From a virus (Duplodnaviria; Caudoviricetes), in the IMG/VR virus record IMGVR_UViG_3300031519_000140, positions 1-30,955 of that record: a DNA stretch of 30,955 nucleotides. The stretch is one strand, 5' to 3'. Below are positions 1 to 30,955 of the stretch, in pieces (positions within the stretch are counted from its first letter, which is position 1; each line of letters begins with the position of its first letter). Below the pieces are notes generated by a model, which ran no database searches, was not told where the DNA came from, and saw only the letters and a program-made list of their open reading frames with translations. Made by a program: the position numbers and the translations under genes.

Positions 1-400
1 TGAATAGGTTCTGTCCGAATAGAACAGTGTCCTTCCAGTTACCCTGAGTACGAAAGTCTTTATCAGGTGAGCGTGTCTTAGCACCAACTAAGTACCCATC
101 CTTATCATGATACCCGAAGTGCATTACCTCCCCTTGAAGTTGGGCCTTGTATGCCTTACAGGTGTCGCTTGATATGCCTCGGTTAACAACACTCTTGTAT
201 TGTCCAGACATTAAACTTTCTTTCAGCTTGTCAAAGTTACCATTAGGTTTCTTATCGGTACTACTTGTTATCTCCATACTATCTCCTACCTTTTTTCTTG
301 TTTCACATACAAAGCAGTGTGACCACCCCTTATCATCTATGGACATGCCATCACTGCTGCTACAATCGTCACACGCTAAATGCGTCCTTAGAAATGCCAT
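1..400 (-). CDS. T7-like DNA primase/helicase, N-terminal part (runs off left edge)
   Basis: Not in ORF track. Manual translation from ATG at 400 (RBS GAGGA): MAFLRTHLACDDCSSSDG...HCFVCE... Zn finger, then RGIS, ...GAKTR...LFGQNLF, typical of T7 gp4-type primases. Confidence 0.85.
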   Translation of the reverse strand, partial: MAFLRTHLACDDCSSSDGMSIDDKGWSHCFVCETRKKVGDSMEITSSTDKKPNGNFDKLKESLMSGQYKSVVNRGISSDTCKAYKAQLQGEVMHFGYHDKDGYLVGAKTRSPDKDFRTQGNWKDTVLFGQNLF

Positions 401-581
401 TAGTAAAGTCCTCATATTCTCTTGGGTTCATGATATGAGATAGCACTGTGTCTAAAGCGATCAGTGTGTCCCACTTCTGCGAATCATAACTCTCTTCATA
501 CACTACAATGAAGTAGTTCATAAGAACCTCTACTGCTATCTCATTAGCTTGGTCAACATTGACCTCAATTTTAATTGTCAT
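369..581 (-). CDS. hypothetical protein (70 aa)
   Basis: Tightly packed in the minus-strand operon; RBS GAGGTGG. Confidence 0.7.
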   Translation of the reverse strand: MTIKIEVNVDQANEIAVEVLMNYFIVVYEESYDSQKWDTLIALDTVLSHIMNPREYEDFTNGISKDAFSV

Positions 582-771
582 TTCCCACCTCTCTTAGTTT
601 ACCTTTAAGTTTAACAACCTTGTCAAGATTGTACGTCATGAACCTAGTACCCTGCCGTATGGCTGTCTCATAGTTATCAATCTCTTCTTGTATCTTAGCC
701 CGTTCCTGAGACTCTGATAACTTTTGCTTAAGAGATTTATTCTTGAGCGTCTTGATCTGCATCTCTGTCAT
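571..771 (-). CDS. hypothetical coiled-coil protein (66 aa)
   Basis: ATGA overlap with upstream gene; GGAAGAGG RBS. Confidence 0.7.
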   Translation of the reverse strand: MTEMQIKTLKNKSLKQKLSESQERAKIQEEIDNYETAIRQGTRFMTYNLDKVVKLKGKLREVGNDN

Positions 772-1049
772 TCCTCTTCCTCCATAATATCATTGATTAG
801 TTTCTGTTGTAGCTGGTTGATAGCTATGAATAACATCTTATCATGTACGTGCCAAGCTATAGTGTTAGATGATCTGTGTATCAACTTAGCTATGTTATTG
901 TATGATACATTCATAGCCCGTAGACAGACGATCCTCTTTAAGTCAAGCTCAGAGATAGGATTATAGTTTGTCCTAGGCTGCTTGGCAAGCACTGATTTTG
1001 CAGGGACATTATAACTCTCCTTAATCTTAGGAACAAAGATGATACTCAT
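768..1049 (-). CDS. helix-turn-helix DNA-binding protein
   Basis: LRAMNVSYNNIAKLIHRSSNTIAWHV fits an HTH (SxxxIAxxLxRSxxTI) pattern; TAATG coupling. Confidence 0.65.
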   Translation of the reverse strand: MSIIFVPKIKESYNVPAKSVLAKQPRTNYNPISELDLKRIVCLRAMNVSYNNIAKLIHRSSNTIAWHVHDKMLFIAINQLQQKLINDIMEEEE

Positions 1050-1333
1050 TACCTATCTCCTGCAATGTGATACTCATTACCTTCTAACACCTCAAGGTCT
1101 GACTCATACTCTGCTCTTGCTTCGGCAACCATACGCTGTACAATAGGATCCTCACTAGCTTCTAGTATCTCAAAGATGTAGCTGTCTCTCTCTATCCTCT
1201 TGAGGTACTGCTCAGTTAAGATAACAGTACGTGTATTCTTAACGTCTACATTCTTAACATACCTACAATCCATATCCTCAACCACTGTACTAGGTGACAA
1301 GCCTTGCTTAACTCTGTCTTTTAAAATCGCCAT
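1049..1333 (-). CDS. hypothetical protein (94 aa)
   Basis: ATG preceded by palindrome-RBS repeat copy 1. Confidence 0.75.
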   Translation of the reverse strand: MAILKDRVKQGLSPSTVVEDMDCRYVKNVDVKNTRTVILTEQYLKRIERDSYIFEILEASEDPIVQRMVAEARAEYESDLEVLEGNEYHIAGDR

Positions 1334-1338
1334 GTTAT

Positions 1339-1364
1339 ATTCTCCAATGTTTCCTAGGAAACTT
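1339..1364 (-). repeat. palindrome-RBS repeat copy 1 (ATTCTCCAATGTTTCCTAGGAAACTT)
   Basis: Exact 26-mer shared with 4168, 4391, 4684 and 5017; palindrome at 1349-1362. Confidence 0.97.
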
Positions 1365-1444
1365 AAACTACTATATTAACTCTACCCCTCCACTAATGCA
1401 AAGGGGTGTGCTACAATCTCTCTTAAGAGTTTAACAAGAAATAA

Positions 1445-1600
1445 TCATAATGATTTTTCTATTACTTTATTACAAAACTTAATAGCCTCTCCATAGTTCT
1501 CATAAGATTCAACTACAGTACCCATGCAATGACTCAGTGGGGAATCATCAACAGTAGTAGTCAACACACTACCAATAATAATTAACGCTAGTAAATACAT
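1445..1600 (-). CDS. small membrane/exported protein (51 aa)
   Basis: Manual ORF MYLLALIIIGSVLTTTVDDSPLSHCMGTVVESYENYGEAIKFCNKVIEKSL; TGATG overlap with upstream gene; fills the gap. Confidence 0.65.
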   Translation of the reverse strand: MYLLALIIIGSVLTTTVDDSPLSHCMGTVVESYENYGEAIKFCNKVIEKSL

Positions 1601-1854
1601 CATACATCCCCATCTGGTAACTCTTCAATTAGACCATTGATTGTATCCACCTTAACGCTAGCCTTGTGAACAGCTAACTTCACTGCACCTTGTAAGGCAT
1701 CAAGCCAAGGGGTGTATAACTGTGTTGCTTTCTCCATTCCATTAACAATATCCTCAGCCTCATCCAGTGCTTGGTAGTGACGCTCTGCTTCAAATAGTTG
1801 ATGGTGTAATTCAAATAGTTTCATAGGTTTTCCTTCTGAATTATATACACTCAT
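1600..1854 (-). CDS. hypothetical protein (84 aa)
   Basis: GGAGAG RBS; operon packing. Confidence 0.75.
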   Translation of the reverse strand: MSVYNSEGKPMKLFELHHQLFEAERHYQALDEAEDIVNGMEKATQLYTPWLDALQGAVKLAVHKASVKVDTINGLIEELPDGDV

Positions 1855-1863
1855 GATACTCTC

Positions 1864-2223
1864 CTAAAATTTATAATCTTCTTTTAGTTTTTTCAACTGA
1901 ATAGCCCATCTATCCACTGCTACTTGATCATGTATGAACTGCAACTTCTCAAGAAGATCAATCTTACAAGCCTTAGTATACCATCGTGTGCCAATGACAC
2001 CTCGTAAAGTGTCTAGTACCATGCCTTTGTTAACATCCTGCCCCTCAAGCCCAGAATAATATTGATCATCAGGTATCAAGCAACCAACAGCGCACATCAG
2101 ACCATCACTGCTACGATACACGCAGTTATTACCAGCAACACCTGTCCCGTCCTCACTACGCTTGCCTTGCTTTAGTAAATGCTTACTAACCTTGGTATAG
2201 ATTTGTTTATTAGTCATACTCAT
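1864..2223 (-). CDS. phage hypothetical protein (119 aa) with CVYR...CAVGCLI motif
   Basis: GGAGAG RBS; Cys motif of a kind recurrent in phage early genes. Confidence 0.75.
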   Translation of the reverse strand: MSMTNKQIYTKVSKHLLKQGKRSEDGTGVAGNNCVYRSSDGLMCAVGCLIPDDQYYSGLEGQDVNKGMVLDTLRGVIGTRWYTKACKIDLLEKLQFIHDQVAVDRWAIQLKKLKEDYKF

Positions 2224-2235
2224 GATACTCTCCCG

Positions 2236-2457
2236 TTATAAAATATTATAATATGCTGCTTCTTCTATAAGATCATTCTCTTCTAGCCACTCTAGGCATA
2301 AGTCCATGACCATCTTATCGTTCCTCACATCAAAGAACTCTAATCGGTCTGCCAAAAACTCTCGTCCATCATCACATATCATAATGATATTTATTACTGT
2401 GCCACCAGCCCATGTGAACCTGTGACCTTCACACTCAAATACTCTGTACGTTTTCAT
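2236..2457 (-). CDS. hypothetical protein (73 aa)
   Basis: GAGGTG RBS; operon packing. Confidence 0.7.
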   Translation of the reverse strand: MKTYRVFECEGHRFTWAGGTVINIIMICDDGREFLADRLEFFDVRNDKMVMDLCLEWLEENDLIEEAAYYNIL

Positions 2458-2466
2458 ACGTCACCT

Positions 2467-2664
2467 CTACTTAGTAACAAACAATACAATGTCTTCACCT
2501 GTCGTGAGGCTAGACACTGGAATAGCTACACCATTCTCTGGTGGTGGCTGTGAACCTACATACGTCCATGACTTACCTGCTTCCAAGTCAGACTTAACTG
2601 CACTGACAAACTCAGGGTTATCTAACGCAAACATACCTGACATTAACATAATACCTATAAACAT
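2467..2664 (-). CDS. hypothetical protein with hydrophobic N-terminus (65 aa)
   Basis: GAGG RBS; MFIGIMLMSGMFAL leader. Confidence 0.7.
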   Translation of the reverse strand: MFIGIMLMSGMFALDNPEFVSAVKSDLEAGKSWTYVGSQPPPENGVAIPVSSLTTGEDIVLFVTK

Positions 2665-2667
2665 AAC

Positions 2668-2811
2668 TCAATCCTCTCTTAATAATTTATCTACAGCTAC
2701 ACCACATAGCACTGCTGCTATCAATGCTGCCATAGGATTGCCACTGAATAATGCTGCACCACAGAACCCTATGATCGCACCTATTGTAAACCTAACTAAT
2801 GTTTTACTCAT
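2668..2811 (-). CDS. small membrane protein (47 aa)
   Basis: Manual ORF MSKTLVRFTIGAIIGFCGAALFSGNPMAALIAAVLCGVAVDKLLRED; GGAGGT RBS; ATGA overlap. Confidence 0.75.
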   Translation of the reverse strand: MSKTLVRFTIGAIIGFCGAALFSGNPMAALIAAVLCGVAVDKLLRED

Positions 2812-3488
2812 GCTACCTCCTTCAATTTTATTAATTGATTCTCTTTATAAACTTTCTTAGCCATGCGACCATGAGCAGGATAGACAATCAACTCAACATC
2901 TTTATCCCAACATGATCGACAGGTATCACACTTACCATCTCTCTCGTATGCTAGACAGACCTCAATGTTTCCTAGGAAACTTACTGGTGTCTCTACATAG
3001 GGGACAATAGTGGAAGTAGTAGCCCCATCAACAAGTCCACCTGTAATACTATCACTGCTAAACCTAACAACAACATTGGGGAGTAAAGCCATTGCATCTA
3101 ACACCTCCTTATATTTATCAAACTTATACTGTCTAGTTGGGAACCAATGCTGACACCAAGGCGTAGCTTTCATGATAGCATACATCTTCCACGCCAGTTT
3201 AACTGTATAGCAGTCACCGCTATCGAACCAGCGAAAGTAACGCGAGTTATCTAGCTTGGCTATGAACTCAGGCACAAACTCAGGACGTTTCCAATCCTCC
3301 TTGTTATGTTGGCGTAGTGCCTTAACACTAGGCATCTGATAGAAGCCACCTCTTGCATAGCATATCTCACAAGCATCAACGACAGCACCAGTGATAATAT
3401 CTACAGCACCAGCACATGTAATCATAGCTTCTAGTGACCATGAAAAGCATGGCATCTTACTGGCTGCACTAAACTTTATACTACTCAT
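2808..3488 (-). CDS. GP88-family (radical-SAM-like, Cys-rich) protein
   Basis: KMP..SWSL.A..TC...C..CYA, FRWFDSGD and C-terminal KCDTCRSCW are motifs recalled for the gene product 88 family. Confidence 0.75.
   Translation of the reverse strand: MSSIKFSAASKMPCFSWSLEAMITCAGAVDIITGAVVDACEICYARGGFYQMPSVKALRQHNKEDWKRPEFVPEFIAKLDNSRYFRWFDSGDCYTVKLAWKMYAIMKATPWCQHWFPTRQYKFDKYKEVLDAMALLPNVVVRFSSDSITGGLVDGATTSTIVPYVETPVSFLGNIEVCLAYERDGKCDTCRSCWDKDVELIVYPAHGRMAKKVYKENQLIKLKEVA
2964..2982 (-). repeat. palindrome repeat copy 2 (19-bp core, inside CDS)
   Basis: AATGTTTCCTAGGAAACTT exact; read as SFLGNI in the GP88-like frame. Confidence 0.95.
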
Positions 3489-3527
3489 AATAATTCCTCT
3501 TGGTTTCTTTTACTCTAGTTCACTGTG

Positions 3528-3573
3528 TTAGGAGATAGCTTAACTACGGGGAATGTAGCAAGCTACCGCCTAA
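3528..3573 (-). other. long bulged RNA hairpin, possible RNase III processing site
   Basis: Minus strand TTAGG-CG-GTAGCTT-GCTAC/ATTCCCC/GTAGT-T-AAGCTAT-CT-CCTAA in an intergenic gap; no U-tract. Confidence 0.5.
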
Positions 3574-3576
3574 TGC

Positions 3577-3595
3577 AATGTTTCCTAGGAAACTT
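3577..3595 (-). repeat. palindrome repeat copy 3
   Basis: Exact 19-bp core; supplies TAG stop of 3585..3791 (...KVS*). Confidence 0.95.
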
Positions 3596-3791
3596 TAGCA
3601 ATGATACCATCTTGCATCGTCACCTTGGCAAAGAACTCTCTGCCTAGGCCCGTGATGTGTGGTCGGTTTGCACCTACTAACTCACCATTCTCGATGTACT
3701 CATTGCCGAACATGCTAGTCTCTATATACTTTAGAGGATAGCCTACACTCTCTTTTAATATGCGCTTACTTTTGTATGGAAATACTAACAT
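3585..3791 (-). CDS. phage hypothetical protein (68 aa)
   Basis: GGAGG RBS; ends inside repeat copy 3. Confidence 0.75.
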   Translation of the reverse strand: MLVFPYKSKRILKESVGYPLKYIETSMFGNEYIENGELVGANRPHITGLGREFFAKVTMQDGIIAKVS

Positions 3792-3952
3792 CCTTCTTCC
3801 TCCGTATAAAAATACCAGTCACCAGTTGAACACTTGATGAACCCTTTCTCAATTGCTCTTGCAATTAATTCTTCTGCATCTAACTCAAAGTTAAAGTCGG
3901 GTGCATGTCTGTTAAAAAACTCTTGCTTAGTAAAAAACTTTTGATAACTCAT
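3785..3952 (-). CDS. hypothetical protein (55 aa)
   Basis: Manual ORF MSYQKFFTKQEFFNRHAPDFNFELDAEELIARAIEKGFIKCSTGDWYFYTEEEGC; GGAGG RBS; ATGA overlap; fills the gap. Confidence 0.75.
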   Translation of the reverse strand: MSYQKFFTKQEFFNRHAPDFNFELDAEELIARAIEKGFIKCSTGDWYFYTEEEGC

Positions 3953-4164
3953 TCGTAATCCTCCGCTACCATTTGATCAATCATGGTGCTGCATAAATTC
4001 CATGTGCATATAACACCAGCCATGAAGTGGGCCTCATCTTCCTCACTCATACGACTTGCCATAGCAAGTAACTCATCCATGTTTTTAGGAGTATCTACTC
4101 CGTCCATATCCATGAATGGCATTACTCGCGCTTCATACTCATCAACAATACCTTTGAACTTCAT
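3949..4164 (-). CDS. acidic hypothetical protein (71 aa)
   Basis: Start moved from TTG 4176 to ATG 4164, downstream of the repeat-borne GGAGA RBS. Confidence 0.75.
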   Translation of the reverse strand: MKFKGIVDEYEARVMPFMDMDGVDTPKNMDELLAMASRMSEEDEAHFMAGVICTWNLCSTMIDQMVAEDYE

Positions 4165-4167
4165 TAC

Positions 4168-4193
4168 ATTCTCCAATGTTTCCTAGGAAACTT
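4168..4193 (-). repeat. palindrome-RBS repeat copy 4
   Basis: Exact 26-mer; palindrome 4178-4191. Confidence 0.97.
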
Positions 4194-4387
4194 TAATACT
4201 TATCATTAACCCAATGAGCCTCAAGCTCATCATATAATTTACCCGTTACTAGATCCCAACTTGCATCGTTAGTTGCTAACTCATACCAACTTGATGTGCC
4301 ATTAGCCCACGGCATACGCATAAATGCAGAAGTACAGCCCGTGAACGACACCAATTCAATTGGCTTTTTAACTTTAGTATTAATCAT
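4193..4387 (-). CDS. hypothetical protein (64 aa)
   Basis: Start moved to ATG 4387; bracketed by repeat copies 5 and 4. Confidence 0.7.
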   Translation of the reverse strand: MINTKVKKPIELVSFTGCTSAFMRMPWANGTSSWYELATNDASWDLVTGKLYDELEAHWVNDKY

Positions 4388-4390
4388 TTT

Positions 4391-4416
4391 ATTCTCCAAT
4401 GTTTCCTAGGAAACTT
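4391..4416 (-). repeat. palindrome-RBS repeat copy 5
   Basis: Exact 26-mer; palindrome 4401-4414. Confidence 0.97.
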
Positions 4417-4420
4417 TATA

Positions 4421-4498
4421 TTATTTTGTGATAGTCGATACGATATAACCTATCAAGACTAATCCAGCCAATACGATTACAATTAATCCCATATCCAT
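4421..4498 (-). CDS. 25-aa single-helix membrane micropeptide
   Basis: Manual ORF MDMGLIVIVLAGLVLIGYIVSTITK; GGAGGT RBS and TAATG overlap with upstream gene. Confidence 0.7.
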   Translation of the reverse strand: MDMGLIVIVLAGLVLIGYIVSTITK

Positions 4499-4680
4499 TA
4501 CAAATACCTCCGTTGAAATCTATTTAGAATCATCCAGTCATTATGATTTTCGTTAGAGTAATCTAACATAGACATCATACCCCAAACAATCATCCATTTG
4601 TGTACCTTCTTCAAATCATCTTCACTTTGAGTACAGATACGCTTGATGTTACGCCTAGGCATAGTTGATAATTTTTTCAT
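4498..4680 (-). CDS. hypothetical protein (60 aa)
   Basis: Start moved to ATG 4680 after repeat copy 6. Confidence 0.7.
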   Translation of the reverse strand: MKKLSTMPRRNIKRICTQSEDDLKKVHKWMIVWGMMSMLDYSNENHNDWMILNRFQRRYL

Positions 4681-4683
4681 GGT

Positions 4684-4709
4684 ATTCTCCAATGTTTCCT
4701 AGGAAACTT
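4684..4709 (-). repeat. palindrome-RBS repeat copy 6
   Basis: Exact 26-mer; palindrome 4694-4707 supplies TAG of upstream gene (...KVS*). Confidence 0.97.
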
Positions 4710-5013
4710 TTAGTTTTTGTAAGGCCGTAGCTGTCATGCATTTAGCTTGCCATAATCTAGATTTTAAATCATTGCGCTGTCGCAATTGGTCAAATTCCAT
4801 TTGCAATAGTTGCTGCAAGAACTTAACAGTTCTCATGCGCTTCTCAATATCAGGCATACCGCGAGCAATAATACGCGCGTCCATATCCACAATATCCTGA
4901 GAATATTCTGTTTGGTATTGTCGAATCTGTACAACAGACTGATCAATGGACGCGATTAATTGGGCAACTTTTTGCTCAGATTCTAGAGCATTTTGGTAGC
5001 TTAATTCGGACAT
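4699..5013 (-). CDS. coiled-coil hypothetical protein (104 aa)
   Basis: Start moved to ATG 5013; bracketed by repeat copies 7 and 6. Confidence 0.75.
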   Translation of the reverse strand: MSELSYQNALESEQKVAQLIASIDQSVVQIRQYQTEYSQDIVDMDARIIARGMPDIEKRMRTVKFLQQLLQMEFDQLRQRNDLKSRLWQAKCMTATALQKLKVS

Positions 5014-5016
5014 AGT

Positions 5017-5042
5017 ATTCTCCAATGTTTCCTAGGAAACTT
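5017..5042 (-). repeat. palindrome-RBS repeat copy 7
   Basis: Exact 26-mer; palindrome 5027-5040. Confidence 0.97.
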
Positions 5043-5489
5043 TTACTTGATAGCCTTATACTCTGCAACAATCGCCTCCAACTCTGCCAAGGTAAACGAA
5101 ATTTTATCGCTATCGACCCATGACATTATGGTCTCTCTCTTACTCTTACTTTGGTCGCCATAGACGGCATTACGGAATTGGGAATAGGTCTCGTGATCAA
5201 CGGCACTAACCCCATCTTTGAACGCTTTCTTGTGGGTGCTGCATACTTGTCTCACTGCCCCCGCTTTTTTCAACTGATCAGGACAACCGTCTTTGGTAGC
5301 TTTTGGGTATGCCTTGTCAATCATGGCCTTAATAATACCAGCCTGTACTTTATTCTCTAGGTCTACCGCGTCAGATTGTAATGCTTTGGCTAGTTCAAAC
5401 CTTGCATCACTGGTTTTGTCTTGTGCTTTTACTTGTGCCATTAGTGAGTTACCGATAGCGCGAACGTGATTGATAGTTAATGTATTCAT
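5043..5489 (-). CDS. first early gene, hypothetical protein (148 aa)
   Basis: AAGGT RBS; first ORF after the sigma54-type promoter. Confidence 0.8.
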   Translation of the reverse strand: MNTLTINHVRAIGNSLMAQVKAQDKTSDARFELAKALQSDAVDLENKVQAGIIKAMIDKAYPKATKDGCPDQLKKAGAVRQVCSTHKKAFKDGVSAVDHETYSQFRNAVYGDQSKSKRETIMSWVDSDKISFTLAELEAIVAEYKAIK

Positions 5490-5552
5490 GATCTATTACC
5501 TTTTAGGTTTAGTTATAATGAGTGGCGTTATGCCCTTGCTCGCTAATACTAA

Positions 5553-5569
5553 TGCAATAGCCGTGCCAA
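5553..5569 (-). promoter_or_regulatory. sigma54 (-24/-12) promoter, proximal
   Basis: Minus strand TTGGCACG-GCTA-TTGCA, a full match to TGGCACG-N4-TTGCW; predicted +1 near 5542, about 50 nt before ATG 5489. Confidence 0.75.
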
Positions 5570-5581
5570 CAATGGTAAACG

Positions 5582-5705
5582 TAGGCATAGCAAGGGATAG
5601 AGGCGATTTAGTAGGTTAAACAAATATCACTAACGCACCATAGTAGTGCAATAATATGACGTTATATTGACACTATTTGCTGATAGCTAGGCATAGCAAG
5701 GGATA
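5582..5705. repeat. 18-bp direct repeat TAGGCATAGCAAGGGATA (5582-5599, 5688-5705)
   Basis: Two exact copies 106 bp apart; an interrupted third copy at 5895-5918. Confidence 0.9.
5634..5650. promoter_or_regulatory. NtrC-type binding box 1
   Basis: CGCACCATAGTAGTGCA; 12/14 to TGCACCA-N3-TGGTGCA; centred about -100 from the proximal sigma54 start. Confidence 0.65.
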
Positions 5706-5711
5706 CAGGGA

Positions 5712-5749
5712 CGCACCATAATAGTGCTAGCTCGCACCATAGTAGTGCA
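5712..5749. promoter_or_regulatory. tandem NtrC-type boxes 2 and 3
   Basis: CGCACCATAATAGTGCT (5712-5728) and CGCACCATAGTAGTGCA (5733-5749), 21 bp apart. Confidence 0.65.
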
Positions 5750-5757
5750 ATTATCTT

Positions 5758-5774
5758 GGCAAGAATCGTGCCAA
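5758..5774 (-). promoter_or_regulatory. sigma54 (-24/-12) site, distal
   Basis: Minus strand TTGGCACG-ATTC-TTGCC. Confidence 0.65.
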
Positions 5775-5802
5775 TTTTACAACTATTAGTATTTATAGAC
5801 AA
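5774..5802 (-). promoter_or_regulatory. candidate sigma70 early promoter
   Basis: Minus strand TTGTCT-17bp-TAAAAT, directly abutting the distal sigma54 site. Confidence 0.45.
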
Positions 5803-6064
5803 TATTAGCCCATAATTGAGTATATTAGCAGATACTAATTATATCTTGTAAGCTCGTACAAGCTCGCACAAGCGTGATAGAAATAACAAATAGCTAGGCA
5901 TAGGCCTACTCAAGGGATCAACACAGACCAACACAGGCACATACAATTCATATTAGCATTGTCTAATGTGCTCATAATTTGCTCATAATATTCAGTATAT
6001 AGGGGAGCATTATTTCATGCTATGGGTACCTACATAGACATTCACACAGGCTATAGTGGGTGAT

Positions 6065-6119
6065 GCTACATTAGACTTTGCTACATTAGAGATTGCTACA
6101 TTAGTCTGAGCTACATTAG
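6065..6119. repeat. 4 x GCTACATTAG at exact 15-bp period
   Basis: Copies at 6065, 6080, 6095 and 6110 with variable 5-bp spacers; followed by a G-run near 6139-6145. Confidence 0.92.
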
Positions 6120-6348
6120 GGTGGTCTAATGAAGGGACGGGGGGGTAGCTGCGTAGGCTGGTGTGTAGGGGTACCTGCTTAGATACTAAAAAGAGTGAAT
6201 CTGACTAATTAATTACTATCACTAAGACTATGATTAATAAGCATTAAGTAATGTGTTCTGGGGAGTGAATAAAGGAGGGCTGCGGAGGGCATGTAAAAGC
6301 ATGTGAGTCCCGCCAATGCAGTCCTTAGTAGATAACTAAAAATAACTC

Positions 6349-6377
6349 TTGACTTTTGCTTGAAAGTATGCTATAGT
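6349..6377 (+). promoter_or_regulatory. sigma70 promoter of structural arm
   Basis: TTGACT-17bp-TATAGT with extended -10 TG. Confidence 0.75.
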
Positions 6378-6524
6378 CCTCTGACTATATAGGACAGAAC
6401 AGAAACAAAGCATTGTGATCTATAATCCTTATAATTATAATCGACAAGATCAATGACTCTGTTCAAAGGCTATATAGAACTAAGTAGTAGCCCATATGAT
6501 CCCTTAAGGGGTTAAGGATAATAA

Positions 6525-6926
6525 ATGATTGTTGATCCAAAGGTTGTTGTTAAAGCGAAGCGTGGTCGTCCCCGCAAAGCAGACATAGCAGCCAAGAAGA
6601 AAGGGAACAGAAATGCTATCGGTAGACCTAAAGGGGATGCTGCTAGAATCAATGAACTCAAGGCTAGGTTGTTAGCTACGAGTGGTGATAAGGTTATCTC
6701 TAAGGTTATTGAAATAGCATTAGAAGATGGTCATCCTGTTCAATCAGCAGCACTAAAGATGTGCATGGATAGAGTGTTGCCTATCTCTTATTTTGATAAG
6801 AAGAATGACACTGGAGGTAGGAATGCAGTCTCTATTACTATCACTGGTGTTGGTGGTGATACTACAATTGTGGGCAACACAGGCAATGACGATGCCCTTG
6901 ACGGAGAGTATGAAGATGTCAATTAA
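6525..6926 (+). CDS. terS: putative terminase small subunit
   Basis: First late gene upstream of TerL; KRGRPRK and GRPKG basic motifs, acidic tail. Confidence 0.6.
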   Translation: MIVDPKVVVKAKRGRPRKADIAAKKKGNRNAIGRPKGDAARINELKARLLATSGDKVISKVIEIALEDGHPVQSAALKMCMDRVLPISYFDKKNDTGGRNAVSITITGVGGDTTIVGNTGNDDALDGEYEDVN

Positions 6927-7914
6927 AGATATTATTTATGATCTATACAAAGATCGTATTAGTAATGATGTAAGCAAGACTGATGTTTTAAATAACATAG
7001 CTCGCTTTAGTGACAGAGTATCTGGCATTGAAAGTTCTTATGGAACTGACTTAGTTAACTCAGACTCTTCTGCTAGAGGTGAGTTTCAATTCCTTACTAA
7101 AGGTGAAGGTAATGCTTTTCAAACAGGGCTTAACCGATTAAAGAACACCTATAAAAAAGCAGGGGTTGATTTACCTGAGTGGGCATCAAATGCGGTTGAT
7201 CATAATAATCCATTGAAGCTATCTCCACAGCAGCAAGAAGAAGTTATGCTTGCTAACATCTACATGCAGAAGTCTTCTAACTTAACAGGAATGTTAGAGG
7301 GAGATGATGATGCTGGTTTAGATTTATATTTTAAATATCATCACACAAAGCCCGATGTTAATACAAAAGCTAGAGCCATAGAGTATTTTGGTAAGCCACC
7401 TAATTCAGATAATATGATGGCATTCCTTCCTGATACCCTTAGACAAGAAGCTATGCAAGTAGCACAGTTTGACAGGGATATGGAAGCTATGCGTAGTAAC
7501 ATGTCTCCACAAGAAACACAGATGTTTACTGATCTTGAAAGGGAAGGACAATACCAGCAGCAAGAAGCAATGCGTCAACAGCAACAACAATTAAATATGG
7601 CACAGCAGCTTCAACCAGAGATGCAGCAGCAACTAAATATGCAGCAGCAACAACCAATAGCAACTACCATCCCACAGAAGCAAAGTGGCGTATTAGATTC
7701 TATTAAATCTATAGGGCAAGATTTTGATTCGGTAGGAAAGAATCGTTTTGCTGGTCACATTGCTTATGAGAATGGAATGACGCTTGACGAGTTACAAGAG
7801 TTAAACCCAGAAGTAGAGATTACCCGTGGATCTATGGGTAGGAATCTACAAGATGGACAGCAACTACGAGTAGGTAAAGGTTGGTTTGAAAACTTAAGTA
7901 ATATGTTTTCATAA
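6916..7914 (+). CDS. lytic-transglycosylase-like / Gln-rich linker / LysM protein (332 aa)
   Basis: IESS...SSARGEFQF lysozyme-superfamily motif; poly-Q middle; C-terminal IAYENGMTLDELQELNP...LQDGQQLRV LysM pattern; start at ATG 6916 after GGAGAG. Confidence 0.65.
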   Translation: MSIKDIIYDLYKDRISNDVSKTDVLNNIARFSDRVSGIESSYGTDLVNSDSSARGEFQFLTKGEGNAFQTGLNRLKNTYKKAGVDLPEWASNAVDHNNPLKLSPQQQEEVMLANIYMQKSSNLTGMLEGDDDAGLDLYFKYHHTKPDVNTKARAIEYFGKPPNSDNMMAFLPDTLRQEAMQVAQFDRDMEAMRSNMSPQETQMFTDLEREGQYQQQEAMRQQQQQLNMAQQLQPEMQQQLNMQQQQPIATTIPQKQSGVLDSIKSIGQDFDSVGKNRFAGHIAYENGMTLDELQELNPEVEITRGSMGRNLQDGQQLRVGKGWFENLSNMFS

Positions 7915-9168
7915 ATGACCGATCTTAAAGTTGAATTACTTGAATGGCAGCAAGAGGTCTTCAATGATCCTGTCCGATTCAAAGTAGTTGCAGCAGGAAG
8001 ACGTTGTGGCAAGAGTAGGTTGGCAGCGTGGGCCTTGATCATAGAGGGCTTACAGGCAACTAAGGGACATGTGTTTTATGTTGCCCCTACTCAGGGCCAA
8101 GCAAGAGATATCATGTGGGAAACTCTAATGGAGTTAGGCCATAGTGTTATCAAGAGCAGTCACATAAACAACTTACAGATTAAGCTAGTCAATGGTACTA
8201 CGATTGCACTCAAGGGTGCTGACAGACCAGAGACTATGCGTGGTGTTAGCTTGAAGTTTCTCGTTATGGACGAGTATGCTGACATGAAGCCAGAGGTATG
8301 GGAACAAATACTACGACCAGCACTAGCTGACCAAAAGGGTGGTGCTATATTCATAGGTACTCCTATGGGTCGTAACCATTTCTATGATTTATACCGCCAC
8401 GGGCAAGGAGATGATCCTACTTTCGAGAGTTGGCACTTTACGTCTTATGATAATAACTTACTAGACCCCGAAGAGATTGAAGCAGCTAAAGGTAGTATGT
8501 CTTCATTCGCATTTCGTCAGGAATTTCTGGCATCCTTTGAGGCAGCAGGGGGCGCAATATTCAGTGAAGACTGGATTGCGTTTGATACGGAGGAACCTGA
8601 TGAGGGTGACTACTATATCTCTGTTGACCTCGCAGGTTTTGCTGATATTGAGAAAGCCACTACGTCTAAACAAAAGAAACTGGACACAACGTCCATATCT
8701 GTTGTCAAAGCTGGTGTTGATGGGTGGTGGGTTGATAACATTATCTATGGTCGATGGGATGTTAAGAAGACTGCCGACAAAATCTTCCAAGCTGTACGAG
8801 ATTACCAACCTATTGCTATAGGTGTAGAGAAAGGAGCGTTGAAGAACGCTGTATATCCCTACCTAACAGACAGAATGAAGCAAGAACAGTTCTTCTTTAG
8901 GGTAGAAGAGTTAACTCATGGTAATAAACGTAAGACTGACCGCATCATATGGGCCTTACAGGGTAGATTTGAGCATGGTCAGATAACTTTAAACGAAGGT
9001 GAGTGGAATACAGAGTTCTTAGACCAGCTATTCCAGTTCCCTAACCACTTAGTACACGATGATTTAATAGACTCGCTGGCATATATTGATCAGTTAGCTA
9101 AGATTAGTTATGCGTATGATTACGAAGAAGATGAATATGAATTTATGGATGCTATTGCAGGATATTAA
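7915..9168 (+). CDS. terL: terminase large subunit
   Basis: Walker A AAGRRCGKS, Walker B VMDEYA, GTP motif, nuclease acids VDLAG and HDDLIDSLAY. Confidence 0.95.
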   Translation: MTDLKVELLEWQQEVFNDPVRFKVVAAGRRCGKSRLAAWALIIEGLQATKGHVFYVAPTQGQARDIMWETLMELGHSVIKSSHINNLQIKLVNGTTIALKGADRPETMRGVSLKFLVMDEYADMKPEVWEQILRPALADQKGGAIFIGTPMGRNHFYDLYRHGQGDDPTFESWHFTSYDNNLLDPEEIEAAKGSMSSFAFRQEFLASFEAAGGAIFSEDWIAFDTEEPDEGDYYISVDLAGFADIEKATTSKQKKLDTTSISVVKAGVDGWWVDNIIYGRWDVKKTADKIFQAVRDYQPIAIGVEKGALKNAVYPYLTDRMKQEQFFFRVEELTHGNKRKTDRIIWALQGRFEHGQITLNEGEWNTEFLDQLFQFPNHLVHDDLIDSLAYIDQLAKISYAYDYEEDEYEFMDAIAGY

Positions 9169-9170
9169 TT

Positions 9171-11114
9171 ATGTCAGATGAAAACGAAATACTACTTGAA
9201 GAGTCAGCCGAAGATTGGATCATGCAAAAGTGTGATGGTTGGCGTGATCACTTTGAGTCTAACTACGAGCAAAGGTTTGATGAATACAATCGCCTATGGC
9301 GTGGTATCTGGGCTGGTGAGGATTCCTTACGGCAGAGTGAACGCTCTCGTTTAATCAGTCCTGCCCTACAGCAAGCTGTTGAAAGCAGTGTTGCTGAGGT
9401 AGAAGAAGCTACATTTGGTCGTGGGCAGTTCTTTGACATACGTGATGATGTAGATGATCAAGAGCGTGGTGACGTTGAGTACCTACGTAAGCAACTAACA
9501 GAAGAGTATTCACTTAACAAGACACGACAAGCTATATCTGAGTGTATCGTTAACGCTGCTGTGTTTGGTACGGGAATTGGTGAGATAGTTGTACAGGAAA
9601 AGACACGTAGGGTTCCCTCGACACAACCAGCTATGGATGGTCAGGTAGCTACCTTTGGTGTTATTGAAACTAAAGAAGTCTCTTGTACTGTTCGTCCTGT
9701 ACTACCACAGAACTTCTTGATAGATCCTACAGCATCCTCTATTGAAGAGGCATTGGGTGTAGCGATTGATGAATATGTTCCTATGCACCAAGTACAACAG
9801 TTGATTGAAGAAGGTGTGTATGAAGATGTTGACATTATGGCAAGCAGCACTCATTCATTCCTAGAGGCTCAAGATGATATTGACGATTACGATGAAGACC
9901 GAGTACGTCTAACTAAATACTATGGTCTAATCCCTCGCTCAATGTTAGAAGCCTACCTGTATGATGAGGATGAAGAGGAAGTTTCTCTATCTGAAACCAT
10001 GACAGAGAATGGATCGAACTATGTTGAGGTTGTTGCAGTCATAGCTAATGGTGCAAACATACTTAAGCTAGAAGAAAACCCTTACATGATGCAGGATCGT
10101 CCTGTAGTTGCATTCCCTTGGGATGTAGTACCTAGTCGTTTCTGGGGACGAGGTGTTTGTGAGAAGGGATACAACAGCCAGAAAGCACTCGACACAGAGT
10201 TACGTGCGCGTATTGATGCTCTAGCCTTAACTGTCCACCCAATGATGGCTATGGACGCTTCTAGGATGCCTCGCGGGGCTAAGATGGAAGTAAGGCCAGG
10301 AAAAACTATTCTCACGAATGGTAATCCTAACGAAATATTACAGCCAATGAACTTTGGTAACGTAGATAATATTACATTTAATCAAGCAGATCACCTCCAG
10401 CGTATGGTTCAGAACGCTACAGGTGCTGTAGATAGTGTTGGCATGGCTGGTGTAGTCAATGGTCAAGCTGCTGCTGGTGCAGTATCTATGGGCCTAGGTG
10501 CTATCATCAAGCGTCACAAGCGTACCTTGATTAACTTCCAAGAGTGCTTCCTCATTCCGTTTGTACAACAGAGTGCATGGCGTTACATGCAGTATCACCC
10601 TGACAAGTTCCCAACAGGTGACTTTAAGTTTGTTCCTTCTAGTTCTCTAGGTGTTATTGCCCGTGAGTATGAGGTTTCTCAGTTAGTGCAACTACTACAA
10701 ACAATGTCTCCCGATACTCCAATGTATCCTGAGTTGGTTAAGTCAGTGGTTGACAATATGAATCTTGCTAATCGTGAGACTCTAATTGCTAAACTATCAG
10801 AAGCTAGTCAGCCAGATCCAATGGCGCAAGAAGCAGCACAGATCGACAATGCACAGAAGCAAGCATACATTGCAGTGTTGCAAGGACAGGCTATGGAGTC
10901 ACAAGCTAGGACAGCTAAGGTGAATATTGAAACTGAACTACTGCCAATGGAAGCTGAGACTGATCGTTTGAAAGTTCTTACTACTAATATTAATGAAGGT
11001 GATGCTGATGAGAAAGAGTTTCTTAAACGCGCTAAGGTTGCTGAGTTAGTATTGAAAGAGCGAGAGATTGAAAGTAAAGAAGCAATCGTTAATAAGCAGA
11101 TGCAAAGTAATTAA
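9171..11114 (+). CDS. portal protein
   Basis: 647 aa directly after TerL; FGTGIG and FWGRGV motifs of podovirus portals. Confidence 0.88.
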   Translation: MSDENEILLEESAEDWIMQKCDGWRDHFESNYEQRFDEYNRLWRGIWAGEDSLRQSERSRLISPALQQAVESSVAEVEEATFGRGQFFDIRDDVDDQERGDVEYLRKQLTEEYSLNKTRQAISECIVNAAVFGTGIGEIVVQEKTRRVPSTQPAMDGQVATFGVIETKEVSCTVRPVLPQNFLIDPTASSIEEALGVAIDEYVPMHQVQQLIEEGVYEDVDIMASSTHSFLEAQDDIDDYDEDRVRLTKYYGLIPRSMLEAYLYDEDEEEVSLSETMTENGSNYVEVVAVIANGANILKLEENPYMMQDRPVVAFPWDVVPSRFWGRGVCEKGYNSQKALDTELRARIDALALTVHPMMAMDASRMPRGAKMEVRPGKTILTNGNPNEILQPMNFGNVDNITFNQADHLQRMVQNATGAVDSVGMAGVVNGQAAAGAVSMGLGAIIKRHKRTLINFQECFLIPFVQQSAWRYMQYHPDKFPTGDFKFVPSSSLGVIAREYEVSQLVQLLQTMSPDTPMYPELVKSVVDNMNLANRETLIAKLSEASQPDPMAQEAAQIDNAQKQAYIAVLQGQAMESQARTAKVNIETELLPMEAETDRLKVLTTNINEGDADEKEFLKRAKVAELVLKEREIESKEAIVNKQMQSN

Positions 11115-11122
11115 AATAACTC

Positions 11123-11151
11123 TTGACTTATAATACTTTTTGTGTTATATT
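11123..11151 (+). promoter_or_regulatory. sigma70 promoter upstream of scaffold/capsid block
   Basis: TTGACT-17bp-TATATT with TG; shares AAAATAACTCTTGACTT with the 6349 promoter. Confidence 0.75.
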
Positions 11152-11190
11152 CCAAGCACTACGAACGCGCCCTAACACAAGGAAAACGCA

Positions 11191-11445
11191 ATGTCAACAG
11201 ATACAGATCCAGAACTAGAAAGATATTATGAATCATTGATTGATATATTCCAACTAGAAGGATGGAAGTTTCTACTAGAAGACTTTACACAATCGGAGGA
11301 ATCTCTCCGTGATCTAGCTACTTGTAGAACTGAAAAAGAATTACACTATAGACAAGGGCAACTAGACATCATTGGAAAACTATTAAGTTTTGAAAATGGT
11401 ATCAAGAACTCTTATGAGGATTTCGTAAATGATTCGCGTTTATGA
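11191..11445 (+). CDS. hypothetical head-region protein (84 aa)
   Basis: AAGGA RBS; post-portal position. Confidence 0.75.
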   Translation: MSTDTDPELERYYESLIDIFQLEGWKFLLEDFTQSEESLRDLATCRTEKELHYRQGQLDIIGKLLSFENGIKNSYEDFVNDSRL

Positions 11446-11671
11446 TTTCAAATGTAGTGAATGTAGTTACATTGAAGAGAAGTTTGTACACTCCGCTTGT
11501 CACTCTGATATTCGGGAAAGCGTATGCTCTAAATGTAACAGTCTATCTCATCGACAACTAGCTGCACCTATTAGTAAGTTAGATCCCCACTCAGGAGACT
11601 TTGCAGGGGCTACAATCAAATGGGCAAAGCAACGCCAAAAACAGATTGAGATAGAACGCAGTACCTCATGA
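11429..11671 (+). CDS. FmdB-like zinc-ribbon protein
   Basis: YDFKCSEC...CSKC pattern. Confidence 0.7.
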   Translation: MIRVYDFKCSECSYIEEKFVHSACHSDIRESVCSKCNSLSHRQLAAPISKLDPHSGDFAGATIKWAKQRQKQIEIERSTS

Positions 11672-11735
11672 GTCTTCTTATTGAAGTAACCTCATTAAAT
11701 ATAATTCCATAATACTATAAAGTACGGAGCAACAA

Positions 11736-12521
11736 ATGGCAGAATTTTTAGAGGGCAACCAAGAACCTCAACTAGCAGATGGTGAAGAATACCAAACCCT
11801 AACGGAATCTCTTGAATCAGTTTCTGCACCTGTAGAACAAACTGATGAAGAGGAATTACCTGATAAGTATAAAGGGAAGTCTGCTGCCGAGTTAGTCCGA
11901 ATGCACCAAGAAGCCGAGAAGATGGCAGGTCGTCAGGGTAACGAAGTAGGTGAGTTGAGAAAGCTGGTAGATGATTACATTGTTAATCAAACAGCCACTA
12001 AAGAAATCGTTGAGGAAGATGTTAGTGATATGGATTTTTTAGAAAATCCTAATGCTACCCTTGATAAGAAATTAGCAAACCATCCAGCTTTGAAAGCAGC
12101 GAAAGAAGCTACCAAGAAGCTAGAACGAATGGAATCCCGTGACAGGATCTTTGCAACCCATCCAGATGCGATGGATATAGTGAATGATACTAACTTCCAA
12201 GAGTGGGTGGGGAAGTCTCAGGCTCGTACTAATAAGTTACAGAGGGCAGATGCAGAGTTTGACTTTGACGCTGCTGACGATCTGTTTACTACATGGAAAG
12301 AGCAACAGGAATTAATTGCACAGTCCAGTGCTGCTGCCGAAGGAGATCGTAAGCGTTCTCTTAAGAGTGGTAGTAATGGTTCAGCAAGAGGTTCTGGTGA
12401 GACTACTAAGAAGTTCCTTAAGCGATCTGAATTACTACATATGATGCAGTACGAACCAGAACGCTACCTCGCTAACAATGATATTATCATGAAAGCATAT
12501 GAAGAAGGTAGAGTTCGATAA
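11736..12521 (+). CDS. capsid scaffolding protein
   Basis: Acidic N-terminus, PDKYKGKS motif, helical, immediately before the capsid gene. Confidence 0.8.
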   Translation: MAEFLEGNQEPQLADGEEYQTLTESLESVSAPVEQTDEEELPDKYKGKSAAELVRMHQEAEKMAGRQGNEVGELRKLVDDYIVNQTATKEIVEEDVSDMDFLENPNATLDKKLANHPALKAAKEATKKLERMESRDRIFATHPDAMDIVNDTNFQEWVGKSQARTNKLQRADAEFDFDAADDLFTTWKEQQELIAQSSAAAEGDRKRSLKSGSNGSARGSGETTKKFLKRSELLHMMQYEPERYLANNDIIMKAYEEGRVR

Positions 12522-12546
12522 CTTTATACTTTAGGAAATATATATA

Positions 12547-13455
12547 ATGGCTACTTCAGTCTATCCCGCAATGGGCGGTAACACCAACAACACAACTGCT
12601 GCTAACTTTATCCCTGAGATTTGGAGTGATGAAATCATTGCTGCTTATAAAAAGGAATTGGTTATTGCAAACCTAGTAAACAAGATGCCAATGACAGGTA
12701 AGAAAGGTGATACGATTCATATCCCTAAACCTACCCGTGGTGTTGCTACTGCTAAGGCTGCAAACACAGCAGTTACAATTCAGAACGAGACTGCTACTAA
12801 GCTAACTCTATCTGTGAACAAGCACTTTGAATACTCTCGCATGATCGAAGATATTACCGACATTCAAGCTCAGGCTTCTATGCGTAAGTTCTATACTGGT
12901 GATGCTGGTTATGCTTTAGCTAAGAAAGTTGAAGACGATATCTTCTTGTTAGGTCAATCTACTCAAGGTGGTAACGGATCTAACTGGGCTAAGGCTCAAG
13001 AGATCGCTGCTGATGGTACTCTATCAGACTACACTGGTGCGGCTCAGGCATTCAATGATGCTGGTTTCCGTAACCTAATTCAATTGTTAGATGATGCTGA
13101 TGTCCCTATGGACGGACGTTCATTGATCCTTCCACCTTCTGCTCGTAACACAGTTATGGGTATTGAGCGTTATACCTCTTCTGACTTTGTAACTGGCAAC
13201 ACTGTTGTCAATGGCAAGATTGGTAACTTGTATGGTGTAGATGTTTACATCAGTAACAACTGCCCAGTTGATGGTGCGAACAAGATCGGTATGCTCCAGC
13301 ATAAGGATGCTTTTGTCCTAGTTGAGCAAATGTCTGTTCGTTCACAAACGCAGTACAAGCAAGAGTTCTTAGCTGATCTCTTCACCAGTGATACCATCTA
13401 TGGTACTGGCGTACTACGTGATACTTCTGCTGTCGCTATTGCCCTTCTTGGGTAG
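12547..13455 (+). CDS. major capsid protein
   Basis: FIPEIWS, GDTIHIP, IGNLYGVDVY and YGTGVLR motifs; followed by a strong terminator. Confidence 0.9.
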   Translation: MATSVYPAMGGNTNNTTAANFIPEIWSDEIIAAYKKELVIANLVNKMPMTGKKGDTIHIPKPTRGVATAKAANTAVTIQNETATKLTLSVNKHFEYSRMIEDITDIQAQASMRKFYTGDAGYALAKKVEDDIFLLGQSTQGGNGSNWAKAQEIAADGTLSDYTGAAQAFNDAGFRNLIQLLDDADVPMDGRSLILPPSARNTVMGIERYTSSDFVTGNTVVNGKIGNLYGVDVYISNNCPVDGANKIGMLQHKDAFVLVEQMSVRSQTQYKQEFLADLFTSDTIYGTGVLRDTSAVAIALLG

Positions 13456-13483
13456 ATACATAGGCTATTAATTTAGTCCTCAT

Positions 13484-13524
13484 AGGGGAACTACTTAGAC
13501 TTCTAGGGAGTTCCCCTTTCTTTT
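13484..13524 (+). terminator. rho-independent terminator after capsid gene
   Basis: AGGGGAACT...AGTTCCCCT stem followed by TTCTTTT. Confidence 0.85.
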
Positions 13525-13539
13525 ATTAAAGGAAAGAAC

Positions 13540-14232
13540 ATGTCCGAATTTGCAGAAAAGAAATCATTAAAAGCACAGATTGCAGCAGCTAAGAAAGCTG
13601 GTAAGTCTGTGCAGACAGTAGGCAGGTTACAGTATAAACTTAATCAGTTAATGAAGAATCCTCAGAAAGGTAAGCCTGTTAAGCGTAAGACTCCATCAGC
13701 AAAGCAGCCAAACAATCCTTTTAAAGCCATTGCATCTGCTGCCCCTGCTGCTAAAATTAAAGGTAGTCCTATTAAGAAGAAAATTGTTGCTAACTCAGGT
13801 AGTAAAACTAAAAAAATTACTCCTAACTCAGGTAGTAAAGTTACTACTAAGAAGGTAGCTAAGAAGGTAGGTTATAGTAGCAGTTATACTCCTACTAATG
13901 AAGTTGTAATTTCTAACCTTAAATCAGCAGCAAAAAAGCAAGCGGATCAGAAAAAGATTCAAGCTGAGAATAATAAAAAGATTGCTGCACATCAAGCTAA
14001 ACTTGCTAAACAAAAAGCAGATAAGAAGGAAGCTAAACGACAGAACGATGCTATTGATGCAATGGCTAGTAAGTCAGATAAAGCAATGAGAGCAAGTAAG
14101 AAAACAGCAGCTAGGTTAGCGGGTCAGAAGCAAAATGAAAAGAATTGGAATGCTACTCGTAAACTTAGCACTGACGAAAAAGTTAAGCAAAGGCAAAAAG
14201 ATTACAGAAACAATAAGACTTCACCTTATTAA
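13540..14232 (+). CDS. Lys/Ala-rich basic protein (230 aa, histone-H1-like composition)
   Basis: Very K/A-rich; duplicated NSGSK. Confidence 0.75.
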   Translation: MSEFAEKKSLKAQIAAAKKAGKSVQTVGRLQYKLNQLMKNPQKGKPVKRKTPSAKQPNNPFKAIASAAPAAKIKGSPIKKKIVANSGSKTKKITPNSGSKVTTKKVAKKVGYSSSYTPTNEVVISNLKSAAKKQADQKKIQAENNKKIAAHQAKLAKQKADKKEAKRQNDAIDAMASKSDKAMRASKKTAARLAGQKQNEKNWNATRKLSTDEKVKQRQKDYRNNKTSPY

Positions 14233-14242
14233 GGAATAAAGA

Positions 14243-16636
14243 ATGGGAATCTATCGAGGTATAGGTGGTACGGGTGATTCTAACACCGATGCTACAATTA
14301 CAGAAGTAACAGAGAAAGCTGCTGAGGCAGGTAATTCTGCAACAGCTAGTGCCAACAGTGCCTCGGCAGCTTCTTCTTCTGCGTCAAGTGCTAGTACATC
14401 AGCTACTAATGCTAGTAATCAGGCAACTAATTCAGCCAACTCTGCTATAGCGAGTGCAAACTCTGCAACAGCAGCATCTGGGAGTGCTTCTACAGCTTCT
14501 AGTCAGGCAAGTACAGCAACTTCCTCAGCAGGGGGAGCAGCTACATCAGCTACCAACTCAGCCAACAGTGCAACAGCTAGTGCTAACTCAGCTACTGCAT
14601 CGTCTAACTCAGCTACTGCATCGGCTAACTCAGCCACAGCAGCAGCTAACTCAGCTACGGCAGCATCAGGTTCAGCGTCTACGGCAACCACTAAGGCATC
14701 AGAAGCAGCTACATCAGAAACCAATTCTGCCAACTCTGCAATAGCAGCTTCTGGTAGTGCTTCCACAGCTTCTACTCAAGCAGCATTAGCCACAACTAAC
14801 GGAGCAGCACAGGTTACTCTAGCTACTGAACAGGTAACTCTAGCTACTGCACAGAAAACTATAGCAACAACTAAAGCCTCAGAAGCCAGTACAAGTGCAT
14901 CCAATGCAGCAGCATCACTAGCCTCATTCACAGGTCAATACGTTTCACAAGCATCAGCCCCTAGTTCACCTAGCACTGGTGACTTATGGTTTGATACATC
15001 TTCAAGTACAATGAAAGTGTACAATGGATCTGGTTGGGTCAATGCTGGATCATCTGTTAATGGTACTGAAAACTCAGTACAGTACACAGCCACTGCTAAC
15101 CAGACTAGCTTCAATGCTGTCTATGATGCTGGCTATCTACAAGTTTATCTAAACGGAATACGCCTAGACACAGGAGACTACACAGCAACTAATGGTTCTA
15201 CAGTCGTACTAGATATAGGTGCAACTGCAAACGATGTAGTATTCATTCATAGCTTTGGTACATTTGCTTTAGCAGATCATTACACTAAAACACAATCAGA
15301 TGCTCGGTATGCTCAAGAGTCCTATGTAGATACTGAGGTTGCAGCAATGCTACCCAAAGCTGGTGGCGCACTTACTGGTGCAGTCACTACTAACTCAACT
15401 ATAGACGGAAGGGACGTAGCAGCAGACGGAGTATTAGCGACTAATGCTTTACCTAAGTCTGGCGGCACTATGACGGGAGATACTTTTCATGGTGATAACG
15501 TAGCAGCTAGGTTTGGTGCTGGCAATGATTTGTCAATAAATCATACTGGTAGTTACTCTTCAATAGTTGACAGTGGCACAGGAGATTTATGGATTGCAGC
15601 CGATGCTAATGTCAATATAGCTAACGCAGCTTTAAATGAGTACAAAGCACAATTTATAAGCAATGGTGCTGTAAACCTTTACCATGACAATGTAGCAAAG
15701 TTTTCCACCACATCCACAGGTGTTGCCATAACGGGCGGTGGCACTATGACGGGTGCATTATTTATAGCCTCCCCTAACCAAGCTACAGGTGGAAGTGCGC
15801 TTCAAATACGCCAAGGCAATAATACGCCCTATGGTATTGACATGGGCATCAGTCAAACCACAGGTGATCTTAATATATCCAAAGTTAATAATGGCACTTC
15901 TACGCACATGATGACGTTAGGGAGATACTCAGGCAACGTGGGCATTAACACTGCCTCGCCAACAGCCAAGTTGCACATTGTTGGCGCAAATGCATCAGCC
16001 GCAGTTAAAATAATTGGTGGTGCTACCAATGGTTATTATAATCTTGAGATTCAAAATAACACAAGTAATGGCTATGGTGTTGGATTTAAAGATGGTGGTT
16101 CTATTGTTGGAAGTATTATGACATCTGGTGTAGGTACAGCCTACAACACATCATCAGACTACCGACTAAAGACTGACGTTCAGCCTATGACGGGAGCAGC
16201 AGATAGAGTTAAATTGCTAAAGCCTTGTAACTTTGAGTGGATTTCAGACGGAACTAGAGTAGATGGTTTCTTGGCACATGAGGCGCAAGAGGTAGTGCCA
16301 GAAGCAGTACATGGCACTAAAGATGCCATGCGTGATGAAGAGTATGAAGTGAATCCAGCTACGGGTGATATGTTTACCCCTTCCATAGATGCCTACGTTG
16401 ACGCTGATGAGAATGAAGTGGAAGCAGTAGCCGAAGTAATCCACAGCACAGACGTTGAGCAACCTGAGACTTTACAAGAAAGCCAGCAATGGCGTGAGAC
16501 TACAGCAGCAGTCATGGGTACACGCTCTGTTCCAGATATGCAGGGCATTGACCAAGCTAAACTTGTGCCACTATTAACAGCAACCATACAAGAGTTAATT
16601 GCTCGTATTGAAGCATTGGAAGGAGCAGCACCATGA
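14243..16636 (+). CDS. tail fibre 1 with C-terminal peptidase S74-type chaperone
   Basis: Ala/Ser/Thr heptad repeats, GDLWFDT, GNVGINT, SDYRLK cleavage motif, GFLAHE, terminal coiled coil. Confidence 0.85.
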   Translation: MGIYRGIGGTGDSNTDATITEVTEKAAEAGNSATASANSASAASSSASSASTSATNASNQATNSANSAIASANSATAASGSASTASSQASTATSSAGGAATSATNSANSATASANSATASSNSATASANSATAAANSATAASGSASTATTKASEAATSETNSANSAIAASGSASTASTQAALATTNGAAQVTLATEQVTLATAQKTIATTKASEASTSASNAAASLASFTGQYVSQASAPSSPSTGDLWFDTSSSTMKVYNGSGWVNAGSSVNGTENSVQYTATANQTSFNAVYDAGYLQVYLNGIRLDTGDYTATNGSTVVLDIGATANDVVFIHSFGTFALADHYTKTQSDARYAQESYVDTEVAAMLPKAGGALTGAVTTNSTIDGRDVAADGVLATNALPKSGGTMTGDTFHGDNVAARFGAGNDLSINHTGSYSSIVDSGTGDLWIAADANVNIANAALNEYKAQFISNGAVNLYHDNVAKFSTTSTGVAITGGGTMTGALFIASPNQATGGSALQIRQGNNTPYGIDMGISQTTGDLNISKVNNGTSTHMMTLGRYSGNVGINTASPTAKLHIVGANASAAVKIIGGATNGYYNLEIQNNTSNGYGVGFKDGGSIVGSIMTSGVGTAYNTSSDYRLKTDVQPMTGAADRVKLLKPCNFEWISDGTRVDGFLAHEAQEVVPEAVHGTKDAMRDEEYEVNPATGDMFTPSIDAYVDADENEVEAVAEVIHSTDVEQPETLQESQQWRETTAAVMGTRSVPDMQGIDQAKLVPLLTATIQELIARIEALEGAAP
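14320..14920 (+). repeat. degenerate 21-bp (7-aa SATASAN-type) tandem coding repeats
   Basis: Recurring AACTCAGCTACTGCATCG-like units; boundaries approximate. Confidence 0.8.
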
Positions 16637-18561
16637 GTAAGTCAAGAGATTCAGTAGAAGACCTACGGACGATAGACACAGTAACTGCTACGGCTAACGC
16701 TGCATTGCCTAAAGCTGGTGGAGCCTTAACTGGAGCCGTGACAACCAACAGTACCTTTGATGGTGTAGACATTGCTACCAGAGACGGTGTACTTACTTCT
16801 ACTACAGCTACCGCAGCAGCAGCATTACCCAAAGCTGGCGGTACTATGACAGGTAATCTAGCCACAGCAGGTATCACCAGCGTCACGCTAGGATCAGGTA
16901 ACTTTGTAGCTGGCTCTACGGCTGGTGATTCTATTGTTTCTGGGGGTAATTACAATACTCTAATAGGTGATGAAGCTGGTACTGCTGTTACTACGGGTGA
17001 TTATAATGTTGCACTAGGCTACCAAACTCTAAAATATAACACTACAGCTTCTAATAATACTGCTATTGGTCACGCAGCTTTATTGTTAAACACTACAGGT
17101 AGTAACAATACTGCTTCTGGTTATTACTCTTTACTTGCTAACACCACTGGTACTAGCAACGTAGCTACTGGTATGAACGCTTTAGCTAACAACACTACAG
17201 GTGCTTCCAACGTAGCTGTTGGTGAGGGTGCTTTAACCGCAAATACTACAGCAAGTAACAACACTGCTATTGGTTTGTCTGCTCTGCGAAGTAACACTAC
17301 AGGGGCAGAAAACACTGCTGTTGGCAGGAGTAGTTTATATTTCAACACCACAGGTGCTAACAATATAGCAGTTGGTTCATACGCTCTGTCATTAAACACC
17401 ACAGCAAGCTACAACGCTGCTGTTGGCTATGAGGCTTTAAGTGCAAATACCACAGGCACTAGCAATACGGCTGTAGGTTTTACTGCTTTAAAGGCTAACA
17501 CTACAGCAATTAGTAACACTGCTGTTGGTAGTCAAGCCCTAACGTCCAACACCACAGGTTCTAACAACACTGGCATTGGTAGGTCTGCTTTATTAGTTAA
17601 CACTACGGGGGAAAATAACGTTTCTGTCGGAATGAATAGTATGATCAGCAACACCACAGGCGATGAAAATGCCGTATTGGGTTATAACGCACTATACTAC
17701 AACACGACAGGTGCTAACAACGTAGCTGTTGGTAAGGGTGCTTTAACACAAAACACCACAGCATCTAACAATACAGCAGTTGGCACAGAGACTTTAGCAG
17801 CTAACACTACAGGTTTTAACAACGTAGCCGTTGGTTATAATTCTTTACTATCCAGCACTACAGGTCAATACAATACTGCGGTTGGTAATGAAACATTAAG
17901 AGATAATATTACTGGGCAGCAGAATACGGCAGTTGGTTGGAATTCTATGCTAGAGAATACTACAGGAAATTTTAACACTGGATGTGGAATGTACTCTGGA
18001 TATACTAATACTACAGGTATACGTAATACATTCTTAGGTTATCAAGCTATAGGTAATGCGGTTGGAACTAATAACCAAAATGTAATTGGTTACAACGTAA
18101 ATAGTGTTGGTGCTGACTACACAACAATCGGTATTGGCACTACCCGATCATATATCGGTACTGGTGGAACATCGTGGACAGGCACTTCTGACTCACGCTT
18201 AAAAGACAACATCACAACGTCTACTGCTGGTCTATCTTTTATTAATGACCTACGCCCTATAACTTTTGAGTGGAAAGCCAAAGGTGATGTACCTTCTGAA
18301 TTAAATTATTACGAGGAAGGTTCCACAGAAAGAGTTAATGATACAGATAAAGTACAACATGGCTTTCTTGCTCAAGAGATTAAAGCAACCATTGATGCAC
18401 ACCCTGAGATTAAGAGTGGACATGGTATGTGGATGGAGCAAGGTGATGGTACGCAAGGAGTAGCACAAGGTCAGTTAGTACCAATGCTAGTAAAAGCAAT
18501 ACAAGAATTATCAACCCAAAACGCAGCACTTGCTGCACGTTTAACAGCACTAGAGGCATAA
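16633..18561 (+). CDS. tail fibre 2 with 14-aa NTAVG repeats and S74-type chaperone
   Basis: More than 20 NxAVGxxALxxNTT repeats; SDSRLKDNI, HGFLAQE. Confidence 0.85.
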   Translation: MSKSRDSVEDLRTIDTVTATANAALPKAGGALTGAVTTNSTFDGVDIATRDGVLTSTTATAAAALPKAGGTMTGNLATAGITSVTLGSGNFVAGSTAGDSIVSGGNYNTLIGDEAGTAVTTGDYNVALGYQTLKYNTTASNNTAIGHAALLLNTTGSNNTASGYYSLLANTTGTSNVATGMNALANNTTGASNVAVGEGALTANTTASNNTAIGLSALRSNTTGAENTAVGRSSLYFNTTGANNIAVGSYALSLNTTASYNAAVGYEALSANTTGTSNTAVGFTALKANTTAISNTAVGSQALTSNTTGSNNTGIGRSALLVNTTGENNVSVGMNSMISNTTGDENAVLGYNALYYNTTGANNVAVGKGALTQNTTASNNTAVGTETLAANTTGFNNVAVGYNSLLSSTTGQYNTAVGNETLRDNITGQQNTAVGWNSMLENTTGNFNTGCGMYSGYTNTTGIRNTFLGYQAIGNAVGTNNQNVIGYNVNSVGADYTTIGIGTTRSYIGTGGTSWTGTSDSRLKDNITTSTAGLSFINDLRPITFEWKAKGDVPSELNYYEEGSTERVNDTDKVQHGFLAQEIKATIDAHPEIKSGHGMWMEQGDGTQGVAQGQLVPMLVKAIQELSTQNAALAARLTALEA

Positions 18562-18565
18562 AAAG

Positions 18566-18775
18566 ATGGATGAATTAACAGTAGAACAAATCGCAGCACA
18601 TTACTCGGCTTGTGGTGATTCAGTAGCATTAATCAATGGCAGTCAGCCAGAAGGTATGTCCGATGAAGATTGGGCAGACTGTGTAGCACGTAACAAAGAG
18701 CATCTTGTTCTTATGATTGCTAAAGATTATTGGACTGATGAAGACATGACTGCTATGACAGCAGCCGCAGCTTAG
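18566..18775 (+). CDS. small acidic protein, possibly fibre-associated (69 aa)
   Basis: GAGG RBS; follows fibre 2. Confidence 0.7.
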   Translation: MDELTVEQIAAHYSACGDSVALINGSQPEGMSDEDWADCVARNKEHLVLMIAKDYWTDEDMTAMTAAAA

Positions 18776-18784
18776 GAGAATAGT

Positions 18785-18850
18785 ATGGCATACGGAACTA
18801 AGATGGTGTCACCACCAAAGAAGGGAAAGAAAAAGAAGACTAAAAAATAA
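18785..18850 (+). CDS. 21-aa lysine-rich micropeptide
   Basis: Manual ORF MAYGTKMVSPPKKGKKKKTKK; AGGAGA RBS; TAATG overlap with next gene. Confidence 0.65.
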   Translation: MAYGTKMVSPPKKGKKKKTKK

Positions 18851-19080
18851 TGTATGCTCTTGTAGTAGCTACTATGCTCTCTGTAAGTACAGAACCTGCA
18901 ATGCCTGTTATGGTATCTAGTTATTCAACTCTTAAGAGATGTAGATTAGAGTTACTAATAGTAGCTAAAGAGTTAGAGTATGCGTTAGTTACGAGTCCTC
19001 TTCTAGGCTATGCGGCTCAGAAAGAAACTGAGGATAAGACCACGATAGCATTCTGTGTAAAAAACATTGAGAGTATATAA
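18850..19080 (+). CDS. small exported protein with two Cys (76 aa)
   Basis: Hydrophobic N-terminus; TAATG coupling on both sides. Confidence 0.7.
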   Translation: MYALVVATMLSVSTEPAMPVMVSSYSTLKRCRLELLIVAKELEYALVTSPLLGYAAQKETEDKTTIAFCVKNIESI

Positions 19081-19262
19081 TGAACTCTAGTCCTTTAGAG
19101 ATATACCCAATTCATGTATCGCCTACTCTTGCTCCTATAGGGCAGGGTTTACTTATTGAACCATCTGTCAACAGGGTTAATGCTGAGTACCTAGTAGTTC
19201 AACCATCAAGAGAACCATATGGTGTACCACAAGAATATACAAAGAGGGTCTGGGTATGTTAG
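19080..19262 (+). CDS. hypothetical protein (60 aa)
   Basis: TAATG coupling. Confidence 0.6.
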   Translation: MNSSPLEIYPIHVSPTLAPIGQGLLIEPSVNRVNAEYLVVQPSREPYGVPQEYTKRVWVC

Positions 19263-19678
19263 CAGAACTGGCTATTGCGAATGCTGCCTTTGCAGTTATA
19301 AAACAAACTCTTTCTAATGGCAAAGAGATTGCTGATGCTGGATCTGCTGTAACTAAATACTTTAGTGCAAGTCAGTCTATACAGCAGAAAGCTGCTATTG
19401 GTACAGGTGATGTACTAGGTGCTTACCAAGCAAAACAAGCTATAGAGAGGCAGGAGAAAGAACTAGAGTTTATGCTCAACAAGCAGTCTATTCAAGGATA
19501 CTATAAGTATTGTCAGTTTAGAGATGAGTTTCATAATAAACAAAAAGCACAGGTTAAGAAACAGAAAGCACAGGCCAAGGAAGTTAAAGAGACTATGGTA
19601 ATGGCAGGGCAGGTTCTAGGAATCCTTGTGACTATCCTAGCTGCTTTCTTTGGCGTAGTCATGTATCTTAAATATTAA
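19256..19678 (+). CDS. membrane-anchored protein (140 aa)
   Basis: C-terminal TM helix VLGILVTILAAFFGVVMYL. Confidence 0.75.
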   Translation: MLAELAIANAAFAVIKQTLSNGKEIADAGSAVTKYFSASQSIQQKAAIGTGDVLGAYQAKQAIERQEKELEFMLNKQSIQGYYKYCQFRDEFHNKQKAQVKKQKAQAKEVKETMVMAGQVLGILVTILAAFFGVVMYLKY

Positions 19679-19680
19679 AT

Positions 19681-19857
19681 ATGAGTGATCCTAAATTGAC
19701 AGAACTAGAGAAAGATGAGATAGCTGAGTTAGCTGCACAGAAAGCGTATGATCGTTTCTACCTTGCAGTGGGTAAGTCGGTTGTTAAGAAGTTAATGTGG
19801 ATTGTAGGAGCAAGTGCATTCGCTTGTTGGTTATACTTTCAAGAGGGTACATTCTAA
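19681..19857 (+). CDS. small single-TM protein (58 aa)
   Basis: Manual ORF MSDPKLTELEKDEIAELAAQKAYDRFYLAVGKSVVKKLMWIVGASAFACWLYFQEGTF; TAATG overlap with next gene. Confidence 0.75.
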   Translation: MSDPKLTELEKDEIAELAAQKAYDRFYLAVGKSVVKKLMWIVGASAFACWLYFQEGTF

Positions 19858-20138
19858 TGCCAGACGCTAAACTAACTAAGCTAGGTCTAACAGCCTACAA
19901 CAAACCTAAGCGTACACCTAACCATCCTAAGAAGTCTCATGTGGTGGTAGCTAAAGAAGGTGGAGTAACTAAGACTATTCGCTTTGGTGAGCAAGGTGCT
20001 AGTACAGCAGGTAAGCCCAAGGCTGGTGAGAGTGATAAGATGAAAGCCAAGCGTAAGTCATTCAAGGCTAGGCATGGTAAGAACATTGCTAAGGGTAAGA
20101 TGTCTGCGGCATATTGGGCTAATAGGGAAAAATGGTGA
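19857..20138 (+). CDS. basic protein (93 aa) with TIRFG...SFKARH...SAAYW motif
   Basis: Start moved to ATG 19857; motif recalled from marine phage and algal virus proteins. Confidence 0.75.
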   Translation: MPDAKLTKLGLTAYNKPKRTPNHPKKSHVVVAKEGGVTKTIRFGEQGASTAGKPKAGESDKMKAKRKSFKARHGKNIAKGKMSAAYWANREKW

Positions 20139-20317
20139 TGGCTAAAGCTAAATCAAAAGTTAACGAAGCTGGTAACTACACCAAGCCTACTATGCGTAAG
20201 ACTCTTTTTAAAAAGATCAAGTCAGGAACTAAGGGTGGTAAGGCTGGTCAATGGTCAGCACGTAAAGCACAGCTTCTAGCTACGCAGTACAAGAAAGCTG
20301 GTGGAGGTTACAAGTAA
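20138..20317 (+). CDS. basic protein, DUF5872-like N-terminal half
   Basis: GGKAGQWSARKAQLLATQYKKAGGGY motif; TGATG coupling. Confidence 0.7.
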   Translation: MAKAKSKVNEAGNYTKPTMRKTLFKKIKSGTKGGKAGQWSARKAQLLATQYKKAGGGYK

Positions 20318-20559
20318 TGAAAGCATCACAGAAGTCTCTCAAGAACTGGACTAAGGAGAAGTGGGGAACTAAAAGTGGTAAGCCTAGTGCTAAGACAGGT
20401 GAGCGTTACTTACCTAAAGCAGCTAGAGATGCCCTTAGTGCTAAAGAGTATGCCGCCACTACAGCAGCAAAGAAGAAAGGTACAAAGGCAGGTAAGCAGT
20501 TTGTAAAGCAGCCTAAGAAAATAGCAAAAAAGACAGCTAAGTATAGATCAAAAAAGTAG
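20317..20559 (+). CDS. basic protein, DUF5872-like C-terminal half
   Basis: QKSLKNWTKEKW...RYLPK...GKQFV motif; TAATG coupling. Confidence 0.7.
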   Translation: MKASQKSLKNWTKEKWGTKSGKPSAKTGERYLPKAARDALSAKEYAATTAAKKKGTKAGKQFVKQPKKIAKKTAKYRSKK

Positions 20560-20567
20560 AGGTTATT

Positions 20568-20702
20568 ATGAAAGGTGTTAAACATTACTTACCAAATGGT
20601 AAGGAGTATACAGGTAAGACTCACAAGACTAATGGTAAACTTATGACGGGTGCAAAGCATACTGCCTCTAGTAAAACTCTAACTCACAAGAAGAAGAAGT
20701 AA
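20568..20702 (+). CDS. 44-aa Lys/His-rich basic protein
   Basis: Manual ORF MKGVKHYLPNGKEYTGKTHKTNGKLMTGAKHTASSKTLTHKKKK; GAGGT RBS; TAATG overlap. Confidence 0.75.
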   Translation: MKGVKHYLPNGKEYTGKTHKTNGKLMTGAKHTASSKTLTHKKKK

Positions 20703-21136
20703 TGTTTGGTATGCCGATAGAAGTTATCACATTGCTGTTAAGCGTCCTAGGAGGTGCTGTAATGAAGATGTGGGCGCAGGCACAGAAGGATAAGGCTGAC
20801 CAGCAAAAGATGCTCATGCAGCAATTCTCGGCCTCTGAGGACAGTGTAGCAGCAGCTAGGGCATACGATACTCCTAATGCGCAATGGATCAGGAGATTCC
20901 TAGTGGTGTCCTTCATGGGCATGGCGATGTTTATTCTTATTGCTCCTATCTTAAACCTACCAACAGTAGTACCAGTAGAAGTAACGAGTGGATTTAAACT
21001 TTTATTCTTTGACTTTACTACAACAGTAACAGAGTGGAGAACACTAGAGGGTATGGTTACTCCTGAGTGGCTACCTCATGCAATCATGTCAGTTGTTGGT
21101 ATGTACTTTGGTCAATCAATTGTAGCAAGAAAATAG
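20702..21136 (+). CDS. three-TM membrane protein, putative holin
   Basis: Three hydrophobic segments; WIRR and YFG motifs like 3-TM holins. Confidence 0.5.
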   Translation: MFGMPIEVITLLLSVLGGAVMKMWAQAQKDKADQQKMLMQQFSASEDSVAAARAYDTPNAQWIRRFLVVSFMGMAMFILIAPILNLPTVVPVEVTSGFKLLFFDFTTTVTEWRTLEGMVTPEWLPHAIMSVVGMYFGQSIVARK

Positions 21137-21140
21137 TCTC

Positions 21141-21169
21141 TTGACTTTTAAACAAAAATATGGTATAAT
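21141..21169 (+). promoter_or_regulatory. sigma70 promoter at tail block
   Basis: TTGACT-17bp-TATAAT with extended -10 TG. Confidence 0.75.
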
Positions 21170-21172
21170 CCT

Positions 21173-21820
21173 ATGAATTACTTAGCAGCAATCAACTCAG
21201 TTCTTGTACGTCTACGAGAACGACAAGTAGAATCTATTAATGAGAATGAATATTCATCTCTTATAGCTACTCTTATCAATGATTCAATTCAAGAAGTAGA
21301 ACAAGCATGGGATTGGTCAGCCTTACGTAATAGTCTAACTGTTACCACTTCTAATGGTATTTTCAATTACGAATTAAATGGTGCTAAGAACGATGTTAAA
21401 GTTCTAAGTGTTGTTAACGCAACAACTCAAAGTGATGTTGATTATCAGACTGCGAATTGGTTTAATGATAGATACCTGACACCATCCCCTGCAACTGGCT
21501 CCCCTAGCTACTGGTCTTTCAATGGTGTAGGCACTGATGGGGATACGCTTATTGATTTATACCCTAAGCCTGATGGTGTTTACGAAGTTAGGTTTAATGT
21601 TGTTAAAAGATCAGAAGACCTCGTAGCAGAGGCAGATAGAATATACTGTCCTCATCGTCCTATCGTTCTGTTAGCCTACGCTAAGGCTGTGGAAGAGAGG
21701 GGTGAAGATAATGGACAGACAGGTAACACTGCATACATGGCAGCTAACAACTCATTATCTAACGCAATAGCATTAGATGCGTCAAAGCATCCAGAAGAGA
21801 CTATATGGTATAATGTATGA
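21173..21820 (+). CDS. tail tubular/adaptor protein (T7 gp11-like)
   Basis: MNYLAAINSVLVRLRE start, WDWS, LYPKPD; size and position. Confidence 0.7.
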   Translation: MNYLAAINSVLVRLRERQVESINENEYSSLIATLINDSIQEVEQAWDWSALRNSLTVTTSNGIFNYELNGAKNDVKVLSVVNATTQSDVDYQTANWFNDRYLTPSPATGSPSYWSFNGVGTDGDTLIDLYPKPDGVYEVRFNVVKRSEDLVAEADRIYCPHRPIVLLAYAKAVEERGEDNGQTGNTAYMAANNSLSNAIALDASKHPEETIWYNV

Positions 21821-23322
21821 AACAATTAGTTAGTTCTTCCATTGCAGCCCCTGGATTTTATGGGTTAAACACTCAGGAAAGTAGCATTACTTTAGCTAGT
21901 GGCTACGCATTACAAGCAGACAACTGCATTATAGACTCTGAGGGTAGACTAGGTGCTAGAGAGGGACATGTATATCAGACTACTTCTGGTGGTACATCTT
22001 CTTCTATTGTAGGTATGCACGACTATGTAGGTTCTACTGGACACCTTGATTATATTACTTGGGGTAATGGTAAAATCTACCGAGGTCTTGGTACACTCAC
22101 TGCTATATCTACAGGACATGGTACTGATAATGATTGGCAAGCTGCTTCATTAGGAGGATCGGTCTACCTAGCACAAGCAGGTAAAGCTATGCTTAAAGTA
22201 GACTCTAACTTTGCAGTGACAACTCATGCAACAACATCTGCTAACCTACAGTTCTCTTTTGTAACTTCTGCTTATGGTAGATTGTGGGCTGGTGGCACTG
22301 CTACAGATAAGTACACATTGTATGGGTCTGACTTACTTACTGGAGCATTTCATGGGGGGTCTACTCTAACCTTAGACCTGAGAAAAGTATGGACTAATGG
22401 TGGTGACGAGATTGTTAGTGTTGCTGGATTTAACGGACGCATCATTGTATTCTGTAAACGATGTATTGTAATCCTTGGTGATAATAATAACTCAGATTTA
22501 ACTATCGCTGCTACCCAATTAAATGTAGTGGAGATACTAGAGAATGTAGGATGTGTGTCTAAGAAGTCCGTACAGGCCGTAGGAGACGACATCTACTTCC
22601 TAGCTAACTCAGGGTTACGGTCTTTGAATCGTGTCATACAAGAGAAATCTAACCCCTTAGCAGACCTGTCTGTTAACATACGTGATGATCTAGTAAAGAT
22701 TATTAATACATACTCTACTGAAAATGTAACTGCAATCTATTCAGCAGCTAATGCTTTCTACTTATTACTGTTCCCTAGTTCTAAACTTATCTATTGTTTT
22801 GATACTAGAGGTAGACTAGAGAATGGTGGACTACGAGTAACTAAGTGGGTGGACACTGATATACTAAGTGGTCTAGCTGCTTTCGATGGTACTCTTTATC
22901 TAGGATTAGTTAATGGAATAGCTAAGTATAGTGGATTTCAAGACAATGGAACATCTTACTACATGGCCTACAGTACAAACTACTTTGACTTTGATCAGCC
23001 TACAGTTAATAAAATATTAAAGATTGTAGGTGTAACTGTTATAGGCGGTAGTGGTCAGAACTTTGTTGTTAAGGTAGGTACTGATTACACTGATCAACCT
23101 AGATCCTATAATAGAACAATTAAACAAAGTGCTGTGTCTGAGTACGATGTTGCTGAGTATAACATTGCAGAGTTTACAGGTGGTGGTTTAACAGATCGTA
23201 TTAAGGTTGCAGTAGGTGGTCAGGGGAGTGTAATTCAATTAGGATTTGAGGCTTACATTAATGGTGATCAATTATCAATTCAAAAGTTTGACGTTTATGT
23301 TAAACAAGGTAGAACTAACTAA
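21817..23322 (+). CDS. tail nozzle/stabilisation protein (T7 gp12 or P22 gp10-like)
   Basis: 501-aa beta-rich protein; GRLW, VGCVS and IYFL motifs; follows the adaptor. Confidence 0.7.
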   Translation: MKQLVSSSIAAPGFYGLNTQESSITLASGYALQADNCIIDSEGRLGAREGHVYQTTSGGTSSSIVGMHDYVGSTGHLDYITWGNGKIYRGLGTLTAISTGHGTDNDWQAASLGGSVYLAQAGKAMLKVDSNFAVTTHATTSANLQFSFVTSAYGRLWAGGTATDKYTLYGSDLLTGAFHGGSTLTLDLRKVWTNGGDEIVSVAGFNGRIIVFCKRCIVILGDNNNSDLTIAATQLNVVEILENVGCVSKKSVQAVGDDIYFLANSGLRSLNRVIQEKSNPLADLSVNIRDDLVKIINTYSTENVTAIYSAANAFYLLLFPSSKLIYCFDTRGRLENGGLRVTKWVDTDILSGLAAFDGTLYLGLVNGIAKYSGFQDNGTSYYMAYSTNYFDFDQPTVNKILKIVGVTVIGGSGQNFVVKVGTDYTDQPRSYNRTIKQSAVSEYDVAEYNIAEFTGGGLTDRIKVAVGGQGSVIQLGFEAYINGDQLSIQKFDVYVKQGRTN

Positions 23323-23960
23323 TGAGTAATTATACTAAGTCAACTAACTTTGCTGTTAAGGATGGCCTCAGTGCAGGTACAGCAGCTAAACGAGTACGAG
23401 GTACAGAGATAGACGATGAGTACAATGCTATTGCTGTAGCTGTAGCTACTAAAGCTAACATTAACAATACAGCATTAACAGGTGTACCTACTGCTCCAAC
23501 AGCTTCGGCAGCTACTAACAGTACACAACTAGCTACTACAGCTTATGCTACTACAGCCATAGCAGCAATACCAGCAGTCACATCAGCCGTAGTTAATGCT
23601 CTGGCTTATCCTGTAGGATCCATATACACATCAGTAGTGTCTACCAATCCTAACACATTACTTGGTGTTGGTGTATGGTCAGCTATTGGGCAAGGCAGGG
23701 TACTTCTAGGTGCTGGCGGTGGATACACTGCTGGTGCTACTGGAGGTACTGCTACAGAAACATTAACAATTTCTCAGATACCTTCTCACAGTCACACTTC
23801 TGGGTGGTATGGCCCAAGGGGTGCTGATGGTCATGTAAATATATTTGCATCTAACCAGCCTAATGACGGGAGTGTAAACACTGGAAGCGCAGGAGGCGGT
23901 GCGGCTCACAATAACTTACAACCATATCTCGTAGTATATATGTGGAAGAGGACATCATAA
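23322..23960 (+). CDS. short tail fibre/needle-like structural protein
   Basis: LTGVPTAPT, YPVGSIY and HNNLQPYLVVYMWKRT motifs. Confidence 0.7.
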   Translation: MSNYTKSTNFAVKDGLSAGTAAKRVRGTEIDDEYNAIAVAVATKANINNTALTGVPTAPTASAATNSTQLATTAYATTAIAAIPAVTSAVVNALAYPVGSIYTSVVSTNPNTLLGVGVWSAIGQGRVLLGAGGGYTAGATGGTATETLTISQIPSHSHTSGWYGPRGADGHVNIFASNQPNDGSVNTGSAGGGAAHNNLQPYLVVYMWKRTS

Positions 23961-25027
23961 TGTTGAGTTTAATATCAGCAGGGTTAGGACTACTAGGTGG
24001 TTATCAGGCCCAAAGAAAATTAGGTGAAGCCCAAGATAGAATGTCTGCGGCTGGTGAAAAAGCATGGGAAAGAGGACAGTATAAACCATATGGCGTAACC
24101 TCTGGTGCTGGTACTGCTTCTTTTAATGATGGTCAAGCATCCTATTCAATGGATCCTCGTTACCGAGCGCAGCAAGAACAGATGTTTGGCTTAGGTACTT
24201 CTGCCCTAAATAGGGCTGGTGGTAGTTATGATGATCTAGCATCAGATATGTACAATCGCCAACGTGACATAGGTTCTGGCGGTAGAATGGCAGAGGCTAC
24301 CGAGTTAGGTAATCGTATGTTTGGTGCTGGCACTGGAGGTCTTAGGGTTGGAGGTGAGGCTCTAGGAGGGGCAGCAGGTTCTGGAATGATGAGTCCAGAT
24401 GGTTATGGTTTTGCTAGGGCTTTTGCACAACAAGATGCTATTGATCGTAACAACGCATTTAATCAAGCACAGCAACAAAGGGCTGCTGACATTAACCTAG
24501 GTACAGGTATGTTCAGTCAAGGTCAAGGCATGGATGCTAATGCTATGGCTATGATAGGATTAGGTGGTGATCTAGGCTCACAGCAATCAGCAGCTAATAA
24601 CAATGCTATGCAAAATTATCTTAGTGGTCAGAGTGAAGCAGCAAAATATCAAGCACGTAGAGGACAATCTATGGCTGGTACTTTAACTAACTTTGGTACT
24701 GGGTTAGGTTCTATGGGTGGAGGTGGTCAACTACCTACAGTACCAACCTCTCAATACATGGCAACGCCAACAGGACAAAATAGAATGTCAAGTTATTCAT
24801 CTATGGGAAGTGGCGGTATGTATCCTACTTATGGAAGTGGTGGCCCAAGTATTGGTGCGACAACATACGGACAGTATGGTCAAACTCCTATAGGTCAGAA
24901 TAGAATAGGAAGTTATAACGCTATGTCGTCTCCGTTAGGGCAATGGTCGCCTAGTGGAGGCAGTACAGCAGCATCGTCACCTGTTAATAATAGGTATCCT
25001 AATAATATGTATACTAACTACCGATAG
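23960..25027 (+). CDS. internal virion (ejection) protein, Gly/Ala/Met/Gln-rich
   Basis: Start moved to ATG 23960 (TAATG); composition and position typical of DNA-transfer proteins. Confidence 0.65.
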   Translation: MLSLISAGLGLLGGYQAQRKLGEAQDRMSAAGEKAWERGQYKPYGVTSGAGTASFNDGQASYSMDPRYRAQQEQMFGLGTSALNRAGGSYDDLASDMYNRQRDIGSGGRMAEATELGNRMFGAGTGGLRVGGEALGGAAGSGMMSPDGYGFARAFAQQDAIDRNNAFNQAQQQRAADINLGTGMFSQGQGMDANAMAMIGLGGDLGSQQSAANNNAMQNYLSGQSEAAKYQARRGQSMAGTLTNFGTGLGSMGGGGQLPTVPTSQYMATPTGQNRMSSYSSMGSGGMYPTYGSGGPSIGATTYGQYGQTPIGQNRIGSYNAMSSPLGQWSPSGGSTAASSPVNNRYPNNMYTNYR

Positions 25028-25036
25028 GAGAATATT

Positions 25037-25906
25037 ATGGCTAGTGATGTAATGAGTTTATTTGGTATGGATCCTAATGTGATCCAACAGAATCGTGTAC
25101 AGCAAGGTGTTGATAACGCATCTCGTATGAGTGCTGACTATGCTATTGGTGCAGCTAGTGGCGGTTTAGCTGCATCTGGTATTAATTCAGCCTTTGGTTT
25201 ACAGACCCCTGACATGGCACAGGCTGCTAGTGTACAACAAGGTATGCAAGGGGCTGACTTAACCACTGTTGCTGGCTTACGTGCGGCTGCTCAACAACTA
25301 ATGATGAATGGTGACTATCCACAGGCTATGGCATTACATGCACAGGCTAGGGACATGGAGGCTTTAGAGAATAAAGCACCAAGCGTATCAAGTCAGAAGA
25401 CTTACATGACACCAGATGGTAAAGAATTAGTAGGCTATGTAGTGGATGGTGTACCTTCCTATCGTAAGGATGGATCATGGATTCCTCTACCTGATGGGTC
25501 TACAATAAAAGATACCAGTGGCATTAATCCTTTTAATATAACTGGAACTAATATTGATGAGGCTCTTGTTGAAATGGATAGGATTGGTATTGACTTAAGT
25601 AGAAAAGATAAAAACTCTGCTGCTAGGTGGATTGCTAATCGGAGTGAATCATTACAACGTGATAATAAAATGAGACCTAATGATGCACTGGCTGAGGCAA
25701 CGCGTGAGGCACAGGCTAATTATATAACAGATGGTGGATGGTTTGGACTAGCTGATGATGATTGGAATCCTCCTACTGCTGATGCCCCTGCTTCACAGTC
25801 TTCTGCTGCTGGTACAGTACCTGCTGGATATGAAGTTATTACTTATAATGGTAAGCAATATGCTAGACATAAAACAGATAAGACTAAGCCAATAATTACG
25901 CTGTAA
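25037..25906 (+). CDS. internal virion protein (289 aa)
   Basis: AGGAGA RBS; position in ejection-protein block. Confidence 0.6.
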   Translation: MASDVMSLFGMDPNVIQQNRVQQGVDNASRMSADYAIGAASGGLAASGINSAFGLQTPDMAQAASVQQGMQGADLTTVAGLRAAAQQLMMNGDYPQAMALHAQARDMEALENKAPSVSSQKTYMTPDGKELVGYVVDGVPSYRKDGSWIPLPDGSTIKDTSGINPFNITGTNIDEALVEMDRIGIDLSRKDKNSAARWIANRSESLQRDNKMRPNDALAEATREAQANYITDGGWFGLADDDWNPPTADAPASQSSAAGTVPAGYEVITYNGKQYARHKTDKTKPIITL

Positions 25907-25917
25907 GGAGAACATAC

Positions 25918-28608
25918 ATGGCGACTCCTACATGGGATGAACTATCACAAAATACTACAGCCTCTGTTGCTCCTACATGGGATGAACTATCACAGGATAT
26001 GTCACCACCTGTAGAGCAAGAGCAAGATACATCCTTTGGTAAAGGTTTTGTTGAAGGTGAAAGCTGGACTCAACAGGCAGGTGATATTATGGGTGCTGTT
26101 ACTGGCATTCGACCTGAGATTACCTATCGTGATGAGGATGGTTACGGGCTAGGTTACAAATCAACAGAAGAAATATATGGTGAAGGATTTGCTGATGCTT
26201 CTTTTGATGAAAGACGTAAGATGATAACAGATGAAAGGGCGCGTAAGATAGAAGAAGATTATGGTGACGTTGAAGGGAGTACGTTTGGTAATATTGCAGG
26301 TATGTTGTTTGATCCCACAACTGCTCTACCTGTAGGTGCTACCTACAAAGGCATGGCTGCTATTGGCGGTGCTATAGGAGGCACTTACTCAGTCACAGAC
26401 CAGTTACTTAACAAGGGTTCTGTTGATCCAGTAGAAGCAGGACTACACTCTGTTGCTGGTGCTGTACTGGCTCCTGTTGGTGGGTATGTGTTCAATAAAG
26501 TAGGGGCAAAGCTATCTTCTAGGGCTGCTGTTAAAGGTGCTAACAAAGCAATAGACGATGTAGATACTTATGTCTCACATCACATATCTCTTGGTGCTAC
26601 ACAAGCAGAAGCTAAAATAATTGCTCTTGAACGTACAGGATTAACTGCTGAGGATGTCCTTAAAGCAGAAGGGTTAGCTAATAGAACAGTAAAAACTCCT
26701 ACACTAGAAGAGTCAGTTCAATTGCAAGAGGCTGGTGCTAAAGTTAAAGCTACCAGTGATTGGTTTGAAGGTATCTCTTCTCGTATAAAAGAACACTCAC
26801 CAAAGATATGGCAAGTGCTTAGATCATTTGAAGAGAAGCAAGCTGTTGCGTTATCCACAAGAAAGAAAGAGTACATTGATCCTTTTGTAAAATCATTGCA
26901 AGGGTATAGTAAGTCAGAGTTGGTTCCTATACACAACCACTTAATGAATAGGAATTTTAAAGCTGCTACAGAACTAATGACTAAGGGTGGTAAAGCTGAG
27001 TTAGCAAAACTAAATAAGATGATGAAAGCTGATGGTAAAAAGTTTGAGAAGATAGTAGGTAATAACTACAAAGCCCTTACTAATTACTTCCCTCGTAAGG
27101 TTAAAGATTTAGATGGTCTACGTGCTGAGTTAGGTAGAAAAAATCCAGCAGCTTTGTCAGGTCTGAACAAGAGAATAGAAGAGATACGGGTGAAGGAAGG
27201 TGTCGAGACTATTCAAGAAATATCTGAACGTGGAATGACTGAGGCTGTTACAAAAGCAGCTAACATAGCCTACCCTAGAGTTCTAGGTGGTGCTAAGGCT
27301 AAACGTACTGTTGACGAAGTTCCCCCAGAGTTAATGAAATACTATGAAGACCCTGCTACTTCTCTACTATCGTATGTTGAGTCTTCAACTAGGGCTTTTG
27401 GTAAGACTGAACTATTGGGTAAAGGTCTTGTACAAAAGAAAAGTGATCCAGCCGCTAAGTTTTACAAGGTACTAGGGGAAGAGAGGAAGAGAGGGCGAAT
27501 AAGTGATACACAGGTTGATGATATTAATGCGTTAGTTCGGTCTAGGTTCACTACGGGTGAGCAAGCTATGAACTCTACTCTTAGTACAGTTAAAGATATA
27601 GGGTACATGGCTACACTAGGCCAGCTAAGGTCAGCAGCTACTCAGATAAAAGACTTAGGTACATCAGCTTACTTGCATGGGATAATGCCTACTATCAAAG
27701 GGGCTTTGTCTGTAAGGAGTAACATACTTGATAAGACAGGTCTTGCAGATACTGTGTCAGCAGAGATGGCAACCAACAGAGGTACTGCCAAGGTACTTAA
27801 CTCAGTTCTTAAGCTAAGTATGTTCCGCGCTGTTGATAGGTTCGGTAAGCGTACATTACTTGAAGCCTCTAGGATTAAGGGTACTAAGTTAGCCTCTTCA
27901 CCTAAAGGCGTTGCTGTGCTTAGAAAGAAGTATGGTGAGGCTTATGGTAAAGACTTTGATAATTTAGTTACCAGTTTAAAGAATGGTACTGATGATGAGT
28001 TAACAACCTTGTATAGGTTCCATGAACTTGCTGATACACAGCCCATCTCATTACTTGAAATGCCTAAAAGATATTTAGATATGCCTGATGGTAGAATAAT
28101 CTTTGCTCTTAAGTCATTTGGTCTTAAGCAGTTAACTCTCTTGCATAACGATGTAATTAAAAGAGGTAAGGCTGGTGACAAGAAGGGTGCTGCTCTCGCT
28201 TTAACTAAGTACGCTGCTATGATAGGTGTTGCTGGTGGCACAGTCGATGAAGCTAAGGAGGTTATGGCTGGTGGATCATTTGATATTGAAGAGATTCCTG
28301 ATAAGGTACAAGATAACCTACTAGCATTAATCTTCTTAAGTAAGTTTGCTATTGGTGATCTAGGTAAGGGAGATTTCAGTTCTGTTATAGGCGATATAGT
28401 AACTCCCTCACTCGCACCTGTTGAGGCTGGTGTTAAAGATTACAAGCGGTATAAGGATGGTGTACCAATAGGGGAGAGTGAGCAGCCTGTTAACTTAATC
28501 AAGACGTTCCCAGTTATAGGTAGGATTATTTATGATTTTGCTTTAGGTGGTAAGGAGAAGGATGCAGAAAGGAAACAAGATGAGTACATGGAAAGGTTAA
28601 GGGAGTAA
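25918..28608 (+). CDS. large internal virion protein (896 aa)
   Basis: Last and largest late gene; AAGGAG RBS; Gly-rich hydrophobic segments; NYFPR motif. Confidence 0.65.
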   Translation: MATPTWDELSQNTTASVAPTWDELSQDMSPPVEQEQDTSFGKGFVEGESWTQQAGDIMGAVTGIRPEITYRDEDGYGLGYKSTEEIYGEGFADASFDERRKMITDERARKIEEDYGDVEGSTFGNIAGMLFDPTTALPVGATYKGMAAIGGAIGGTYSVTDQLLNKGSVDPVEAGLHSVAGAVLAPVGGYVFNKVGAKLSSRAAVKGANKAIDDVDTYVSHHISLGATQAEAKIIALERTGLTAEDVLKAEGLANRTVKTPTLEESVQLQEAGAKVKATSDWFEGISSRIKEHSPKIWQVLRSFEEKQAVALSTRKKEYIDPFVKSLQGYSKSELVPIHNHLMNRNFKAATELMTKGGKAELAKLNKMMKADGKKFEKIVGNNYKALTNYFPRKVKDLDGLRAELGRKNPAALSGLNKRIEEIRVKEGVETIQEISERGMTEAVTKAANIAYPRVLGGAKAKRTVDEVPPELMKYYEDPATSLLSYVESSTRAFGKTELLGKGLVQKKSDPAAKFYKVLGEERKRGRISDTQVDDINALVRSRFTTGEQAMNSTLSTVKDIGYMATLGQLRSAATQIKDLGTSAYLHGIMPTIKGALSVRSNILDKTGLADTVSAEMATNRGTAKVLNSVLKLSMFRAVDRFGKRTLLEASRIKGTKLASSPKGVAVLRKKYGEAYGKDFDNLVTSLKNGTDDELTTLYRFHELADTQPISLLEMPKRYLDMPDGRIIFALKSFGLKQLTLLHNDVIKRGKAGDKKGAALALTKYAAMIGVAGGTVDEAKEVMAGGSFDIEEIPDKVQDNLLALIFLSKFAIGDLGKGDFSSVIGDIVTPSLAPVEAGVKDYKRYKDGVPIGESEQPVNLIKTFPVIGRIIYDFALGGKEKDAERKQDEYMERLRE

Positions 28609-28614
28609 TAAATA

Positions 28615-28634
28615 AGGGGGCTTAGTTGCCCCCT
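28615..28634. terminator. terminator hairpin at the convergence of the two arms
   Basis: AGGGGGC-TTAGTT-GCCCCCT between convergent stops 28608 and 28645; U-rich tail on the minus strand. Confidence 0.8.
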
Positions 28635-28637
28635 ATA

Positions 28638-28656
28638 AAGTTTCCTAGGAAACATT
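28638..28656 (+). repeat. palindrome repeat copy 8 (inverted relative to copies 1-7)
   Basis: AAGTTTCCTAGGAAACATT on the + strand; supplies TAG of 28645..28830 (...NVS*). Confidence 0.95.
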
Positions 28657-28830
28657 CTTACCTTTCGCTTTGAGTGGAGGCAGACCTTTAACACTTCTCA
28701 TGATAGTAGCCAATGCAGATGCAGTTACCTGTACTGTCCTACCACTAGATAGTGATATACTTCTAGCCTCTTCATCAACGAATACTACTTGGTTCATATT
28801 CAACCAATGAGTGTTTAGCTTTACCCACAT
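28645..28830 (-). CDS. hypothetical protein (61 aa)
   Basis: GGAGGG RBS; last gene of the minus arm. Confidence 0.7.
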   Translation of the reverse strand: MWVKLNTHWLNMNQVVFVDEEARSISLSSGRTVQVTASALATIMRSVKGLPPLKAKGKNVS

Positions 28831-29090
28831 TTTCCCTCCAACTCAAACTCTATTAGCATATCAATACAGTGCTTGGCCTTAGCCAGATCCTGTAATGGTG
28901 TACCCTTATCCAGATAACGAGTCACATACTTAATGGTTGTATGCTGTAGTGCGTTCAACTCGTTAGCCATAGAATACTGCATAGGCTGTATAGCTAGTCG
29001 AGTGTAATGACTACCACCCACTTGAGTTTCACTGGCTAACTTCTCAAAGTCAAACAAAGGTTCTATCCTATCTTCAATCATAACTGTCAT
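28821..29090 (-). CDS. DUF3310 / T7 gp1.7-like nucleotide kinase family protein
   Basis: QVGGSHY...IQP...KYVTRY..KG..QDLAKA motif. Confidence 0.8.
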   Translation of the reverse strand: MTVMIEDRIEPLFDFEKLASETQVGGSHYTRLAIQPMQYSMANELNALQHTTIKYVTRYLDKGTPLQDLAKAKHCIDMLIEFELEGKCG

Positions 29091-29256
29091 ACCTGTATGG
29101 TTCTTCTAGTTGCATCTCTAGGTTGTAGAAGTTTCTTTCGATAACATCCCCGAACCTATTAACTATATCCTCAGATTCTAATTGCAGTACATCAACAAGG
29201 ATAACCTCATCCAACTGCTTCAAGCGACCTTTCAACTCTTCCAAAGTTAGAGCCAT
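29074..29256 (-). CDS. hypothetical protein (60 aa)
   Basis: Start moved to ATG 29256 (MALTLEELK) after GGAGG RBS. Confidence 0.7.
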   Translation of the reverse strand: MALTLEELKGRLKQLDEVILVDVLQLESEDIVNRFGDVIERNFYNLEMQLEEPYRYDSYD

Positions 29257-30004
29257 AAGTCCTCCGTAGATACGCCATTGATACAGGCAACTCATCAAAG
29301 CTACCATCGTGTACATCATTGAACACCCATAGACCAGACCATGATCCGTTAGTCTGAGGGTTAAGGTATGCCTCGTCATGTTGATAGTAGATACCAGCAA
29401 ACAGACCTGTCATATTTAAACCATCAGCCCTACGTGCATAGGCTATGTCTCTATCTTGAACATGTCCCATGACACAACTCATGTACTTCTTCTGTAGCAG
29501 TAGCTTGGCAGAAGACACTGGCCTACCCATAACACCAGAGGTAAAGTAGTGACAGTATGCCACACCATCTATGACGATAGGGTCTAGGAAGTCTTGCACC
29601 TCCCATCCTTTAAGATCAAGATCAGCAAAGCTAATCAGACCATCCAGCTTTGAGTCGTGTTCAACAGCACGTTCAATACGATACTCATGGTTGCCTAGTA
29701 AGAACACTAAGCGAGGATTCCATTGCTTCTTCTTTCCATTCTTAAGACGTAACTGTTCTCGTTTGATAGGTGCTAAGAACATCTTCATTGCTTCATTACC
29801 TGCTGCAATGTCCTTAGTGTACCGCCTACCTTCAAAACTCTTAGTCCCTACATCATAGCTGCTAAGACTTGGCATGTCCCAATGATCACCTAGATGTACG
29901 ATCACATCAGGTTTCATCTTAACTGCATAGTGTCCAGCCCATGTCATATGGTCATAGTTAGCATCAGGTTTGATCTGAGTATCTGGTATAATTAGATGTC
30001 TCAT
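29207..30004 (-). CDS. calcineurin-like metallophosphoesterase
   Basis: PDTQ, HLGDHWD, LGNHE and GHVQ motifs. Confidence 0.85.
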   Translation of the reverse strand: MRHLIIPDTQIKPDANYDHMTWAGHYAVKMKPDVIVHLGDHWDMPSLSSYDVGTKSFEGRRYTKDIAAGNEAMKMFLAPIKREQLRLKNGKKKQWNPRLVFLLGNHEYRIERAVEHDSKLDGLISFADLDLKGWEVQDFLDPIVIDGVAYCHYFTSGVMGRPVSSAKLLLQKKYMSCVMGHVQDRDIAYARRADGLNMTGLFAGIYYQHDEAYLNPQTNGSWSGLWVFNDVHDGSFDELPVSMAYLRRTYGSNFGRVERSLEAVG

Positions 30005-30399
30005 TTCTTCTTCCTTTTAGTTCGTTCTTCTCGTTCATCACGGGTCTTAGTTCCATGACAAACATAACATAGAATCTGGTATCCATCTTCCTCTAAGAAC
30101 ATCCTAGAGATGTATGTATTCCAATCTATGAATCCTTGTGAAGGATCGACAACAGGGTCAATGTGATCAACAGCAGCATTATTCCTACGTCTTGACTGAC
30201 CCCTAAGAGGTGGCAAAGTAGCAGGGCCAACAGTGCCACAACCAGCACATAAGTACCTCCCAGTAGAAACTCTAGCAGATTTTTTAACATCAGCTTTGAC
30301 ACCCCATTTACTGTGCGCTCCACGTAGAGCAGAGATTATGAAAGACTTGTGTCTAGCTTCTGTCCATCGTCCGTTGTTACGGGTCTTGGCGGTTGCCAT
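30001..30399 (-). CDS. HNH endonuclease-like protein
   Basis: CAGC...VDHIDPVV...QILCYVCHGTKT. Confidence 0.8.
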   Translation of the reverse strand: MATAKTRNNGRWTEARHKSFIISALRGAHSKWGVKADVKKSARVSTGRYLCAGCGTVGPATLPPLRGQSRRRNNAAVDHIDPVVDPSQGFIDWNTYISRMFLEEDGYQILCYVCHGTKTRDEREERTKRKKK

Positions 30400-30955
30400 A
30401 TCTCATCTTCCTCTCTGCGTAGGTGCAGTAGTATTCCATTTTCAATCGCACGTTCTTCACTGCCTAGTTCTTCAACACAGGTGTCGTACATTTCTAACTC
30501 AGTCTTACCTTCCAATAGCTTTGCAGCTTTCTTAGGGCCAACGCCATACACACCTTTGATGTTGTCAGCAGTATCACCTACTAGGAATTGCATATAGAAA
30601 TTATACACAGCCTCCTCCTTGGTAATGTAAAAGAGTTCCTTCTTAACGAAGTTGTAATGTCCACACACAAGCTGATAGAAGTCCTTGTCTAGTGAAATGA
30701 TTATTGCTTCTGGGTTCTGTGTTGCTCTGATAGCAATCCTATCATCTGTCTCTTCACCTTGAGTAACGACTGCACCATGCTCCTCTACTAGGTAGTCCCG
30801 TAGAGCAGCAATGTGCGTAGGTTTATTACTTGACTTTCTATTACCCTTATACTCAGCAGTAACAGCATAGTCATGACGGAAGTTATCTGGGCCAGTTAGG
30901 TACAGTTCAACTTCATGTTCCTCATCGTCAGAGTCCATCACTAAATCTTCAATGA
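30336..30955 (-). CDS. 5'-3' exonuclease (T7 gp6-like), N-terminus beyond right edge
   Basis: YKGNR, ETDD, SLDKD and GDTADNIKGVYGVGPKKA motifs; frame open to the window end. Confidence 0.9.
   Translation of the reverse strand, partial: IEDLVMDSDDEEHEVELYLTGPDNFRHDYAVTAEYKGNRKSSNKPTHIAALRDYLVEEHGAVVTQGEETDDRIAIRATQNPEAIIISLDKDFYQLVCGHYNFVKKELFYITKEEAVYNFYMQFLVGDTADNIKGVYGVGPKKAAKLLEGKTELEMYDTCVEELGSEERAIENGILLHLRREEDEIWQPPRPVTTDDGQKLDTSLS

Follow-up and report, generated by a model that had tools for sequence, protein, structure and literature searches.

An exchangeable sigma54 cassette with NtrC-type boxes ahead of the first early gene of a phage, a candidate host-activated promoter

Immediately ahead of the first early gene of a phage genome fragment lies a 279-bp cassette that holds two sigma54-type sites and three NtrC-type boxes. 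It is probable, in our view, that this cassette is a sigma54 early promoter that is activated by the NtrC protein of the host and has moved laterally between phage lineages. The argument draws on the sites themselves, on their conservation among carriers, and on the exchange of the cassette for a sigma70-like block in close relatives. Coordinates refer to the window, by which is meant the whole 30,955-nt stretch of DNA that was analyzed.

The Phage and Its Gene Layout

The window is a fragment with two divergent arms separated by a 1-kb gap. The minus arm begins with small ORFs of no assigned function and leads to a primase-helicase, the plus arm carries terminase, portal, capsid, and tail-fiber genes, and the cassette sits in the gap, directly ahead of the first minus-arm ORF. 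The product of that ORF found no family match in PHROGs, Pfam, or Atlas, and the early genes downstream of it have no evident nitrogen function by family searches. One of them (2808-3488, minus strand) encodes a GP88-family protein (E=2e-29). Another protein of the early region, 93 aa long (768-1049, minus strand), gives a weak helix-turn-helix signal (E=0.01, below the cut-off; Atlas scores <0.9) and may be a phage-encoded binder of the sites.

What kind of phage is this? PolA is present in all five near-complete relatives (34 to 38 kb), and the same five gave no match to a tyrosine integrase or to Sigma54_activat, the enhancer protein family, in searches whose controls were positive in 14 of 14 genomes. 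A preliminary description of this DNA had stated that no phage RNA polymerase lies between the promoter and the primase, and indeed the window has no ORF of that size there. Nor is there one in the part of G001, a complete relative carrying the cassette, that is absent from the window, where the longest ORFs measure 561 and 538 aa. A PF00940 search found 0 of the 5 relatives, a result that is uninformative alone since its control gave no signal. The gene content (PolA, primase-helicase, SSB, and exonuclease, with neither an integrase nor tape-measure-type tail genes) points to a lytic, podovirus-like phage lacking its own RNA polymerase, both morphology and lifestyle being read from genes alone.

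No close cultured relative was found (portal below 28% and PolA at most 46% identity), and INPHARED held no match to the cassette. At least 23 sequencing runs contain the stretch, most of them with labels such as seawater, marine, or brine, and the box types suggest a gammaproteobacterium in the wide sense as the host. GTDB-derived hosts were rejected, the six loci concerned lying in unrelated MAGs, five of them as short contigs in bins of unrelated groups that are likely mis-binned. The sixth, L160 (8188-21239), was also set aside as a host clue. Its long contig joins a related virion module (TerL 68%) to Burkholderiales DNA, no early region being present on that side, and the junction may be a prophage remnant or a mis-join.

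Sigma54 Sites and NtrC-Type Boxes

The sigma54 sites (TTGGCACGGCTATTGCA proximal and TTGGCACGATTCTTGCC distal to the first gene, both on the minus strand) and the three 17-bp boxes are exact matches, and all five fall within 222 bp (5553-5774) of the non-coding gap. They were present as quoted in the preliminary description and are the only ones in the window; the box centers that it gave, counted from an inferred start at 5542, are arithmetically right. It had also proposed scoring against shuffled sequence. Zero-mismatch matches number 2 for sigma54 and 3 for NtrC in the 30,955 bases, the shuffle means are 0.01 and 0.00, and none of 100 shuffles reached either count. Allowing one mismatch adds no site, and the counts are then reached by 2 (sigma54) and 3 (NtrC) of 100 shuffles. 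Chance or an assembly artefact was rejected as the origin of the block, identical contig pieces spanning it in three independent runs.

The sigma54 search pattern agrees with the -24/-12 description in the literature. That description, in the accessible text of PMC4987338, is accompanied by the statement that enhancers usually lie 80 to 150 bp upstream, a range beyond which the box pair at -178 and -199 falls. The boxes fit the NtrC consensus TGCACCAnnnTGGTGCA as given in the accessible text of PMC8743547.

The cassette also holds two copies of a 15-bp repeat (Table 1), of whose 30 columns 16 are invariant in 21 carriers. An IHF site between enhancer and promoter is a common, not universal, part of NtrC/sigma54 promoters. 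Such a role is not supported for the repeat, which is at least two letters off the IHF consensus, with critical letters that vary between carriers. An IHF-like match with one mismatch lies at 5673-5685, and by the same consensus the cassette has no convincing IHF site.

Table 1. Features of the gap and neighboring regions (window positions; a point marks features given no strand)
Feature	Position	Strand	Remarks
Sigma70-type match, 11/12, inside ORF, upstream of primase-helicase	960..988	-	
First early gene, 148 aa	5043..5489	-	From ORF list; no assigned function
Likely ribosome-binding site of first early gene	5495..5503	-	From sequence
Swappable sigma54/NtrC cassette, 279 bp	5521..5799	-	Between two shared flanks
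Inferred transcription start, 11-13 nt past -12 C	5541..5543	-	Sigma54 geometry; cassette similarity ends about here
Proximal sigma54 -24/-12 site, likely working promoter	5553..5569	-	Exact in 25/25 distinct carriers, fixed distance
15-bp repeat, copy 1, about -40 to -54	5582..5596	-	Expected place of DNA-bending site
Proximal NtrC-type box, center -100	5634..5650	.	Exact in 24/25 carriers; one mismatch in the other
AT-rich 20-mer, non-box anchor	5654..5673	.	Invariant in 10 aligned sequences
15-bp repeat, copy 2	5688..5702	-	Between box pair and proximal box
NtrC-type box, center -178	5712..5728	.	Exact in 23/23 carriers reaching it; paired with next, 21-bp spacing
NtrC-type box, center -199	5733..5749	.	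Exact in 21/22 carriers reaching it
Distal sigma54 site	5758..5774	-	Exact in 21/21 carriers reaching it; offset -100 to -169 from anchor
TATAAT without clear -35	5838..5843	-	Kept in both alleles; in all 8 distinct matching stretches, one identical to window
Skeleton motif B (GTGTG..GGTACC)	6025..6047	-	Possible inner edge of terminal repeat
Skeleton motif A and C-run, kept across clade	6137..6192	-	Possible packaging or terminus signal
Sigma70-type promoter match, 10/12, extended -10	6349..6377	+	Toward terS and virion genes
Likely small terminase subunit (terS)	6525..6926	+	Position ahead of terL; family search without match

Conservation among Carriers

Carriers of the cassette were fetched with a 20-mer that lies outside any box and was chosen from an alignment, in order to avoid selecting on the boxes themselves. 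The search returned 10 viral and 23 metagenome loci, of which 9 duplicates were dropped (one of them identical to the window), leaving 25 distinct versions, window included, 21 of them full-length. In every version the proximal sigma54 site is exact and lies 105 to 106 nt from the anchor. Box-to-promoter distances are fixed, shifting by at most 1 nt, and the proximal box is centered at -100 or -101 in all carriers; the position of the distal sigma54 site shifts by up to 69 bp.

Among the 21 full-length versions, 33 of 36 columns in the NtrC arms and all 9 in the sigma54 core are invariant, against 0 of 9 in the centers of the NtrC boxes, 0 of 6 at the variable sigma54 positions, and 29 of 105 in the background (the Fisher p of 2e-14 is overstated, because carrier sequences share ancestry and columns are not independent). 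Similarity between distant carriers stops some 5 to 10 nt past the -12 element, as expected for a promoter that was moved without its gene. All 25 versions have an ATG at +40 to +56, accompanied by a purine-rich stretch, and the first genes are of about five kinds as judged by eye. These patterns support the view that the boxes and sigma54 sites behave like selected protein-binding sites set in a fixed promoter geometry.

A Promoter Slot with Exchangeable Alleles

Relatives of the phage were fetched by TerL (best 80 of 600) and TerS (best 80 of 351), giving 153 loci. The block is present in two close ones (L003, L084) and absent from L082, L085, L090, and L091 (TerL 97 to 99%) and from L083 (TerS 96%). 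Conservation in relatives, which the preliminary description had named as a check, is seen in the 25 carriers and is lacking in most close relatives, in the manner of a mobile allele. What stands in its place? In L083 and L090 the flanks are common and, with sharp junctions, the 279 bp are swapped for 110 bp containing TTGACT-17-TAATCT (8/12 by eye), a sigma70-like allele that is followed by the window's own first gene at 86% and 93% identity, respectively. L014 and L100, on a branch outside (TerL 82 to 83%), share the left junction and then have a sigma70-like block with TTGACT-16-TACAAT. This makes the sigma70-like state look like the older one in this lineage.

The same cassette, 75 to 85% identical, is carried ahead of other genes by distant phages whose TerS is 42 to 47% and whose partial TerL is 64 to 75% identical, with homology spanning about 5523/5550-5779. 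In a quick TerL tree (85 of 88 rows, 170 N-terminal residues, with long branches for the partial rows L307 and L337), the window's three carriers form a group with eight non-carriers (96% SH-aLRT), outside which all other carriers fall. Because the slot is swapped in close relatives and the cassette is common to distant phages, we infer lateral transfer of a promoter module. One contig joint in run X1 skips 5494-5799 at a depth of 56, versus about 110 for the cassette form; with 88% likeness and 30 letters on its short side, it is probably a related strain. Eight relatives without the cassette (L005, L006, L007, L085, L091, L097, L098, and L111) have, about 150 nt ahead of their first early gene, a common leader with complementary ends, which looks like a structured RNA.

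The NtrC and Sigma54 Composite in Bacteria and Other Viruses

A composite pattern (an NtrC box, 50 to 80 nt, and a sigma54 site) occurs in 3 of 401 Pseudomonadota genomes, twice ahead of glnA (L382, L383) and once ahead of a LysR-family gene. In IMG/VR the forward arrangement is found in 73 stretches (39 families) and the reversed one in 33 stretches (23 families). As 43 of the 73 match the window's proteins, its clade supplies most of the viral cases under this pattern. The box-to-promoter distances of the IMG/VR composites have no helical phasing (p=0.16); given this and the count of 39 versus 23 families, the orientation bias is modest across viruses, whereas it is strict within the cassette.

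Some units point elsewhere, toward terS and virion genes or both ways from one box set (the L283, L293, and L315 groups; L275, L281, and L319). In others (L289, L292, L276, L335, L282, L288, and L302), an NtrC and sigma54 unit stands ahead of the first ORFs of viral contigs whose fetched flanks gave no match to the window's proteins. Other phage groups may thus use the same design.

Host-Type Boxes and Genome Ends in the Clade

Is the gap special in other respects? From the 153 loci and the window, collected without motif selection, the 96 with at least 950 nt upstream of terS gave 66 clusters and 52.8 kb of gap sequence. The box patterns for DnaA, Fur, LexA, IHF, and Zur were chosen after being seen in the data, a point to be kept in mind with the following counts, each given with its shuffled expectation: DnaA, 65 sites in 19 clusters (7.2); Fur, 17 in 13 (0.2); LexA, 19 in 15 (2.7); IHF, 33 in 30 (7.2); and Zur-like, 18 in 14 (1.4). 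NtrC boxes number 13 in 6 of the 66 clusters (0.1), and sigma54 sites 28 facing the early genes in 13 clusters and 12 facing the late genes in 6 (0.1). The CRP, FNR, and PhoB patterns showed no enrichment in these gaps. Of the six clusters with NtrC boxes, the window's alone places an exact sigma54 site downstream, where a canonical promoter would have it. In L148 the exact site lies upstream and the downstream site has one mismatch, and the remaining four clusters have none.

These host-type boxes come in several arrangements. Arrays of two to six DnaA-type boxes lie just past the C-run in L025, L036, L040, L045, L058, L064, L107, L146, L148, L150, and L153; they might imitate an origin, soak up DnaA, or protect the genome end. 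Fur-type boxes, often paired, occur in L003, L013, L014, L084, L090, L096, L127, L128, and others; in L003 and L084 they stand together with the NtrC cassette, and the window has none. Zur-like, LexA-type, or TAGACT boxes are found in L113, L122, L127, L128, L131, L135, L138, L146, L151, L153, and others, the TAGACT-type palindrome amounting to 30 sites in 18 clusters versus 0.5 in shuffles. Six relatives (L130, L132, L133, L134, L142, and L147) lack NtrC boxes and pack between four and seven sigma54-type sites into about 170 bp, arranged in tandem or facing both ways.

Two related skeleton motifs, A with its C-run and B, lie about 105 to 370 bp apart in the clade and may constitute a packaging signal that bounds a terminal repeat. 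Their automated placing worked in 26 of the 66 clusters, the window's coordinates being placed separately, and in those 26 the interval between A and B holds 19 of 20 DnaA sites and 6 of 9 early-facing sigma54 sites. The window's cassette lies outside this interval, at least 225 bp inward of motif B. Read depth at the presumed terminal repeat is contradictory across four DNA runs: it is flat in X1, and in X2 it rises over 6063-6199. Motif A was placed in 19 contigs, of which 3 stop at motif B. An IHF-like match lies at 6223-6235, and many relatives have an IHF-type site on the terS side of the skeleton motifs. Between the motifs, the window has four CTAATGTA repeats with a 15-bp period (6064-6119), and related CTAATAT repeats lie further inward (5801-5956); repeats of the CTAATGTA type amount to 29 sites in nine clusters of the window's lineage, versus 2.8 shuffled. 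We read the gaps of the clade as holding two things, landing pads near the terminus and a promoter slot ahead of the first gene, the latter apparently filled in the window by the NtrC/sigma54 cassette.

Proposed Mechanism and Alternatives

How would the cassette work? Host sigma54 holoenzyme would bind at 5553-5569 as a closed complex and wait there. The three boxes (-100, -178, and -199) would hold phosphorylated host NtrC, which would reach the complex by looping and open it; RNA would start near 5542, and the small early genes would be expressed. Early transcription would then increase when the NtrB/NtrC system of the host reports a lack of nitrogen. Since the phage's relatives encode neither enhancer protein nor RNA polymerase, the host would have to supply both. 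The gain, a speculative one, might be access to a form of polymerase that keeps working in marine cells starved of nitrogen. In the absence of its activator a sigma54 promoter is fully off, and for that reason it is a natural part for a hard gate on a first operon. The opening of closed sigma54 complexes by phosphorylated NtrC is established for bacteria (PMC4987338, accessible text). The preliminary description had proposed such control by host NtrC, with both sigma54 sites pointing into the early genes. Selected sites in fixed geometry, the swap with a sigma70-like block, the lack of a phage enhancer protein match, and the glnA composite all speak for the proposal. It needs narrowing, however, in that the proximal sigma54 site alone keeps a set distance from the boxes. 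The distal site is a candidate second promoter, roadblock, or reserve site, and in the proposed mechanism it would serve as roadblock or reserve and leave the main start to the proximal site.

Would this be a strict gate, or a boost over a weak upstream sigma70 start? Either would fit the mechanism, and a gate may leak. The TATAAT at 5838-5843 is a possible NtrC-independent upstream promoter, and the 11/12 match at 988-960, whose conservation is uninformative because it lies inside coding sequence, could serve the primase, so that NtrC control of replication is not implied. As these two may give NtrC-independent transcription, either of the earlier wordings, that infection "starts" or that it "is boosted" under nitrogen limitation, may hold. 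A further sigma70 match (9/12, 5802-5774) ends on the distal sigma54 site. Contigs from four of the six RNA runs include a 153-nt one from X17 (8 differences) that covers 5403-5541 plus three unaligned letters at the predicted +1, a single contig from one study and of a kind of data that cannot show starts, so that we do not count it as evidence; no contig of those four runs covers 5545-6203.

Could the sites bind host NtrC and sigma54 holoenzyme with no useful transcription following? They would then be a landing pad or decoy, either shielding or anchoring the entering DNA end or titrating host regulators once the genome is amplified. The clade lends this some weight through the enrichment of DnaA, Fur, LexA, IHF, and Zur-like boxes in the same gap, through the existence of NtrC boxes without sigma54 sites and of sigma54 arrays in both orientations, and through the crowding of DnaA and early-facing sigma54 sites between the skeleton motifs. 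The window's cassette, however, stands well inward of motif B and directly ahead of the first gene, replaces a sigma70-like block, is rigid in its spacing, and stops at the inferred +1, none of which a decoy requires, and we regard this explanation as unlikely here. The tandem and two-way sigma54 arrays, together with forward units that face terS, do count against a simple promoter reading. So do the single canonical layout among six NtrC clusters, the common reversed arrangement and absent helical phasing in IMG/VR, the box pair beyond the usual enhancer range, the want of a convincing IHF site, the possible NtrC-independent starts, and early genes with no evident nitrogen function. A broader and tentative idea is one that is possible and that we would not expect to hold: the clade may keep a pool of interchangeable early-promoter or genome-end cassettes, each reading a host state (nitrogen by NtrC/sigma54, iron by Fur, zinc by Zur, DNA damage by LexA, and replication by DnaA). 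The window's allele would be an obligate nitrogen gate, leaving the genome silent until NtrC is phosphorylated, and coexisting alleles would hedge one population across nutrient states.

There are two further explanations. The cassette might be a real sigma54 promoter that in practice senses no nitrogen, either because another enhancer protein uses an NtrC-like box or because NtrC is nearly always phosphorylated in an oligotrophic host, in which case it would simply be a strong early promoter. Sigma70-like and sigma54 alleles serve the same gene, and one of the three bacterial composite matches is not at glnA, both of which leave room for this; yet the boxes match the NtrC 17-mer down to its free 3-nt center and the other two matches are at glnA, which makes it a distinctly doubtful account. 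An inverse switch, or lytic deferment, appears very improbable. Here bound sigma54 holoenzyme and NtrC would block a sigma70 transcript from near 5831 and so hold back the early genes in some nitrogen states. The upstream TATAAT kept in both alleles and the 9/12 match ending at the distal sigma54 site would suit it, as would precedents in accessible text, namely the repression of RpoD promoters by RpoN holoenzyme (PMC8743547) and the phi29/Spo0A model of repression by a host factor (PMC9437464). Against it, the proximal site has activator geometry, the leader length is constant in every one of the 25 carriers, and the upstream flank is not common to most distant carriers.

Relation to Known Systems

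As a putative host-NtrC-activated promoter, the cassette resembles the glnA-type NtrC/sigma54 promoters of Proteobacteria (accessible text of PMC8743547 and PMC4987338) in its -24/-12 site, its 17-bp boxes with one about 100 bp upstream, and the gene directly downstream. It differs in lying in a phage ahead of small early genes of no assigned function, in having three boxes that reach as far as -199, a further sigma54 site upstream, and no clear IHF site, and in moving between lineages as an allele; its activity is predicted from sequence.

Phages are already known to co-opt host regulators. Host PhoB/PhoR control of genes in cyanophage S-PM2d (PMC10976474, accessible text) is likewise a case of a lytic phage with a host nutrient two-component regulator acting on phage promoters. 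That system concerns phosphate, an OmpR-type regulator, and selected genes, and was shown by EMSA and RNA-seq; for the cassette, the nutrient would be nitrogen, the regulator an enhancer protein working with sigma54, and the target the first operon of all. Host regulator sites concentrated between divergent arms or in terminal repeats are also on record for CtrA in alphaproteobacterial phages ("lytic deferment"), Spo0A in phi29, and LexA in temperate phages (PMC9437464, accessible text). The regulators there are different, and the geometry of the cassette suggests activation, with alleles that are swapped; neither NtrC nor sigma54 occurs in the accessible text of that article. Closer in one respect is Pseudomonas phage YuA, which lacks its own RNA polymerase and has a sigma54-like promoter, P015 (bioRxiv 10.1101/2023.10.13.562163), though the phages are unrelated and the accessible text names no activator or NtrC box for P015. 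For the window's clade, host-type sites are enriched in non-coding control regions and no cognate regulator was found in phage relatives, as would be expected of co-option of host regulators.

Is the arrangement new? The preliminary description gave such control as not known to have been described for lytic podoviruses. Sigma54 promoters in a lytic phage were already described for YuA (10.1101/2023.10.13.562163, accessible text), and the co-option of PhoB, CtrA, and Spo0A is published; the part that may be new is the NtrC link. No NtrC-driven phage promoter was found in the literature searched, which was mostly without subscription papers and supplements, and promoter tables of phage genomes could hold such sites.

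Little is settled about the ways in which lytic phages sense starved hosts or live with them, and the cassette would offer a nitrogen counterpart to the use of PhoB. Nitrogen limits much of the ocean. The clade also provides a natural control, since one and the same first gene stands behind a sigma54/NtrC allele in some phages and a sigma70-like allele in others, and the two apparently coexist in one sample. The cassette would also be a case of non-coding regulatory DNA that moves between phage lineages as a module.

A Repeated Palindromic Element

The window contains one further repeated feature, an element of about 20 bp in eight near-identical copies (at 1346, 2964, 3577, 4175, 4398, 4691, 5024, and 28637) that holds a perfect 14-bp palindrome (GTTTCCTAGGAAAC). 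Five copies lie just ahead of a ribosome-binding site and one lies inside an ORF, and the centers vary in relatives. The element may be an RNA hairpin, a site for a phage regulator, or a gene-shuffling site.
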